Shown here: in pieces, positions 1 through 64,000 of the stretch | Layout of the letters: the number at the start of each line of letters is the position of its first letter | Numbering within the stretch: the stretch's first letter is position 1 | Assembly (NCBI GenBank): GCA_963745835.1 | Contig: CAVUZH010000016.1 | Coordinates: 224,001 to 288,000, forward strand | Reading direction: 5' to 3' | Origin: an uncultured delta proteobacterium | GTDB taxonomy: Bacteria > Desulfobacterota > Binatia > UBA9968 | Length of the DNA: 64,000 nt | Notes under the pieces: model-generated | Databases searched by the model: none | Seen by the model: only the letters and a program-made list of their open reading frames with translations | Told to the model about the DNA's origin: nothing | Made by a program: the position numbers and the translations under genes

Positions 1-573
1 ATAGTGGCAGATAAACCGCCGGTCCATGTCGAGATCAGCTTTGGAATGAAGACACCGGGTGAAATCGTTGGAGCTGCCTAGATGGTCGAGAGCCACTTTG
101 CCCATCCGCGTCATGATGCGCATATTGAGCACCACATAGACGCTATCCGTGAGTTGCACCCCAACCTTACTGAAGGCGGAACCTTCCGGCCCCATGAGGA
201 AAGGAATGACATACATCGTTCGACCGCGCATCGCGCCGGCAAAAATCTTGGCAAGACGGTCATAAGACTCAGCCGGCGCCATCCAGTTGTTGTTGGGCCC
301 GGCTTCCTCTTCCGTTGGGGTGCAGACGAAGGTTAGATTTTCAGTGCGGGCGACATCGTTGAGAGCGCTTCGATGCAAATAGGAACCCGGCAATTTGTTT
401 TGGTTCAACGGCATCAAATCGCCGATTTCAACAGCGACTCCTGTAAGTTGCTCCCGTTCTGATTCGGAACCGTCACACCAAAAGACGTTGTCAGGTTGGC
501 ACATCGCTGCCATGTCCTTTACCCACTTTTGAATATGAGGATTTGCCGGTGCCTTTCCTGTTGAATTACTCAT
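1..573 (-). CDS. pckG: GTP-dependent phosphoenolpyruvate carboxykinase, N-terminal part (runs off window edge)
   Basis: Hand translation from ATG at 573: MSNSTGKAPANPHIQKWVKDMAAMCQPDNVFWCDGS...SYLHRSALNDVARTENLTFVCT...AGPNNNW...MRGRTMYVIPFLMGP...GVQLTDSVYVVLNMRIMTRMG; GGGAG RBS upstream; not in the ORF track. Confidence 0.93.
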   Translation of the reverse strand, partial: MSNSTGKAPANPHIQKWVKDMAAMCQPDNVFWCDGSESEREQLTGVAVEIGDLMPLNQNKLPGSYLHRSALNDVARTENLTFVCTPTEEEAGPNNNWMAPAESYDRLAKIFAGAMRGRTMYVIPFLMGPEGSAFSKVGVQLTDSVYVVLNMRIMTRMGKVALDHLGSSNDFTRCLHSKADLDMDRRFICHY

Positions 574-866
574 GCGCCACAATTCTCCCTTTCAAAACGA
601 CGCGAAGGTCGAGTCATCCTAGAACCCGCGGAATTTCTGGTCCGGCTAGACGACGAACCGAATCAAAAGCCAGACCGGCAAGCATTGCTCCAATAATAAA
701 ATTAGCCGATGAAAAGCGGCAATGTCAACTGAGTTGGGGGGCGGGCGCGTGATCGTAACGAGCGATGCTCATCTAGCTTTTCGAGAAGAGTCGACGATAA
801 GGGACTTCGAAACAGTGAAACTCGCATCGAGCCGGCGTCGACGTGGACGCCGATCCCGCACGGAGG

Positions 867-1778
867 TTATTCTTTGAACACGCGCAGTAACCGCCAACCG
901 CCGCTAGGAATATCCTCGTTCCAGCCGATCAAGGCGACCAGATCACCGCGCGCATCCAGTAAGCGTACCAGCTCCAGTTTTTCAAGAGGCTTGCCGATCT
1001 GGCTCAAGCATTCCTGCTGGCCCATACGGAGGCGGGCAAGCCAGCGGTGATCCCAAGTGATCCCTCTTAGATGGCTAAGCGCACTGCTCAACGAAATCAT
1101 CGCGCTCTCTGCTCGGGTGCTAAGTCGCTCAAGCTCATCGAGGCTCACCGCCCGCTCTATTGTTAGATGGCCGCAAGCGATTCGCCGCAAACTCTTCAAG
1201 TGCGCCCCGCAACCGAGCGTTTCACCCAGATCTGCAGCCAAGGTCCGCACATAAGTCCCTCGCGAGCAGGTAACGTCGATACCAACTTCCGTACAATTGA
1301 TCTGACGCAATTGGATAGAATCGATTTGGATTGTTCTCGGCAGCCGCGGCACTTCTTTGCCCTGCCGCGCCAGTTTGTACAGCCGCACTCCGTCTCTTTT
1401 TAGCGCCGAGAACATCGGCGGAGTCTGCTGCAGCTCGCCGCTGAACCGTTGCTCCAGAACACGCAGCTCACGGTCGCCAAGCGACGGAACCGGGCGCGTC
1501 TTCACCACAACGCCGGTGGAGTCCTGCGAATCGGTTGCTACTCCCAGGGTCACAACACCGCGGTAACTTTTCGGCGCGCGCAAAAAAATGTCCGAGATCT
1601 TAGTCCCTTCGTTTATTCCTAACAGTAGCAATCCCGAGGCAAAGGGATCGAGGGTGCCGAGATGGCCTACCTTTTTGGCGCCGAGAGAAACCTTTGCCCT
1701 GTGCACGATATGCGCCGAAGAAGGCCCTTCCGGCTTATCGACCAAAAGAAGACCGCTTTTTATCATCGATTTTTGCAC
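867..1778 (-). CDS. truB: tRNA pseudouridine(55) synthase
   Basis: GLLLVDKP, KVGHLGTLDPFASGLL, PPMFSALK, CSRGTYVR motifs; follows rbfA. Confidence 0.97.
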   Translation of the reverse strand: MQKSMIKSGLLLVDKPEGPSSAHIVHRAKVSLGAKKVGHLGTLDPFASGLLLLGINEGTKISDIFLRAPKSYRGVVTLGVATDSQDSTGVVVKTRPVPSLGDRELRVLEQRFSGELQQTPPMFSALKRDGVRLYKLARQGKEVPRLPRTIQIDSIQLRQINCTEVGIDVTCSRGTYVRTLAADLGETLGCGAHLKSLRRIACGHLTIERAVSLDELERLSTRAESAMISLSSALSHLRGITWDHRWLARLRMGQQECLSQIGKPLEKLELVRLLDARGDLVALIGWNEDIPSGGWRLLRVFKE

Positions 1779-1826
1779 GTTGGGAAAAACTTGAAGATGA
1801 GAGTTGCGGCTTTAAGCGAGACTAGG

Positions 1827-2171
1827 TTACTGCTTTACTTGCCTGAGAAGCTTCTCGATGCGCTCTGCCTCGTCGACAGAATCGTCGTAGAAAAATTCGA
1901 TAGCCGGAACGAAGCGAAGTTTGAGCTGTTTGCCGATTCTGGCACGGATAAATCCCAAGGCGCTCTTCAATCCCGCTAGCACCGCGTCCTTGTTCTCAGA
2001 AGCGCCGCCTAAAATGGTGAAGTAAATCCGCGCCTGCCGCAAATCCTTGGTTACCTTGGCAGCGGTAATCGTTACCGCAGTAACCCGAGGGTCGCGAATG
2101 TCTTCGCGCAACACGTCCGCGATAACTTCGGTGAGCAGTTCACCGACCCGTTCTGATCGCTGATAATCCAT
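1827..2171 (-). CDS. rbfA: 30S ribosome-binding factor A
   Basis: RSERVGE...IRDPRV...DLRQARIY...LRFVPAIEFFYD; operon position. Confidence 0.96.
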   Translation of the reverse strand: MDYQRSERVGELLTEVIADVLREDIRDPRVTAVTITAAKVTKDLRQARIYFTILGGASENKDAVLAGLKSALGFIRARIGKQLKLRFVPAIEFFYDDSVDEAERIEKLLRQVKQ

Positions 2172-2183
2172 GCATTGGAAGAG

Positions 2184-2468
2184 TTAGCAATAGAAGAACT
2201 CGATATCGGAATCGGCGACTTGGGCTAATCCGAGCTCATCAACGAAGTCGACGATTTTGTTAAGAGTTTTCTCAATGATTTCTTTATGGGTGCCGATCAA
2301 GCCAAAGCCCAGCACGGCGCTTTGCCATAGATCCTGATCGCCACATTCGGTCACTGACACGTTAAAGCGGTTGGCGACGCGCGCCTGAATACGTTTAAGC
2401 ACGCCGCGCTTGCCTTTCAACGAATGATTCTCGGGAAGTAGAAGATTCACCTTCAGAACCCCGACCAC
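2184..2468 (-). CDS. DUF503 (YlxP-like) protein
   Basis: HSLKGKR...RFNVSVTE..DQDLWQ signature; between infB and rbfA. Confidence 0.9.
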   Translation of the reverse strand: MVGVLKVNLLLPENHSLKGKRGVLKRIQARVANRFNVSVTECGDQDLWQSAVLGFGLIGTHKEIIEKTLNKIVDFVDELGLAQVADSDIEFFYC

Positions 2469-2509
2469 GGCGCTCGGAGTCGGATCTCGAGAATGCTTAC
2501 GGCCGATTG

Positions 2510-5293
2510 CTATCTCCCGGCATAATGGGAGGCTTCACGACCGCTTTGAACCGGGCTGATTCGCCGCACCACCGCAGTTCGCTCGTAAGCCTCGACGACA
2601 TCACCTTGCTTGATGTCCTGAAACCCTTCGATCGACAGACCGCATTCATAGCCGGCGGACACTTCCCGCACATCATCTTTGAAGCGTTTCAAACTGGCGA
2701 GTTTGCCCTCGTGCACGACCACATGGTCTCTCAAGATTCGCACTAAATTACCGCGCTGAATCTTGCCCTCGGTGACATAGCAGCCGGCGATGGTGCCGAC
2801 CCCTTGGATATTGAAAATCTGCCGGATATCGACTCGACCTTGGGTTTGCTCGCGGAAGGTGGGCTCCAACATGCCCTCCATCGCGGCCCGGACATCGGCC
2901 ACGGCCTCGTAAATGACCGTATAGAGGCGCACGTCGACACCTTCCTGCGACGCCAAAGCTTGGCCTTTAGATTCGGGACGGACATTGAAGCCAATCACGA
3001 TTGCGTTGGAGGCTGCGGCCAAAAGAATATCGCTCTCGGTAATGCCGCCAACCGAACCATGAAGGACTCGCAACTTTACTTCAGCTGTGGACATGCGCGT
3101 CAGCGCATCGGTAAGCGCCTCAACCGAACCTTGCACATCGGCTTTGACCACCACCCGTAGCTCCTTGACATCACCGGTCTTGATCTGATCATAAAGTTCT
3201 TCCAGCGACACTTTGCTCGATTTGACCAGCTCGGTTTCTCGTTGCTTAGTATGACGATGTTCGGCAACTTGCCTTGCCTTGGACTCGTCGGCCACCGCGA
3301 TGAAAGAGTCGCCGGCCTGCGGCACGCCTTGCAAACCGAGGATTTCGACCGGCGAAGAGGGCGGGGCGATCTCAACCTTCTGACCAAGATCGTTGATCAT
3401 AGCGCGCACTTTTCCATGGAACACGCCGCAAACGAACGCATCGCCGACGCGCAGCGTTCCTTCTTGAACCAGCACGGTGGCAACCGGCCCGCGTCCGCGA
3501 TCCAACTTTGCCTCAACGATCGCCCCACGCGCCAGCTTGTCGGGATTGGCTTGGAGCTCGAGAATATCCGCTTGCAACAGCAACATTTCCAGCAGGTGCG
3601 GAATTCCCTCCTGAGTTTTTGCCGAGACCGGAGCAAACACGGCATCGCCGCCCCAGTCTTCCGACACCAGACCATGTTCGGAAAGTCCCCGCTTCACACG
3701 CTCCAGATCTGCGTCTGGCTTGTCGATCTTGTTGACGGCAACGATGATCGGCACCTCCGCCGCGCGAGCGTGATTGATCGCTTCAACCGTTTGCGGCATG
3801 ACACCGTCATCAGCCGCCACAACCAGGACAACTATATCGGTGACTTTAGCGCCACGCGCCCGCATCGCCGTAAAAGCTTCGTGACCCGGCGTATCCAAAA
3901 ATGTGACACTGCGGCCATCAACCTGAACGTGATAGGCGCCGATGTGCTGCGTAATCCCGCCATGTTCCTGGGCCGTGACATTGGTGCTGCGAATGGCATC
4001 GAGCAGCGAGGTTTTGCCGTGGTCGACATGACCCATAATCGTCACGACAGGAGGGCGTGACACCAGCATCGATTCTTCTTCCACATGCTCGACTTCCAAA
4101 ACGCTCTCGGCATCGAAAGCAACATTTTCCACCTGATAGTCGAAATCGGCCGCCACCAACGTCGCCGTGTCAACATCCAACACCTGATTGATGCTGGCCA
4201 TCATGCCGAGACTCATTAGCTTCTTGATCACATCACCGGCCTTGATGCCCATCTCACGCGCCAAATCTCCCACCGTAATAACTTCTGAGATCCGGATGAC
4301 GCGTTTACTGGCGCGCGGCACGGTGATTTCAGTTTTTCGCTGTTCTTTGCCTGGCAGAGCGCGTTTCTTCTTTGGAATTCGGCCGGAGCGGAGCTCTTTC
4401 TCCCGAAATTCCAAGACATCTTGTTTTTTAACGACTCGTTTCTTGTGGCGGCCGGCTTTAGGCTTCTCGGCTTCTCCGGCAGCAGGTTTGGCTGCTTCGC
4501 CATCGCGCGCCGGCCGTGCTGCCTCATTTGCGGCTGGCGGAACTCCGGGCGATCCCGGCACCGGACGCCGTGGCGCAGACGGTGCCGCCGGAGCGATCGT
4601 GACGGTACGCTTTAAATCGATGCGGCCGAGAACTCGCGCGCCGCGTGGGGCTTCCTTCGGCGCCGCAGCTGGCGCTGCCACTGTCTGGGCTTGAGGCGGC
4701 GGAGCAGAAGGGGACGACACTGGCGGTCGATCGCGTACCGGAACTGGCTGCGCTTGCCTCTCTTCCGCTGAAACCGGCTCCTCGATTTCACCCGGCATCT
4801 CTTCCGCTTCTTCATGATGTGAAACATCGCCCTCGGGCACAATCGCGTTTAAAGCCGAATCATCCTCATAGAAAGGCATGGTGGCGGCTAGGTCTTCGAA
4901 ATCGGCACTGGGTTGTGGGATGGGCGTGGAAACCGCTTCGGCTTGACTTGAATCGGCCTCATGGGTTTCTGCCTGAACCTCGACTCGACTCGTCCTTCGA
5001 CGAATCACGTTGGCGCGAACGCGGCGTTCAACGATGGTCTCGCGGGCCTGGATCTCGCCTAAGCTTTCGTCATCGGCGGTCACAACTCGGTCGGCCACAA
5101 CCTTCTCTTCGCCGACGTGCACGTGCGGTTTTTCCTGTGCCGCTAAAGCAGCGCGCACCCGAGTGACTTCCTCATCCTCGAGGGAGCTTTGGGCCTTGCG
5201 CCCCCTGATTCCCAAACGCTCGAGTTGAGCGACCAGATCCTTGGTCTCCATCTCCAACTCTTTCGCCAATAGATGGACTCGCATTTTTCCCAT
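2510..5293 (-). CDS. infB: translation initiation factor IF-2
   Basis: [32 protein letters not shown] GTPase motifs. Confidence 0.99.
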
Positions 5294-5296
5294 CTG

Positions 5297-5587
5297 TTAC
5301 TCCCGATAACCCTCGCTCAAGATCTGAATAAGCTTTTGTTTTGCTTCTTTGCTGATGTTCACACGAAATGCCCGGTGCGTGTTCTTGCGCCGGAGGAACG
5401 CTTGCCAGCAGTCGTGCCGGTGATGAAGATAACCGCCGCGCCCGTATCCTCTTGAATCGGTGATTAACTCGCCGTCTGCGCCAATGATGATACGAATAAG
5501 GCTTTTCTGATCGTCCCTAACACCACATCCGAGACACGTTCGCTGCGGACGATGTTCATCCCTTGCCAACGAGCCGTCGATCATCAA
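5297..5587 (-). CDS. ylxR: YlxR/DUF448 RNA-binding protein
   Basis: PQRTCLGC...GRGGYL motif; between nusA and infB. Confidence 0.9.
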   Translation of the reverse strand: MMIDGSLARDEHRPQRTCLGCGVRDDQKSLIRIIIGADGELITDSRGYGRGGYLHHRHDCWQAFLRRKNTHRAFRVNISKEAKQKLIQILSEGYRE

Positions 5588-6951
5588 TCCCTTGTAATTC
5601 CTTGCGCCGGATCGGACGCAACCGCTGTGTCGTCAGGCGCCACAGTCTCAGACGGCGCCGTTTCATGCGTGTGCTCAGCCGCGTTGGCCTTTTCTTCCTC
5701 TGCTTTCAAGCGCTTTTCGGCGACATATTCCTTAGCCGATTTGTGCAACGATTCAGCTTTTTCTTTGCTGATGCCTTCGACGTCGAGAATATCCTCGAGC
5801 TCGCTTTCCGCAATTTCCTCCGCCGATTTAAACCCGGCTTGATAGAGTAGCTCAGCAGCAAAATCGTTGATGCCGGGTATCGCGCCGATCGACATACGCG
5901 CGCGGCGCGTCTCTTCTTCGGCCTCCGCTTCGCTGCGAACATCGATGCGCCAGCCGGTCAGCCGCGCGGCCAACCGGACATTTTGCCCCTTCTTGCCGAT
6001 GGCCAACGACAGCTGATCGTCCGGCACAATCACTTCCATGCTGTGCTCGTCGTCGTCGATAATGATCTTGGATACCTTGGCTGGCGCCAAAGCTCGGCAA
6101 ACATATTCCGCTTGGTCCGGTATCCAGTGCACAATGTCGATCTTTTCGCCGCGCAGCTCCTGAACAACCGCCTGAACACGAGTGCCTTTCATGCCAACGC
6201 AGGCGCCGACCGGATCGACGTCCGAATCATTGGAAATCACCGCGATCTTTGCTCTGCCGCCCGGTTCACGCGCGGCCCCTTTGACTTCAACAATACCCTC
6301 GTAAATCTCCGGTACTTCCTGAGCGAACAGTTGGATCAACATGCCCGGATGGGTGCGCGACAAAACAATTTGCGGACCCCGGCTGGTAATCTCCACACTG
6401 ACGATATAGGCGCGGATCCGATCACCCTGTCGATATCGCTCTCGGGGAACCTGTTCCTTCTCAGGCAGTATCGCGTCGGTGCGCCCTAAATTGACGATGA
6501 TGTTGCGCCGCTCGAACCGTTGCACGATGCCATTGACGAGCTGCCCTTCGCGGCCTTTGAACTCGTTGTAGATAATTTCGCGCTCGGCATCGCGCACACG
6601 TTGGACGATATTTTGTTTGGCTGCCTGAGCGGCAATGCGGCCGAACATGCTGGAATCCAGCTTACACAGCAGCTCATCGCCAATCTCAGCATCCGGATCC
6701 AAGCTCTCTTTGGCCTCGTTCAAGGTGACCTCAACCGCGGCATCGGTAACACTCTCCACGACCGTTTTGGCTTCGAAAAGCTCCACTTCGCCAATTTCCG
6801 GATTAAACTGTGCTTCGATTTTGCGCTGATGACCAAATGTTTTCTTGGCGGCGGAAACCATCGCAGTTTCCAAGGCGGCGATAAGGATCGACTTGTCGAT
6901 CCCCTTCTCTTTGCTTACCTGCTCGATAACCCGGTTTAGATCCTGCTGCAT
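5584..6951 (-). CDS. nusA: transcription termination/antitermination factor NusA
   Basis: FGRIAAQAAKQ, AREPGGRAKIAV, DPVGACVGMKG, AIGKKGQNVRLA. Confidence 0.99.
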   Translation of the reverse strand: MQQDLNRVIEQVSKEKGIDKSILIAALETAMVSAAKKTFGHQRKIEAQFNPEIGEVELFEAKTVVESVTDAAVEVTLNEAKESLDPDAEIGDELLCKLDSSMFGRIAAQAAKQNIVQRVRDAEREIIYNEFKGREGQLVNGIVQRFERRNIIVNLGRTDAILPEKEQVPRERYRQGDRIRAYIVSVEITSRGPQIVLSRTHPGMLIQLFAQEVPEIYEGIVEVKGAAREPGGRAKIAVISNDSDVDPVGACVGMKGTRVQAVVQELRGEKIDIVHWIPDQAEYVCRALAPAKVSKIIIDDDEHSMEVIVPDDQLSLAIGKKGQNVRLAARLTGWRIDVRSEAEAEEETRRARMSIGAIPGINDFAAELLYQAGFKSAEEIAESELEDILDVEGISKEKAESLHKSAKEYVAEKRLKAEEEKANAAEHTHETAPSETVAPDDTAVASDPAQGITRD

Positions 6952-7425
6952 TTACGCGCTCCAATCGTGCTCGTAATTCGATTTTTCAATCATCGAAAAC
7001 GGAATTTCGTACTGTTTGCCTTCGACCTCAACTTTAATCTTCTCGTCGGTTATCTCGCTGAGAATTCCCAAGAAAGAGCGCCGTCCATCGATCATATCGC
7101 CGGTTCGAACACGCACACGCTTGCCGATGAATCGTCGAAAGTGCTCCGGCTTTTTAAGTGGACGGTTGATACCCGGCGAGGATACTTCCAGGGTGTAAGA
7201 TCCCTCTACAATGTCATGAGTGTCGAGAAGCTCGCTGAGTTGCCGGCTGACCCGTCCCAGCTCGTCGATGTTGGGACCGCCGTCTTTATCGAGGTAGAGC
7301 CGTAGAACTCTTCCGCCTCGGCTACCTTCGCGCCTGAGTTCTACGTCGACGACTTCCATCCCTTCACCGTCCGCAATCTGGGTTGCAACTTCCCATATTC
7401 GCGAGACGGTTCGATCTATTACCAT
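6952..7425 (-). CDS. rimP: ribosome maturation factor RimP (start trimmed to ATG 7425)
   Basis: LRLYLDK, YTLEVSSPGINRPL; the ORF-track extension to 7509 runs through the leader hairpin. Confidence 0.95.
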   Translation of the reverse strand: MVIDRTVSRIWEVATQIADGEGMEVVDVELRREGSRGGRVLRLYLDKDGGPNIDELGRVSRQLSELLDTHDIVEGSYTLEVSSPGINRPLKKPEHFRRFIGKRVRVRTGDMIDGRRSFLGILSEITDEKIKVEVEGKQYEIPFSMIEKSNYEHDWSA

Positions 7426-7435
7426 AGCCCAGAAA

Positions 7436-7461
7436 CAAAAAAAGCGGGCAGAGCCCACTTC
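7436..7461 (-). promoter_or_regulatory. rimP leader hairpin / attenuator-like terminator
   Basis: Minus strand GAAGTGGGC-TCT-GCCCGCTTTTTTTG directly upstream of rimP, matching the known rimP-leader motif. Confidence 0.8.
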
Positions 7462-7590
7462 GAGTCGCAACTCCAAAAGTGTAGTTTTTTCTACCACGGA
7501 GCCGCTCATTAATGCAAGCCCCAGCGGCGCTGTAACGGTTGCCTAATAGAGTTTATTTGCTATGCTTTTCCACGCCCGCCAATCCACGTC

Positions 7591-8700
7591 ATGAAAACAA
7601 TCAAGCCGCTGTCCACTCCCCTTGAACGACAGATCTCATGGGAGCAGATTCTATCCAGCGTTGAAGACGGGGTGATTACCCTGGATCGCAGCGGCAAAGT
7701 TTCTTTCTTCAATGAGGCGGCGGAAATGCTCACCGATCTGGCGGCGTCGCGGGCTATGAGCTTGTCATTTCTACGGATCTTTCGCAAAGAAACTTGGCTG
7801 GTGGAATTGATTAAAAAGAGCTTTCCACCAACGCAGGAAAGCGCCAGAGGCGAAGGCGATCTCGTATCGCGGTGGGGGAAAAAGGTGCCCGTAGGCGTTA
7901 CCGTGTCTCCGCTTCTAGAGCCCGATGGCAGCTGCCTTGGCAGCATCCTGCTGGTGCGCAATCTAACCCATCACAAGGAACTGGAAGAAGATCTCAAGCG
8001 CGCAGACCGTCTAGCGATGGTTGGCACTTTGGCCGCGGGATTGGCGCACGAAATTCGCAATCCGCTCGGCGGCATCAAAGGCGCCGCGCAGTTATTGCGC
8101 CGTTCTTTGGATCCCGATTCTTCACTGCTCGAATACACCAACATCATGAATCGGGAGGTCGACCGGGTCAACCTCCTAATCGAGCAACTGCTCGATCTAT
8201 CGCGACCGGCAAAACTGGAGATCGTTTCAATAAACATTCACCAAGTTCTGGAAGAGGTTCTCTCGCTGGAGCTGAAAACGCAAGCCGGACCAACTGTCGA
8301 TGTCAAAAAACGCTTCGATCCAAGTCTGCCGCCGATTCGCGGCGATCGGAATCGGCTCACGCAGGTTTTTCTAAATCTGGTGAAGAATGGCTATCAAGCG
8401 ATGAACGGGTCGGGGACTTTGACGATTACGACACGTCTGGAGACCGATAGGCATGTTCGCGGCCAGGGCGCCGGACGAAGTAGGTTTATCTGGGTGGAAA
8501 TTGCGGACCACGGAGTTGGCATCAAGGACGAAGACCTGCTGCATATTTTTTCGCCGTTCTTCACGACCAAAAACAGCGGCACTGGCCTTGGACTCGCCGT
8601 TTGTTATTGGATTATAAAAGAACACGGCGGAATTATTCGCGTCGAGAGCGTCGAGGGAAAAGGATCCACTTTCAAAGTCTCTTTAGTGGTAGCGGATTAG
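7591..8700 (+). CDS. ntrB: PAS sensor histidine kinase, NtrB/GlnL-like
   Basis: N-terminal PAS; H-box AHEIRNPLGGIKGAAQLL typical of NtrB; N, G1, F and G2 boxes. Confidence 0.85.
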   Translation: MKTIKPLSTPLERQISWEQILSSVEDGVITLDRSGKVSFFNEAAEMLTDLAASRAMSLSFLRIFRKETWLVELIKKSFPPTQESARGEGDLVSRWGKKVPVGVTVSPLLEPDGSCLGSILLVRNLTHHKELEEDLKRADRLAMVGTLAAGLAHEIRNPLGGIKGAAQLLRRSLDPDSSLLEYTNIMNREVDRVNLLIEQLLDLSRPAKLEIVSINIHQVLEEVLSLELKTQAGPTVDVKKRFDPSLPPIRGDRNRLTQVFLNLVKNGYQAMNGSGTLTITTRLETDRHVRGQGAGRSRFIWVEIADHGVGIKDEDLLHIFSPFFTTKNSGTGLGLAVCYWIIKEHGGIIRVESVEGKGSTFKVSLVVAD

Positions 8701-8701
8701 C

Positions 8702-10147
8702 ATGGACCAAGGGAAGATTCTGGTTGCGGAAGATGAAGAGTCGCTTCGCTTCGTCTTGAAGAAAGCGCTCGAGGAGGAAGGTTACTGGGTCCAGACCGCG
8801 GTAGATGGATCGGGCGCGCGCCAATCTCTTAGCGACTGCAATTTCGATGTCGCGCTTTTGGACATAAAGCTGCCTGACGTTGATGGATTGACTGTGCTCA
8901 AGAAGAGCAAAGACGACGGCATCGACACGGCTATGATTATTATGACCGCGCAAAGCACCATGCGGAATGCCATCGGCGCGATGAAAAGCGGCGCCTTCGA
9001 TTACATCACCAAGCCGTTTGATCTCGACGAGGTTCTGGTCTTGGTCAAACGCGCGGTGGATAGCCGCAAGCTCACCCGTGATTTCCGCGAGCTCAAGGAA
9101 GAAGTGAAAAAGCGCTTCGAACCCGGCGTCAATATCATCGGCACCAGCTCGAGCATGCAACGGGTTTACAAAATCATCGGCCAGGTTGTCGATAACCAGG
9201 CGACGATCTTGATCCAAGGCGAAAGCGGTAGCGGTAAAGAACTCGTCGCCAAAACGATCCACTACAATTCGCCGCGTTGGAATCAGCCATTTATCCCGAT
9301 CAACTGCGCCGCGATCCCTCGTGATCTCTTGGAAAGCGAGCTCTTCGGCCACGAGCGCGGCGCTTTTACCGGCGCTCTCGATAGAAGAATCGGCAAGTTC
9401 GAGCTGGCCCAGGGCGGCACTCTGTTTCTCGATGAGGTCGGCGATATTCCACTTGAACTCCAGACCAAGCTACTGCGCGTTTTACAGGACCGCGAGTACA
9501 GCCGGATCGGCGGGCGAGAGGTACTGAAGGCCGACGTCCGCATTCTTGCCGCAACCAATCAAGACCTGGACAAAGCAGTCCATGACAAGCGTTTCCGAGA
9601 AGACCTCTATTTCCGCTTGAAGGTGATTCCCATTTACCTGCCGGCGCTGCGAGAGCGTCGCGGCGATATTTCGCTTTTGATCGGCTATTTTATCGACAAA
9701 ATAAATCGCGAGATGGGCATTCAAATTTCCGGGGTTTCGCCTGAGGCGTTACGGCTCCTGGAAGAACACTCATGGCCCGGCAACGTCCGTGAGTTGGAAA
9801 ATACTCTGATTCGCGCTGCCGTACTGTCGTCGGGCCCGATTTTATTTCCCAAAGACTTCAATTTACAAAACCAGCAATCTGCGGCGGTCCCGGAAATCGA
9901 TCAGCTCTCGCTCGAGGAAGTCTTTCGACACAAACTGGAGGACTACTTCCGCCGGACTGAAGGAGTAGAGGTAGACAACCTCTACCCGTTGGTGATCGAG
10001 CGCATCGAACGCCCGCTGATCGAGCTGACCCTCAAGAAAACCCGCGGCAATCAAATTCGCGCCGCCCAGATTCTCGGCATCAATCGAAATACCTTGCGTA
10101 AAAAGATCACTGATCTGCGCATCGAGCTAAAAAAAGAGAGTTCTTGA
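8702..10147 (+). CDS. ntrC: sigma-54-dependent response regulator, NtrC-like
   Basis: Receiver domain, GESGSGKE Walker A, GAFTGA, Fis-type HTH GNQIRAAQILGINRNTLRKK. Confidence 0.88.
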   Translation: MDQGKILVAEDEESLRFVLKKALEEEGYWVQTAVDGSGARQSLSDCNFDVALLDIKLPDVDGLTVLKKSKDDGIDTAMIIMTAQSTMRNAIGAMKSGAFDYITKPFDLDEVLVLVKRAVDSRKLTRDFRELKEEVKKRFEPGVNIIGTSSSMQRVYKIIGQVVDNQATILIQGESGSGKELVAKTIHYNSPRWNQPFIPINCAAIPRDLLESELFGHERGAFTGALDRRIGKFELAQGGTLFLDEVGDIPLELQTKLLRVLQDREYSRIGGREVLKADVRILAATNQDLDKAVHDKRFREDLYFRLKVIPIYLPALRERRGDISLLIGYFIDKINREMGIQISGVSPEALRLLEEHSWPGNVRELENTLIRAAVLSSGPILFPKDFNLQNQQSAAVPEIDQLSLEEVFRHKLEDYFRRTEGVEVDNLYPLVIERIERPLIELTLKKTRGNQIRAAQILGINRNTLRKKITDLRIELKKESS

Positions 10148-10171
10148 CGTGATCTTGCAGAAACCCAGCGG

Positions 10172-10784
10172 GTGACGCTACCAGCGCTGTACGCGATCCT
10201 TGACCCCCAGCAAATCGATACTCGCTCGCCCGAAAAGCGTTCTGTTCCAGCTGCTGCAAGGAGGGGCCAAGATGATTCAGTTGCGCGCTAAAGCAATGTC
10301 ATCGAGAGACTTCCTTCACCTCGCGCAAAAAGCGCGCGAGCTGACGACCCCCTACGATTGCAAATTGATCGTCAATGACCGCATCGATATAGCGCTGGGT
10401 AGCGCGGCCGACGGAGTTCATCTAGGTCAGCAAGATTTGCCCCTACAGGTCGGCAGAAAATTGTTGGGCGACAGGCTCATCGGCATTTCGACGCACAGTC
10501 TCGAGCAGGCGAAAGAAGCGGAAGCAAACGGCGCAGATTACATAGGATTTGGGCCGATATTTGGCACGGCCACGAAAAACACCGGCTACACGGCGCGCGG
10601 TTTGGAGATGCTAGCGCGGATCAAAGCGGCAGTTACTTTACCCATTGTCGCCATCGGCGGGATTACGGAAGCAAACATTCAAAATGTTTGGCAGGCGGGC
10701 GCTGACTCAGTGGCAATTATCAGCGATATTTTAAAAGCCGACGAGGTCGCAGCCAAGGTAAGCGCAATCCTGGCGCGCCGTTGA
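10172..10784 (+). CDS. thiE: thiamine-phosphate synthase with a +1 frameshift near 10233-10236
   Basis: GTG 10172 reads MTLPALYAILD (ThiE N-terminus); the body IQLRAK, IVNDRIDIA, GVHLGQQD, GISTHS, AIGGI is in another frame. Confidence 0.9.
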
Positions 10785-10807
10785 GCTCGAGTACCGCCGT
10801 AAACGAT

Positions 10808-11281
10808 ATGAACAGGAGCAGTTTTCACCAGCCGCCGGAGAATCGTTACTTCGAAGATTACATCCCCGGAGCCGTGCATGAGTTTGGCTCGATCCTTGTC
10901 GATGAGGAGGAAGTCCTCGACTTCGGCAAACGCTATGTGCCGTTGTCTTATCATATCGACAAAGAAACGGCGCAGAAGAGCATCTATGGCGGTCTGATCG
11001 CAAGCGGGTGGCACACCGCCGCGCTGATGATGCGCCTCTATACCGATAACTACCTGTCAAAAATAAACAATTTGGGTTCGCCGGGATGCGATGCATTACG
11101 CTGGGAAAAACCCGTTTTTCCCGGCGACCGGCTGTCAGTTCGGGTGACGGTTTTAGAAGCCCGCATTTCACAGTCCAAGCCGGATCGCGGCATCATCCGA
11201 TCATTTGTCGAAGTTCTCAATCAGAAAGGCGATGTCGCCATGAGCCTGGAAATGGTCAACTTCGTGCGAACTCGAGATTGA
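10808..11281 (+). CDS. MaoC-family hotdog dehydratase
   Basis: RYFEDY, GGLIASGWHT, LRWEKPVFPGD. Confidence 0.9.
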   Translation: MNRSSFHQPPENRYFEDYIPGAVHEFGSILVDEEEVLDFGKRYVPLSYHIDKETAQKSIYGGLIASGWHTAALMMRLYTDNYLSKINNLGSPGCDALRWEKPVFPGDRLSVRVTVLEARISQSKPDRGIIRSFVEVLNQKGDVAMSLEMVNFVRTRD

Positions 11282-11309
11282 GTTTCAACGCGCCGTCGTA
11301 GAAATTGGC

Positions 11310-12686
11310 CTATGCTTCTTCGGCCTCGTCATAGTAGTCGTCATCTCTCCCCGTATAATTTTCAAAACGCGTGAACTCACTGAGGAACGTTAAATTGATG
11401 GTATCAATAGGACCGTTTCTCTGTTTGGCGACGATGACTTCCGCCACGCCCTTCTTGCTCTCGTCGGATTTGTTGTAAACCTCGTCCCGGTAGATAAAGA
11501 TAATCACATCCGCGTCCTGCTCGATGGCGCCGGATTCGCGGAGATCGGACATCACCGGCCTGCGGTCGCCGCGGTCTTCAACCCGGCGGTTGAGTTGAGA
11601 TAGAGCCATTACCGGCACGTTCAACTCTTTGGCCAACGCTTTTAAAGATCGCGAGATTTCTGAAATTTCCTGTTCCCGGTTATTGGCCGCGCCCATTCCG
11701 CGCATCAGTTGCAAGTAATCGACAACGATCAGCCCGATCTTCTTCGAACGATCGCGTACCAGGCGCCTGGCCTTGGCGCGCAGTTCAAGAACTGAGATGG
11801 CCGGAGTATCGTCGATGTAAATGGGCGCTTCGTGGAGGCGTCCGGCCGCTTTGGCCAGCTGCGGAAAGTCGCGTTCGCCTAAATATCCCGACCGAACTTT
11901 TGAGCTGTTGACATGAGCTTCCGAACAGAGCATCCGCAGCACCAGTTGCTCTTTGGCCATTTCCAGTGAGAACACCGCGGCCCCCACTCCGGTGTAGGCC
12001 GCATTGGTGGCGATATTCAGAGCAAATGCCGTTTTCCCCATGCCGGGGCGGCCTGCCACGATGATTAAATCAGCCGGTTGCAGACCGGCGGTTAATTTGT
12101 CCAAGTCTTCGTAACCGGTTGGAACGCCGGTGACCATTTCCTTGCGCTCATACAGCTTCTCAACTGTCTTGAGCGTGTCTTTGATCATGTCTCCCACTGA
12201 TACGAAGGAAGCCTTGATCTTCTTTTCTGAAATGTCGAAGATCACTTTTTCGGCGGTGTCGAGAAATTCCTCGACGTTGCCCTGTTCTTCGTAACCTCGG
12301 GTGGCTATTTCCGTGGCGGCGCCGATCAAGCTGCGCAGGATCGCCTTCTCGCGCACGATGCGAGCATAGTAGGAGATATTAGCGGCGGTAGGCACGAAAT
12401 CCGCGAGCGATGCCAGGTAAGAAGTCCCACCCACCGCTTCGAGCTCGCTTCTGCCTTTGATAAAATCACTGAGCGTGATCAGGTCCACCGGCTCGTTGCG
12501 GTCTAGAAGCTCGATCATGGCCCGGAAGATTTTGCGATGTGATTCGCGGTAAAAATCTTCGGGCCGTAAAACTTCCAACACCACGTTGATGGCATCGTTT
12601 TCGAGCAGAATTCCGCCGAGAACCGAGGATTCGGCTTCAAGATTCTGCGGTGGAACTTTCCGTAGGTTGTCTTCTAAAGCTGCCAT
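11310..12686 (-). CDS. dnaB: replicative DNA helicase (start trimmed to ATG 12686)
   Basis: PPQNLEAE, AGRPGMGKT, VDYLQLM, ALSQLNR, SDLRESGAIEQDAD. Confidence 0.98.
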   Translation of the reverse strand: MAALEDNLRKVPPQNLEAESSVLGGILLENDAINVVLEVLRPEDFYRESHRKIFRAMIELLDRNEPVDLITLSDFIKGRSELEAVGGTSYLASLADFVPTAANISYYARIVREKAILRSLIGAATEIATRGYEEQGNVEEFLDTAEKVIFDISEKKIKASFVSVGDMIKDTLKTVEKLYERKEMVTGVPTGYEDLDKLTAGLQPADLIIVAGRPGMGKTAFALNIATNAAYTGVGAAVFSLEMAKEQLVLRMLCSEAHVNSSKVRSGYLGERDFPQLAKAAGRLHEAPIYIDDTPAISVLELRAKARRLVRDRSKKIGLIVVDYLQLMRGMGAANNREQEISEISRSLKALAKELNVPVMALSQLNRRVEDRGDRRPVMSDLRESGAIEQDADVIIFIYRDEVYNKSDESKKGVAEVIVAKQRNGPIDTINLTFLSEFTRFENYTGRDDDYYDEAEEA

Positions 12687-12821
12687 GAAAGCCGGAGAGA
12701 GAAATCTAACGCGATAGTGTTTTGAAAAATGTTTTTGAATTTGAACCCAACCCCAGTTAAAAAGCAAGAAATATTTCGCCGCATCGCGAGATTATTCAGC
12801 GCGAGTTCTGCGCCAGAGAAT

Positions 12822-12938
12822 TGTTGAAAACAAATGATCTGGCAATTCTGAATTCGAGGCAACTAGTTGCGAGCCGCCGTGAACACCTTGTGCACACGCT
12901 TATCAACAGCGGGCTGTACAAGCGGATTTTTTTCCACG
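12822..12938. promoter_or_regulatory. cluster of DnaA-box-like 9-mers upstream of dnaB
   Basis: 8/9 matches to TTWTNCACA at 12822-12830 (minus), 12888-12896, 12900-12908 and 12930-12938. Confidence 0.5.
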
Positions 12939-12974
12939 CGCCGAACTGTTGCCAATTCGCGGATGACACGAACG

Positions 12975-13331
12975 CTAGAGCGATGGGTAACCAGCTGTGA
13001 CAGTGGTGTGAATGCCGCCGCGAATATTGAAATCGCCGACGACGACGATCTTTCGCGGCCGGCATGCTTCGACAAAATCATCGAGGATTCGGTTGATGAC
13101 GTCTTCGTGAAATGCGCCTTCAGCGCGATAAGACCACAGATAGAGCTTTAGAGACTTGAGTTCGACGCAAAGCTGATCGGGTATGTAGCGGATTCGGATG
13201 GTCGCGAAATCCGGCTGACCGGTGCGCGGGCAGACGCAAGTAAACTCCGGGGCTTCCATATTGATTTCATAGTCGCGCACCGGGTGTGGGTTGGGAAAGG
13301 TTTCTAATCGTTTGCTTGGAACAGTCGGCAT
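12975..13331 (-). CDS. queF: preQ1 synthase (7-cyano-7-deazaguanine reductase), unimodular
   Basis: [32 protein letters not shown]. Confidence 0.97.
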
Positions 13332-13452
13332 GCAAGCATCCTAGCGCACGGTTATAGGCTTTGCCAATTCACCAGAAATATTGACACCGTCGATAGCCGA
13401 TGATAAACGCGCCATAGATCCAAATCAGCAGACCTGTTCTAAGAGGTAGCAC

Positions 13453-14241
13453 GTGAACAAGCCGCGAGAACCGCGAGCGGGTGAGAAGCTAAGCGCTCAA
13501 GAAGCAAAGGCCTACGTCGAGTATCTCTATTTGACGCTCGCCAAAGCATCGCATGAGAAAATTCACAATGGGCCTTTCATGAGTCAATTGCGCGATGGAA
13601 CTTTACCCCTGCCGGTGATCCGCCAATATTTCAAAAACTGGGGACATTTCTCGATGGAGGCCAATGGCCTGGATGCGGTCTCTTACTACACTCATCTCCC
13701 CTTTTTCGTTCGCAATTTCGACCTGCTGGGACCTTTCTGCGCCAAGGTCGCCGACAGATTGATTTATCCCAAGGCGCCCGGACACGTGCTTCTGCTGTTG
13801 CAGACTGCAGAAGCGTTGGGGCTCAGCCGAAAAGAAATGTTGGAAGACCCTTATCTGCCAGCGGCGCGCGCGATCAATGACTTCTGCCATAAGATTTTCA
13901 TGGATGGATCCATCGCCGAACTCTGGGGTCTCCATGTTTGCGAAGAATCTCTGTCTCGCTGGATGGGCGAATGGTACACCGCTTTGACGGCAAAGTACGG
14001 CTTTATCAGGGAGCAGGCGCTTTACTTTTCCACTCGTGAAAAAGCCGAGGCAAACAGAGGCAATCTACGCGCAGTTGACGACAAAATGGGCGGCGGCGGA
14101 TTTAATCGGACCGTCCTCGAACGCGTCCTCCAGGACCAACTAGAATTTCGCGCCGGCTATACCATCGAATACTGCGCCTTAACGATGATCGAGCTGCACG
14201 CACAAATGCTGCAAGCCGCGATGGACAACCCGTACCCGTGA
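13453..14241 (+). CDS. TenA/PqqC/heme-oxygenase-like fold protein with apparently degenerate metal ligands
   Basis: PFMSQLRDGTL N-terminus, GH..LL...EALGLS, YGF...ALYFST pattern of the HO-like superfamily. Confidence 0.6.
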   Translation: MNKPREPRAGEKLSAQEAKAYVEYLYLTLAKASHEKIHNGPFMSQLRDGTLPLPVIRQYFKNWGHFSMEANGLDAVSYYTHLPFFVRNFDLLGPFCAKVADRLIYPKAPGHVLLLLQTAEALGLSRKEMLEDPYLPAARAINDFCHKIFMDGSIAELWGLHVCEESLSRWMGEWYTALTAKYGFIREQALYFSTREKAEANRGNLRAVDDKMGGGGFNRTVLERVLQDQLEFRAGYTIEYCALTMIELHAQMLQAAMDNPYP

Positions 14242-14320
14242 ATGAGGATTGGCGATCAAGATCGCCGTGGTATCGCGGGTTGCGGCAACATCCATGGCAA
14301 TATCGACGATCGCGCCTTAG

Positions 14321-15397
14321 CTAGCGCACCTGGCCGCCAGGCAAGTGCGCAAACGCGCTCATCTCGTTAGGGAAGCATACCGGCGGCGCTTTACATACAT
14401 ATTTTTCTGAGATCTGATCGATTCGGGTTACACCGAGCAGGCCCATATCGATGATCAGCTCTTCTTCGAGCAACTCGAGGACCCGAACCAAGCCGGCTTG
14501 TCCACCGGCCCCTAGACCCCAACCCTGAAGCTTGCCGATTGTTACTGCTTTGCATCCAAGCGCCAACGCTTTCAAAACATCCGTGCCGCGTAAAATACTT
14601 CCATCAAGAATGACGTCGGCCTTGCCGCGCGCGACTTGAACGATCTCAGGCAGCACATCCATGGTTCCGCGTCCATGATCGAGCTGGCGGCCGCCATGAT
14701 TGGAAATATAAATCACGTCAACTCCGTGATCGAGCGCGATCTTGGCATCTTCAGCCGTCGCAACCCCTTTGAGAATAAACGGCAGCCCGGCCATCTTCTT
14801 GATGGCTGCCATCATTTCCCAGGTCAGGGTCGCTTGAAAGTGGCGTGTCGTTTCAGTGCGCTTGTTGGGCGGCAACCAACGATTCATCATCTGGCGCTCG
14901 CGCCGACTGTAATGAGCCGTGTCGACAGTAAGACACAACGCCATGTACCCGGCCCGTTTCACCCGCTCGATGATTTCCTCACACCAGTCCAGGCCACCGC
15001 GAATGTAGAGCTGGAATATCTTTGGATGATTCGTGCTTGCCGCGATTTCCTCCAGACTGGGCTGGGTTACCGAACTGACAAAATTCATCGTGCCGAACTC
15101 CGCTGCGGCTTTTGCGACCGCGACACCGCCTTCCGCGGTAATCGTTTGCAGCGAGCCGATGGGCGCCATCATCACGGGAATTCGCAGCTTCTGCCCCAGG
15201 AAAGTCGTCGAGGTGTCGATCTTCGAAACATCCACGCAGATTCGCGGGCACAACGCGAGACTATCGAATGCGATGCGGTTGCGCCTCATGGTTGTTTCAG
15301 ACTCAGCGCCGCCACTCAAGTAATCCCAAATATCCTGTGTGAGATTGCGCCGCGCCGCTAGAATGATTTCTTGGTTAGTGACAAAATCGATGCTCAT
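14321..15397 (-). CDS. FMN-dependent alpha-hydroxy-acid oxidase/dehydrogenase
   Basis: DYLSGGAESE, ILKG, ISNHGGRQLDHG, DGSILRGTDVLKALALG. Confidence 0.93.
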   Translation of the reverse strand: MSIDFVTNQEIILAARRNLTQDIWDYLSGGAESETTMRRNRIAFDSLALCPRICVDVSKIDTSTTFLGQKLRIPVMMAPIGSLQTITAEGGVAVAKAAAEFGTMNFVSSVTQPSLEEIAASTNHPKIFQLYIRGGLDWCEEIIERVKRAGYMALCLTVDTAHYSRRERQMMNRWLPPNKRTETTRHFQATLTWEMMAAIKKMAGLPFILKGVATAEDAKIALDHGVDVIYISNHGGRQLDHGRGTMDVLPEIVQVARGKADVILDGSILRGTDVLKALALGCKAVTIGKLQGWGLGAGGQAGLVRVLELLEEELIIDMGLLGVTRIDQISEKYVCKAPPVCFPNEMSAFAHLPGGQVR

Positions 15398-15628
15398 CAG
15401 AGATCTCCTTTTTCAGTCATGCGAGTTTTGGATCACCTTCAACTCGATCGGCGAGAGATTATCTAACAGGCCGGCCAAGGTCAAACCAGAGATGATTCGA
15501 GTGGACTACGCGATCTACATGGCGGCAAATTGATCATCAAGAGAGATAGTGATGCGCTCTGCCACATGTTAGATTGACGCTGTTTAGGTGATAACAGATG
15601 CTGAAGCCCAATAACGAATCGAGACAAA

Positions 15629-15928
15629 ATGGCGATACCCTGGTTTCAAATCGTTAAACTGGTTCCCGAAATCGTATCCTTATCTAAGCAGCTCCTACAG
15701 CAGACCAGAACCGACCAATCATCCGGGGCTAAGCCGCTTGAGGCTAGGGTCGCCGAGCTCGAGCTCAATGAACGAAAGCAAGCCGAGCTCGTAGCCAGCA
15801 TGGCTCAACAACTAGCGGCGATGACCGATGCCCTCACCGCCCTGCGCAAACAGTTTGCGGCATTTCGACTGATTTCGATAATCTCCCTAATATCAGCCAT
15901 AGGGGCAATCATACTGGCGTTGGCTTAA
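15629..15928 (+). CDS. hypothetical coiled-coil protein with C-terminal TM helix
   Basis: Heptad-rich middle region, hydrophobic C-terminus. Confidence 0.65.
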   Translation: MAIPWFQIVKLVPEIVSLSKQLLQQTRTDQSSGAKPLEARVAELELNERKQAELVASMAQQLAAMTDALTALRKQFAAFRLISIISLISAIGAIILALA

Positions 15929-15963
15929 ATTTCCCGCGTCCTAAACAAGCACCCGCAACAATC

Positions 15964-16566
15964 ATGGAACCCCCCGACACCATCCGCGAATACTGGTTCG
16001 GCACCGCCTTGGAGAATGCCGCTGTCACGGCTCGCCAACGGGCACGGTTGTGGTGGTCGAAAAACCCGGAAGTTGATAATGAAATTCGCCGGCGCTTTGA
16101 GAGCTGGGTAATCAAGGCCGGATCGGGAGAGTTAGACAATTGGGAATTGAATCCGCAGGACCGGCTCGCGCTAATACTGCTTACAGATCAATTTCCCCGA
16201 AGTATCTATCGCGATTCGGCCAAAGCTTTCGCATTTGACAGCAAAGCGTTGTCTCTTGCTCACACCGGCATTGACGCCGGGTTCGATGCTGCCTTGCGCC
16301 CCCTCGAAAAGGTATTTTTTTACCTGCCGCTGGAACATTCGGAATCATTTGCAGATCAACAGCGATCCGTAAGTCTGTTTCAGAAACTGGTCGATGACGC
16401 CAGCCCGGATCAGAAGCCCACGTTTGTAGAATATCTCGACTTTGCCGTGCGCCATCGAGATATCATCAGCCGCTTTGGCCGCTTTCCGCATAGAAACAAG
16501 GCGCTGGGGCGAATCTCAACCCCCGAGGAACTGTCGTTCCTGCAACAGCCTGGGTCAGGATTTTAG
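15964..16566 (+). CDS. DUF924 family protein
   Basis: ILLTDQFPRSIYR, FFYLPLEHSE, RFGRFPHRNKALGR. Confidence 0.93.
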   Translation: MEPPDTIREYWFGTALENAAVTARQRARLWWSKNPEVDNEIRRRFESWVIKAGSGELDNWELNPQDRLALILLTDQFPRSIYRDSAKAFAFDSKALSLAHTGIDAGFDAALRPLEKVFFYLPLEHSESFADQQRSVSLFQKLVDDASPDQKPTFVEYLDFAVRHRDIISRFGRFPHRNKALGRISTPEELSFLQQPGSGF

Positions 16567-16632
16567 ATTCTGATTGACGGCCAGCGCATTTCACCCAATT
16601 CATAGGTAAATCCCGCCATCGACTGCTATGGA

Positions 16633-17583
16633 TTAGGGCCGGAGCAAAATCTTTCGCGCTCCGCGGCGCTCGGCATGTTGGATCGCTTCGATGCCATGCT
16701 CGAGCGGATAAACTTGCTCAATTAGAGGCGCCACCGATACGTGGTTGGCGGCGAGCGCTTCCAGCGCGTCAGGAAAAACACCGCAGCGCGAACCTATTAG
16801 ATTGATTTCATTGATCACCACCGGCGCCAACGATACCTGATGAGCTCCGGCAATGGTGCTTTTCAACACGAGTGTCCCGCGCGGCCGCACCGCGCTGATC
16901 GCCAGTTCAAGCCCGGCGGCGGAACCAGTCGCTTCGACGACGACATCGAAAAGGCGGGGCCTCCAATCGTTTAGCAGCATCGTCCGCACTCCGGTCCGCT
17001 TGATCAGATCGAGCTTGTCTTGGTGTCTGCCCAGCGCCGTCACCTTCGCTCCCGTATGCCGCAGGACCTGGGCGCAAAGATTGCCGAGCTTACCATCGCC
17101 GAGGATCAGGATCTCATCGCCCATGCTAATTTGAATTTGTCGAAGTATCTCAAAGGCGGCGGCGAGAGGTTCAGTGAAAACTGCCTGTTCATCACTGATG
17201 GAACTCGGCACTGGATGAAGATTTTCTACCGGCACAGCAACATATTCGGCGAACGCGCCGTCGGCATTGAGAATACCCATGACGGCTCTGTTCGGGCAAT
17301 GGCGGTTTAGATCACGGGCGCAAAATTCGCACTTGCCGCAGCCGAAGTTGATTTCGCCAACGACCCTCTTGTCTAACCATTCTTTGGGTCCCTGACTGAC
17401 CGAGCCGACGAACTCGTGGCCCGGCACCCCGCGAAACTTCATGTAGCCTTTGAAGATTTGCAGATCCGTGGCACAGATACCGGCGAGATGAACTTTGACG
17501 ATTGCGGTGTCTTGGTCAGGAACAGGCAGCGAGTAAGCGGAATCGAGGCTTACTACATTACCATCCCAAAAAATCGCCTTCAT
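16633..17583 (-). CDS. zinc-dependent alcohol dehydrogenase (MDR family)
   Basis: GICATD, PGHEFVG, CGKCEFC...C, GDGKLG. Confidence 0.92.
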   Translation of the reverse strand: MKAIFWDGNVVSLDSAYSLPVPDQDTAIVKVHLAGICATDLQIFKGYMKFRGVPGHEFVGSVSQGPKEWLDKRVVGEINFGCGKCEFCARDLNRHCPNRAVMGILNADGAFAEYVAVPVENLHPVPSSISDEQAVFTEPLAAAFEILRQIQISMGDEILILGDGKLGNLCAQVLRHTGAKVTALGRHQDKLDLIKRTGVRTMLLNDWRPRLFDVVVEATGSAAGLELAISAVRPRGTLVLKSTIAGAHQVSLAPVVINEINLIGSRCGVFPDALEALAANHVSVAPLIEQVYPLEHGIEAIQHAERRGARKILLRP

Positions 17584-17595
17584 GGTGTTGCTGTC

Positions 17596-18411
17596 TCATG
17601 ATTTCTTTAGCTCGCGCGCCCATTTCGTCTTCGGCCGTGGAGTTTCCTGGCCGTCAACAACGATGTCGGCGCCGCGCTCGTGAAAGAAGCAGAGCAAACC
17701 CTTGATTTTCGGACATTCGGGAATCGGTTCCATGTAGCCCCATACCATGTCTTCAAATTGCTGCCCGCCCAGTTTAACCGACCAATAGTCTGCCGGTCCT
17801 TTATAAGGGCAGCGTGATTTGGTCGCGCTTGGAACCAATAGATCCATGCGCACGTCTTCTTGCGGGATGTAATAACGAACCGGGTGATTGGTTTCGAAAA
17901 CAAGGCTGGGCCGGCGAGTCTCCGCCACCAGTTGTCCATCGATAAGGATTCGAATGTGCCGTGAGCTGGGCAAAACGTCGACCCTTTTGTACGGATCGCG
18001 GGCATGAACAAAAATCTCTTCATCTTCCTCCAGCCAATGGTCCATTTTGTTCCATTCGAAGGCGAAGTGACTGCGGATTGCGTCCGCCGCGGGCAGTGGG
18101 TCTTGATAGCTCCAGCTGGCATTCTCGGCCCGTTTGCCGCCTTGCCCGATTGACCAGTAAGAAGCTTCGCCTTTGTAGGGACAGCTGCTTCTGCGCTGGC
18201 TCGGAGATAACAACTCGGTTCGGACATCTTCCTGGGGAAAATAATAAACCGGCAGGACCTCTGTCTCACGGACGAGCTTGGCGTGTTTGCTGTCCGCAAT
18301 CGTTTCGCCGTTGTAAATAACCCGCACGTGCCTTGGGCTTTCGCTCACATGGACCCAGTGCCCGGCATCGCCGGTGACCGGCACACGCTGTTGGGTCACA
18401 TTGCTCTTCAT
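17596..18411 (-). CDS. tandem DUF427 domain protein
   Basis: Two copies of YY.P.EDVR...S.CPYKG.A.YWS; start trimmed to ATG 18411 after a GGAG RBS. Confidence 0.9.
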   Translation of the reverse strand: MKSNVTQQRVPVTGDAGHWVHVSESPRHVRVIYNGETIADSKHAKLVRETEVLPVYYFPQEDVRTELLSPSQRRSSCPYKGEASYWSIGQGGKRAENASWSYQDPLPAADAIRSHFAFEWNKMDHWLEEDEEIFVHARDPYKRVDVLPSSRHIRILIDGQLVAETRRPSLVFETNHPVRYYIPQEDVRMDLLVPSATKSRCPYKGPADYWSVKLGGQQFEDMVWGYMEPIPECPKIKGLLCFFHERGADIVVDGQETPRPKTKWARELKKS

Positions 18412-18419
18412 CGTCGCTC

Positions 18420-19373
18420 CTAACTGAGTTTCGCCAGCTTCTGCAAACAACGAAGCTCCCGCGGCGGCTTTAGATGTTGACCCATAATGGTCCAGGAAAC
18501 CTCGCCGACATAGATATCGCCGCGCGAATCTATGGCAATCCCGTGCGGCGCGATGAATTGACCTGGTGCTTCGCCCGCATTGATATCACCGAGCCGGGCC
18601 AAGCGGTTGCCTGCCTTATTATAGATATCCAGCCGGTGCCCGAGATTCGGCGCATCCTTATTCACCGAATACCCCGGCCCGAGTTCGCCGACATAGCAAA
18701 GCGGATCTTGGCGAGCGCCGTCCATGTAGAGAGCGCAAGGACGATGCATGTTGTTCCATTGGGTTTCGTACTTGCCGTTGGGATCAAATATTTGGATGCG
18801 ATTATTTTCGCGATCCGCGACGTAAACCCAACCGTCTCGATCAGTGCAGATATTATGGACAATGTTGAACTGCCCCGGATCGGCGCCGGACTCTCCCCAG
18901 GACAGCAGCAGCTTCCCGTCGGGTGAATACTTGTGAACCCGCGAGTTGCCGTAACCGTCGGAAACGTAGATCTCTTCCCTGGGAGACAAAGCCACGTGGG
19001 TGCAACGATTGAAAGGCTCGCCACTTTGGTAAGGCGCCGGCTTGCCCGCCATACCGAGGGTAAGGAGAATCTTGCCATCCAAAGTGCATTTGCGCACCGT
19101 GTGATCACCGTCATCGGTAAGATAGATCGTGTCATCGCGCCCCATGGTTACGCCGTGGGCGCGTTTGAACTTGCCCTCGCCCCAGGAACGCAAAAAATTG
19201 CCGTGCCGGTCAAAGACGATCACCGGATGCGCGCCCCGCGTAAAGCAGTACACATTATCGTTCTTGTCGACGCCGACGGAGGCGACTTCATGAAAAGTCC
19301 ACCCATCCGGAAGCTTGCCCCAGCACTCGATTACTTCGTAGCGAAATTCTCCGCTGCCTAAAATGACGCTCAT
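18420..19373 (-). CDS. NHL-repeat peptidyl-alpha-hydroxyglycine amidating lyase-like protein
   Basis: YVSDGYGNSRVHKY, GQFNIVH, VADRENNRIQIFD, APHGIAID. Confidence 0.9.
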   Translation of the reverse strand: MSVILGSGEFRYEVIECWGKLPDGWTFHEVASVGVDKNDNVYCFTRGAHPVIVFDRHGNFLRSWGEGKFKRAHGVTMGRDDTIYLTDDGDHTVRKCTLDGKILLTLGMAGKPAPYQSGEPFNRCTHVALSPREEIYVSDGYGNSRVHKYSPDGKLLLSWGESGADPGQFNIVHNICTDRDGWVYVADRENNRIQIFDPNGKYETQWNNMHRPCALYMDGARQDPLCYVGELGPGYSVNKDAPNLGHRLDIYNKAGNRLARLGDINAGEAPGQFIAPHGIAIDSRGDIYVGEVSWTIMGQHLKPPRELRCLQKLAKLS

Positions 19374-19416
19374 AAATCTTTTTCCTGACCGCTATCGATA
19401 AGCGAGCGGCGGTTTT

Positions 19417-19731
19417 TCATTCCGCCTCATGAGCATAGACTTGACGCCATGCTTCGAAACCGCCGCTCATGCTGGCGACATTCTTAAAACCGTTCTCGAT
19501 CAAGTAGGCTGCCGCGCCGAGACTGCTGTTACCGTGATAGCAGTAAACCACGACCGGCTTTTGTTTGTCCGTATTCTGAACGAACTCTTGCACATTGCCG
19601 TCGTGCAGATGCAGCGCTCCTGGAATGTGCGCCGCCTGGTAAGAGCCCGGATCGCGAACATCGACGAAAAACGCGTTTTCCTGATCGAGCCGCTCTTTGG
19701 CTTGGTGAATCTCTATCTGCGGAATCTCCAT
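19417..19731 (-). CDS. glpE: single-domain rhodanese (thiosulfate sulfurtransferase)
   Basis: VDVRD...HIPGALH, YCYHGNSS active site, GGFEAW; start trimmed to ATG 19731. Confidence 0.88.
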   Translation of the reverse strand: MEIPQIEIHQAKERLDQENAFFVDVRDPGSYQAAHIPGALHLHDGNVQEFVQNTDKQKPVVVYCYHGNSSLGAAAYLIENGFKNVASMSGGFEAWRQVYAHEAE

Positions 19732-19847
19732 ATCATTTTCCTCGCCTAATGATGTCCTTCTATCAAGGCCCATCGGCACTGTCCACAGCGTTGGGATTTC
19801 CCGGCTTCCATATGCCGCGGGCAACTCAGCTGCTATAATCCGGCGCC

Positions 19848-21044
19848 ATGAAACTTTCCCCGCTCTGGTTTTTTTCTCTCGCTGCGGTGTGTTCGATTGC
19901 GGGTTCATCGGGCGCGGCAATGCTCGCGCCTTTTTCCATGTCGGCCCGTGGCTATTCCGTCGCGCTGGCCGGAATTCCACTGGTTGTCAATGGCGCCGGT
20001 CGGGTCTGCTCAGATTTGTCATCGGGCGTGCTGGCATCGTATTTCAGTTCCGGCATGCTGATCATTGCCGCCTCGCTGTTTGCGCTGATCATCAGCAGCC
20101 TGAGCATTCTCTTTCTTCACACCACCGCGGTTTTTCTCGCCGCTTTTACATTTTTAGGCATGACCGAAGCGATGTTTGCCCTATCGATCCGCAAGATCGC
20201 CTTCGACAAGTCCGAACCAGGACAACAGGGCCGCGCTCAGGGGCAAGTTGCATCGGCTCTCGGTATCGGGTTCGCCATAGGTCCGCTGCTGGGCGGATTT
20301 GCCGGGAAGATTTTTGGACCCGACGCTTTGTTCGTGGTGTATGCCGCGCCGCAACTTTTAAGCTTGTTGTTTCTTCTTCTCGGAGGCGCCCTTCGTTCAG
20401 GCAAGATCACTCAAGAGCCTTCCGTCCGAATCCTGCGCGAAGGTCAGAAGCTGCTCAGCTCTCCGTCCTTCCTGGCCTCTTGCCTGGCGATCTTTCAATC
20501 GTTTCTCTTTCTGGTGGGAGTTACCCGGGTGGCCTTTCCCTTCTTGGCCGCCAATCAACGCGGCTTGGGGCTTGATTGGGTTGGAACCATGGTTTCAATC
20601 TCCCGTCTGGCCGATACAGCCGGGCGTTACAGCGGCGGTTGGTTATGCGATCGTATCAGACCGCAGCGGGTGATTCTGCTGGGTATTCTGATTGGCATCC
20701 CGATGTTTGTCCTGCAGGTTTACGGCCACGGAGTAGCGACACTCCTGATTCCTTTGTGCGTGATGACCATGGGGTTCGGCTACACCAACGTCGGCGCCAC
20801 CACGTTTGCGTTGCAATCCGCCGGCAGCGCCGGCAAAGGGCTGAGCCTCGGGCTTAGCCGTGCGTCCACTTCAATGGGCCAGATGCTGGGCCCGTTGTTA
20901 GCAGGGTTTCTGGTAGAAACGCTCGGCTATGAGCATGGATTTGAAACCATGGCGGCCATTTCCGCGGTGGTGCTGTTTGTCGTCTGGACCGGCCTGAAGA
21001 AAAAACCGGCCGGAGCCTTTACGGACACCGGCCGGTCTAACTGA
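19848..21044 (+). CDS. MFS transporter
   Basis: About 12 hydrophobic segments; GWLCDRIRPQR and IGPLLGG motifs. Confidence 0.88.
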   Translation: MKLSPLWFFSLAAVCSIAGSSGAAMLAPFSMSARGYSVALAGIPLVVNGAGRVCSDLSSGVLASYFSSGMLIIAASLFALIISSLSILFLHTTAVFLAAFTFLGMTEAMFALSIRKIAFDKSEPGQQGRAQGQVASALGIGFAIGPLLGGFAGKIFGPDALFVVYAAPQLLSLLFLLLGGALRSGKITQEPSVRILREGQKLLSSPSFLASCLAIFQSFLFLVGVTRVAFPFLAANQRGLGLDWVGTMVSISRLADTAGRYSGGWLCDRIRPQRVILLGILIGIPMFVLQVYGHGVATLLIPLCVMTMGFGYTNVGATTFALQSAGSAGKGLSLGLSRASTSMGQMLGPLLAGFLVETLGYEHGFETMAAISAVVLFVVWTGLKKKPAGAFTDTGRSN

Positions 21045-21064
21045 CCAAAGATACTCGGATCGCC

Positions 21065-21856
21065 CTAGCGCAAACCTTTGAAGTCTTCGCCCAGGACAAG
21101 ATCTTTCAGATAGGCGATGCTGTCATTGGCATAGCCCACCTGCCCGGCCTTCTCAGCGCGCCAGGCATCGAGGTATTTGAGAATCTCGTCCAGCGGCAAC
21201 ACGTCGGCATACTTCTGGTTCATGTCGAAAAGATTGATAGCATGACAAGCCTCGTGCCGGTCAAAGACGCACTCTTCGGCAACGATCATGCGCAACCGAT
21301 TGGTCGTTCCATCGACAACGCTGGCGCGCACACAGCCGCTAGTGCTTTCGCCGCATGTGAGCACCGTGTCCACCCCTAGAAAATTTAAGTGGGCGATTAG
21401 GGGCGTACCCCAGAAGGCGCTCGGTGATACCTTTTTCAACACCGTCTCTCCAGGAATCGGCTTAACCTGATCAACGATATCGAACTTTCGCCGCTGTCGA
21501 TCGAGCTGTTCCTGGTTCATGTCAGCTCGTTTAGTCTTGTCGCGCCGAAATGCCCAAGGTTCGATGGCGACGCCGTCCATCCCGGTGATGTGAATAACCG
21601 GAATGCCGACTTCCCGCGCTTTGCCGAGCAGCTTCTGAATGTGCGGCAAGGCATTCCATCCTGCCAGCCCGCAACTTCCCGGCCAGGTTTTGATCGCTTC
21701 TACCACAGGTTCCGGCTTGTCGCCGAAAACCCACCGGTAGAGATCAATCAGCAGCAACGCGGGCCTTTCGCCGAAGCCGATTTTGCGCTCAGCCCTTCCG
21801 ACCAATGTGGCTTTATCTTGTTCAGTTAAAAAACGGTCCCATACTCGCTCAGCCAT
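21065..21856 (-). CDS. isochorismatase-family cysteine hydrolase
   Basis: PALLLIDL, K..PSAFWGT, GESTSGCVRASVVD; start trimmed to ATG 21856. Confidence 0.9.
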   Translation of the reverse strand: MAERVWDRFLTEQDKATLVGRAERKIGFGERPALLLIDLYRWVFGDKPEPVVEAIKTWPGSCGLAGWNALPHIQKLLGKAREVGIPVIHITGMDGVAIEPWAFRRDKTKRADMNQEQLDRQRRKFDIVDQVKPIPGETVLKKVSPSAFWGTPLIAHLNFLGVDTVLTCGESTSGCVRASVVDGTTNRLRMIVAEECVFDRHEACHAINLFDMNQKYADVLPLDEILKYLDAWRAEKAGQVGYANDSIAYLKDLVLGEDFKGLR

Positions 21857-22250
21857 AGAAGATCTCCTTTGTTTGTTAGAGTGCTCGGTCGTCTGTGATG
21901 ACTGGCAAACTATCACTCACTTCGTGAGAGCGTCAAGAAACCCGTTGTCGCCACAATCACATAAAATTGCCAGGCTCATGTCGACTGACTCGCTGCAGGT
22001 ATTTCAATTCCTACTCGGTCGCTCCGTCGTGTTTGGAAGGCGATGTCCGAGATCGCGGCGGGCGCCAATCCTCCAGGGCAGAAGATCACATCACTGGCAT
22101 ATAGCTTACGCTACCTCCTTACGTCTGCCCCGCCCGCGCCCTATTCAGACGCGAATCCCCCCTTATCTCTTCGTTTGAAAAATTATCGATTAGGGCGTAG
22201 GTTTTTTTTGCCTAAAGCCGGGACCTGCGCTATACTGCGCGGCAGTCACA

Positions 22251-23216
22251 GTGCAACTCATCATCCTTTCAATACTCTTCTGGCTCGTACTGGCATCCCC
22301 TGCAAGAGCTAGTTACCTGACCGCTGCCGAACAGCTTAAAGGTATCGGAGCCTCATTTAGCTGGCACGATGTCCGATCCCGAAGCTTAAAGATCGTCGTT
22401 GAATATCAAATGAACGGTGAACTCAAACGAGCCAATCTCGGTTCCGGTTTCCTGATCTCGGCCGATGGACTGTTCGTTACAGCGTATCACGTGATGTCCT
22501 ATTGCTTGCTTAATCAAAAGAGCAAGAGCCGCTTCGCCGAAACCGTTGATTGCTCGATTGCCAATCCGCGGGCGCGCTACAAAGCTCAAAATGGCGATCA
22601 GGAATACGAGATACAGATCCTGTCGCATCTGACGGAAGCGGATTCGACCAGCGGCAAGAAGCAGCATACGCCGGATGAAATCATTAAAAACAGAGACTTT
22701 GTCATTGGCAGGCTCAAGGCCGATGTGCAGACCCGTTTTTCTCATTGGGAGCTGCGGGATTACGAACAGGGCAAAATCAGCCTGAGTAAGCCGCGGGCGG
22801 ATTTCGAATTGAAGCCGTTGCGGCCGCCGAGGAAAGTCTTCATCGTCGGCTACCCCCGCGATGGGGAGTTTGAAATTGCTCATGGATTCTTGAATCTCAC
22901 CGACGAAAAACATCGCGGCTACTTTGCCGCTGACTACAAACTCTACGAACCCGCCTACCTAAAGACCGAGGGAATCGAACCCGACACCAAGTGGGGCATC
23001 GCCGTTGCCAATCACATGAGCGGCGGTGTGGTGGTTGATGCCCTCGGACATCCGGTAGGGGTCGTCGTCAACGGCAACCAGAATACCGCCGGAGTTCTTT
23101 CCATCGAAAATGTATTAGAAACTTTCTTCTCGCGAAAACGCGATTCCGAGTCTCAGCCAAAAGTCATTTTGACGCCTACCAGCACGCCCCTGTTTCTCAA
23201 ACGCGCGCCGAATTGA
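22251..23216 (+). CDS. secreted trypsin-like (S1) serine peptidase
   Basis: Signal peptide; GSGFLIS, VTAYHV (His), RDFVIG (Asp), HMSGG (Ser). Confidence 0.75.
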   Translation: MQLIILSILFWLVLASPARASYLTAAEQLKGIGASFSWHDVRSRSLKIVVEYQMNGELKRANLGSGFLISADGLFVTAYHVMSYCLLNQKSKSRFAETVDCSIANPRARYKAQNGDQEYEIQILSHLTEADSTSGKKQHTPDEIIKNRDFVIGRLKADVQTRFSHWELRDYEQGKISLSKPRADFELKPLRPPRKVFIVGYPRDGEFEIAHGFLNLTDEKHRGYFAADYKLYEPAYLKTEGIEPDTKWGIAVANHMSGGVVVDALGHPVGVVVNGNQNTAGVLSIENVLETFFSRKRDSESQPKVILTPTSTPLFLKRAPN

Positions 23217-23484
23217 GCGGCGTCGGGTCATAGTACCAGCTCAGAGTATCTGCTTCATAAAAGCTCGCTTCCAGCCAATGCGCCAATCTCGTAAGTAGGC
23301 CCTCCAGGCCAAAGGTCTGGGCGGAGCCGATCTCACCAAATAAAAATCGGCTGTTTACCGACGCGCTAAAGGGCGCATTCAAATTTTTACTGACAGCCTT
23401 TATCCTTAGGAAACTTCTCGATATCTCGTTCAGCACTGCCCAATCCTGTTGAACCTGCGCTTTCGATAGCGCTATAGTCGGCTC

Positions 23485-24000
23485 ATGAAACAGCTCATTC
23501 CGATCGATCTCGCCGCTGTGGTTGACGAAGTCAAGGCTGAAGGAAAAGGACGGCGCGTCTTGTGGCAGGATTCCGAGTCGCTGGCGTTTCTCAGCAGCGG
23601 TCGCAAGGAGCGCAAAGATTTCCACATCGACCCCAGCGATGAGGTCACTTTGCAGCTGAGCGGCGTGCAGAATCTTGTCTATATCGACAGCGAAGGCAAG
23701 CAGCAAACCGCGGTCATCAAAGCCGGCCAGATGCTGCTTTGCCCGGGCGGCGTGCCGCACTCGCCGCGGGTTGAGGAGAACTCCTGGTTTATCGTCTTTG
23801 AAAGAAAGCGCAAAGGCGGCGAACAAGATTACTTTACCTGGTATTGCGACAACTGCGGCGAGAAGATTTATCACGTCGCCATCGAAGTCGGCGATTACCG
23901 CCAGGATCCGGTCTCCCAAGTGCATCGAAGATTTTACGATGACGAAAGGCTCAGAACGTGCACAAAGTGCGGTCATACCATGCCGGTGCCGCCCCCGTGA
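23485..24000 (+). CDS. 3-hydroxyanthranilate 3,4-dioxygenase-like cupin
   Basis: RKDFHIDPSDE...Q, VPHSPR, rubredoxin-like CDNC and CTKC. Confidence 0.85.
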   Translation: MKQLIPIDLAAVVDEVKAEGKGRRVLWQDSESLAFLSSGRKERKDFHIDPSDEVTLQLSGVQNLVYIDSEGKQQTAVIKAGQMLLCPGGVPHSPRVEENSWFIVFERKRKGGEQDYFTWYCDNCGEKIYHVAIEVGDYRQDPVSQVHRRFYDDERLRTCTKCGHTMPVPPP

Positions 24001-24797
24001 GAGCTAAGAACAATCTAATCTCAAATCGATTGGCGCAACAGCTGAACAAGCTGGCGTCGGCTTATGGCGCGGCTGAAGCCGAGGTCGTCGGCGCGTTTTT
24101 CGCCGTGCCGAGACGGAAACAAGACCACCTGCGCTGGCTCAAAGCGCAAGGGTTCAAAGAGTATTCGGCGATCAAGCCGATTTTGGACGCCTTGACTCAA
24201 CTCTATTCGGATATCGATAACGGCATCGCTCGTCATGACTATACCGAATTGACGGAAAAACTCGCCGACGAAACCAAGCATGCACGTTTGGTCATGGACC
24301 TGCTCGAGGAAATCAGCGGCAAGAAAATTAAGCCGCGCGATCTCACATGGCTGCCGCAGGACCGCAAACTGGCCCGGGTGCGGGGCGGCTATTCGAAAAC
24401 CTACGCAGGACTTTTACACGGGTCAGCGAAGGTGACGTCAAAGGAGATGCGTCGCAAAGACGAAGAACTGGAACGCGCCGCCATCACCCTGACAGAAGGC
24501 GGTGGCGGCGCCTTATATCAAGTCTGCGGCAGGCTGAAGAAGCGCGGCATAGAAGAAAAAATCGCGGCAATATTTCGTGAAATTCTCCAGGATGAGCTGG
24601 AACACAAAGACAGCGGTGGCCGCTCATTGGCTACCCTGGTCAAAGATCAAGCCTCATTCCGGCGCGCGGCGCGAATCATTTGCGAAGTCTCGCGCCAACG
24701 TCTGCGGATGCGCAACGAACAGTTCGGCTTTCCACTAAGCGAAGCACAGATGAAGATGCTGGACGAACGCGCCCGGCAATCGGTCGGCGGCCTGTGA
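23997..24797 (+). CDS. ferritin-like di-iron protein
   Basis: Two ExxH motifs (DETKH, DELEH) plus KEY and TEG carboxylates; GTGA overlap with the upstream gene. Confidence 0.75.
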   Translation: MRAKNNLISNRLAQQLNKLASAYGAAEAEVVGAFFAVPRRKQDHLRWLKAQGFKEYSAIKPILDALTQLYSDIDNGIARHDYTELTEKLADETKHARLVMDLLEEISGKKIKPRDLTWLPQDRKLARVRGGYSKTYAGLLHGSAKVTSKEMRRKDEELERAAITLTEGGGGALYQVCGRLKKRGIEEKIAAIFREILQDELEHKDSGGRSLATLVKDQASFRRAARIICEVSRQRLRMRNEQFGFPLSEAQMKMLDERARQSVGGL

Positions 24798-25666
24798 TGC
24801 TTCTGCTGTTCTTGATCGCTTTCTTAAGCTTGCCGTTTCATTCCGCGTCAAGCGCCGTCGAACTTCCTCCTCTGAACGATACTATCAATGATCTGGCCGG
24901 CATGATGCCCGAGCCCAGCTATCAAGATCTCGAAAAGCGCATGAAGCGTTTCAAGGCCCGGAGCGGCCATAGCGTGGTCGTCATCACGCTACAAAGTCTC
25001 GAGGGTGAAGACCCCGAAAGCTTCGGTGAAAGGGCTTTCCACAGTTTACCTCTGGGAGAATCGGATCTGAAAAAAACGATTTTGCTGATTGTCGCTCGTA
25101 AGGAACATGCGGTTAGTCTGCAAACCGGCACGGAGCTAAAAGAGTTGTTTCCCGAACCCACGGCGCGAGAGAAACTGCAGAAGCATGTCGATTTGTACTT
25201 TAGCGGCATGCGTCCGGACCTGGGAATTCATTCGGCGGTCTTCTTTGTATTTAGAACCATCCGAGGAGAAGTCAAAATGGATCGCTCCACCGAGTTCGAG
25301 AAGCTCGAGGAGGCGTCGACCCAGGGTGCTGAGGCCGGGCCGATCTTCGCGATTTTCTTAGCGCCGTTTCTGGCCTTCTTTATCGGCGCGCTTTGGGGAA
25401 TCTGCTCGACCAACTATGGCGTGCAAACTGCCGTCCGCCTAACCATCGGCGCCGTGCTCGGTGGCGGTACCGCTAAGGTGGTCGCGGGTTTGATGGAACT
25501 AATGGGCGCAGTGAGTGATGGTTTGTGGTATTTCATTCTCATCCTAAGCATAGCTCTGGCAACTTTCGGCAGCCTCACCGAGTTTTGGATGGCAGGCGAT
25601 TGGCGCGGCATACCTAGACTCAAGGATCCCATAGCGCGCAAACCAGAAGACAAGATGGGGATCTGA
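24797..25666 (+). CDS. TPM-domain membrane protein
   Basis: Signal peptide, INDLAGMM...VVVITLQSL TPM pattern, three C-terminal TM helices; TGATG overlap. Confidence 0.75.
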   Translation: MLLLFLIAFLSLPFHSASSAVELPPLNDTINDLAGMMPEPSYQDLEKRMKRFKARSGHSVVVITLQSLEGEDPESFGERAFHSLPLGESDLKKTILLIVARKEHAVSLQTGTELKELFPEPTAREKLQKHVDLYFSGMRPDLGIHSAVFFVFRTIRGEVKMDRSTEFEKLEEASTQGAEAGPIFAIFLAPFLAFFIGALWGICSTNYGVQTAVRLTIGAVLGGGTAKVVAGLMELMGAVSDGLWYFILILSIALATFGSLTEFWMAGDWRGIPRLKDPIARKPEDKMGI

Positions 25667-25730
25667 AATGAAGTGCCACGTAACAAGCTGCCAGATATCA
25701 GAACATTGCGTTGAGAATTTACGCCAAAGC

Positions 25731-25809
25731 CGTCACCCCCGAATGTCTTAATCGGGGGGTCCAGCTCCGGTCTCGCCTGGATTCCCGATAGAAGCATTCG
25801 GGAATGACG
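25731..25809. repeat. palindromic REP-like element
   Basis: CGTCACCCCCGAATG..ATCGGGGGGTCCAG...CTGGATTCCCGAT..CATTCGGGAATGACG; nested inverted repeats. Confidence 0.75.
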
Positions 25810-25855
25810 ACTCTATAACTTCTGAGGCCACCTAAAGCTCTATCGGTCACGCACA

Positions 25856-26839
25856 GTGACTTTACTCGCAATAACCGACAAGCAAACGGCCCGGCCGGAC
25901 GTCACAGAGCGGTTAGCCATTTCCCGGCGCGAGTTGCTGCGGCTCGCCGTCGGTGCCGGAATCTTCATCAGCGCGGGAGGTGCGGCCATGGGAGCAGCCA
26001 CTTCATCTAAACCGATTTTAACCAAACCGATTGCGCGCACGGGCGAATCGCTGCCGGTCATCGGTCTCGGCACTTGGCAGACTTTCGATGTTGGATCGGC
26101 GCAACCCGAACGCGCGCCCTTGCGCGAGGTTTTGCGCGAATTTGTCCGGTTGGGCGGCACGGTGATCGACTCCTCGCCCATGTACGGGCGATCCGAAAAC
26201 GTTGTCGGAGATCTCGCCACCGAACTGAAGCTCGACGGTAAGCTCTTCGTCGCGACCAAAGTTTGGACCAGCGGCCGCGAAGCGGGCATCCGGCAGATGG
26301 AAGAATCCATCCGGCGTTTGCGCGCCAAGCCCATCGACCTGATGCAGATTCACAACCTAGTCGATTGGCGCACCCATTTGACCACTCTGCGCCAGTGGAA
26401 AACAGAGGGGAGAATTCGCTACATCGGCGTGACGCACTACACCGCCAGCGCTTATGACCAACTTGCCCGTGTGCTCGAAAGCGAGGAACTCGATTTCGTT
26501 CAGCTAAATTATTCGATTGCGGAGCGCGAAGCCGAGCAACGGCTTCTGCCGCTGGCAGCTGATCGAGGTGTCGCAGTGCTGGTTAACCGTCCGTTTGCCC
26601 AAGCGCAACTGTTTAGCAAAGTCAGAGGCAAGCCGCTGCCGGCCTTTGCCGAGGAGATCGGTTGCGCAAGTTGGGCGCAATTTTTTCTTAAGTTTGTCGT
26701 CTCCCATCCGGCCGTCACGTGCGCAATACCGGCGACCAGCAAAGTTCAACATTTAGTCGATAATATGCAGGCCGGCATGGGCCAGCTTCCCGCTGAAAAA
26801 ATTCGCCAGCGCATGGCGACGTACGTTGCCGAATTGTGA
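25856..26839 (+). CDS. aldo/keto reductase with Tat-like leader
   Basis: SRRELL followed by a hydrophobic stretch; IGLGTWQTF, IDSSPMYG, FVATKVW, DLMQIHNL. Confidence 0.92.
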   Translation: MTLLAITDKQTARPDVTERLAISRRELLRLAVGAGIFISAGGAAMGAATSSKPILTKPIARTGESLPVIGLGTWQTFDVGSAQPERAPLREVLREFVRLGGTVIDSSPMYGRSENVVGDLATELKLDGKLFVATKVWTSGREAGIRQMEESIRRLRAKPIDLMQIHNLVDWRTHLTTLRQWKTEGRIRYIGVTHYTASAYDQLARVLESEELDFVQLNYSIAEREAEQRLLPLAADRGVAVLVNRPFAQAQLFSKVRGKPLPAFAEEIGCASWAQFFLKFVVSHPAVTCAIPATSKVQHLVDNMQAGMGQLPAEKIRQRMATYVAEL

Positions 26840-27031
26840 TTCGACGATGAACAGAATGACGGGTCGCTATTTTCATCGACCTGCCATATTCTCGAGCTGA
26901 CTTCACTGGCAAAAACGCTTTACAAGAGCACGAGCGCAGAGTAGATTTCTCACCGGCGCCGACGTTCGATCGGACCCTCCCATATCGATACTATTTTCAC
27001 TAAATGTCAGAATCACTCCGCCGTAGCCCTC

Positions 27032-28717
27032 ATGAATGACATCTTTATCAGCTATGACAGCGCCGATCGGGCGATTGCGCAGAAATTTGCCGACGCTTTG
27101 GAATCGCGCGGCTGGTCGGTCTGGTGGGACCGGGAGATTCCGCTAGGTAAAGCATTCGATCAGGTAATTGAGGAAGAGTTGAATGCGGCGCGCTGCGTGA
27201 TCGTCTTGTGGTCGAATCAGTCGGTGCGCTCGAGATGGGTGAAGACCGAAGCGGCGGCGGCCGCCGATCGAGATTGTCTGCTTCCGGTGTTGATTGAGGA
27301 TATCGCCATTCCGTTCGAGTTTAAACGCATCCAAACGGCAATGCTCATGAACTGGCGCGGAGACGATTCCGATCCCGAGTTCAACAGGCTAATTGCGGCC
27401 ATCGAACAGCTGGCTAGGGAGCCGGCGCGCTCACTTCCGTTCCCAGGTGCAAGCCAGACGAACAAGCCGGCCCGAAGACGAATGCCAACGGCCCGATGGA
27501 TTATTGCCGCTGCGGTTGCTTTGCTGGTCATTGCCGGCGCCGTAGCCGTAAGAAATCTTGTTCGGCAGGCTGACCCGCCGCCACAGCAAATATCGTCCGG
27601 GTCCGGCAACCCTCCCGCGCCGGCAACACAGCCGGCCGGGTCACCCGAGCCTATACCGGAACCCTCCCGCGGCACGGCGAAATCAACCGCATCGCATGGC
27701 GCCTTCTCGATCAAGATTGGTGACAAAATTGCCGACGGCGTTCCAGGAGCCGGCGCCGGCATTATCGAGACGCCGTACGGCCAGGATGTTTATGTATTTA
27801 AGGCTGCTCCCCGGCAAAGAGTTTATTTCCGTCTGCTCGGCCGCAGCACCGGAATGGATTATATCAATTGGAAATTAACCGATGCGGACGGCACCGAGGT
27901 ATTCAACGCTTGCTTGGGATGTTCCGAACCGGGAGTGCGGGCGCTTACCAAGGGCGGCACCTACACACTGACGATCGGCAACGACAAAAATCCCGCCACC
28001 GGAACTTATCAGATTCAGCTGTTCGACGTGCCGCCGCCTAAACAATTTTCGATAAAGATCGGCGATCAGATCAAGGAGGATGTACCGGGTCCGGGAGCGG
28101 GGATCATCGAAAGTCCCGGCGCCCAGGATATCTACACCTTCGATGCAAGGCCGCGGCAAAAAATCTATTTCCGACCTTGGGAGCACAGCGCCGGCATGTC
28201 CTATATTAAATGGCAGTTAACCGATAGCGACGGCACGGTGGTGTTCGATACATGCCTGGGCTGCGGCGAACTTGGAGTTCAGACCCTCACTAAAGGCGGA
28301 ACCTATAGCCTCGCAGTAGGCCATGAGAGTAATCCGGCCACTGGCACGTATCGACTGCAACTCTACGATGTGCCTTTGTCGAAGCAATTCTCGATAAAGC
28401 TAGGCGATCGAATCAGGCCCGGTATGCCGGCTGCCGGAGCCGGAACAATTGAAACTCCGGGAACGGAGGACGTTTATGTATTCAGCGCTACGGCGGGGCA
28501 AAAAGTCTCCTTTCGAATAACAGAACGCAGCAAGGGAATGGATTACATCAACTGGCGCTTAGCCGATGACAACGGCATGGAGCTGTTTAACAGTTGTCTT
28601 GCTTGCGGTGAGCGCGGCGTCCAGACGCTGAGCAAAGGCGGCACTTACACCCTGACGATCGGCAATACCCGAAACCCTGCCACCGGCGATTACGGTTTTG
28701 AGATTGGCGCCCCCTGA
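27032..28717 (+). CDS. TIR-domain membrane protein with three 114-aa C-terminal repeats
   Basis: DIFISY, VWWD, SRWVKTEA (TIR_2); TM WIIAAAVALLVIAGAVAV; Pro-rich linker; repeats starting at 27704, 28046 and 28388. Confidence 0.88.
   Translation: MNDIFISYDSADRAIAQKFADALESRGWSVWWDREIPLGKAFDQVIEEELNAARCVIVLWSNQSVRSRWVKTEAAAAADRDCLLPVLIEDIAIPFEFKRIQTAMLMNWRGDDSDPEFNRLIAAIEQLAREPARSLPFPGASQTNKPARRRMPTARWIIAAAVALLVIAGAVAVRNLVRQADPPPQQISSGSGNPPAPATQPAGSPEPIPEPSRGTAKSTASHGAFSIKIGDKIADGVPGAGAGIIETPYGQDVYVFKAAPRQRVYFRLLGRSTGMDYINWKLTDADGTEVFNACLGCSEPGVRALTKGGTYTLTIGNDKNPATGTYQIQLFDVPPPKQFSIKIGDQIKEDVPGPGAGIIESPGAQDIYTFDARPRQKIYFRPWEHSAGMSYIKWQLTDSDGTVVFDTCLGCGELGVQTLTKGGTYSLAVGHESNPATGTYRLQLYDVPLSKQFSIKLGDRIRPGMPAAGAGTIETPGTEDVYVFSATAGQKVSFRITERSKGMDYINWRLADDNGMELFNSCLACGERGVQTLSKGGTYTLTIGNTRNPATGDYGFEIGAP
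27704..28714 (+). repeat. three intragenic tandem repeats with a 342-nt period
   Basis: FSIKIGD...GAG.IE.P...CLGC...L.KGGTY.L..G....PATG.Y repeated three times. Confidence 0.92.
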
Positions 28718-28772
28718 GTCATCAATTGACGCCATCTGGATAACGGTTGACTCGCTTCTATAGGTGATTTAG

Positions 28773-28983
28773 CCCTAATCCGACAATAGTTGAGCACCGT
28801 CAACAGTGAGCGAGGATGGCGAGACCGCAAGCTGTGGGCACCCGAGGGCGCAGTTGGCTCTAAGGCCCGGGAGTAGGAACATCACCGTTAGGGGAATGTG
28901 GGGTGCCCTTCAAGGCACTATCCCATTGCCCACGGCTGTAGGGCTCGCCTGCCTCGCGGCGTTCGAACAATGTCGGATTAGGG
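28773..28983. mobile_element. 211-bp MITE-like element
   Basis: Perfect 13-bp terminal inverted repeats CCCTAATCCGACA (28773-28785) and TGTCGGATTAGGG (28971-28983), flanked by TTAG direct repeats (28769-28772, 28984-28987); no transposase. Confidence 0.75.
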
Positions 28984-29675
28984 TTAGCTGGTGGACATGA
29001 TCGACTTCTAAGAGGTCTCTTGTTTTTTACCATAACGATCGTCGCTCAGGACGGAAGAGCACATGAGTAAAGTAGCGCTGCGCTGAAGGCACGCTATTCA
29101 GATCGACCCGTTCTCTTTAAAAAGAGATAGTTCAGAAGTAAGCAAACATGATCATTAGTCAGGTCATCTGTTTCGTTTAAACCCGTCGCTCTAGCCTGTA
29201 TTCGAAAGCTTAAAGTGCGATGTAATCCCTTATTCGTCAACTGAAGCCCCCTGCGTCTCTTCGCCGTTTGCAAGGTCTTTAAATTCCTGTCGGTTGATTC
29301 ACCCATAGCGCTTGTGCTATGAACCGCGCCCTCGCTGCGCAGTGACAACCCGCCTTCCTTTGGCAGCCTGTCAAAGGCGCTGCGCTGGCGAGGCCCAAAG
29401 GAGGCGATATGCTAGACCTACGACCTTGGCTTGTATCTCTCGTCATCGGATTGGGTTTTTGGGGTTTTGTTTCTGTCTGCTTATCGTTGCTCATGCACTA
29501 GCGACTGCGCGGCAGGTCACGACCTCTAGGCATGGAGAGAAACATCATGACGGTTCTGATAGTCAATTTCCTCATTGCGGCGCAGTGGTTATTCAGTGCC
29601 ACTCTGCAAGACAAGCGACACTCCCGAGAAGCCATAAGCCACCCGAAGGCCGTCGGTGGGGTCTAGCAACCGCTG

Positions 29676-29975
29676 CTAAGCGGACATTCCCGCGTTTGCC
29701 TCCTTGGAAGCAATTCGCTCCCAGTCGTCAATGCGCCCGCGCTGGTATCGGTCATGACCTTCCAGTTTAACCAGCTTATTATACAGGCCAATGATCAGCC
29801 AGGTGGGCACCCACTGAGCGATGAAGTTTCCCCATTTCCCTTTGCCAGCCACTTGGCAAGCCAGTGAGAGCCCCATAGCACCGATAGCGACAGCGAGATA
29901 CCCAGCTGACGGTACAGCGGCTGTGTAAGATTCGATTGTTTTTGTGAACTGGTCTTCAATTGGTCGTGGTTCCAT
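29676..29975 (-). CDS. small conserved membrane protein
   Basis: AGGAGGT RBS; hydrophobic core and FIAQWVPTWLIIGLYNKLVKLEGHD tail typical of a small hypothetical family. Confidence 0.8.
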   Translation of the reverse strand: MEPRPIEDQFTKTIESYTAAVPSAGYLAVAIGAMGLSLACQVAGKGKWGNFIAQWVPTWLIIGLYNKLVKLEGHDRYQRGRIDDWERIASKEANAGMSA

Positions 29976-30000
29976 TTGACACCTCCTAGGCTGTCACCCC

Positions 30001-30015
30001 GCAATAGCAAGGCCA
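30001..30015 (-). promoter_or_regulatory. putative sigma-54 (-24/-12) promoter
   Basis: Minus strand TGGCCTTGCTATTGC (GG-N10-GC) just upstream of the RBS of 29676..29975. Confidence 0.5.
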
Positions 30016-30453
30016 GCCTTTGATTGCTTGGGCACGGGATTCTAGATCCTGTTTCTGTGCAAGATGTTGGAAGTCAGGTTGTAAGTGTCTCGGATCTGAC
30101 TCGCTCTCCTCCTAGCGACGCTCGCCTCGACACTCGAAATAGAACCCGACGGCTGGTAAGCTTTTCAGACGGTGCCAACCGCAAAGAAATCAATCGTTGC
30201 ACGGGAGCGGCTCAACGTTATCGAACCGATCTCTGTCACTACAGCCTTACAATTGGACGGTTGCGGCATGACCATCTTGGGTCTAGACTCCGCGGCAGGG
30301 CGTTCCTCAGGGCTCCACGCCTGACAATGCGCGTTATACGCTTCGTTGGCTGTTACGATGCATAAACCGCGTTTCATTGACCACTGCACTGGCGCAGCAG
30401 TCTCCTTATGGGCCCGTCCGCATCAGTTGTAGCCTCAGAAAAAAAGGAGATCG

Positions 30454-31590
30454 ATGAACAGGCAACCAGAAGAGATGAATCGGGACTCGCAAACCGAAAT
30501 GGCCGACAGCGAACGCAACCTAGAAAAGCTCCAGCATAGCGAGGAACAATTTCGGTTGCTAGTGGAAGGCGTTAAAGATTACGCCATTTACATGCTGAGT
30601 CCGAAGGGTATTGTTACAACCTGGAACTCCGGGGCACAACGTATCAAAGGCTATCGAACCGAAGAAATCGTTGGACAGCACTTTTCGTGTTTCTTTACCG
30701 CACAGGACCGTGAGGCCGGTAAGCCGAAAAAAATATTGGAAATAGCGGCAGCAGCGGGAACATTTGAAGAAGAAAATTTGCGGGTCCGAAAGAACGGCTC
30801 GGTATTTTGGGCCAATATATTGATCACCGCGCTCTACAATAATGGCGGAGAGTTGTATGGATTCGCCAAGGTTGTCCGCGACATTACCGAACGCAAAGAG
30901 GCGGAGCAAAAACTTCGTGAGCATGAACGACTAGCCGCCTTGGGAACTACAGCCGCTGTTTTTGCGCATGAGATCGGCAATCCTTTAAATGGTCTTTCAA
31001 CTTCACTGCAAATTGTTAGTAAGTTTCTCGCCGGGTCGGCCGATCCGGTGGTCGAAGAAACACTTGAAATGTCGCGTCAAGAACTTCAGCGGCTGACTAC
31101 ATTACTAAATGAGTATCGTTCGTTTGCCAAACCTCAAGGCGTAAACATTGAAATGACGGATGTGCGACAACTTTTTGAGGAGGTTCTCGCTCCTGCGATC
31201 TCACACTATGAAGATTGTGGCATCAACGTCGAGCTCGAATTTAATACCAAGTTGCCACTGATCCCAGTTGATCGAGAGAAGATCAAGCAGGTCATTCTAA
31301 ATCTCTGCAAGAACGCCGTTGAAGCGATGCCCGAGGGCGGCAGCCTGAGGTGCCGGGGTTACCAGAGAGCCGACCGTATGATCATAGAAGTTGCCGACAC
31401 CGGGACGGGCATCCCTGAAGGGCTCAACGTTTTTCAGCTGTTCAAAACCACCAAGCCCCAAGGTACCGGGTTGGGGCTTCCCATCGTAGAGCAGATTATA
31501 AGCGAGCACCACGGAAGCGTGCATCATGTTACTGAGCTTGAAAAAGGCACTGTGTTCATAGTCTCACTTCCGCTAGACCATACTAAGTAG
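30454..31590 (+). CDS. PAS/PAC sensor histidine kinase
   Basis: KDYAIYML...WNSGAQRIKGY PAS; AHEIGNPL; NLCKNAVEAM; GTGLGL; AAGGAG RBS. Confidence 0.93.
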   Translation: MNRQPEEMNRDSQTEMADSERNLEKLQHSEEQFRLLVEGVKDYAIYMLSPKGIVTTWNSGAQRIKGYRTEEIVGQHFSCFFTAQDREAGKPKKILEIAAAAGTFEEENLRVRKNGSVFWANILITALYNNGGELYGFAKVVRDITERKEAEQKLREHERLAALGTTAAVFAHEIGNPLNGLSTSLQIVSKFLAGSADPVVEETLEMSRQELQRLTTLLNEYRSFAKPQGVNIEMTDVRQLFEEVLAPAISHYEDCGINVELEFNTKLPLIPVDREKIKQVILNLCKNAVEAMPEGGSLRCRGYQRADRMIIEVADTGTGIPEGLNVFQLFKTTKPQGTGLGLPIVEQIISEHHGSVHHVTELEKGTVFIVSLPLDHTK

Positions 31591-31625
31591 ATCAAGGCTC
31601 TAAGTCGAAGCTAGGTTGTACGTCG

Positions 31626-32007
31626 ATGAAGAAGATCTTGATTGTCGAAGATCATCCTGGCATGCGTGAAGCCCTGCGGCGACAAATCCAATCCTGGGGC
31701 TTTGCTGCTATCACAGCAAGAAACGGTAAGGAGGGCGTCGCGACCGCGCTTAAGGAAAAGGCCGACCTAATTATGATTGACTTGATGATGCCTGAGATGG
31801 ATGGCCTACAGATGACGGAAATACTGCGATCAAACCCCGAGACCAAAGAAGTGCCCATTATAGCTGTACCGTCCTATAGCTGTGACCGCAGCATTTCGGC
31901 GACAAGACAGACAAAACTGCATGGGAGTGGGATGCAACGACTACATAGTCAAGCCGTTCAAGCTTGAGGAACTGCAGAAAAAAATCAACGCTCTTGTCCA
32001 GGAATAA
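31626..32007 (+). pseudogene. single-domain response regulator disrupted by a 16-bp insertion
   Basis: KILIVED, IDLMMPEMDG; the native C-terminus IAVTAAF...GCNDYIVKPFKLEEL...QE* continues in another frame after the duplication at 31859-31883. Confidence 0.8.
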
Positions 32008-32045
32008 ACACGACTCATGATTGACGGGCATCTTTAGAGTATGAG

Positions 32046-32417
32046 TCAGAAGTCGGCTTTCGGTTCGCCGATCACCTTCTGAATTTCCGATAGCAACTCG
32101 TTGGGCGAAAACGGCTTCCTCAGGAATGGGACGCCCAGTTCCGAGATGTCTGCACGATTATCGAAGTAGTAAGCCGTCATCAGGAGAATAGGCGTAGTTG
32201 GGTCACTGGAGACAATGTGCGAGGCAAGGGTTAAACCATCCATACCCGGCATTCTAAGATCGGAAAGCACAAGATCGAATCGAGAGTGCCCCAACAGCTC
32301 CATCGCTTCAACACCGTCTTTTGCCCCAGAGACTTCGTATCCTGCCTGATTCAGAAAGTGACTTACGAGTTTCAGGTTATCTTGTTCGTCCTCAACCACC
32401 AGAATTTTCTTGGTCAT
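32046..32417 (-). CDS. single-domain response regulator (CheY-like)
   Basis: KILVVED, SDLRMPGMDG, LMTAY, RKPF. Confidence 0.92.
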   Translation of the reverse strand: MTKKILVVEDEQDNLKLVSHFLNQAGYEVSGAKDGVEAMELLGHSRFDLVLSDLRMPGMDGLTLASHIVSSDPTTPILLMTAYYFDNRADISELGVPFLRKPFSPNELLSEIQKVIGEPKADF

Positions 32418-32877
32418 GGCCGAGCCCCAAAGAATCGTACGTAAGAGTTGAGGCCGTTCGGAAGCTCAGTAGAGAGATCGCGAGGCCAAGGCAGGCTCAA
32501 GAACGGGAGATTGAACAAGAAACGCTTAGCAAGCTCCAAAAGGCGTGTCAATCATTGAGATGAAATTGACTCTGTTAAGCTGAGCCTTGCCGCTACTCAC
32601 CGAATATCCCGCTTGATACGTAAACACAGTCGCGGACTCGGTGATTGTGGCTCATTGGAGTTCCGAGCCAAATCGCCACCACACGCCTACCCTGGGGCAG
32701 TAAAGGTCTGAGATCGTCACGGCTACTGCCGAAACTCAGCTCACCGACGCTGCTCTTACTACAGCTAAGGAGGTAAAAAACGCTAGACGGATCCTGGAAA
32801 AGTCTGCTATTGCGAGAAAAACTGTGAAAAATACCTATCTTGACGATTAGTCTGTGGGCGATAGGATTGGTCTATGT

Positions 32878-35800
32878 ATGAATGATCAGAGACGAAACCC
32901 CAGAGTAGTCGGCATCGGCGCATCAGCGGGCGCAATGGATCCGCTCAAAGAATTCTTTACGGGAATCGGTACCGAAACCGGACTTGCCTTCGTGGTCGTA
33001 CAGCACCTCGATCCTAACCACATCAGCTACATGTCGGAAGTTTTGGCGCGCCAAACCGGCATGAAGGTTATCGAAGCAACCGATCGAGCGCCGCTCCAGG
33101 CCAATTTCGTTTATACCATCCCGCCCAATAAATATATTTCCTTAGACGATGGCGTGCTGCGGCTGAGCGAGCCGATCAAACGCGACGGCTTGAGACTGCC
33201 GATCGATTTTTTCTTTCGCTCTCTGGCTCATGACCGTGGCGTCGAGGCTATTGCCGTCCTGCTTTCAGGCGGCGGCTCGGATGGAACTCTCGGGATCAGA
33301 GAGATACGCGGCGCCGGCGGTCTGGTGATCGTACAGAATCCGGAGACCGCCGAGTTCGACTCGATGATCGAGAGCGCCATCGCCACCGGTCTTGTGGATT
33401 TTGTTCTGCCGGTTCAGGAAATTCCCGCCAAGCTGCTTCAGTATGTGCGCCAGGTTTCCGAAAACGATGGCGCCACACCGCAGACGATCAGCGCTGGCAT
33501 CGACGACATTCTCGAGCTCCTCGTCAATGAAACCAAGAGCGATTTCCGCTCTTACAAAAAGACTACCGTCCGGCGCCGCATCGAACGCCGCATGGGTGTC
33601 AATCGTATCCAGGACATATCCGGTTATCACACTTTTCTCAGGGATAATCCTGCGGAGCTGGCCAAGCTTGCCAAAGACATGCTGATCGGCGTGACCAGTT
33701 TCTTCCGCGACCTGGAGGCGTTTGCCGAGTTGCGCGAGAAAGTTATCAAGCCGCTGGTCCTGGAAAGTAACCGCTCAAGTCCTCTGCGCGCATGGATTCC
33801 CGGATGCGCCACCGGCGAGGAGGCTTATTCGATCGCGATCTTGGTGATGGAGGAAATGGCCGCCGCGAGGAAAAATCTGAGCCTGCAGATGTTCGCGTCC
33901 GACATCGACAGCGATGCCCTTAAATCTGCGCGCGAAGGGATTTATCCGCAAAGCATCGCCGCCGATGTAAACGAGGAGCGCCTGGCGCGGTTTTTTATCA
34001 AAAAGGACAGCATCTACCAGATCGAGCCGAGAATCCGCGAATGCGTCACCTTTGCCGAACACAACGCGATCCAAGATCCGCCGTTCCTGCGAATGGACTT
34101 GATCAGCTGTCGCAACTTGATGATCTACATAGAGCCGGAGGTCCAACAAAAAATTCTCAACCTCTTCGGCTTTGCTTTGAAACCGGACCGCTATTTGTTT
34201 TTAGGAAAAGCCGATACCAGCATCGAGCAAAGCGATCTTTTCGAGCCGGTCTCGCGAAGCTGGCGGATCTTTCAGCGGCGCCCGTCGGTGGCTGTTCCCT
34301 TCCGTAGCTTTCCTACTAGAACAGCGACCCATGCCATCAAATCGGAAGAGCAGCATCCGATCAAACTCGCCGACTTGAACCAGCAGGTGCTCCTGGATCA
34401 TTTCAATGCAAGCATGGTCCTGGTTAGGCAAACCGGCGAGATCCTCCATTTTTACGGCGCGACGCATAAGTATCTGTCGCACCCAGCCGGCGATGCCACG
34501 CTTAATCTTTTTAGCATGCTCGAAAAGCACCATGCCGTTGCGCTGCGCCTCGCCGTCGAGCGCGCCGAGCGCGAAGACGTAACCGTCACTTCGGAGCTTC
34601 GCGAGATTGCCCGCAACGATCCTGCCGAGATAGTTAAGATTACCGTCAAGCCGGTCAAAGATCCGATCTCGCGCAAGCGCCTGATCGCGGTCATCTTCCA
34701 GCCGGCCGAGCCGCAGCCTACGCCGGAGCCCGTCGCCCGGCAGGCAACCAAACCTCAGGATGGCGATATCGCCACCCAGCTGGAGGCCGAGAACAATCAG
34801 GTTGAAACAGGATCTTCAAACGGCCATCGAAACTTTTCAGGTGACGCATGAAGAATTCACCGCCGCCAACGAGGAAGTGCTGGCGATCAACGAGGAGTTA
34901 CAGTCGACAAATGAAGAGCTGGAAACATCCAAGGAAGAATTACAGTCGGTCAATGAGGAATTGATCACCGTCAATAACCAGCTCAACGATAAAGTCGAAG
35001 ATCTTAGCAAGGCCAATGATGATCTGGCGAATTTTTTAAACAGCTCGGATGTCGCGACGTTGTTTTTGGACCGGGGGTTTTGCATCCGCCGTTTCACGGT
35101 TTCGGCAACACGGCTGATGAACTTACTGAGCCTGGATGTCGGCCGTCCGATCAAGGATATCGCAAATCAGCTCGTCAACGTGAATCTGACCAGCGTGGCC
35201 GACGCCGTGCTCAAGAATTTGGCGACTTACGAACAGGAGGTCGCGGCCGCAAACGGGTCGTGGTACATGATGCGCTGCGTTCCGTATCGCACCCTGAACG
35301 ACGTCATCGACGGCGTGGTCTTCACGTTCACCGACGTGACCCGCCTGAAGCAATCGGAAGAAGCGATGCGTCGTGCCCGTGATTACACCGACAACATCAT
35401 TCAGACGGTTCCCGTTTCTCTGCTTGTGCTTGACGCCAAGCTCACAGTTGTCTGCGCCAATCAGGCTTTTTACCGGACCTTTGAAGTCGCGCGCGCAGAT
35501 ACCGAACATCGGCTCATCTATGAGCTGGGCAGCGGCCAATGGAATATTCCCAAACTGCGGGAGGTTTTAGACGATATCGCGAAGCGCGACTCGCACATCG
35601 ATAACTTCGAGGTGGAGCACGACTTTCCCGGCATCGGCCGCAAGATCATGTCTCTGAACGGCCGGAAACTCTCCAGCAATCACGGTGACGATAACAACTC
35701 GATACTGCTGGCCATCGAGGACATCACCGGACGCAGGCAAGCCGAAGAAGAGCGACTCTGGCTCGAAGGCGAGCTTCGCCAGGCGCAGAAGATGGAAAGC

Positions 35801-36509
35801 CTGGGCACACTGGCGGCGGGGATCGCGCACGACTTCAACAACATTTTAAATATCGTGCAGGGATACGCTTTCGTATTGCGCGATTCCAAGATCGCCGATG
35901 AACTGGTCAAAGAAAGTGTTTCGGCGATTCTTGACAGCACGACACGAGGCGCGACCATAGTCCAGCAGCTACTGACGCTAGCGCGCAAGACAGAGCCTAA
36001 GTTCGAGCTAGTAAACATTGATGCCCTGGTCGAGGAAGCTGGCGCAGTTGTTCGGCAAGTCCTCTCCGCAAACGATAGAAATCAAGCTCGAATTAAGCCG
36101 GCAGAGCCCGCCGGTCTTGGCCGATCGCAATCAGATTTTTCAAGCTCTGTTGAATCTCTGCCTGAACGCGCGCGACGCGATGGCGAGCGGCGGCACTCTG
36201 ACGTTGAAGACCTCGCTGGTCAATCGTAATGCCGTGCGTAATGCCGTGCCTAGCTCCGAGGAGGTCACGGCCGAACAGTATGTGCGCATCGACGTTAACG
36301 ATACCGGCGAGGGAATAGATGAAAAGGTCCTGGGTCGGATTTTTGAGCCTTTCTTCACCACCAAGGGCGCTGGCCGGGGAACCGGTTTGGGTCTAGCGGT
36401 CGTGTATGGGATTCTCAAGCACCACAAAGGTTCCATCCAGGTGACGAGTAAGCCCGGCGCGGGAACGTCTTTTCAAATTTATTTACCGGTTATGAGACCT
36501 AGTGATTGA
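32878..36509 (+). pseudogene. CheB-CheR-coiled-coil-PAS-PAS-histidine kinase fusion split by two +1 frameshifts (near 34795 and 36035)
   Basis: CheB GASAG/QHLDP/SDG; CheR GCATGEEAYS and LISCRNLMIY; NEELQSTNEELETSKEELQS; AHDFNN H-box; NARDAM and GTGLGL, spread over three consecutive overlapping ORFs; may be an intact gene with sequencing errors. Confidence 0.85.
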
Positions 36510-36936
36510 AGGATTGACCGGGATGCAACCTGGCGATAACCACTCGCGCACTATTCTTGTGGTGGAAGACGAACGTCTCATGCGCCGCTTGCTCGAGAGA
36601 ATTCTTTGCACGGATGATACGTCGGTGCTGCTGGCGGCTGATGGTCAGGAAGCGGTGGACATCTACCGCGATCACAAATGGGAGATCAGCGTCGTCTTAC
36701 TGGATCTCGGACTGCCCAAGCTCTCGGGTTGGGAAGTGTTCAAGAATTTGAAGCAGCAAAACCCCGATGTCTGCGTCATCGTCGCCAGCGGTTACCTCGA
36801 CCCCGACGTGAAGAGCCGGATGCATGAGGCCGGGGTCGAATACTTCATCGAGAAACCGTACAAGCTCAATGAATTGCTGGCGACGCTGCACGGGGTGATC
36901 AAGCACGGATGTGAGTGGCCTATAGCTAGACGCTAG
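36502..36936 (+). CDS. single-domain response regulator
   Basis: TILVVED, LLDLGLP, ASGY, EKPY. Confidence 0.9.
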   Translation: MIEGLTGMQPGDNHSRTILVVEDERLMRRLLERILCTDDTSVLLAADGQEAVDIYRDHKWEISVVLLDLGLPKLSGWEVFKNLKQQNPDVCVIVASGYLDPDVKSRMHEAGVEYFIEKPYKLNELLATLHGVIKHGCEWPIARR

Positions 36937-37070
36937 CGGAGTCTCTGCCGCTCCTGCTCAAACGGATTGTCTAAAAGCCCGGTACAACAGCCACCCTCGC
37001 CAATTGCCGTTTTTTTTGTTTAGCTGAATGTAGATGCCGCTAGTCATCGGCATCTTTCCAAGGAGAGTCT

Positions 37071-38070
37071 TTGCCGAATCGCGATATCATCGTCATGGGA
37101 GCTTCCGCCGGTGGGCTATCGGCATTTAACCGCATCATCAAGCACCTGCCGGAGCAGCTAAATGCGGCGGTTTTCATCGTCTGGCATGTCTCCCCCTTTT
37201 CGACGTCGATATTACCTGAGATTCTGAATCGAGCCGGCAAACTAAAGGCCAAGCATCCTGCCGACGGCGAGTCGATAGAGATGGGGAAGATCTATATAGC
37301 CCCGCCGGATCATCACCTGTTGCTCGAATCGGGTCGCATCCGCCTCACTAAAGGACCCAAAGAAAATCGCTTTCGCCCTGCGATCGACCCGCTGTTTAGG
37401 TCTGCTGCCTACGCTTACGGATCTCGTGTCGTCGGCGTTGTCCTTAGCGGCGCGCTTGACGACGGCACAGCCGGGCTCTGGGCCATCAAAGACCGCGGCG
37501 GCATCGCGGTGGTGCAAGATCCGGCCGAGGCGGAACAGTCGTCGATGCCGGCGAGCGCGCTGGCTAATGTCCAGGTCGATCACTGTGTACCGGTATCGGA
37601 GATTCCTCCGCTCTTAGTCGCACTCACTCAGCGAGCGGTCGAGGAAAGAAGGATTCCCGTGTCGAAGGATTTGGAGATTGAGACCAAGATAGCGTTGGGC
37701 GGGGATGCGGCGGATTTAGATGTAAAACAGCTTGGAGAAATCTCGGAATTCACCTGCCCGGATTGTCACGGATCGTTAATCCAGCTAAACAACGACAAAC
37801 TGCTGCGTTTCCGCTGTCACACGGGACACAGCTTTGGCGGCGCCAGCCTCGCTAGCTGAGCTAACTGATTCCGTCGAAGAGTCCGTCTGGACTGCCATTC
37901 GCGCCGTGGAAGAACGGATTAGACTGCTCAAGCACCTGGCGCAACACGCCAGCGATCTTGAGCAGACCGAGGCGATCAGCACGCTTGAGCGTGAGCTTCA
38001 AGAAAACGAGCGGCGGGCTGATTTGCTGCGCCAGGCGGCGATGCTCGATGGCAATAAGAATCTCTCCTAA
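37071..38070 (+). pseudogene. CheB-type methylesterase with C-terminal Cys/His domain, +1 frameshift near 37851
   Basis: GASAGG, RPAIDPLFRSAA, LSGALDDG, FTCPDCHG...FRCHTGH; continuation LAELTDSVEESVWTAIRAVEER is in the next frame. Confidence 0.85.
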
Positions 38071-38188
38071 CCGTTTCTGAATTCCTCAGCTCGCTGTCTT
38101 CTTCGGTAAGCGCTTCCAAAGTGCCGCTTCAACTTGACGTCTGAATCAAGTTTCGCATAACGTGCTTGCCATTATGGGAGCTTGCACG

Positions 38189-39181
38189 ATGAAAATTTTT
38201 AAGCTGCTCGTGGCGATCGTCAGTTTTGGCGTCCAGGCCACTGAAGCGTCTGCTCAGCTTACCAAAATTACCACTTCCTACGTCTCTGATTCGGCTGCCG
38301 TTCTGCCGCTGTGGATTGCCAAAGATACCGGTATTTTCGCGCGCAATGGGCTCGAGGTGCAGGCGGTTCGCGTTCACGCGTCGGTAGGGGTGATGGCGTT
38401 GTTGTCCGGCGAGCTTCAGTTTGTTCTCGCTTCGGGACCGGTAGTGGTCGAAAGCGCGCTGCGTGGCTCCAACGCAGTGTACGTTGCGTGCGGCATGTCG
38501 ACCTTGGACTTTGCGCTTGTGAGCCGTCCTGAAATAAAAAACGCGCTGCAACTCAAAGGCGCTACGGTAGGTCTTTCGGCGTTTAGGGGCGCCAATCCCA
38601 CCGCCACCCGCTTCGCCTTGCAGAAAATGGGAGTCGCGCAGAAAGACGTCTCGTTGATCGTGGTCGGCGGCACGACCGAAAGGATCGCCAGCCTTCGTGC
38701 CGGCAAAATCCAGGCGACGCTCTTTAGCCCGCCACAAAATTTTGCCGCGCAAGCTGAAGGATTCAACCTGCTCGCCGACGTCGCCGATCTGGGCCTACCC
38801 TTCGTCCATGTCGGAGTGGCGACCACCCGCGGTTTCGTTCGCGACAATCCGGAAACGTTGCGCCGTTATGTTAAGTCGCACATCGAAGCGATTCATTTGA
38901 TGAAGACGGATCGCGAAACCGGCATTAAAGTACTGGCCAAATACTTGCGATCAATAAAAGATCGCGAAATCTTGTCGAAAACCTATGACGGCGCCATTCC
39001 CGACAACAAGTTCACGCGTAAGCAATATCCGTCGATGCCGGGACTGCAAATGGCTTTGGACTTGTTAGCGGAAGAAAATCCGAAAGCCAAGAGCGCCAAG
39101 CCGGATGACTTTATCGACAGCCGGTTCGTCAAAGAGCTCGACAACAGCGGTTACATAGATGGACTGTACAAACGCAAGTAG
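38189..39181 (+). CDS. NMT1/THI5(SsuA)-like ABC substrate-binding protein
   Basis: Signal peptide; PLWIAKDTGIFARNGLEV; LKGATVG; DFIDSRFVKEL. Confidence 0.88.
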   Translation: MKIFKLLVAIVSFGVQATEASAQLTKITTSYVSDSAAVLPLWIAKDTGIFARNGLEVQAVRVHASVGVMALLSGELQFVLASGPVVVESALRGSNAVYVACGMSTLDFALVSRPEIKNALQLKGATVGLSAFRGANPTATRFALQKMGVAQKDVSLIVVGGTTERIASLRAGKIQATLFSPPQNFAAQAEGFNLLADVADLGLPFVHVGVATTRGFVRDNPETLRRYVKSHIEAIHLMKTDRETGIKVLAKYLRSIKDREILSKTYDGAIPDNKFTRKQYPSMPGLQMALDLLAEENPKAKSAKPDDFIDSRFVKELDNSGYIDGLYKRK

Positions 39182-39367
39182 CAGCGGATCGTATATGCTC
39201 CAATAGCTGTAAACGGTTCCACAAGCGACTCTACAGGCCAGGGTGCAACGGAAAACTACCTCATCGAGAAGAACAGATCCTCCGAGTCGTCATGGCGATG
39301 CTGAGACTAAAGATTCACTTGGCCAGCTCAGAACTACATCCTGATTAGGCGTTCGCCCAGATTAGAA

Positions 39368-40288
39368 ATGTTTCCGGTAGAACTGCCTGGCTATAGAAAA
39401 GATCGATACAAGGATTACACTTCTCTGCTTTTGGAGGCTTGTAGCTGGCTAGGAATAACACGGGGTCGCGCGCAAGATTACGTGCGCCTGCTAACCGAAT
39501 TTCATGAGCAACAGAAGCAGACACGTCAACATATCCTCGCATACAACGAGGCCTGTGAAGTCATCGATATTTACCGGTTCTGGCTGTCCAAAGTCGATCG
39601 CTTCCCGGGTCTTCGGACGAAAATTTCCAACGTGCTTCGTTCAGGGCCTGTGCTAATGGAAGAAGAACGAGCACAAAAATCGAACAATCGCGCACGAAAT
39701 GATTCTTTTGGCTACTATCTAGCAGGGATGCTTTTGGCGGCTGATGTACCAGTCATTGCGGTTGACAGCGTTCTCGAGCAAAGCCGATCGGGAATACAAA
39801 GCGCGGACATCACGCTTCTTTGGGGTACCGATCTGGTCGATATTGAGTGCAAAAGACCTCAACGTTGGCAGTCATTGGACGCACGCGTCAAAGAAGCAGG
39901 GAAGCAGATTGAAGCAAGAAACAGAACCGGAGTTATAGCTGTGGATTGCTCCGTTATGGTGAGACCACCTGGTGGAATGTTAAGAAGCCGTTCAATTGCC
40001 GACGCCAACAGTTTCATTGTTCAATCTCTAACGGCGAAGTGTTATCGGCCCCTAGCTAAACTCCGAAGCAAATCTTTGTTGGGATTCCTCCTGTTTGCCA
40101 GAATTCCCGTTATCACAAAGATTGCGAAATCGAGTGTGATAACTAGCGAGGGACAACCTCTGACGTATATTCAACGAGAAAGTCTTACGACCTACATATC
40201 GTTCAACAATAACGACTCCGATAAGCCTGGCTTGCTCCCGTCCATAGTTAGGCAATTTAAAACTTTAGTAGACTCAGGCTTACAGTAA
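39368..40288 (+). CDS. hypothetical protein with a possible PD-(D/E)xK nuclease motif
   Basis: SADITL...DIECKRP; visibly more AT-rich than neighbouring genes. Confidence 0.6.
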   Translation: MFPVELPGYRKDRYKDYTSLLLEACSWLGITRGRAQDYVRLLTEFHEQQKQTRQHILAYNEACEVIDIYRFWLSKVDRFPGLRTKISNVLRSGPVLMEEERAQKSNNRARNDSFGYYLAGMLLAADVPVIAVDSVLEQSRSGIQSADITLLWGTDLVDIECKRPQRWQSLDARVKEAGKQIEARNRTGVIAVDCSVMVRPPGGMLRSRSIADANSFIVQSLTAKCYRPLAKLRSKSLLGFLLFARIPVITKIAKSSVITSEGQPLTYIQRESLTTYISFNNNDSDKPGLLPSIVRQFKTLVDSGLQ

Positions 40289-40340
40289 CTCATGCGCATT
40301 CGAAAAACTTCGATGTGCGACGTGGGAAGCTGATGTTTCA

Positions 40341-41336
40341 TTACCGTCCCGTAGCGAGCCCAAGCTCCTGATGCGCGCGACGCAAATAACTCATATCGAG
40401 GTACTTTTCCGGTCCGGGATAAGGACGCTGCTTGAAGAGGCGCTCGCCCATGAGATCGATCAAGCGCTGAAACCCTTCTCGATTGACCGAACCGTCCCGG
40501 CTGATAATTCCCTGTGAAAGATATTCATCGACGTTTTCGCGCGTGTACTTGAGAGGGATCCCGGTGCGCTGGGTTACGAGTTTTGCCGCCTCTTCTTTAT
40601 TGGCATGCGACCACTGCATCGCTCGAACCATGGCTTTGAGATAACGCACGGTGAGCTGGCTATTGGCTTCGGCCCATTTGCTATCGACGATCAGGCTATG
40701 AAACTGCAGATTGGGAATGTAATCATGCAGGCGCGCGATTTCGGTGAAGCCAAGCTCGCGAGCTCGCGGCAAATCGCCGCCGAGAACCATTGTCGCCGAG
40801 GTATTGCATCCCTTCAAGCTGGCCAGGCGCTGGGTCGTTGGTCCGCCCTGAATAATCGAGTAATCCTTGTTGATCTCCAGGCCTTCCTTCTTGAGCATCT
40901 CGCGTAGAAATATTGTGCTGCCCGAGACCAAGCTCACCACCCCGATACTGGTTCCTTTGAGCTCCTTGATGGATTTGTATTTGGGACAGCCAACCAGGGT
41001 GTAGGCGGCGATCGGCACGGTGCCGCCGATGATCTTTAACGATGCTCCCCGTTCCACCGCATTGATCGCCGGCGTCGGATCGACAATTGCAACATTTACT
41101 TGCCCGGCAATCAGAGCCTGGATCAAGGTATCTGTCGAGCCGATTAAAACGACATCGCCCTGAATCCCTTCTTGAGCAAAGAAGCCTTTGTCCGTGGCGG
41201 CATAGTTTGGCAGCTGCTCGACGGTGCGCGAGACGTTACCGATAATCACCCGGTCGGCAGCATCGGCGCTTTGGAGGCTTAAACCGGCAAGCGCCAATAA
41301 GAATCCGAGGAATCTCAGCGTTGATATCAAATTCAT
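40341..41336 (-). CDS. NMT1/SsuA-like ABC substrate-binding protein
   Basis: Signal peptide; KGFFAQEGI; ELKGTSIGV. Confidence 0.88.
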   Translation of the reverse strand: MNLISTLRFLGFLLALAGLSLQSADAADRVIIGNVSRTVEQLPNYAATDKGFFAQEGIQGDVVLIGSTDTLIQALIAGQVNVAIVDPTPAINAVERGASLKIIGGTVPIAAYTLVGCPKYKSIKELKGTSIGVVSLVSGSTIFLREMLKKEGLEINKDYSIIQGGPTTQRLASLKGCNTSATMVLGGDLPRARELGFTEIARLHDYIPNLQFHSLIVDSKWAEANSQLTVRYLKAMVRAMQWSHANKEEAAKLVTQRTGIPLKYTRENVDEYLSQGIISRDGSVNREGFQRLIDLMGERLFKQRPYPGPEKYLDMSYLRRAHQELGLATGR

Positions 41337-41351
41337 AACTGCCCTCCGGAA

Positions 41352-42221
41352 TTATGGCTTCTGATAGAAATTGGCGTAGAAATGATCCGCTATTTCGGCG
41401 CCAGTGGCTTTCCAAACACCCTCATGAGCGCAGATATATTCTAGCGCCTTATCGAGATACTTGGTCCGGAACGCCAGCCCGATCACAAAGGGATGCAACG
41501 GAATGGTCATGACCCTGGGCTGCGATGCGCCTTCGGCATACAAGGTATCGAACTGATCGCAGACCATTTGCAACCAATCTTTGGGCGTGTGACCGCCCTG
41601 AAAAATGACCCGAATATCGTTGAGTCCCTGCTGGTAAGGAATGCCGATCATGCGCCCCGATTTTACGCGCATCGGCACCGGCTGATCGTCACAACCCCAA
41701 TCGCAAACGTAGTCGAACCCTTCGGCCGCCAGATGGTCCAGAGTATGCGGACTCTCGTCGCCCCCACCCGGGCCTAACCAGCCGCGCGGCGCTTTTCCAG
41801 TTGAACCGGCAATGGTTTCCTTGATCTGCCGAATCACCGCGCGCTCCTCCTCGGCCGGGTATTGGTTCATCCGGATGTTGTTGGTAACACCGTGGCCGAG
41901 CCACTCCCAGCCGCGTTTGTTACCCTCCTCGATGATTGCCGGATGATGGGCGCAAACATCAGAGTTCAACAGCACCGTAGCGCGGATACCGTGCTTGTCC
42001 AGGACTTCCATCATGCGAAACACACCGATGCGCGAACCGTAATCCCGCAACGCATAACCGGTGACGTCCGGCAACTGAGAGCTGGAAGCGCCGGGAATAA
42101 CTTTGTCGACGTGAAAGAACTCGATGTTGGGCGCGATCATCAGCGCGACTCTGGCTTTATTCGGCCAGTGAATCGGCGCGCGACGGATAATCGGCGAATA
42201 GTCATACCGGTCGGTTTGCAT
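41352..42221 (-). CDS. polysaccharide deacetylase / PuuE-like CE4 hydrolase
   Basis: WPNKARVA, RDYGSRIGVFR, WEWLGHG, PRGWLGPG, IPLHPFVIG. Confidence 0.9.
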   Translation of the reverse strand: MQTDRYDYSPIIRRAPIHWPNKARVALMIAPNIEFFHVDKVIPGASSSQLPDVTGYALRDYGSRIGVFRMMEVLDKHGIRATVLLNSDVCAHHPAIIEEGNKRGWEWLGHGVTNNIRMNQYPAEEERAVIRQIKETIAGSTGKAPRGWLGPGGGDESPHTLDHLAAEGFDYVCDWGCDDQPVPMRVKSGRMIGIPYQQGLNDIRVIFQGGHTPKDWLQMVCDQFDTLYAEGASQPRVMTIPLHPFVIGLAFRTKYLDKALEYICAHEGVWKATGAEIADHFYANFYQKP

Positions 42222-42426
42222 TTAGAACTCCTTTAGCTTGGTCCGAATGTTACCTATGACAGGGGAGTCTTTAGGTCAAGATTTTTTCTATGAGGATGGT
42301 GCCCGCCGCGCGGCGATCCACTGGAACATGATTGGGGGCCCGGCCGCTTTTGTTTTTCCTGCCGGCTGTTAGACTCCTCACAGGCATCACACACCGCCCG
42401 AATCTTTCCCAAAAAGGAGATAAGCG

Positions 42427-43956
42427 ATGGCTACTGAGAAGCTGGCGGATATCGGCCTGATCGGCTTGGCAGTTATGGGCGAAAACCTGGCCCTAAACAT
42501 TGCGGATCACGGCTTTAGAGTCGCTGTCTACAATCGCACGATCCAGGTGATGAAAGGCTTCATTGCTGCCAACCCTGACACTCCGGGCGGCCTGATTGGA
42601 TGCGCGACGTTGCCTGAGCTGCTGGCGGCGATCAAGAAGCCGCGCAAGATCATCATTCTCGTTAAAGCGGGCCCAGCCGTCGATGCCGTGACGCGACAGC
42701 TCATGGATGACGGGCTGGAAAAGGACGACCTCGTAATCGATTGCGGCAACAGCCTCTGGACCGACACCATCCGGCGCGAGAAAGACTATGCCGGTCATTG
42801 TCGCTTCTTCGGCTCCGGAGTTTCCGGCGGGGAAATCGGCGCGCGCTTCGGCCCATCCTTGATGCCCGGCGGCGATGCGCAAGCATGGCAGCATCTCGAG
42901 CCGATCTGGAAAGCCATCGCCGCCAAAGTCGATCCCGAAACCGGCAAAGCGATTGAAACCGCCAGACCAGGCCAACCCGTAGTAGGTGGAATCCCTTGCA
43001 CCGCGTACATCGGCGAGAACGGCGCCGGCCATTATGTCAAAATGATCCACAACGGCATCGAGTACATCGACATGCAGTTGATCTCCGAGGCTTACTTTCT
43101 GATGCGCAATCTGCTTGACGCCGCGCCCGATCAGCTCGCGCAAACTTTCGCGCGTTGGAACGAAGGGGATCTCGATTCTTATCTTATCGAAATCACCGCA
43201 GACATTCTAAAGCAGCGCGATCCGCAGAAGCCGGATTCATTTCTCGTCGACCATATTCTCGATACCGCCCAGCAGAAAGGAACCGGTAAATGGACCAGCG
43301 TCAACGCCCTCGACATGGGAATTCCGGCCAATGCGATCGCCGAGGCGGTCTTCGCGCGCAATCTGAGCGCGCTTAAAGATGAGCGAGTGGAAGCATCCAA
43401 ACAATTAGTGGGCCCGGAATACAGCTATAGCGGCAACCGTGAGGAACTGATCGATTCGGTTCGCGATGCGCTCTACTGTTCGAAAATCTGCGCTTATGCG
43501 CAAGGCTTTCAGCTCATGCGCGCGGCCGAGAGCGAATACAAGTGGAAGTTCGATTTCGCCTCCATCGCCGCTATCTGGCGTGGCGGCTGCATCATTCGCG
43601 CGCGTTTCCTGCAAAAGATCACCGATGCGTATAAGCGCGAGCCGCGCCTGGTGAATTTGCTGCTCGACCCGTACTTCAAGGAGCAGATTCAGAAGACTCA
43701 GTCGCGCTGGCGTTCCGTGGTGGCCATAGCCGCGCAAGCGGGCATTGCCGTTCCCGCGTTCATGTCGGCGCTGGCGTATTACGATGGCTACCGATCGGCA
43801 CAGCTGCCGGCCAATTTACTCCAGGCGCAGCGAGATTATTTCGGCGCGCACACCTACGAACGCACCGATCAGCCGCGCGGCAGATTATTCCATTTGGACT
43901 GGCCGGCACCGGATCGGCCGGAACTTCCAATCGCGAATTCCGGCAAATCCGACTGA
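42427..43956 (+). CDS. gndA: NADP-dependent 6-phosphogluconate dehydrogenase (decarboxylating)
   Basis: [53 protein letters not shown]. Confidence 0.98.
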
Positions 43957-44046
43957 AGCATCAGTTACGAGATTCCTCGAAGCGATTGCGGTCTTAGGCG
44001 AACACGCCCCGAGTAGCTTTTTCTCAGCAGATTTGACAGAACTTGA

Positions 44047-44150
44047 CTGTTACATACCTGTTGCTGTTACATTAGGAGGCATTTTGGCACCCCCAGGAGG
44101 TTAATGTACGGTAATCGCCATGCTTATTACCTGGATTTCAGTTACATTAA
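44047..44150. promoter_or_regulatory. repeated GTTACAT motifs and inverted repeats upstream of the Rdh-like operon
   Basis: CTGTTACAT at 44047 and 44064, GTTACAT at 44141; TTAATGTA (44101-44108) / TACATTAA (44143-44150). Confidence 0.45.
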
Positions 44151-44188
44151 GAACGGCAGTTTGACAGCCAGGAGGTTCACGAACGACG

Positions 44189-44587
44189 ATGGCCATCCCC
44201 GGAGAAAAAGCAATTCAAATGGTGCGCAACGCGCATACGCAGGCAACGCAGTTGGACATCGCGGTTACGGCGGTAGTTGTTGATCAGAGTGGCCGAATGA
44301 TCGCGCTGGGCAGAATGGACCGGGCTCGTCCGATTACCGTAGAAATCGCCCTGAACAAGGCCTACACCGCCGCCAGTTTTCAGCAACCCACCAAGGAGCT
44401 CGCCGGAGTCGCCGGCCAAACATGGTTTCAGAGCCTGGTCGTGTCAAGCAACGGACGCATCATGCCGGGGGCGGGCGCGCTGCCAATTGTTGAAGGCGGC
44501 GCGGTTGTCGGCGCGGTGGCGGTGGCCGGCGGCACCGAAGATCAGGACCAACGCTGCGCTGAAGTGGCGTTGGCGTCGTATGCTTAA
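44189..44587 (+). CDS. GlcG/HbpS-family (DUF336) heme-binding protein
   Basis: AVVVDQSG...RMD, IALNKAYTAASF, GALPI...VVGAVAVAGG.EDQD..CA; AGGAGG RBS. Confidence 0.92.
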   Translation: MAIPGEKAIQMVRNAHTQATQLDIAVTAVVVDQSGRMIALGRMDRARPITVEIALNKAYTAASFQQPTKELAGVAGQTWFQSLVVSSNGRIMPGAGALPIVEGGAVVGAVAVAGGTEDQDQRCAEVALASYA

Positions 44588-44672
44588 TCAAGGATGAGTT
44601 ATGAGAGCTGAAACCTGAAAAGGATTACTCCCGCTTTCCGTTTTCCGCTTTCCTAATTAAGGAGAAACTCGC

Positions 44673-45995
44673 ATGGCAGTGACTTTAGGGAAAACAACCG
44701 AATCAAACCAAAGCGCACACACTAAAGCAGACACCCCCCCGCCACCCTACCTCGGCCGCTCGGTCCGCATCGTTGGACCGGTGGTAAATGTCGACATGAA
44801 TCAGTCGCCGCATCCGAAAAATCAGCGCGGAGAATTGGGCAAGCCTCTTTTCAACTGGTATCACAACACCGTCTCCAAGGATCCTCTGACCCGGGTTTCG
44901 GCGCCAAACCATTTTGCCGACCGTCGCCATTTTCTCAGCACCATCATCAATCAGGCCACCAAGGGCAAGGTCAATCCGAGAAAAATAGAGGTGCCGGATG
45001 CGGCGGCGATGTCGCGCCACATCAAAGCGGTCGCGCATTACATGGGCGCCGACGTTGTCGCAGTTGCCCAAGCGCATCCATCCTTCCTGTACGCCGGCAG
45101 CCGCTATGTTCAAGACGGCACCGCAGAGGACGCCTATCAGGAAACATCGCCGACGGACCTTGTGAAGAAATTCCCCTACATCATCGTCGCCACCACTGCC
45201 TGGGATTACAACAAGCTTCAGGCGCATCGTCACCTGATCGGCGATGCCGCGTATCACGTCTCGCAAATCAAAGGCAACATGATTCTGAAGGCCCTGGAGG
45301 GCTACATCAAAGAACTGGGCTATACGGCGTTGCGCGGCGTCTGTACGCCGCAGGCCGCCGGCGTCGCTTCGGGAGTCGGCGAACTCGGGAGAAACGGGCT
45401 GGTCATCAACAAGACTTACGGGGCGCGCATCCACATGCCCGATCCGATCATGACCGACCTTCCTCTGGTGGCGGATCAGCCGGTCGATAATGCCGTCGAA
45501 GATTTTTGCAAGATTTGCCGGAAATGCGCTAACACTTGTCCCACCAACAGCATTCCGTTCGGCGATAAGGTCGTTCATAACGGTATCGAGAAATACAAGA
45601 TTAACTGGCTCACCTGCTACAAGTTGCGGCCGTATGTGCACGATTACTGGGGCAGCTGTCTGACCTGCGCCACGGTCTGCCCGTTTACCAAACCCAATGT
45701 CTGGTGGCACAGCCTCGCTACATGGTCTTTGCGCACCTGCCCGATCCCGGCGCGGCCCGCGCTAGTCCACGCGTTGAAATGGATCGATGACCGCTTCTGG
45801 GGAGTTGCGCGTAATAATCGCGTGCGCTGGCTCGGCTACGATTCCGGGATCAAGCCGGGAGATCAGGCGTGCACCGTCGCCGGCTGCAATGCATCGCATG
45901 AGGGAAAGGGGCCGGCCAAAGAAGTGGCCGGCAACGTCGGTTACTACGCGCCACTAAAAGAGAACACGAACCGGTTCGTCAAGCGGGATGCCTAG
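44673..45995 (+). CDS. reductive dehalogenase-like cobalamin/2x[4Fe-4S] enzyme, cytoplasmic
   Basis: IKAVAHYMGADVV, YIKELGYTA, SGVGELGRNGLVI, TDLPL, FCKICRKCANTCP and C-X11-CLTCATVCP; AAGGAG RBS; no N-terminal Tat signal. Confidence 0.85.
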   Translation: MAVTLGKTTESNQSAHTKADTPPPPYLGRSVRIVGPVVNVDMNQSPHPKNQRGELGKPLFNWYHNTVSKDPLTRVSAPNHFADRRHFLSTIINQATKGKVNPRKIEVPDAAAMSRHIKAVAHYMGADVVAVAQAHPSFLYAGSRYVQDGTAEDAYQETSPTDLVKKFPYIIVATTAWDYNKLQAHRHLIGDAAYHVSQIKGNMILKALEGYIKELGYTALRGVCTPQAAGVASGVGELGRNGLVINKTYGARIHMPDPIMTDLPLVADQPVDNAVEDFCKICRKCANTCPTNSIPFGDKVVHNGIEKYKINWLTCYKLRPYVHDYWGSCLTCATVCPFTKPNVWWHSLATWSLRTCPIPARPALVHALKWIDDRFWGVARNNRVRWLGYDSGIKPGDQACTVAGCNASHEGKGPAKEVAGNVGYYAPLKENTNRFVKRDA

Positions 45996-46621
45996 TGACC
46001 TTGCGATTGGGTCCGTTTAAACTGCCCGGGCTGAGACGAGATCCTCATAAGAACGATCCGTACTGGGATTTCTTTCTAAACACGCCGCCGGCGGATCTCG
46101 ACAACACAGTGACCGAGCTGATCCGCAATGCTCCGCCCGGCAATGTTTTTCCGACCAAGGCTGATATCCACACACCGGAGATTACCTCGAGCCATGTCAA
46201 AGGAATGGCTCACTACTTCGGCGCGGATCTGGTGGGTATCGTAAAATTACCGGCGCACAACCCATCGCCCTCGCCTCTCCCGCCAGCCGCGGATGGTAAG
46301 ATCGAAGAAGAATATCCCTTCGGAGTCATCTGCGTGGTTCGCGCTGAGTACGATCCACGCACCGCACCGGGCATTGGCGGGCAAGTGCCCGTGCAGAACG
46401 GGCTGTTCATTACCTTCGTACTGAGCGCGTGGATCAGGGAGCTCGGCTTTCGCGCCAAGGTCGCGCCCGAAACTAATGGCGAGAAGCTTGCTGCCGTGGC
46501 CGGTTTGGGCGAGATCAACGGGGACGGCCGATTAGTGACTCCTCAGTACGGCGCCGATGTTCATGTGATAAATATCATTCTGACAGATCTGCCACTCGCC
46601 GCAGACGGCACACAAATATGA
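45995..46621 (+). CDS. stand-alone reductive-dehalogenase B12-domain paralog lacking Fe-S motifs
   Basis: VKGMAHYFGADLVGI, WIRELGFRA, AGLGEI...LVTPQYG, ILTDLPLAAD then stop; TAGTG overlap with the upstream gene. Confidence 0.8.
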   Translation: MTLRLGPFKLPGLRRDPHKNDPYWDFFLNTPPADLDNTVTELIRNAPPGNVFPTKADIHTPEITSSHVKGMAHYFGADLVGIVKLPAHNPSPSPLPPAADGKIEEEYPFGVICVVRAEYDPRTAPGIGGQVPVQNGLFITFVLSAWIRELGFRAKVAPETNGEKLAAVAGLGEINGDGRLVTPQYGADVHVINIILTDLPLAADGTQI

Positions 46622-46626
46622 AAGCT

Positions 46627-46705
46627 GTTCCAGTCGTTCCAATAGTTCCACTCGTTTATGGGTTAGACAACCTGGAACAGTTGGAACGGTTGGAACAATT
46701 GGAAC
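46627..46705. repeat. inverted array of 9-bp tandem repeats
   Basis: GTTCCA at 46627, 46636 and 46645, then TGGAAC at 46673, 46682, 46691 and 46700. Confidence 0.85.
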
Positions 46706-46730
46706 GTATCTTCATGCGCAGCGAGAACTC

Positions 46731-47393
46731 ATGCCCTACGTGATCACCAGCCTGTGCACCAATGACGGAGCGTGCGTTGACGTCTGTCCGGTCGCCTGCA
46801 TTCATACGACACCGGGAGCGCCGCAATTCTACATCGACCCTGAAGTATGTATCGATTGCGAGCAGTGCGAAATCGTCTGCCCCGTGGACGCAATCTTCAA
46901 AGACATCGATATTCCGGCCGAACATCAAACTGCCATTGAGGTCAACGCCGCCTTCTTTCGCAAAAACAAGGCAGCCGCCGGCCCGGTTTCCTTCGAGACC
47001 GCTTGGCAGATGATCCGCGCCGCGCATGATTACGCGCAGATTATGGGAATGGCGGTGACAGCCACCGTGGTCGATGAGGCGGGCGGGCCGATTGCCGTGG
47101 GGCGAATGGATAGTGCCGAACCGATGACGGCAGAGCTGGCGTTTAATAAGGCTTATACCGCTGCCGCCTTTCACGTCGCCACCGCCGAACTGGCGCCACA
47201 AGCGCGGCAACCGCGATTTCACAGCCTGACGATGTCCCATCGCGGTCGCATCATGCCGGTGGGCGGAGCTATTCCGATCATTAACGGCGTGACCATCGTT
47301 GGCGCCGTCGGTGTGGCGGGTGGGAGCCGCCCGGAACAAGATATTCTCTGTTGCCGCGCCGCGCTCGCGGTCATCGAAGGCCACGGTCACTAA
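46731..47393 (+). CDS. dicluster ferredoxin fused to a GlcG/HbpS-like domain
   Basis: MPYVITSLCTNDGACVDVCPVACI...YIDPEVCIDCEQCEIVCP (FdxA-like), then VVDEAG...RMD, LAFNKAYTAAAF, VGAVGVAGG. Confidence 0.9.
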   Translation: MPYVITSLCTNDGACVDVCPVACIHTTPGAPQFYIDPEVCIDCEQCEIVCPVDAIFKDIDIPAEHQTAIEVNAAFFRKNKAAAGPVSFETAWQMIRAAHDYAQIMGMAVTATVVDEAGGPIAVGRMDSAEPMTAELAFNKAYTAAAFHVATAELAPQARQPRFHSLTMSHRGRIMPVGGAIPIINGVTIVGAVGVAGGSRPEQDILCCRAALAVIEGHGH

Positions 47394-47411
47394 ACACTAA
47401 CGAGCATCGCC

Positions 47412-47720
47412 ATGTACCTCGTTCAACTACTCTTACCGCTGTACGATAATTTGAACGCCCGATTTCCGCCTGAGGCCTTCGATTGTGTGCGGCAAGAGCT
47501 AACCGAGCATTTCGGTGGGGTCACGGCTTTTCTGCGTTCACCAGCTCAAGGGTTCTGGCGGATAGCCGAGAACGCCATCAATCGCGATGAGGTGGTTATC
47601 TTTGAAGTGATGACCGATGAACTAAACCGGCGGTGGTGGGATGGATACCGAGCAGATCTGGAACAGCGCTTCAGGCAAATCGAACTGGTGATCCGGGCAA
47701 GCTCGATCGAGAGGCTCTAA
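47412..47720 (+). CDS. small hypothetical protein (DUF3574-like)
   Basis: QLLLPL...FGGVTAF.RSPAQG.W...FRQ pattern. Confidence 0.7.
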   Translation: MYLVQLLLPLYDNLNARFPPEAFDCVRQELTEHFGGVTAFLRSPAQGFWRIAENAINRDEVVIFEVMTDELNRRWWDGYRADLEQRFRQIELVIRASSIERL

Positions 47721-47866
47721 CGACAATAGTGAGCTGGTACATCGTACTCGAATCTCAGAAACGCTTTTCGCCTCTTTGTCGCTTTCTTGTCGGCCTCTTC
47801 TCCATCAAGGTTCGGGCCGGTTCTTTTTCTCTTCTTTCCTCGCGTGTCTCTGCCCCTTGCCATCAT
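47717..47866 (-). CDS. small Lys/Arg-rich protein (49 aa, possibly frameshifted)
   Basis: GGAG RBS then MMARGRDTRGKKRKR...; below the ORF-track cutoff. Confidence 0.4.
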   Translation of the reverse strand: MMARGRDTRGKKRKRTGPNLDGEEADKKATKRRKAFLRFEYDVPAHYCR

Positions 47867-48058
47867 GATCTCCGTCACGCTGCCGAACTGTCACCGCAAC
47901 CCACCTCGAACTCGGGTAAGTTAGACTCCAGCTGCAACGTACCGTGCCGCTATCCGCTTGATTTAAATCGATAGCAGCCGATCAAAAAACGACCGGTAGC
48001 GCCGCAACGCCCAGACAACCTCTTGGTTCGGCATCGAAGACCGTTTAGTATCGTCTGC

Positions 48059-49522
48059 ATGAAAGAAATTCGTTTTGTCGATACGACACTGCGCGACGGC
48101 CAGCAAAGCCTTTGGGCATATGGCATGCGCACAGGAATGATTGTTCCGATCGCCGAGCAGATCGATAATGCCGGCTTCGAGGCGATCGAGCTCGGCGGTC
48201 CCGTGGAGCTGCCGAAGTGCGTCCGGGAGCTGCGCGAAGATCCCTGGGAGCGTTACCGGCTGGTTTTAGCTCGCATCAAGAAAACCCCGCTTCGAGTCAT
48301 TCACGGCACTCGCAGCGGCTTCGCCATTTACCCGCATGCCATTCATCAACTCTACGACCGCTGCATGGCGGATATCGGGATTAAGCAGGTGCGCATCTCC
48401 GATTCATGGAATGACCCGGCCGATTGGCAGTGGCGGGTGAAACAAGCGCGGGCCGCGGGGCTCGAACCGATCATCAATTTGATCTATACGATTTCGCCGC
48501 GGCACACGGATGAATACTATGCGCAAAAAACCCGCGAAGCGCTGAAACTGAACGTGTTCAGGGTGTGTTTGAAAGATCCCGGCGGAATCCTTACACCGGA
48601 GCGCACTCGCACTCTGGCGCGGGCGGTTCTCCAAAGCGCGAACGGCACCATCGCGGAGTTACACACGCACTGTACCACGGGACTGGGCTCTCTCTGTTGT
48701 CTGGAAGCGATCCAGGCGGGTATGACATCGATTAACACCGCAATCCCTCCGCTGGCCGACGGTTCTTCGAACCCGTCAATTTTCAACGTTGCCAAAAACG
48801 CTAAGGCGATGGGCTTTGCGCCGGTGATCGACGAAGACCCTATTCGCCCAGTGGCGGCTCATTTCACGGCAATCGCCAAACGAGAGAAATTGACTATCGG
48901 TAAGCCGCCGGAATATGACTACGCTCAATACATCCACCAAATTCCCGGCGGCATGATTTCAAATCTGCGTCACCAGCTAGGTCGCGTCGGGATGGAAGAC
49001 AAACTCGAGCGAACCCTCGATGAAGCGGCTCAGGTGCGGGCAGAATTTGGCTATCCGATCATGGTCACGCCCTTGTCCCAGTTCGTCGGCAGCCAAGCCG
49101 CCATCAATGTAATCGTTGGCGAGCGTTACAAGGAAGTGACGGATCAGACCATCGAGTACGCCTTGGGAGTCTGGGGAAAAGAAGGCGGCGCAATGATGGA
49201 CCCCGCCGTAAAGGACAAAATTCTCAGCCGCCGACGCGCCATGGAAATCGCCAGACGTGAACCGCCGCAGATGCCGCTACAAGAGTTGCGGCGAAAATTC
49301 GGCGGATCAAGCGTATCCGATGAGGAAATTTTGTTGCGCTTTTTCACCAGCAAGGAAGATGTCGATTCTATGCGCGCGGCCGGGCCTGCCCGGCTTTACG
49401 CCAATGGGGGAAATCCGCTATTGCACCTGCTCGAAGAGCTTACGAGAACAACCAATCGCTCCAGCATATCGGTTCAACGCGGCGACTTGTCGGTGCGTTT
49501 ACATAGGAACTCGGCATTATAG
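48059..49522 (+). CDS. pyruvate/oxaloacetate carboxyltransferase (PycB/OadA-like, no biotin domain)
   Basis: DTTLRDGQQSL, LKDPGG, HTHCTTG, HQIPGGMISNL, GYPIMVTPLSQFVG. Confidence 0.9.
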   Translation: MKEIRFVDTTLRDGQQSLWAYGMRTGMIVPIAEQIDNAGFEAIELGGPVELPKCVRELREDPWERYRLVLARIKKTPLRVIHGTRSGFAIYPHAIHQLYDRCMADIGIKQVRISDSWNDPADWQWRVKQARAAGLEPIINLIYTISPRHTDEYYAQKTREALKLNVFRVCLKDPGGILTPERTRTLARAVLQSANGTIAELHTHCTTGLGSLCCLEAIQAGMTSINTAIPPLADGSSNPSIFNVAKNAKAMGFAPVIDEDPIRPVAAHFTAIAKREKLTIGKPPEYDYAQYIHQIPGGMISNLRHQLGRVGMEDKLERTLDEAAQVRAEFGYPIMVTPLSQFVGSQAAINVIVGERYKEVTDQTIEYALGVWGKEGGAMMDPAVKDKILSRRRAMEIARREPPQMPLQELRRKFGGSSVSDEEILLRFFTSKEDVDSMRAAGPARLYANGGNPLLHLLEELTRTTNRSSISVQRGDLSVRLHRNSAL

Positions 49523-49719
49523 GACTCGTATCACGCACCGGAGACTAAATCTGTAGTGCTATCTTCAGTGTCGCTTGCTTCCCGCTATTGACCTCGTCTG
49601 AATCTTTACAGTCCGAGCTGGGACAGGCTCCCAAGCTAATGTGTCGCCAGCGGCACACCCTTTTCTCTCGATCATCTGTTTAACAAACTCCTAAGTAGTT
49701 CATCGCGGACTTTACTCCT

Positions 49720-49734
49720 TGGCACAGACTTTGT
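49720..49734 (+). promoter_or_regulatory. possible sigma-54 promoter
   Basis: TGGCACAGACTTTGT, one mismatch at the -12 GC, upstream of 49775. Confidence 0.3.
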
Positions 49735-49774
49735 TTTCAATCCAAGGCAGGAGCTACTGCTAAGGAGGTACGCC

Positions 49775-50422
49775 ATGACCAGGTTCAAACGTTTTTGCTC
49801 GCTCAAGCTAGGATTAGCATTGGGATTGACCCTGCTGCTTGTTGGATGTGTGGCCGGACCGACATTGCACGAAACGCGGCGCGGCGAGAGTGTGCCCGGG
49901 CCAGACACGACTCTACAGGCTGGTGAAATGAGAGCCGAAGTGGTCCAGGTTACCCCGAACCGAAACGAGATCCAGGTTCGAGCCGATGATAATCGCACCC
50001 GAGTACTGAGATATGATCCCTCTAGAACAAAAGTCACCTATCAGGGCCGGGACTATTCTGTCGAAAACCTTGAGGCCGGCGATATCATCGCCTTCCAGAC
50101 TTTCGGTCGCGACAGCACTATCGACACGATTCGCGTCCAGCAGCCAGTCCAAGCGCGGGCGACGTCAACTCCCGCCCGGCCCGGATCCGGTCTCACCAGG
50201 GGCGAAGTGCTCGAAGGCACAGTCGATAGAATCGACTACAATCGCGGCATCTTCGATGTAAGAACCCGGGACCGCGGCGTCATTACCGTCGCTTTGCCTT
50301 TCAATGCGAGGACATCCGACGTCGATGCATTTCGCCGTCTACGCAATGGCGACAGCGTAAGATTGGAGGGAGAGTTCGTTAATCGCGATAATTTCCAAGT
50401 CTCGTCGATAAGCAATCGCTAG
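49775..50422 (+). CDS. lipoprotein with two OB-like beta repeats
   Basis: AAGGAGGT RBS; lipobox LLLVGC; repeated pattern ending L..GD.I/V. Confidence 0.75.
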   Translation: MTRFKRFCSLKLGLALGLTLLLVGCVAGPTLHETRRGESVPGPDTTLQAGEMRAEVVQVTPNRNEIQVRADDNRTRVLRYDPSRTKVTYQGRDYSVENLEAGDIIAFQTFGRDSTIDTIRVQQPVQARATSTPARPGSGLTRGEVLEGTVDRIDYNRGIFDVRTRDRGVITVALPFNARTSDVDAFRRLRNGDSVRLEGEFVNRDNFQVSSISNR

Positions 50423-50451
50423 CTCCTAGGCTGGCGATTCCTGCGCTGAGA

Positions 50452-50886
50452 TCATTTCAGCGCCTTCTTTAAGGCGCGCATCGCGTTATCCGCGTCGGTC
50501 GCGTTATCGAACGCAAGGTAAGTCACCATGCGCCGTCCCAGCGCCGCAGCCGAGACGCCGCGCAGGTTTATACCTGCATCGCTCAGCGCCCGAGTCAACT
50601 TCGTTCCCAGACCGGGCTTGTCCGGACCTTCAACCCGAACTGAATGCAGGCTGTCGGTAGTGCTCAATCCCGCGCTCTGAGCCGCATTCTTCTGCTTTGT
50701 TCCTTTCACCGGAGTTAGAAAAACCACCCCGGTTCCTGGCCGATCGGGAGCGCGGCGCGAAACAAGGAATTCCAAGTTGGCGCCCGCGTTGCTCAACGCC
50801 TCCACCGTCGCGCCTAGCCCACCCGGACGATCGGCGATCTCCCCGGCCCATACATCTACCTTCTTTATCGTGTATGCCATACTCAT
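50452..50886 (-). CDS. tandem ACT-domain protein
   Basis: ADRPGGL...GANLE and PDKPGLG...GINL. Confidence 0.85.
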   Translation of the reverse strand: MSMAYTIKKVDVWAGEIADRPGGLGATVEALSNAGANLEFLVSRRAPDRPGTGVVFLTPVKGTKQKNAAQSAGLSTTDSLHSVRVEGPDKPGLGTKLTRALSDAGINLRGVSAAALGRRMVTYLAFDNATDADNAMRALKKALK

Positions 50887-50992
50887 TCTCCCTTTTTTGT
50901 TGGTGCGCCAAATCTAGCCGCTCATACCATCTGGCAAAAGAGTCTGTCAAATCGGCAACCGGGTTAGCGCTGCACTTCCACAACCGTCGAGC

Positions 50993-52357
50993 CTACGATC
51001 TGTTTGCTCCAATTAGCAACCGGCACAGCGGCCGGATATCTTCCAAAGTTTCCAAATGCTCGACGTCCTCGATAATGCGTTCAATAGAACTGCCATCGAG
51101 TGCTTCGCGCGCGCAACCAACAAATTTTTGTTTAAGTTCTTCGGCAGTCATGGGAGCTTCGCGGCTGCCTTTGGCGTAATCGATCTGCCGGGAAAAGCTC
51201 CGGCCGTCGCGCAGACGAATCGTGACCTTGCACGGACGGCTGCCTAGAGCAGTCGGTTGAAGATCGGCATCGAGGTGCATCTGAACCTTTTCAGCCAAAC
51301 GCAAAACATTGTCATCCCTAACTGCCGAATCGGTAAATGCGTCTAGGAAGAGCCTTCCATCGATGATTGCGCGCGCCAACAGATAAGGCATGGAAAATTT
51401 ACCCTGCAAGCCGTTTTCAGGGACGCGAAAAACAATTCTTTCAAACGTATGCCGCGCCACGCCAACATCGATGGACTCGATCATCTCAGCGGTGATCCCA
51501 TGCTTGGTCTTGAACTCGAGCACGCCGTCGATGGCTGGATGTGTCAGGCCGCCGCAGGGATAAGGCTTGATCCTGATGCCGCTGTTGATCAACTCGTACA
51601 CCGTTCCCAACTCTTCGAGCGGGCGCTTGTCCGGCTCTGCTCCGGGATAAAATACTTCATAAAAGCCCAGCCCCGCTTCGATTGCCTGTTTGTTGGCGGT
51701 AAAACCGGATTGCGCCAGCTTGGCTGCCATCACTCCATTTCTCGCACCAAGCCCGACGTGCAACGGTTTGGACATCGTGCCGAAATTACACACCAAGCCG
51801 CTGGCCATCGATGCCGCTGTGCCCAGCGTCATTTCTACTTGAGACTGGTTGAGCCCGTGCAGTTTAGCGCAGGCCACGCCGGCGCCGAACGAACCGAAGC
51901 TTGATGGCGGATGCCAGCCGTCTTCGGAGCGCTGCCGCAGCGACATAACTAATTTCGTAATCGTTTCGAAACCTGCGACGTAAGCCTCAAGGCAGCGGCG
52001 GCCGCTGCTGCCGAGCGATTCTCCCAAAGATATTATCGCCGGAATGATCGGCGCCGTGGGTTGACCCATCAGCGTAAAGCTGTGATCGAAATCGAGCGCG
52101 TGCGCGGCTGTGCCATTGGCAAAAGCCGCATGCATTGCCGATGACTTAAATCCCTGTCCAATGACGCTGGACTCTTCCTTTGCGTGCTCCTGGCGGGCGA
52201 TTTCGGCGCAGATCCTGGCGCTGGATTCTTTGCTACCCGCCAATGCCACTCCAAGACAATCGAGCACCGCTGTTTTTGCCAGCTTAATCGCTTCCGACGG
52301 AATTTTTTGGAATTCAGTCTCGAGTACGAACCGGGCAATTCTCGCCGTCGCGTCCAT
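50993..52357 (-). CDS. MmgE/PrpD family protein
   Basis: LDCLGVALAG, AHALDFD, GWHP, KPLHVG, IKPYPCG, GKFSMPY; start trimmed to ATG 52357 after GGAGGT. Confidence 0.93.
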   Translation of the reverse strand: MDATARIARFVLETEFQKIPSEAIKLAKTAVLDCLGVALAGSKESSARICAEIARQEHAKEESSVIGQGFKSSAMHAAFANGTAAHALDFDHSFTLMGQPTAPIIPAIISLGESLGSSGRRCLEAYVAGFETITKLVMSLRQRSEDGWHPPSSFGSFGAGVACAKLHGLNQSQVEMTLGTAASMASGLVCNFGTMSKPLHVGLGARNGVMAAKLAQSGFTANKQAIEAGLGFYEVFYPGAEPDKRPLEELGTVYELINSGIRIKPYPCGGLTHPAIDGVLEFKTKHGITAEMIESIDVGVARHTFERIVFRVPENGLQGKFSMPYLLARAIIDGRLFLDAFTDSAVRDDNVLRLAEKVQMHLDADLQPTALGSRPCKVTIRLRDGRSFSRQIDYAKGSREAPMTAEELKQKFVGCAREALDGSSIERIIEDVEHLETLEDIRPLCRLLIGANRS

Positions 52358-52401
52358 GACACCTCCGATCTTTTCGTCGCACACCCGCTGCTTTGCCAGT
52401 G

Positions 52402-53460
52402 TTACTTGGCCATAAATTTTCTTACCTGCTGCACGATTTCAGGCGGTTGATCCAATACCTCCTTGATCAAAGCTTCCAATTCCTCGCCGGAGGTATAATC
52501 GACTTCCATCTTGGCTTTCTTGGCATCGTCTAAAAGTTCTGGATCTTTCAAGGCCCTGACGAAAGATTCACGAAGAATCTTCACCCGCTCCGGCGGCGTG
52601 CCTGGTGTCACCAAGAACGGGCGGCCGAACTCACCGCCGGACAACATGGCTTGGACAATGCGGCGATTGTTGCCGGGAACTTTGAATTCCTCGAGGATCT
52701 CGTAGATCGTCGGCGCTTCCGAGGCGCGCGGATCACGTTTGCGTCCGGTTTGCAGCAAGTGGCGATCGAACCCCTTCTTGTGCCAGCTATTGAAGGGTTC
52801 GCGGCCGAAATGGGCCGCCAAGGTATGAGCGCGGCAAGCGATCTCACCTTTCTCCACCGCCAAATCCGCCTCATTTCCGCCCGGATAGCCTAAAACAGAA
52901 TTGATGTTCGCGCCCAAAGTTAGTTCCAGAATTTTTGCAACCAGGTAATCGGAACTTGTTGTACCGGAACCGCCGCAACTGGGCGGCTGTTTCGCTTTGA
53001 CAATATCGCCGATGGTCTTGAACGGCGTGTCGGCGCGCATGTAGAAAATGATTGAATCCTGCGATGCCGAACCGATCCAGTGAAACTTTCGCAAGTCGAA
53101 CTGCACTTCCTTGCGCTCGACCAATTGCTCGATGTAGATGCTGTTATTCGGCAACACCATGCTTAACCCATCCGGTTTAGCCACCGCATACACATAGTTA
53201 GTCGCGGTTAAAGAACCCGCGCCCGGCATGTTTTGCACGATCACTTCAGGATTACCGGCAATTTGTTTGCCCCAATAACGCGCGAGCAGGCGTCCCCATA
53301 GGTCATAAAAACTTCCCGGCGTCGATCCGACCATGATGCGGATGGTTTTGCCTTTGTAGAAGTCAGCTTGTGCCAATACAGCAGAATCAAACAGTGGCAG
53401 CGCCGCCAACGCGGCGGTTAAAACAAGCACTGAGAAAACTTTTGGACTATGACGCTTCAC
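52402..53460 (-). CDS. Bug/TctC tripartite tricarboxylate transporter substrate-binding protein
   Basis: Signal peptide; FYKGKTIRI, VQNMPGAGSL, KPDGL, GRPF..PGTPPER. Confidence 0.9.
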   Translation of the reverse strand: MKRHSPKVFSVLVLTAALAALPLFDSAVLAQADFYKGKTIRIMVGSTPGSFYDLWGRLLARYWGKQIAGNPEVIVQNMPGAGSLTATNYVYAVAKPDGLSMVLPNNSIYIEQLVERKEVQFDLRKFHWIGSASQDSIIFYMRADTPFKTIGDIVKAKQPPSCGGSGTTSSDYLVAKILELTLGANINSVLGYPGGNEADLAVEKGEIACRAHTLAAHFGREPFNSWHKKGFDRHLLQTGRKRDPRASEAPTIYEILEEFKVPGNNRRIVQAMLSGGEFGRPFLVTPGTPPERVKILRESFVRALKDPELLDDAKKAKMEVDYTSGEELEALIKEVLDQPPEIVQQVRKFMAK

Positions 53461-53631
53461 AAAACCTCCTGCCGAGAGTTGCGCGAGAATATTTGATGGC
53501 GGTAGGTGACATGATGGGATTGCTGGTTGCGTCGCCGGAGTTCACGCGTGCTTGAGCCCGTGGGCGACTCTCATCATGAGAGCTCTGAGTTGCCAGACAA
53601 CTTTCGAACCCTGCCTTATCAGCCGTCAGGT

Positions 53632-54363
53632 TTACGGCTTCATTCCCGAAAAGGAATTAACCGTAGCGTGAAGATTGCGGGCGAAGTCAGTGGCCGCCTG
53701 GGTGTTCATATTGAAAGCAGATCGACCATACTCCTTGACCGCCATCAAAGCGGGGAGCGGCGTCTGTTTCAGCCGCTCCACTAATTTGCCCACTGCCGCA
53801 TCGAGTTCCGCGGCCGGCACGACATCGCTGACGATGCCGAACATAAGGGCCTTATTGGCATCGATCTCCTGGGTTGAATAGATCAGGTAAGTCGCCGCTT
53901 TGCGCGGCACGCGGTCGACCAGCCCCGACATCGCGATCGTCGGCATGATATTGTGCGCCATCTCCGGTAACTGAAACCGCGCCTTGTCGCTGGCAATGGT
54001 GATATCGCATAAAGCCGCCAGCGCACAGCCCAATCCTGCGGCGCGGCCGTGAACAACGCCGATGATCGGCACTTTGGAACGCCGAAACGCGTCGTATAAA
54101 TCGAAGATCGTATCGGCTCTCTCGCGCATTTGATAAGCTTCGAGCGCCGGACCGGGTTTGCCCATCGCTTCGCGGCCCAGGCAAAAGTCCTCGCCCGCGC
54201 CTTTGAATAAGATCAGCCGCGACTCCCTCGCAGCATTGTCGATCATCTGAGCCAGCTGAGCCAAAGTCGCATCGTCCTGCCGGTTGCCGATATCAGGCCG
54301 GTTCAAGGTAAGGGTGGTCACGTCCGCGTCTCTTTGCTTAAGGATGTAGTCTGCCATGGTCAT
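53632..54363 (-). CDS. enoyl-CoA hydratase/isomerase family protein
   Basis: LTLNRPD, DFCLG, VHGRAAGLG, FQLPEM. Confidence 0.9.
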   Translation of the reverse strand: MTMADYILKQRDADVTTLTLNRPDIGNRQDDATLAQLAQMIDNAARESRLILFKGAGEDFCLGREAMGKPGPALEAYQMRERADTIFDLYDAFRRSKVPIIGVVHGRAAGLGCALAALCDITIASDKARFQLPEMAHNIMPTIAMSGLVDRVPRKAATYLIYSTQEIDANKALMFGIVSDVVPAAELDAAVGKLVERLKQTPLPALMAVKEYGRSAFNMNTQAATDFARNLHATVNSFSGMKP

Positions 54364-54441
54364 CGCCTCCGTAACTTCGATGAACCCGACTCTAGAAGCC
54401 TCGAGCGCATTTTGTCAACGAAATCTTCCAGTCGTCTCTGA

Positions 54442-55662
54442 TCATGAGCACCTGATCGTTTGCTTCACGATCCAAGCGATTCGCTCTACGTGTTCCAAGC
54501 TGACGTCGGGCCCGCAAGGCAGCTCAACCAGATTCATCCAGATTTTCTCGGCATGGGGAAACGATCGCACCGCCAACTGCCGGTAAGGCGCAAGCAGGTG
54601 GATCGGGATATAACTACCTTGAACTTCGAAACCGGCGCCGCGGAGGGAGGCAATCAGATCTGAGGCTGGATCGTGCCCCGGATATTTAGGCATGATTCGA
54701 ATGACTTGGGTTAGGCATGCAGAGCCTGCTCGGTGCGGCACCAATATCAAATGTTCATTTCCCAGCAATCCTTGATAGGCGCGAACGCGCAATCGGCGCG
54801 CGGCTAAATTGTCTTGCAAACTTTTCATCAGACTCGAAGCGACCGCGGCGTTGAGATTGGACATGGATTCTTTTCGATACTGCGCCGGCAGTGACTGAGG
54901 ATCTGTAGCTGCCGAATCGGATAAAGCTTCATGGAGCGGCACCGACCAGCGCCTCCAGCGATGCCAGATCAGGGTCGATGAAAGACTTCGCAGCGCGGCA
55001 GTAAAATCGGCTGCAGCCAAAGCGAATTCAGCAGCGCGTTCAAGGACTTCTCGGTGTCGCGCGACAAACACCCCGCCACCGGAGCCAGAGCAAACCTTCT
55101 CGTTGCCGAAACTTAAAATCCCAGCATCGCCGAACGTCCCTAGCTTCCGGCCATCTAAGCTCGCGCCCAGCGCCTGGGCGGCGTCGTCGATGACTCGGAT
55201 GTCTCGTCCGCGTGTCAGATCGATAATGGAATCTATTTCCACAGGATTACCAAAAAGATGCGGCACGATAATCGCCCGGGTCGTTTTACTTAATGCCGGC
55301 TCGACGGTCGCTGCCGTGAGATTGAGGTCCTCTCCGACATCGGCCAATACGGGGTAGGCGCCAACTGCTAAGATAGGTGAGATAATGCTTGTGCAGCAAA
55401 ACGCCGGAACCACCACTTCATCGCCTGATTTCACGTCACAGGATCGCAACGCAAGTTCGAGGGCGAGGCTACCGGAGCCGCACAGAATGGCATCTTGGAC
55501 GTCTAGTTCTTGCGCGATCCAAGATTTCAGCTCGGCAAGGTCCGGCCCAACGATAACCTGGCCCGAGAGCAGGCAACGAACGATTGCCCGAAAGGTCGCG
55601 CCACTCCAGAACGGAGTGGCAAGAGGCACGTGATAAGGCCGGGGAAGCAAATTCACGATCAA
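54442..55662 (-). CDS. DegT/DnrJ/EryC1/StrS PLP aminotransferase
   Basis: GDEVVVPAF, IIVPHLFG, IDDAAQALG, SFGNEK. Confidence 0.88.
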   Translation of the reverse strand: MIVNLLPRPYHVPLATPFWSGATFRAIVRCLLSGQVIVGPDLAELKSWIAQELDVQDAILCGSGSLALELALRSCDVKSGDEVVVPAFCCTSIISPILAVGAYPVLADVGEDLNLTAATVEPALSKTTRAIIVPHLFGNPVEIDSIIDLTRGRDIRVIDDAAQALGASLDGRKLGTFGDAGILSFGNEKVCSGSGGGVFVARHREVLERAAEFALAAADFTAALRSLSSTLIWHRWRRWSVPLHEALSDSAATDPQSLPAQYRKESMSNLNAAVASSLMKSLQDNLAARRLRVRAYQGLLGNEHLILVPHRAGSACLTQVIRIMPKYPGHDPASDLIASLRGAGFEVQGSYIPIHLLAPYRQLAVRSFPHAEKIWMNLVELPCGPDVSLEHVERIAWIVKQTIRCS

Positions 55663-55871
55663 ACAAGAGCAAACAGAACGGCTGCCAAGTTTAAGACCGA
55701 TTCAATCGCTGCAAACACTCCTTGACGAGAAATATTTCCGTTCGTGGCGTAACGTCAGCTCCGCTGAGGCAGCAGTTTTACTGCAATCGGAAACTGTTCG
55801 GCTCCGGTCTCGATAATGCGCGCGCGATCGAGCGTGATCGTATTCAGCGCATCCGTGCGATGCAGGCGAGC

Positions 55872-56246
55872 TTAATGTTTCGACTGACTGCCGGCTGTAG
55901 TGACCGTGATATGTGACATCGGTGTATCTGCCGTGGCGCCATGCCAGTGCCGTTCACCGGCCTTGATGTGCACGACATCACCAACTGTGATCTCACGCTG
56001 CTCTTTTTCGTTTGCTATCGAACCCCGTCCCGCAGTTACCACCAGAATCTGATCGCAATCATGAGTGTGCCACCCGGTGGTAGCACCCTGCCGGAAGTTC
56101 ACGACGTTACATCGAAAATTATCGGAATCAGCTTCACCAATAATTGCTTGACGCGTGCGGCTCACCTCTCCTCCCGACCATCCGGGCACAGGTGTCGCTG
56201 CGTTCATCGGCTTTTCCGGTAACTCGGCAATTTTGAGTACACGCAT
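55872..56246 (-). CDS. cupin domain protein
   Basis: WHTHDCDQ...GERHWHG; AAGGAGG RBS. Confidence 0.9.
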   Translation of the reverse strand: MRVLKIAELPEKPMNAATPVPGWSGGEVSRTRQAIIGEADSDNFRCNVVNFRQGATTGWHTHDCDQILVVTAGRGSIANEKEQREITVGDVVHIKAGERHWHGATADTPMSHITVTTAGSQSKH

Positions 56247-56795
56247 TTACGCCTCCTTAAAATCAATGTACTTCACCTAAGACCAAGGCAGATCACAACT
56301 ACACCGCCGCAAACCGACCCGTCAAGAAATCTATCGCTAATAATTTAGCTGATCTACTAATTGACACTGGCCACTAGTTGAGACGAGGCCAGTTTACTTT
56401 CGCGCGAGTTCTCAAAGCGCCTTCTCCCAACGGGCACTTGCTTTTCCAACTGCTCGGGCGTCGTGCCTCGTTCGACATACCAGCGCTTGAAAGCATAGTC
56501 GCTACCGTGCTGCCGGAATCGACTCTCGAGGATTGATCCCCAGTTGAAATGAAATCTATCAACTAACCGCCGCACCGGCACGGCGAGCCTAAAGCGCGGT
56601 GCTCGCGCCGTTGGCAGGCGCCAACTTCATCGTCAAAAGAGATCGAAAATGAGTGCCAATCCCAGCGACTGCCAAATTTGACATCATAGCGCGTCGGAAA
56701 GATACTCCGTAGTCTTCGAAATTTCCACAACAATGCGTCATTTTCTGGGCAAAAGATTGAAGCTTTCACCGGCTCATGCTAATAATGCTCGATTT

Positions 56796-57770
56796 ATGAA
56801 AACGTCAGACTTAACTCATGTAGCTCGCACGTTCGTCCAGTGGTTCGATTCTGAGCATCTCGACCCAGCTGAGGTTAACGATGGTCGCGATGTCGACCGG
56901 ATCAATTGGCTCCGAACCTTGCCGTTTGTGATCTTACACTTTGGTTGCTTGGCGGTGTTCTGGGTCGGCTGGAGTTCTGTTGCGGTGCAGACCGCGCTCG
57001 TCATGTACCTGGTTCGAATGTTCGCTATAACCGGCATCTACCATCGCTATTTCGCACACAGAACTTTTCGCACTTGGCGTTGGGCGCAGTTCGCATTTGC
57101 TGTTCTCGGTGCCTCGTCGGCGCAACGGGGCCCTCTTTGGTGGGCGGCGCATCACAGGAACCATCATCGCGAGTCAGATTTGCAAGCCGATCCACACTCT
57201 CCGATTCAGTATGGTTTTCTCCGCTCGCACGCCGGCTGGTTCATGTGCAACCGCTACTATGCGACTCAATACAAACGGATCCAGGACTTTGCGCGGTTTC
57301 CTGAACTGGTCTGGTTGAATCGTTACGACAAAGCGGTTCCGTTTGTGTTGGGATTCGCTCTCTACCTAACCGGCGCTTGGCTGGAGCGATCAGCGCCCTC
57401 CCTGGGTGTCACCGGCCTTCAATTGTTCGTTTGGGGATTCGTGGTAAGCACCACGGTGTTGTTTCATGCCACCGCCAGCATCAATTCCATCGCGCATCTG
57501 ATTGGCAGCCGTCGATACGACACCAAAGATCAAAGCCGAAATAACTTACTACTAGCGTTGATTACACTTGGAGAAGGTTGGCACAACAACCATCATCAGC
57601 ATATGGGTTGTACCCGACAGGGATTCTACTGGTGGGAAATCGACCTCACGTACTATGTTTTGAAGCTTATGTCGTGGACTGGACTGATCTGGGACTTAAA
57701 GCCGGTACCGGCTAAAGCTTACAATCTCTCAGAACAGCTACCAATAAAGCGAATCGCATCGGCCGCGTGA
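56796..57770 (+). CDS. acyl-CoA/lipid delta-9 desaturase
   Basis: His boxes HRYFAH, HRNHH, HNNHH; DPHSP; start trimmed to ATG 56796. Confidence 0.93.
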   Translation: MKTSDLTHVARTFVQWFDSEHLDPAEVNDGRDVDRINWLRTLPFVILHFGCLAVFWVGWSSVAVQTALVMYLVRMFAITGIYHRYFAHRTFRTWRWAQFAFAVLGASSAQRGPLWWAAHHRNHHRESDLQADPHSPIQYGFLRSHAGWFMCNRYYATQYKRIQDFARFPELVWLNRYDKAVPFVLGFALYLTGAWLERSAPSLGVTGLQLFVWGFVVSTTVLFHATASINSIAHLIGSRRYDTKDQSRNNLLLALITLGEGWHNNHHQHMGCTRQGFYWWEIDLTYYVLKLMSWTGLIWDLKPVPAKAYNLSEQLPIKRIASAA

Positions 57771-57870
57771 GCCAGCCGTAAACCAATCCGCTCCGAAGCC
57801 CCACTCAATAGTTCAAACGAACTTCAGATTGTCGAATTAGCGTAGCCGAGCACCGAGAGATTTCTCGTTG

Positions 57871-58227
57871 TCACACAGCCGGCGGCATGCCTGTCGAAGA
57901 CATCTCCACCCTCAGAGTAAAGATGCGTTTTTGCGCCTTATCGATCGCTCCGACACCGAGACTCTGCCGGGAAACCAATTTGCCGGATTCATCACGAACT
58001 TCCATCAAGATGAAGTATTCAAGCGCTTCGCCTGAGCCTGGGTGATTGATCGTACCTTCGACTGAAAGCGGGCACTCCGTAGGATTGGAAGATGCTTCTG
58101 CAGCGGCGGAGCCGAACTTGAGCACGTGTCGGCAAAGCGGGCACGACACCGAACTTTTCAGGATCGTAGCTTTGCAATGCGGGCAGCTGCGGGATTCTCC
58201 CGCAGCTGAGATACGTCCCGCTTTCAT
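57871..58227 (-). CDS. zinc-ribbon hypothetical protein
   Basis: CPHC-X10-CPLC plus a beta-rich C-terminus; ATGA overlap with the bactofilin gene. Confidence 0.75.
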   Translation of the reverse strand: MKAGRISAAGESRSCPHCKATILKSSVSCPLCRHVLKFGSAAAEASSNPTECPLSVEGTINHPGSGEALEYFILMEVRDESGKLVSRQSLGVGAIDKAQKRIFTLRVEMSSTGMPPAV

Positions 58228-58727
58228 TGATTGGTTCCATTTTTTGCGTTCTCAAGAGCTCGGCCATTAACAAACTTTGCCGCCTGTGCTTCGCTCCAGC
58301 CGAATTCTACATGGCCGCGCATCCGCGAACCGGCTGCCACGGTTAAGGTGGTCGCTTTGAGGTCGCCGATTAGCTGACCGGATTCCAGCAGCTTCACCTG
58401 CGCGCTCGCGACCACATTGCCTTCCACCTCGCCGGCTATGGTAACGGTTATCGCGCTGATTTTCGCCGACAGGTGCGCGCCCCTTTCGATATTCACGTCG
58501 CCTTTGACTTGAATATCGCCTTTGAACTTGCCGGCAATGCGCAGGTCGGCATCACCTTCAATCTTTCCCTCGATCGCAACGCCGGGTCCAAATACGGATT
58601 CGCGACGATCCTTGGAGGTGTGTTCACGCGGCGCATGGCTCGGGGTTACCGGGGCGATGGGCGGGGTGTGCTCGACATGCAGCTTCTCACCGTTATCCTC
58701 TTGCATGGGTTGATTCCAAAGTGCCAT
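58224..58727 (-). CDS. bactofilin (polymer-forming cytoskeletal protein)
   Basis: IEGKIEG..DLRIAGKFKGDI...VTIAGEVEGNV...GDL beta-helix; AAGGAGGT RBS. Confidence 0.93.
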   Translation of the reverse strand: MALWNQPMQEDNGEKLHVEHTPPIAPVTPSHAPREHTSKDRRESVFGPGVAIEGKIEGDADLRIAGKFKGDIQVKGDVNIERGAHLSAKISAITVTIAGEVEGNVVASAQVKLLESGQLIGDLKATTLTVAAGSRMRGHVEFGWSEAQAAKFVNGRALENAKNGTNQ

Positions 58728-59291
58728 AGAACCTCCTTAATGTTTGATGACAGCGCACGACAATGATGAACTGAAGCTTAGAGCCAAAACTTTTCCAAAC
58801 CGACGCAATGGAGGTGCCAGCTGTCAATTGCAGGACAGTTGAGCGTCCCGAGACGTCACACCGTTCGCGAACTCGGCTCGGCTAAGGCACGCACAAAGAC
58901 TTTTGGGAGCGTGAGGTCGCGTTACTTAGAGGAAGCTCAGACAAGCCCACTTAAGCTGTTCGAAAAAACGTAGCGCTCGCAAGGTTGCTAGACGCTCCAC
59001 AAATGTCGCCGCAAAGCTAGATTTGTACACAGGACCGCGCGGCGCTGAGCGGCTCTAATCTTGGAAATTTCTCATCGACAAGATTGAACCAATCAAAATC
59101 GAAGTGTTGCGGAATTGCAGGAGCCCGTGTGCGCGAGCGATATGTTTGTCAATCTCCGGATCGCGATTCACATTTGACAACCGAGGAACGGCGCTGTACC
59201 GCTAGCCATAGCAAGACCGGCATTCTATTGAAGAGCGGATTTCACGAAGAAATTTTTATTGCTCCGGTTCACTAACGCATCGAGGTACGAT

Positions 59292-60380
59292 CTGAAAATC
59301 ACCGAGGTCCAAGCAACATTGCATCGAGTTCCTGTGGAAGTGCCGTTGCTGTCGGAGAAAATCACTACGTCGGTGCTTTTCGCCAGGGTCGAAACCGACG
59401 AGGGCATTACCGGTTATGGTCTTACGCGCGGCGCGCAACGATTTGGGCTAAGAGAATTCGTCAATCGCGAGCTCGCGCCGTTCCTGCGCGACAAGAATCC
59501 ATTGGAAACCGAACGCGTTTGGCAGCAGCTCTACACCGCTTTTAATCCACGGGGACAAACCGGTATGTGGAGTTCGGCAGTAAGCGCCATCGACATTGCG
59601 CTTTGGGACATCAAAGGGAAAAAGTATAACGAACCGGTCTGGCGCTTGCTTGGCGGCGCGCATAATCCAGTGCAGTCGTACGTAACTTTTGGCCTCAAGC
59701 AATACAGCACAGAACAGTTGATTGAGGTGGCCAAACAGGTAGTTGCCCAAGGGGAGAAGCGACTCAAAATGGTCGTTGCCGTCGATCCCGAAAATCCCGG
59801 CGTCGACGCGGCGCGCGTGCGCGCTGTGCGTCAAGCGGTTGGAGATGAAGTGGAATTGATGATCGATGCCAATTACCTTTTTTCATTTAATCGCGCGCTG
59901 GAGCTTTGCAAGCTGGTTGAGCCCTATAACATCACCTGGTTTGAAGAACCGGTTTATCAGAATGACGCCCTGCTGCTCGCCGACTTGCGCCGACATACAT
60001 CGATCCCGATCGCTGCCGGGCAAAACGAAGGGCATCGATATCGTCATCGAGAACTGATTGTCAATCGTGGTGTCGACATCGCGCAGCCCAACGTTTGTTC
60101 GGTGGGCGGTTATACTGAAGCAGTGAAGGTTGCTGCGCTGGCACAAGCGTTCAATTTGCCCATCGCTAACGGCGGTGGTTGGCCGCACCACAACATGCAT
60201 CTGCAGGCGGCGATGTCGAACGGCTGGCGTGTCGAGTTTCATTTTGAAATGTGGGGTATCGGCGACAAGATCTACAAAGAGCCGCCAGCCCCGGATCAAG
60301 GCTGGGTTACGCTGCCGGAAACACCCGGTTTAGGATTAGAACCGCGTTGGGACGCGCTAAAAGAATTCGAAGAAAAATAG
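59292..60380 (+). CDS. mandelate racemase/muconate lactonizing enzyme family protein
   Basis: KITEV, SAIDIALWDIKGK, MIDAN, WFEEP, PGLGLE; probable start CTG 59292 after GAGG (track start 59259). Confidence 0.92.
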   Translation: MKITEVQATLHRVPVEVPLLSEKITTSVLFARVETDEGITGYGLTRGAQRFGLREFVNRELAPFLRDKNPLETERVWQQLYTAFNPRGQTGMWSSAVSAIDIALWDIKGKKYNEPVWRLLGGAHNPVQSYVTFGLKQYSTEQLIEVAKQVVAQGEKRLKMVVAVDPENPGVDAARVRAVRQAVGDEVELMIDANYLFSFNRALELCKLVEPYNITWFEEPVYQNDALLLADLRRHTSIPIAAGQNEGHRYRHRELIVNRGVDIAQPNVCSVGGYTEAVKVAALAQAFNLPIANGGGWPHHNMHLQAAMSNGWRVEFHFEMWGIGDKIYKEPPAPDQGWVTLPETPGLGLEPRWDALKEFEEK

Positions 60381-60577
60381 CGGCAGCATACATGCTTGTG
60401 AATTGCACCTTACTCATACCTACGGAGAGAGCTTTGTTTGCTTCGATTTAATTGCTGTACCGCAAGTATCAGAACTTACCCTCCAAAAATATCTCGTTAA
60501 GCTGGCTCTACCATACTGCCGCGGAAGCAGTCTATGCAGCCATACCGCTGGCGGGCACAGTTATCACGTTATCAGTT

Positions 60578-61960
60578 TTAGTAGCCTGTTGCCTTTTGCT
60601 GAGGACCCTTGATGTCATCTCGATTTAACAATCGGAGGTCGGTTAGAATATTTCTCAGGAACTCTCTTCGGGTACTAGCGGTTTTCGCAATCGCTTCTTC
60701 AGCGTGCTCCAGCGTCATGTCCGTATTTGCATGGGCACTGGAAGAAACGTTATCTGTCACTAAAATTCCTACATATATCTCGGCCTGCTGAATACTGTCT
60801 CTTGAGTTGACCGCCTTCATAATATGAAACAGCTCCTGATCAACAGTTCTCACTCGGTCCCTTTTCATTCCCTCGGCCCATTGAGTTGTCTCGACAACTA
60901 CATTCTCAACCGATGCGTGGGCGGTTTGAATCCTGCCTTGCGCGACCGCTTTGTTTCGAATCAGATGTATTAAAACCCCTCTGTGTTGGACCGCTGGAAA
61001 CGGATCTCCGTTCATCACCATCGTAGGAGTGACTATTCGACCGACAATAGTCGGATCTTCTATAGCTCCGGCGCTGCCAAGAAAAACGATCGTCGGCGGA
61101 CTCGTCCCGGAGATTGCAAGGATCGCTTCGATCAATTCGCCTGATCTGCTCGCATATATCCGGTTGTGGTCGATGGAAACCAGGAGAACTTTCCTGCCAT
61201 TGGCGTTTTTGAACCAATTTATCCGCAACGATTCATCTGAGTAGAGTTCCGGATCGTGAATTCCTTCGGCCTTTAACAGAGAGCGAGTGTCTCCAATGAA
61301 TCCAATCATCACCGTGTCGGGACTGCTAACGCCGTGCTTAGCGAAAAAATCAACAAATTCTTGCCGAGCGCTGCGTGAAGACATGAACACCTTGAGGGAT
61401 TTTTTGAACGTGTGTAGCTTGTCGCGATACTTCCGTTGGCGCTCAGGGTCGGTGAAACCGGCGAGGTAAATCAGGCGAATGATCGTCTTTAGAGCGACCT
61501 CTCTGCCATTCTGCCCGATGATAATCAGATCATGTTGTGCCGGTGCGTGCTTTGCGGAAAATAATCGGATCTCGCCCGGCTCTTGATCTTTCTCCAGCGG
61601 AACAACAGATTCGTAGTGCTTTGGCAAGTTTGCTCGAACATCCTTTTCCAGGCCGCCGTAAAATACAACCTGCGATGCGCTAAAGATCGTATCTTGATAT
61701 TGCCCAAAGCGTTTAAACGTATACCATCGCTGATCCAGTACGGCGCCTTCTTTTTCATTCTTTGCGATGAGTCTCTCTGCATGGCCAACCAGCTCTTCAG
61801 TTCGATCCTCGAATGAAATGCGAGGTTCACTGAATTCTCGGATAGTCTCGTGTGATTGGCTTGTGAAGGATCCTTGACCGATGTCGATTCGCGCGGAATT
61901 GCACGCCAGCGAGAAGATTACGATGAGCGCAGAAAATAATGTTGCCGCGGAGCGGTTCAT
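60578..61960 (-). CDS. hypothetical lipoprotein with a nucleoside-phosphorylase-like C-terminal domain
   Basis: Lipobox FSLAC; IVFLGSAGAI, VETT, TVDQE, ILVTDN resemble the PNP/UDP fold. Confidence 0.6.
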   Translation of the reverse strand: MNRSAATLFSALIVIFSLACNSARIDIGQGSFTSQSHETIREFSEPRISFEDRTEELVGHAERLIAKNEKEGAVLDQRWYTFKRFGQYQDTIFSASQVVFYGGLEKDVRANLPKHYESVVPLEKDQEPGEIRLFSAKHAPAQHDLIIIGQNGREVALKTIIRLIYLAGFTDPERQRKYRDKLHTFKKSLKVFMSSRSARQEFVDFFAKHGVSSPDTVMIGFIGDTRSLLKAEGIHDPELYSDESLRINWFKNANGRKVLLVSIDHNRIYASRSGELIEAILAISGTSPPTIVFLGSAGAIEDPTIVGRIVTPTMVMNGDPFPAVQHRGVLIHLIRNKAVAQGRIQTAHASVENVVVETTQWAEGMKRDRVRTVDQELFHIMKAVNSRDSIQQAEIYVGILVTDNVSSSAHANTDMTLEHAEEAIAKTASTRREFLRNILTDLRLLNRDDIKGPQQKATGY

Positions 61961-61963
61961 GGA

Positions 61964-62683
61964 TTATCCGCTAGCAGCGGCGTGAGGGGTTAACGCCAAA
62001 CGAAAGCCGTAATCGGCGTACCGAAAACTTGGCGGCAGAGAGCTGCGCGCCGCACATCGGCTAAACTTGATCCGGTGACGCCATGAACCGCCGCGTGACG
62101 CGCGCCTTAACCCTGAGGGCGGCCCCTGAGGATTCCTGTCAGGAGAATAGCTGTAATAGCGATAGTCATAGTAATCGCTGCACCACTCATGAACGCCTTC
62201 GCTCATGTCGTATAATCCAAAATCGTTGGGCTCGTTCATGCCGATTCGCTGCGGTCCGCCGGTCATCGTATCGTAACCGGGATACGCTCTTTGACAAGGT
62301 GGTTCATCGCCCCAAGGATAGGGCGCGTCTTGGCGCTGACCACGCGCCGCCTTTTCCCATTCGGCTTCGCTCGGCAGCCGGAAAGCTTTGCCGGTCCGCG
62401 CGCGCAACCAAGCGCAGTAGGCCACCGCATCATGCCAGCTGACGCCGACAACCGGCTGCTCGGGATCCGCAAACATCGGCTCCGACCAAAATGGCGCAGC
62501 CACAGCCTGGCGCTCCTCAACGCAGACTCTGTATTCTCTGTTGGTGACCGGAACCTTTGCAATCGCGAACGAATCGAGCCAAACCCGATGGCGCGGCATT
62601 TCATTTTCCGGCCCGACATCGCTTCCCATTAAAAAGAAGCTTGCCGGAATAGTGATCATCTCAGGCATAGCATCAACCATCAC
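61964..62683 (-). CDS. formylglycine-generating enzyme (SUMF1/EgtB-like) domain protein
   Basis: FLMGS, PVTN, PVVGVSW, RLPSEAEWEKAARG, GLYDM, RGGSW, GFR. Confidence 0.9.
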   Translation of the reverse strand: MMVDAMPEMITIPASFFLMGSDVGPENEMPRHRVWLDSFAIAKVPVTNREYRVCVEERQAVAAPFWSEPMFADPEQPVVGVSWHDAVAYCAWLRARTGKAFRLPSEAEWEKAARGQRQDAPYPWGDEPPCQRAYPGYDTMTGGPQRIGMNEPNDFGLYDMSEGVHEWCSDYYDYRYYSYSPDRNPQGPPSGLRRASRGGSWRHRIKFSRCAARSSLPPSFRYADYGFRLALTPHAAASG

Positions 62684-62786
62684 GATCAGATTAGGTTTGC
62701 CCGATTGGTGTTGTCAACGACAATCAACTTATTGCACAAGCTTTGCGGATTGCCTATAAGCAGTTCTCAAAGGACAGGAGGGTTGC

Positions 62787-63830
62787 ATGAGGATTAGAGA
62801 TATAATCGCTGCGGCGCTAGTCGCTTTGATCTCGTTATTTTGGGGGAGCGCGGCACAAGCTCAAGCAACGCCATTTTACAAGGATAAAACCATCCGCATC
62901 ATCGTTGGTTTTACCGCGGGCGGCCTTTACGATCAGTATGCGCGCATTCTCTCCCGCCATATGCCCAAGTACATTCCTGGAAACCCGAATATCATTGTAC
63001 AGAACATGCCCGGCGCCGGTTCGCTGACCGCGACCAACTATGTTTATAGCGTCGCCAAGCCGGATGGTTTGACCCTCGGCATGCCCGGGAGCGGCATCTA
63101 TCTCGATCAGATGTTGGGACGAAAAGAAGCGACCTTCGATGTCACTAAACTGGCATGGCTTGGCAGCGTGGACCAAAGGGACTTGGTGCTTTACATGAAA
63201 GCCGACTCACAGTGGAAATCGATTGAGGACATTCTCAACATCAGCGAGCCTGCCAAATGCGGCGCAACCGGAACATCGGACTTGACGACAATCATGGTCA
63301 ATATTCTTGAAGAAACCCTCGGCGCCAAGTTCAACAACGTTAGAGGCTATCCGGGGGGCGTTGAGATCGACCTGGCAATTGAAAAAGGCGAAATCCATTG
63401 TCGGGGCACTGGCATTACAACCCACTTTGCCCGGGAGCCGTATTTCACCTGGCACAAGTCCGGCTTCGACAGGCACATAGTACAAACCGGAACCAAAAAA
63501 GACTCGCGGCTGCCGGATGCGCCGACATTGTCCGAACTGATGGACAAAAAGAAAACACCCGCGCTCAGCCGTAATGTCGCACGCGTGATGCTGGTCTCCG
63601 CGACTTTGGGGCGCCCGCTCATTGGTACGCCGGGTATGCCGCCAGAGCGCATCAAAGTTCTGCGTGAAGCCTATCTCAAAGCCTTCGCCGAACCGGAGGT
63701 CGTTCAAGAAGCCAAGAAGAGCCACCTCGATCTCGAAACTCTAGCCGGCGCGGAAGTCGAAACGCAGATTCGCGAGGTCATGAATCAACCGCAGGAAGTC
63801 ATCGAACGAGTGAAGAAGCTGTCTGAGTGA
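62787..63830 (+). CDS. Bug/TctC substrate-binding protein
   Basis: Paralog of 52402..53460: FYKDKTIRI, VQNMPGAGSL, KPDGL; AGGAGG RBS. Confidence 0.9.
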   Translation: MRIRDIIAAALVALISLFWGSAAQAQATPFYKDKTIRIIVGFTAGGLYDQYARILSRHMPKYIPGNPNIIVQNMPGAGSLTATNYVYSVAKPDGLTLGMPGSGIYLDQMLGRKEATFDVTKLAWLGSVDQRDLVLYMKADSQWKSIEDILNISEPAKCGATGTSDLTTIMVNILEETLGAKFNNVRGYPGGVEIDLAIEKGEIHCRGTGITTHFAREPYFTWHKSGFDRHIVQTGTKKDSRLPDAPTLSELMDKKKTPALSRNVARVMLVSATLGRPLIGTPGMPPERIKVLREAYLKAFAEPEVVQEAKKSHLDLETLAGAEVETQIREVMNQPQEVIERVKKLSE

Positions 63831-63878
63831 TTGAGTGGGAGGGTTGTTTGTGCTTCAGTTCTGAATACGACGTCCGAT

Positions 63879-64000
63879 ATGGAAATACATATTAAAATGG
63901 CTCCGGCGCAATATAAGCGATTGCGTAACTCCTACCCTATCGACTCTCCGGTACGTGATCTCATTGATAATGCCAGACGACTTGATCATGCCATCGAGGG
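63879..64000 (+). CDS. hypothetical protein, N-terminal fragment (runs off window)
   Basis: Open frame MEIHIKMAPAQYKRLRNSYPIDSPVRDLIDNARRLDHAIE. Confidence 0.45.
   Translation, partial: MEIHIKMAPAQYKRLRNSYPIDSPVRDLIDNARRLDHAIE

Follow-up and report, generated by a model that had tools for sequence, protein, structure and literature searches.

Four tightly packed genes in the 64,000-nt window (the whole stretch of DNA that was analysed) raise the question of what kind of enzyme system they encode. An earlier note on this DNA had described a GlcG/HbpS-like protein, a reductive-dehalogenase-type enzyme, a paralogous half-domain protein and a ferredoxin fused to a second GlcG domain, and the ORF list and family profiles agree with it in both gene content and position, with four co-oriented plus-strand ORFs within 44189-47393. 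Gene A (44189..44587, +, 132 aa) encodes a free GlcG/HbpS-like (DUF336) protein, as judged by its ORF and PF03928 match; B (44673..45995, +, 440 aa) a corrinoid/2x[4Fe-4S] enzyme of the RdhA superfamily, as assigned by fold and motifs; C (45995..46621, +, 208 aa) a stand-alone vestigial copy of the cobalamin-binding core; and D (46731..47393, +, 220 aa) a probable FdxA-type ferredoxin (residues 1-85) joined to a GlcG/HbpS-like domain (87-213). We found no published description of this cassette in the literature. Our preferred reading, to which we assign a probability of roughly 0.55, is that it encodes a single system of the RdhA superfamily, a cytoplasmic corrinoid/iron-sulfur reductase driven by ferredoxin.

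Comparison of 78 related genome loci, representing nine phyla by submitter labels, revealed that the set reappears with little change in uncultured soil bacteria from several phyla. C follows B in 72 of 73 testable loci (median B-C spacing across loci, 6 nt), D follows C in 68 of 70 and A lies upstream of B in 54 of 72. The order B-C-D was found in 67/78 loci and the full order A-B-C-D in 48/78; because these orders recur, the genes co-occur more often than expected by chance, and the earlier suggestion of a genuine cluster thus extends, with strong conservation, to other genomes. ORF clustering across the 78 loci identified no shared gene beyond A-D, the flanking genes all changing. Amidohydro_2 genes, which 5 of 12 diverse loci carry close to the cassette, constitute a weak association at best, since the window's genome holds 122 such genes in 7.28 Mb.

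Purifying selection acts on each of the four genes (dN/dS 0.02-0.20), with synonymous sites saturated (dS 1.1-2.9), A being the most constrained of the four (0.02-0.055, as compared to 0.08-0.20 for C). Among loci in which B is at least 70% identical, B identity amounts to 70-97% across phyla, and A identity is 85-100% in all but one of the 49 such loci listed, the exception (L051) having 76%. Recent horizontal transfer as the source of this high identity is ruled out, since synonymous sites are saturated. A drops to 64-69% identity in three loci with B near 60% and is missing in all 14 loci with B less than 60% identical, arguing that the core system can do without it. Occurrence is patchy (two of 301 genomes sampled in the phylum), and the family is abundant in soil data, with 676 database clusters for B and 930 for D. 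Soil RNA-library contigs from four studies cover all four genes, contaminating DNA being a possible source of them, and one contig of 2012 nt bridges A, B and C, which is not proof of one transcript.

With respect to local context, the A-B spacer (44588..44672, +) contains, by direct reading, an AAGGAG ribosome-binding site 8 nt 5′ of B's ATG, and the GTG start of C shares one base with the TAG stop of B. In one soil RNA-library contig, A and B are retained and the spacer between them is swapped for 197 different letters. The C-D intergenic region harbors a hairpin (46627..46705, no strand assigned) made of 9-nt units, with three copies of GTTCCANNN facing four of TGGAACNNN; RNA from 46615-46735 folds at -45.4 kcal/mol (z -5.09). 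This pattern has five matches in the window as against 0.24 expected, and 152 genome-wide as against 0 with the reversed control; the C-D hairpin is a copy of a genome-wide REP-like repeat. Across the entire window, neither a cobalamin riboswitch nor any other Rfam family matched at gathering score, and a promoter and terminator scan of 43800-48100 was uninformative (4 and 5 consensus sites vs. 1.9 and 4.1 expected). ORFs within ~5 kb encode a 6-phosphogluconate dehydrogenase, a deacetylase-like protein, a solute-binding protein and a carboxylase subunit, and include no flavin reductase, in agreement with the earlier statement that an NAD(P)H/FAD reductase gene is lacking. An RdhB anchor had likewise been called absent; beyond A-D there is no further plus-strand ORF of at least 60 aa in 44189-47393, and no anchor gene was seen next to the enzyme gene. 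Altogether, no reductase, regulator, transporter or B12 riboswitch linked to the cassette was found. The genome, rated 97% complete, contains CobS, and CbiC was not found in it, a combination that fits corrinoid salvage.

Structural alignment and motifs indicate that B consists of a nitroreductase-like corrinoid-binding core and, after it, a ferredoxin-like domain with two clusters. All eight cysteines of its Fe-S motifs (CxxCxxCxxxCP plus C...CxxCxxxCP) are invariant in 44 sequences, as are AHRH184-187, D191, Y194 and R319, with H254 nearly so. Although B is only 22-24% identical to NpRdhA, its model (m064cea494404; pLDDT 68, poor at residues 1-18, 43-66 and 377-440) aligned to NpRdhA residues 269-626 with Z 28.9 (VIA-align; 325 residues, rmsd 3.4), followed by the 8q4h enzyme (Z 28.1), PceA (Z 26.5) and QueG structures (Z 14.3). 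Against the NCBIfam RDH model TIGR02486, B scored 141.4 bits (137.7 in the genome search), under the cut-off of 160.35. Against the QueG model TIGR00276 it reached 51 bits (cut-off 200), and the genome has its own true QueG, a separate gene with 398 bits on the same model; B as QueG is ruled out by this score, the Z of 14.3 and the separate genomic QueG. A quick IQ-TREE phylogeny of 105 rows recovered the B family as a separate clade (SH-aLRT 100) among cytoplasmic RdhA-like proteins, with P0263, which is a true homologue of NpRdhA (654 bits against 4ras), in a different clade. By profile scores and tree, B thus falls outside both the QueG and the NpRdhA clades, as the earlier proposal of a distinct system implied. 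Its closest relatives are all of the cytosolic type, its N-terminus has no twin-arginine motif, in line with the Tat leader already noted as missing, and B is cytoplasmic in type.

In MAFFT and profile-to-PDB alignments, the column of the canonical catalytic tyrosine, which we take to be PceA Y246 and NpRdhA Y426, is occupied by Q198 in B and is variable in its family (Q, L, A or S). The invariant Y194 lies four residues before this position on the same helix, beside the invariant AHRH motif. H254 aligns with the basic partner residue (PceA R305, NpRdhA K488; the latter numbering is corroborated by the K488Q entry 6zy0), and R319 takes the position of NpRdhA R552. The label reductive-dehalogenase-type holds for the fold, the core and the two Fe-S motifs, but not for the profile score, below the TIGR02486 cut-off, or the tyrosine column. 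Because this column is variable, even B's reaction class is uncertain, and the doubt expressed earlier about an organohalide substrate gains a concrete basis. With the Tyr proton donor displaced and a His-rich motif added, B probably has a substrate and a leaving group unlike the ortho-halophenols known from characterised catabolic enzymes, although some natural organohalide may still be dehalogenated.

C, which matched no Pfam family, aligns with residues 82-268 of B (29% identity, E 1e-18) and is devoid of Cys and Fe-S motifs and of the AHRH..Y segment. Its model (m9b8f50e49311; pLDDT 80) matched best to NpRdhA residues -3..222 (6zxx_B, Z 16.0; 4ras_B residues 1-222, Z 15.3), the PceA core scoring lower (Z 13.7). 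Since C resembles NpRdhA 1-222 and B 269-626, the pair corresponds to a split version of the catabolic layout: as judged by the two models (Z 28.9 for B, 16.0 for C), they together tile NpRdhA and represent a split form of a known architecture, so that the 'third architecture' of the earlier note is not wholly one. In a neighbouring clade, P0141 is a fused form in which the half-domain precedes the full enzyme. PMC10463259 describes the vestigial domain of NpRdhA as cobalamin-free and mimicking the dimer interface or partner.

In D, residues 1-57 match Fer4 families and residues 87-213 match PF03928 (104.4 bits; cut-off 25); of its 930 database relatives at E <= 1e-10, all 120 listed have both. 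Residues 1-85 match NF045480 FdxA_Actino with E 5.9e-21 and 74.7 bits (cut-off 125), and cysteines 9, 15, 19, 23, 40, 43, 46 and 50 are invariant; the pattern of FdxA-type 7Fe ferredoxins is three plus four cysteines. In the sister clade (40-43% identity), a free 82-aa FdxA-type ferredoxin follows, twice in tandem, with no C or GlcG gene. Ferredoxin supply, presented earlier as part of the novelty, is not new, given this plain ferredoxin and the two ferredoxins that the NpRdhA cluster contains according to PMC10463259.

A matches the HbpS-like family PF03928 with 98.3 bits (cut-off 25) and shares 55% identity with the GlcG domain of D. Its closest solved chains are OrfY 2a2l (E 5e-19), NahX 9jth and PduO-C 5cx7; a search of the NahX literature for hints at DUF336 function was unproductive. 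DUF336 proteins are heme binders, HbpS additionally binding aquo-cobalamin, and PduO-C binds a redox-active heme in an octamer, as stated in PMC4923194. The heme ligand His18 of PduO-C aligns with Ile9 of A, i.e. the bis-His-type ligand is not kept, and its Arg22, a heme-propionate contact, has a counterpart in Arg13 of A. His16, conserved in A, occupies the pocket position of PduO-C Val25; the GlcG domain of D does not conserve this histidine.

In the preferred reading of a single ferredoxin-driven reductase system, B would carry out catalysis, using a cobalamin site and two [4Fe-4S] clusters that its fold and motifs predict. C would act as a non-catalytic paralogue of the B core, packing where the NpRdhA vestigial domain or the second PceA monomer sits, and such packing would give a B-C heterodimer. 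The ferredoxin domain of D, presumably reduced by a housekeeping ferredoxin reductase encoded elsewhere, would deliver electrons of low potential to the outer cluster of B and from there to cobalt, for a putative cob(I)alamin-type two-electron reduction. Least certain, A and the GlcG domain of D probably co-assemble into a DUF336-type oligomer that would tether the ferredoxin and most likely hold a tetrapyrrole, be it a salvaged corrinoid to load or re-reduce B or a redox-active heme. The non-conserved canonical Tyr position, the ferredoxin-GlcG fusion and the second, extremely conserved GlcG protein set the cassette apart from the known form. The cassette amounts to a natural experiment on why catabolic enzymes need a vestigial domain, here a separate protein, and on what DUF336/GlcG proteins do alongside cobalamin enzymes.

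B might instead be a catabolic reductive dehalogenase of the ordinary kind that acts on natural organohalides of soil, e.g. halogenated phenolics, with the GlcG proteins as dispensable accessories and with the split and the choice of ferredoxin as the only differences from NpRdhA; we regard this as a real possibility, albeit an unlikely one. Its best solved matches are dehalogenases (NpRdhA Z 28.9, 8q4h Z 28.1, PceA Z 26.5), its nearest relatives are all cytosolic, the basic H254 and R319 sit at the positions of PceA R305/NpRdhA K488 and NpRdhA R552, and an occurrence in 2/301 genomes suits an accessory catabolic trait. However, the residue in the canonical Tyr column varies across the family (Q, L, A or S), the 141.4 bits of B stay under the RDH cut-off of 160.35, and there are no consistently linked aromatic-degradation genes or regulators. 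The cassette also shows very high cross-phylum conservation and fixed composition, unlike rdhA families, which diversify fast, and for a dispensable accessory it would be odd that A is the most constrained of the four. If the enzyme were a dehalogenase, reductive dehalogenation would reach widespread uncultured soil lineages labelled Binatia, Rokubacteria and Chloroflexota.

More speculatively, the cassette could represent a fourth functional branch of the RdhA/QueG group, a B12 reductase of a non-halogenated or unprecedented substrate whose DUF336 subunits serve as corrinoid holder and ferredoxin-coupled reductive activator, a proposal that we put forward only tentatively. To our knowledge, this B12/Fe-S superfamily has only two established reaction types, dehalogenation and epoxyqueuosine reduction. 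If true, the fourth-branch proposal would provide the first defined role of DUF336 in B12 enzymology and explain why DUF336 accompanies PduO and the dha system; with its re-arranged active site and fixed partner set, the cassette gives the search for a new reaction a well-defined target.

It is doubtful that the GlcG parts are heme redox modules, with A and the C-terminal domain of D forming a PduO-C-like heme octamer that handles no corrinoid and relays electrons from the ferredoxin to B or shields cob(I)/Fe-S centres from oxygen. The redox-active heme octamer of PduO-C (PMC4923194), the counterpart of Arg22 in Arg13 of A, the conserved His16 at the Val25 pocket position and the ferredoxin fusion, which puts a GlcG domain beside an electron carrier, speak for it. 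Yet heme ligand His18 is replaced by Ile9 in A, the GlcG domain of D does not conserve the His16 position, and the sister clade is paired with a bare ferredoxin, which argues that an extra relay is unnecessary for electron delivery. Very improbable is a QueG-like B engaged in nucleic-acid or cofactor modification, i.e. in repair or maturation rather than catabolism: QueG shows that the fold can reduce non-halogenated substrates, and the very strong sequence conservation and the self-contained cassette amid changing neighbourhoods would suit such a role, but the genome has a true QueG (398 bits, as compared to 51 for B; Z 14.3 vs. 28.9) and a rare, patchy distribution ill fits general housekeeping. 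That the genes are mere neighbours with no joint function is hardly credible, given the B-C-D order and tight spacing in 67/78 loci of distant lineages whose flanks all change, the overlap of B and C, and the fusions that link the same parts (P0141, D itself).

Among known systems, human MMACHC-MMADHC (9MRS), a B12-binding nitroreductase-like protein with a same-fold partner, offers an analogy only, its matches being as weak (Z 6.5-7.3) as those of generic nitroreductases; MMADHC itself is not known to hold B12. A and D share the Pfam family PF03928 with the PduO C-terminal domain (5CX7), OrfY (2A2L), whose context is presumably the dha system with its cobalamin-dependent dehydratase, and HbpS. 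These three are tetrapyrrole-binding octamers, and PduO-C is encoded with a cobalamin-dependent dehydratase system (PMC4923194). In the cassette, by contrast, the domain is part of a ferredoxin fusion, accompanies an RdhA-type enzyme and does not keep His18. Epoxyqueuosine reductase QueG, a cytoplasmic B12/Fe-S reductase of a non-halogenated substrate, belongs to the same superfamily as B, but B is set apart by its 51 bits on TIGR00276 and Z of 14.3, and the true QueG is encoded separately.

The respiratory RdhA/RdhB systems (PceA 4UQU; membrane complex 8Q4H) share B's fold and Fe-S motifs (Z 26-28), whereas B has no Tat motif and no neighbouring anchor gene was seen. PceA pairs as a homodimer; where its partner is a second monomer, the dead paralogue C would replace that partner in the cassette. 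'Simplified cytosolic' RdhA-like proteins of Desulfobacterota and Chloroflexota are described in PMC12219181 as ~400 aa long, without Tat signal and without a fused vestigial domain; that study treats them as lacking such a domain, whereas in the cassette the next gene supplies one. NpRdhA (PDB 4RAS, 6ZY1), JtRdhA and BhbA share with the cassette the absence of a Tat signal, the corrinoid core, two [4Fe-4S] clusters, a vestigial cobalamin-free core copy and, as predicted here, electrons from ferredoxin. In contrast to NpRdhA, B lies in another clade and has no Tyr in the canonical column; and where NpRdhA-type enzymes fuse the vestigial domain N-terminally, the cassette encodes it in a gene of its own, placed after the enzyme gene, has no PDOR reductase domain, and combines a probable FdxA-type ferredoxin fused to GlcG with an extra GlcG gene.

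The ORF listing of the window returns four co-oriented genes on the + strand, at exactly the positions claimed by the earlier note. Gene A (44189-44587) encodes a 132-aa free HbpS-like/DUF336 protein (PF03928, 98.3 bits); B (44673-45995), a 440-aa enzyme of the RdhA superfamily, has an AAGGAG ribosome-binding site ahead of its start; C (45995-46621; 208 aa) starts with GTG; and D (46731-47393; 220 aa) joins 4Fe-4S ferredoxin motifs (residues 1-57) to a GlcG domain (PF03928, residues 87-213, 104.4 bits) that is 55% identical to A. On reading of the sequence, the TAG stop of B and the GTG start of C overlap by one base. The N-terminus of D resembles FdxA-type ferredoxins (NF045480, E 5.9e-21, under the model's own cut-off), and B scores 141.4 bits on the RDH model TIGR02486, under its cut-off of 160.35. 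C matched no Pfam family and is 29% identical to residues 82-268 of B, with homology stopping at the start of B's Fe-S domain. The lack of a Tat leader on B, likewise claimed before, is borne out by the absence of a twin-arginine motif from its sequence. The genes adjoining the cassette (gnd, and genes for a deacetylase-like protein, a solute-binding protein and a carboxylase subunit) belong to a flanking set common only to the closest relatives (loci L001, L002, L040, L044 and L064). A 102-aa ORF directly after D (47412-47720; no Pfam/NCBIfam match) is present only in L001, L002 and L064 and thus falls outside the conserved cassette.

Database searches returned 676 relatives of B, of which the 120 listed are 70-96% identical, derive mostly from soil metagenomes and, where a source name is given, are nearly always called 'reductive dehalogenase'. 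Relatives of C are listed only as 'hypothetical protein' (Atlas), while D has 930 relatives at E <= 1e-10, all 120 of those listed carrying both Fer4 and PF03928 under the automatic names 'ferredoxin', 'heme-binding protein' or the erroneous 'ferredoxin-NADP+ reductase'. Scanning one genome per species gave 78 loci, five of which stop at a contig edge, and these were scored by tblastn searches with the proteins of the window. A strict rule puts C immediately after B in 71 of 73 testable loci, and counting the broken C of L027 raises this to 72; at that locus (L027:7290-7848) the gene is spread over three reading frames of a MAG, through misassembly or because it is a pseudogene. The sole testable locus without C after B is L050, which has D upstream of B and, together with L031, is one of the two exceptions to D following C (68/70). 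Counted as present at up to 1.2 kb upstream, A was found in 54 of 72 testable loci: 54 of the 58 with a B at least 60% identical and none of the 14 at 49-57% identity, which are MAGs labelled Dehalococcoidia or Chloroflexota and hold B-C-D only. Two MAGs labelled Dehalococcoidia (L065:5899-8706 and L066) show a tandem B pair followed by a single C and D.

The co-occurrence in other genomes on which the earlier note had made its claim depend was found, with A-B-C-D complete in 48 and B-C-D in 67 of the 78 loci. By submitter label, the latter belong to Binatota (19), Chloroflexota (16), Thermodesulfobacteriota (6), Rokuibacteriota (5), Myxococcota (4), Acidobacteriota (2), and Methylomirabilota, Verrucomicrobiota and Pseudomonadota (1 each), with 12 unlabelled. 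The cassette is rare inside any given lineage: among 301 genomes sampled from the phylum of the window, only two matched B at E <= 1e-60, and the second of these has sister-clade paralogues only. In comparisons of the window with ten loci, dS is saturated (1.1-2.9) and dN/dS is low (A, 0.02-0.055; B, 0.06-0.15; C, 0.08-0.20; D, 0.05-0.15), which argues that the similarity stems from constraint. Recent transfer as its source is ruled out by the saturated synonymous sites, and a decaying pseudogene as the identity of C by its dN/dS at saturated dS. The cassette is real and strongly constrained. Genes for Amidohydro_2 (PF04909) proteins lie within ~5 kb of the cassette in five of 12 diverse loci (L014, L018, L059, L071 and L074); this proximity may be due to chance given their abundance (122 matches in the 7.28-Mb genome of the window).

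Thirteen runs recorded as soil metatranscriptomes contain 19-31% of the cassette's sampled 31-letter words, and part of the stretch is present in 18 of 21 listed runs from 11 studies. Contigs from four runs of four studies, aligned at >=90% identity, together span all four genes; one of 2012 nt starts in the end of A, takes in B and reaches into C, and another spans the B-C junction. These contigs come from close relatives and may include DNA carry-over, and a single transcript is not implied. The C-D spacer holds a hairpin (46627-46705; -45.4 kcal/mol, z -5.09) built of 9-nt units, GTTCCANNN three times facing TGGAACNNN four times. The unit is a dispersed repeat, its three-unit pattern having 152 matches genome-wide against 0 for the reversed control. 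C-D spacers of related loci form hairpins from other short units (GTTCAANNN, TCAAAT/TCAGAT-type and CCATTATCC-type), and 20 of 52 fold with z <= -3.

Structure prediction placed both B and C on the cytoplasmic reductive dehalogenase NpRdhA. The model of B (pLDDT 68, with good values at roughly residues 100-370) aligned to NpRdhA residues 269-626 (VIA-align Z 28.9, 325 residues, rmsd 3.4), followed by the 8q4h enzyme (Z 28.1), the respiratory enzyme PceA (Z 26.5) and the epoxyqueuosine reductase QueG (Z 14.3), consistent with Foldseek. The C model (pLDDT 80), which has the RdhA core fold by Foldseek, best matched NpRdhA residues -3..222 (6zxx_B, VIA-align Z 16.0, 172 residues, rmsd 4.7; 4ras_B residues 1-222, Z 15.3), with lower scores for the PceA core (13.7), the 8q4h enzyme (12.1) and QueG (11.3). 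B and C thus tile NpRdhA between them. Passages of PMC10463259 describe catabolic RdhAs as carrying a cobalamin-free, vestigial duplicate of the cobalamin-binding core, which imitates the contact between monomers in the respiratory dimer and so leaves NpRdhA monomeric; the same paper reports that NpRdhA was active in vivo when expressed heterologously in Bacillus megaterium. PMC12219181 agrees on the domain and also describes 'simplified cytosolic' enzymes that do without it. Neither the AHRH..Y segment nor any Fe-S motif is present in C, which has invariant residues of its own (D21, W24, F27, D34, N37, G126, Q130 and E149). Among the relatives of B, P0141 (603 aa, neighbouring clade) is a natural fusion of an Fe-S-less half-domain with a complete Rdh unit, and P0139 (685 aa, from the HMMER search and likewise of a neighbouring clade) has two complete Rdh units in tandem in one chain. 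Given the tiling, these fusions and the 1-nt gene overlap, a B-C heterodimer would be the natural reading.

Searched exhaustively with HMMER, 1.84 billion representatives yielded 2067 matches to B; family members are >=48% identical and all others <=38%, with nothing in between. We built a quick IQ-TREE phylogeny (LG+G4, SH-aLRT support only) of 105 rows: 17 of 44 aligned family members, 86 matches of >=340 aa (P0149 omitted), the QueG of the window's genome, used as outgroup, and the short Rdh paralogue from that genome. The B family formed a single clade (SH-aLRT 100, stem 0.67), with P0128 as sister (support 100) and P0141+P0145 next out (82), all three cytosolic in type. P0263, a homologue of NpRdhA (654 bits), fell in another clade. 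An identity of B as QueG was rejected on its 51 bits on the QueG model, the structural Z of 14.3 and a separate, true QueG elsewhere in the genome (398 bits). The short paralogue (G000:C18, L086:7142-8047; 301 aa, TIGR02486 118.5 bits, Fer4_7) has a long branch in the tree; no C-like or GlcG gene accompanies it, and it adjoins a sigma/anti-sigma pair and a gene resembling release factors.

Across the 44 family members, eight Fe-S cysteines, A184-H185-R186-H187, D191, Y194 and R319 of B are invariant and H254 nearly so. The catalytic Tyr, which we take to be Y246 in PceA and Y426 in NpRdhA, aligns opposite Q198 of B, both by MAFFT with eleven other Rdh-type sequences and by the family profile against PDB chains; in family members this column is Q, L, A or S. 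Y194, the invariant Tyr, precedes it by four residues on the same helix, and the sister protein P0128 also misses the canonical Tyr. H254 aligns with PceA R305 and NpRdhA K488 (numbering confirmed by a K488Q PDB entry), and R319 with NpRdhA R552. In the B family the scaffold is kept, but the catalytic constellation is re-arranged and His-rich.

G291, a genome of the same family as the window's, encodes five sister-clade paralogues 41-43% identical to B (L087, G291:C61:3000-15000, and L088-L090), none of the five with a C-like or GlcG gene alongside. Two lie in tandem units of an Rdh-like gene, an 82-aa FdxA-type ferredoxin and a solute-binding protein; just upstream of these units, L087 has a EutA-like gene (PF06277, E 3.8e-117) and a cupin gene. 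Pairing with an FdxA-type ferredoxin thus predates the cassette, whose special additions are the vestigial subunit and the GlcG parts. The nearest solved relatives of A are OrfY (2a2l), NahX (9jth), 4nkp, PduO-C (5cx7), EfgA and HbpS. Passages of PMC4923194 describe PduO-C as an octamer binding heme by bis-His18 ligation, and HbpS as binding aquo-cobalamin as well as heme. The position of His18 is taken by Ile9 in A; Arg22 of PduO-C corresponds to Arg13 and the pocket residue Val25 to His16, a residue that the A family conserves; tetrapyrrole binding by A is plausible. The window's genome has CobS, and CbiC was not found in the assembly (rated 97% complete), a combination that fits a putative corrinoid salvager.

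Within a literature scope outside subscription journals and supplements, we found no work joining reductive dehalogenases with DUF336 or with Binatia, and none among the papers listed that joins them with GlcG or HbpS; for Binatota and dehalogenases there was one, which mentions dcmA and dhaA only. The passages covered on the vestigial domain of reductive dehalogenases describe no split form, and the cassette is apparently undescribed. We infer the physical complex, the cofactors, the substrate and the GlcG role. The earlier note had proposed a third architecture; the tiling of NpRdhA makes the layout a split version of a known one. The reading that fits best is a cytoplasmic RdhA architecture in split form, coupled to ferredoxin and differing in its DUF336 partners and its re-modelled active site: NpRdhA holds the vestigial domain within the same chain, whereas in the cassette its counterpart is a separate protein, C.
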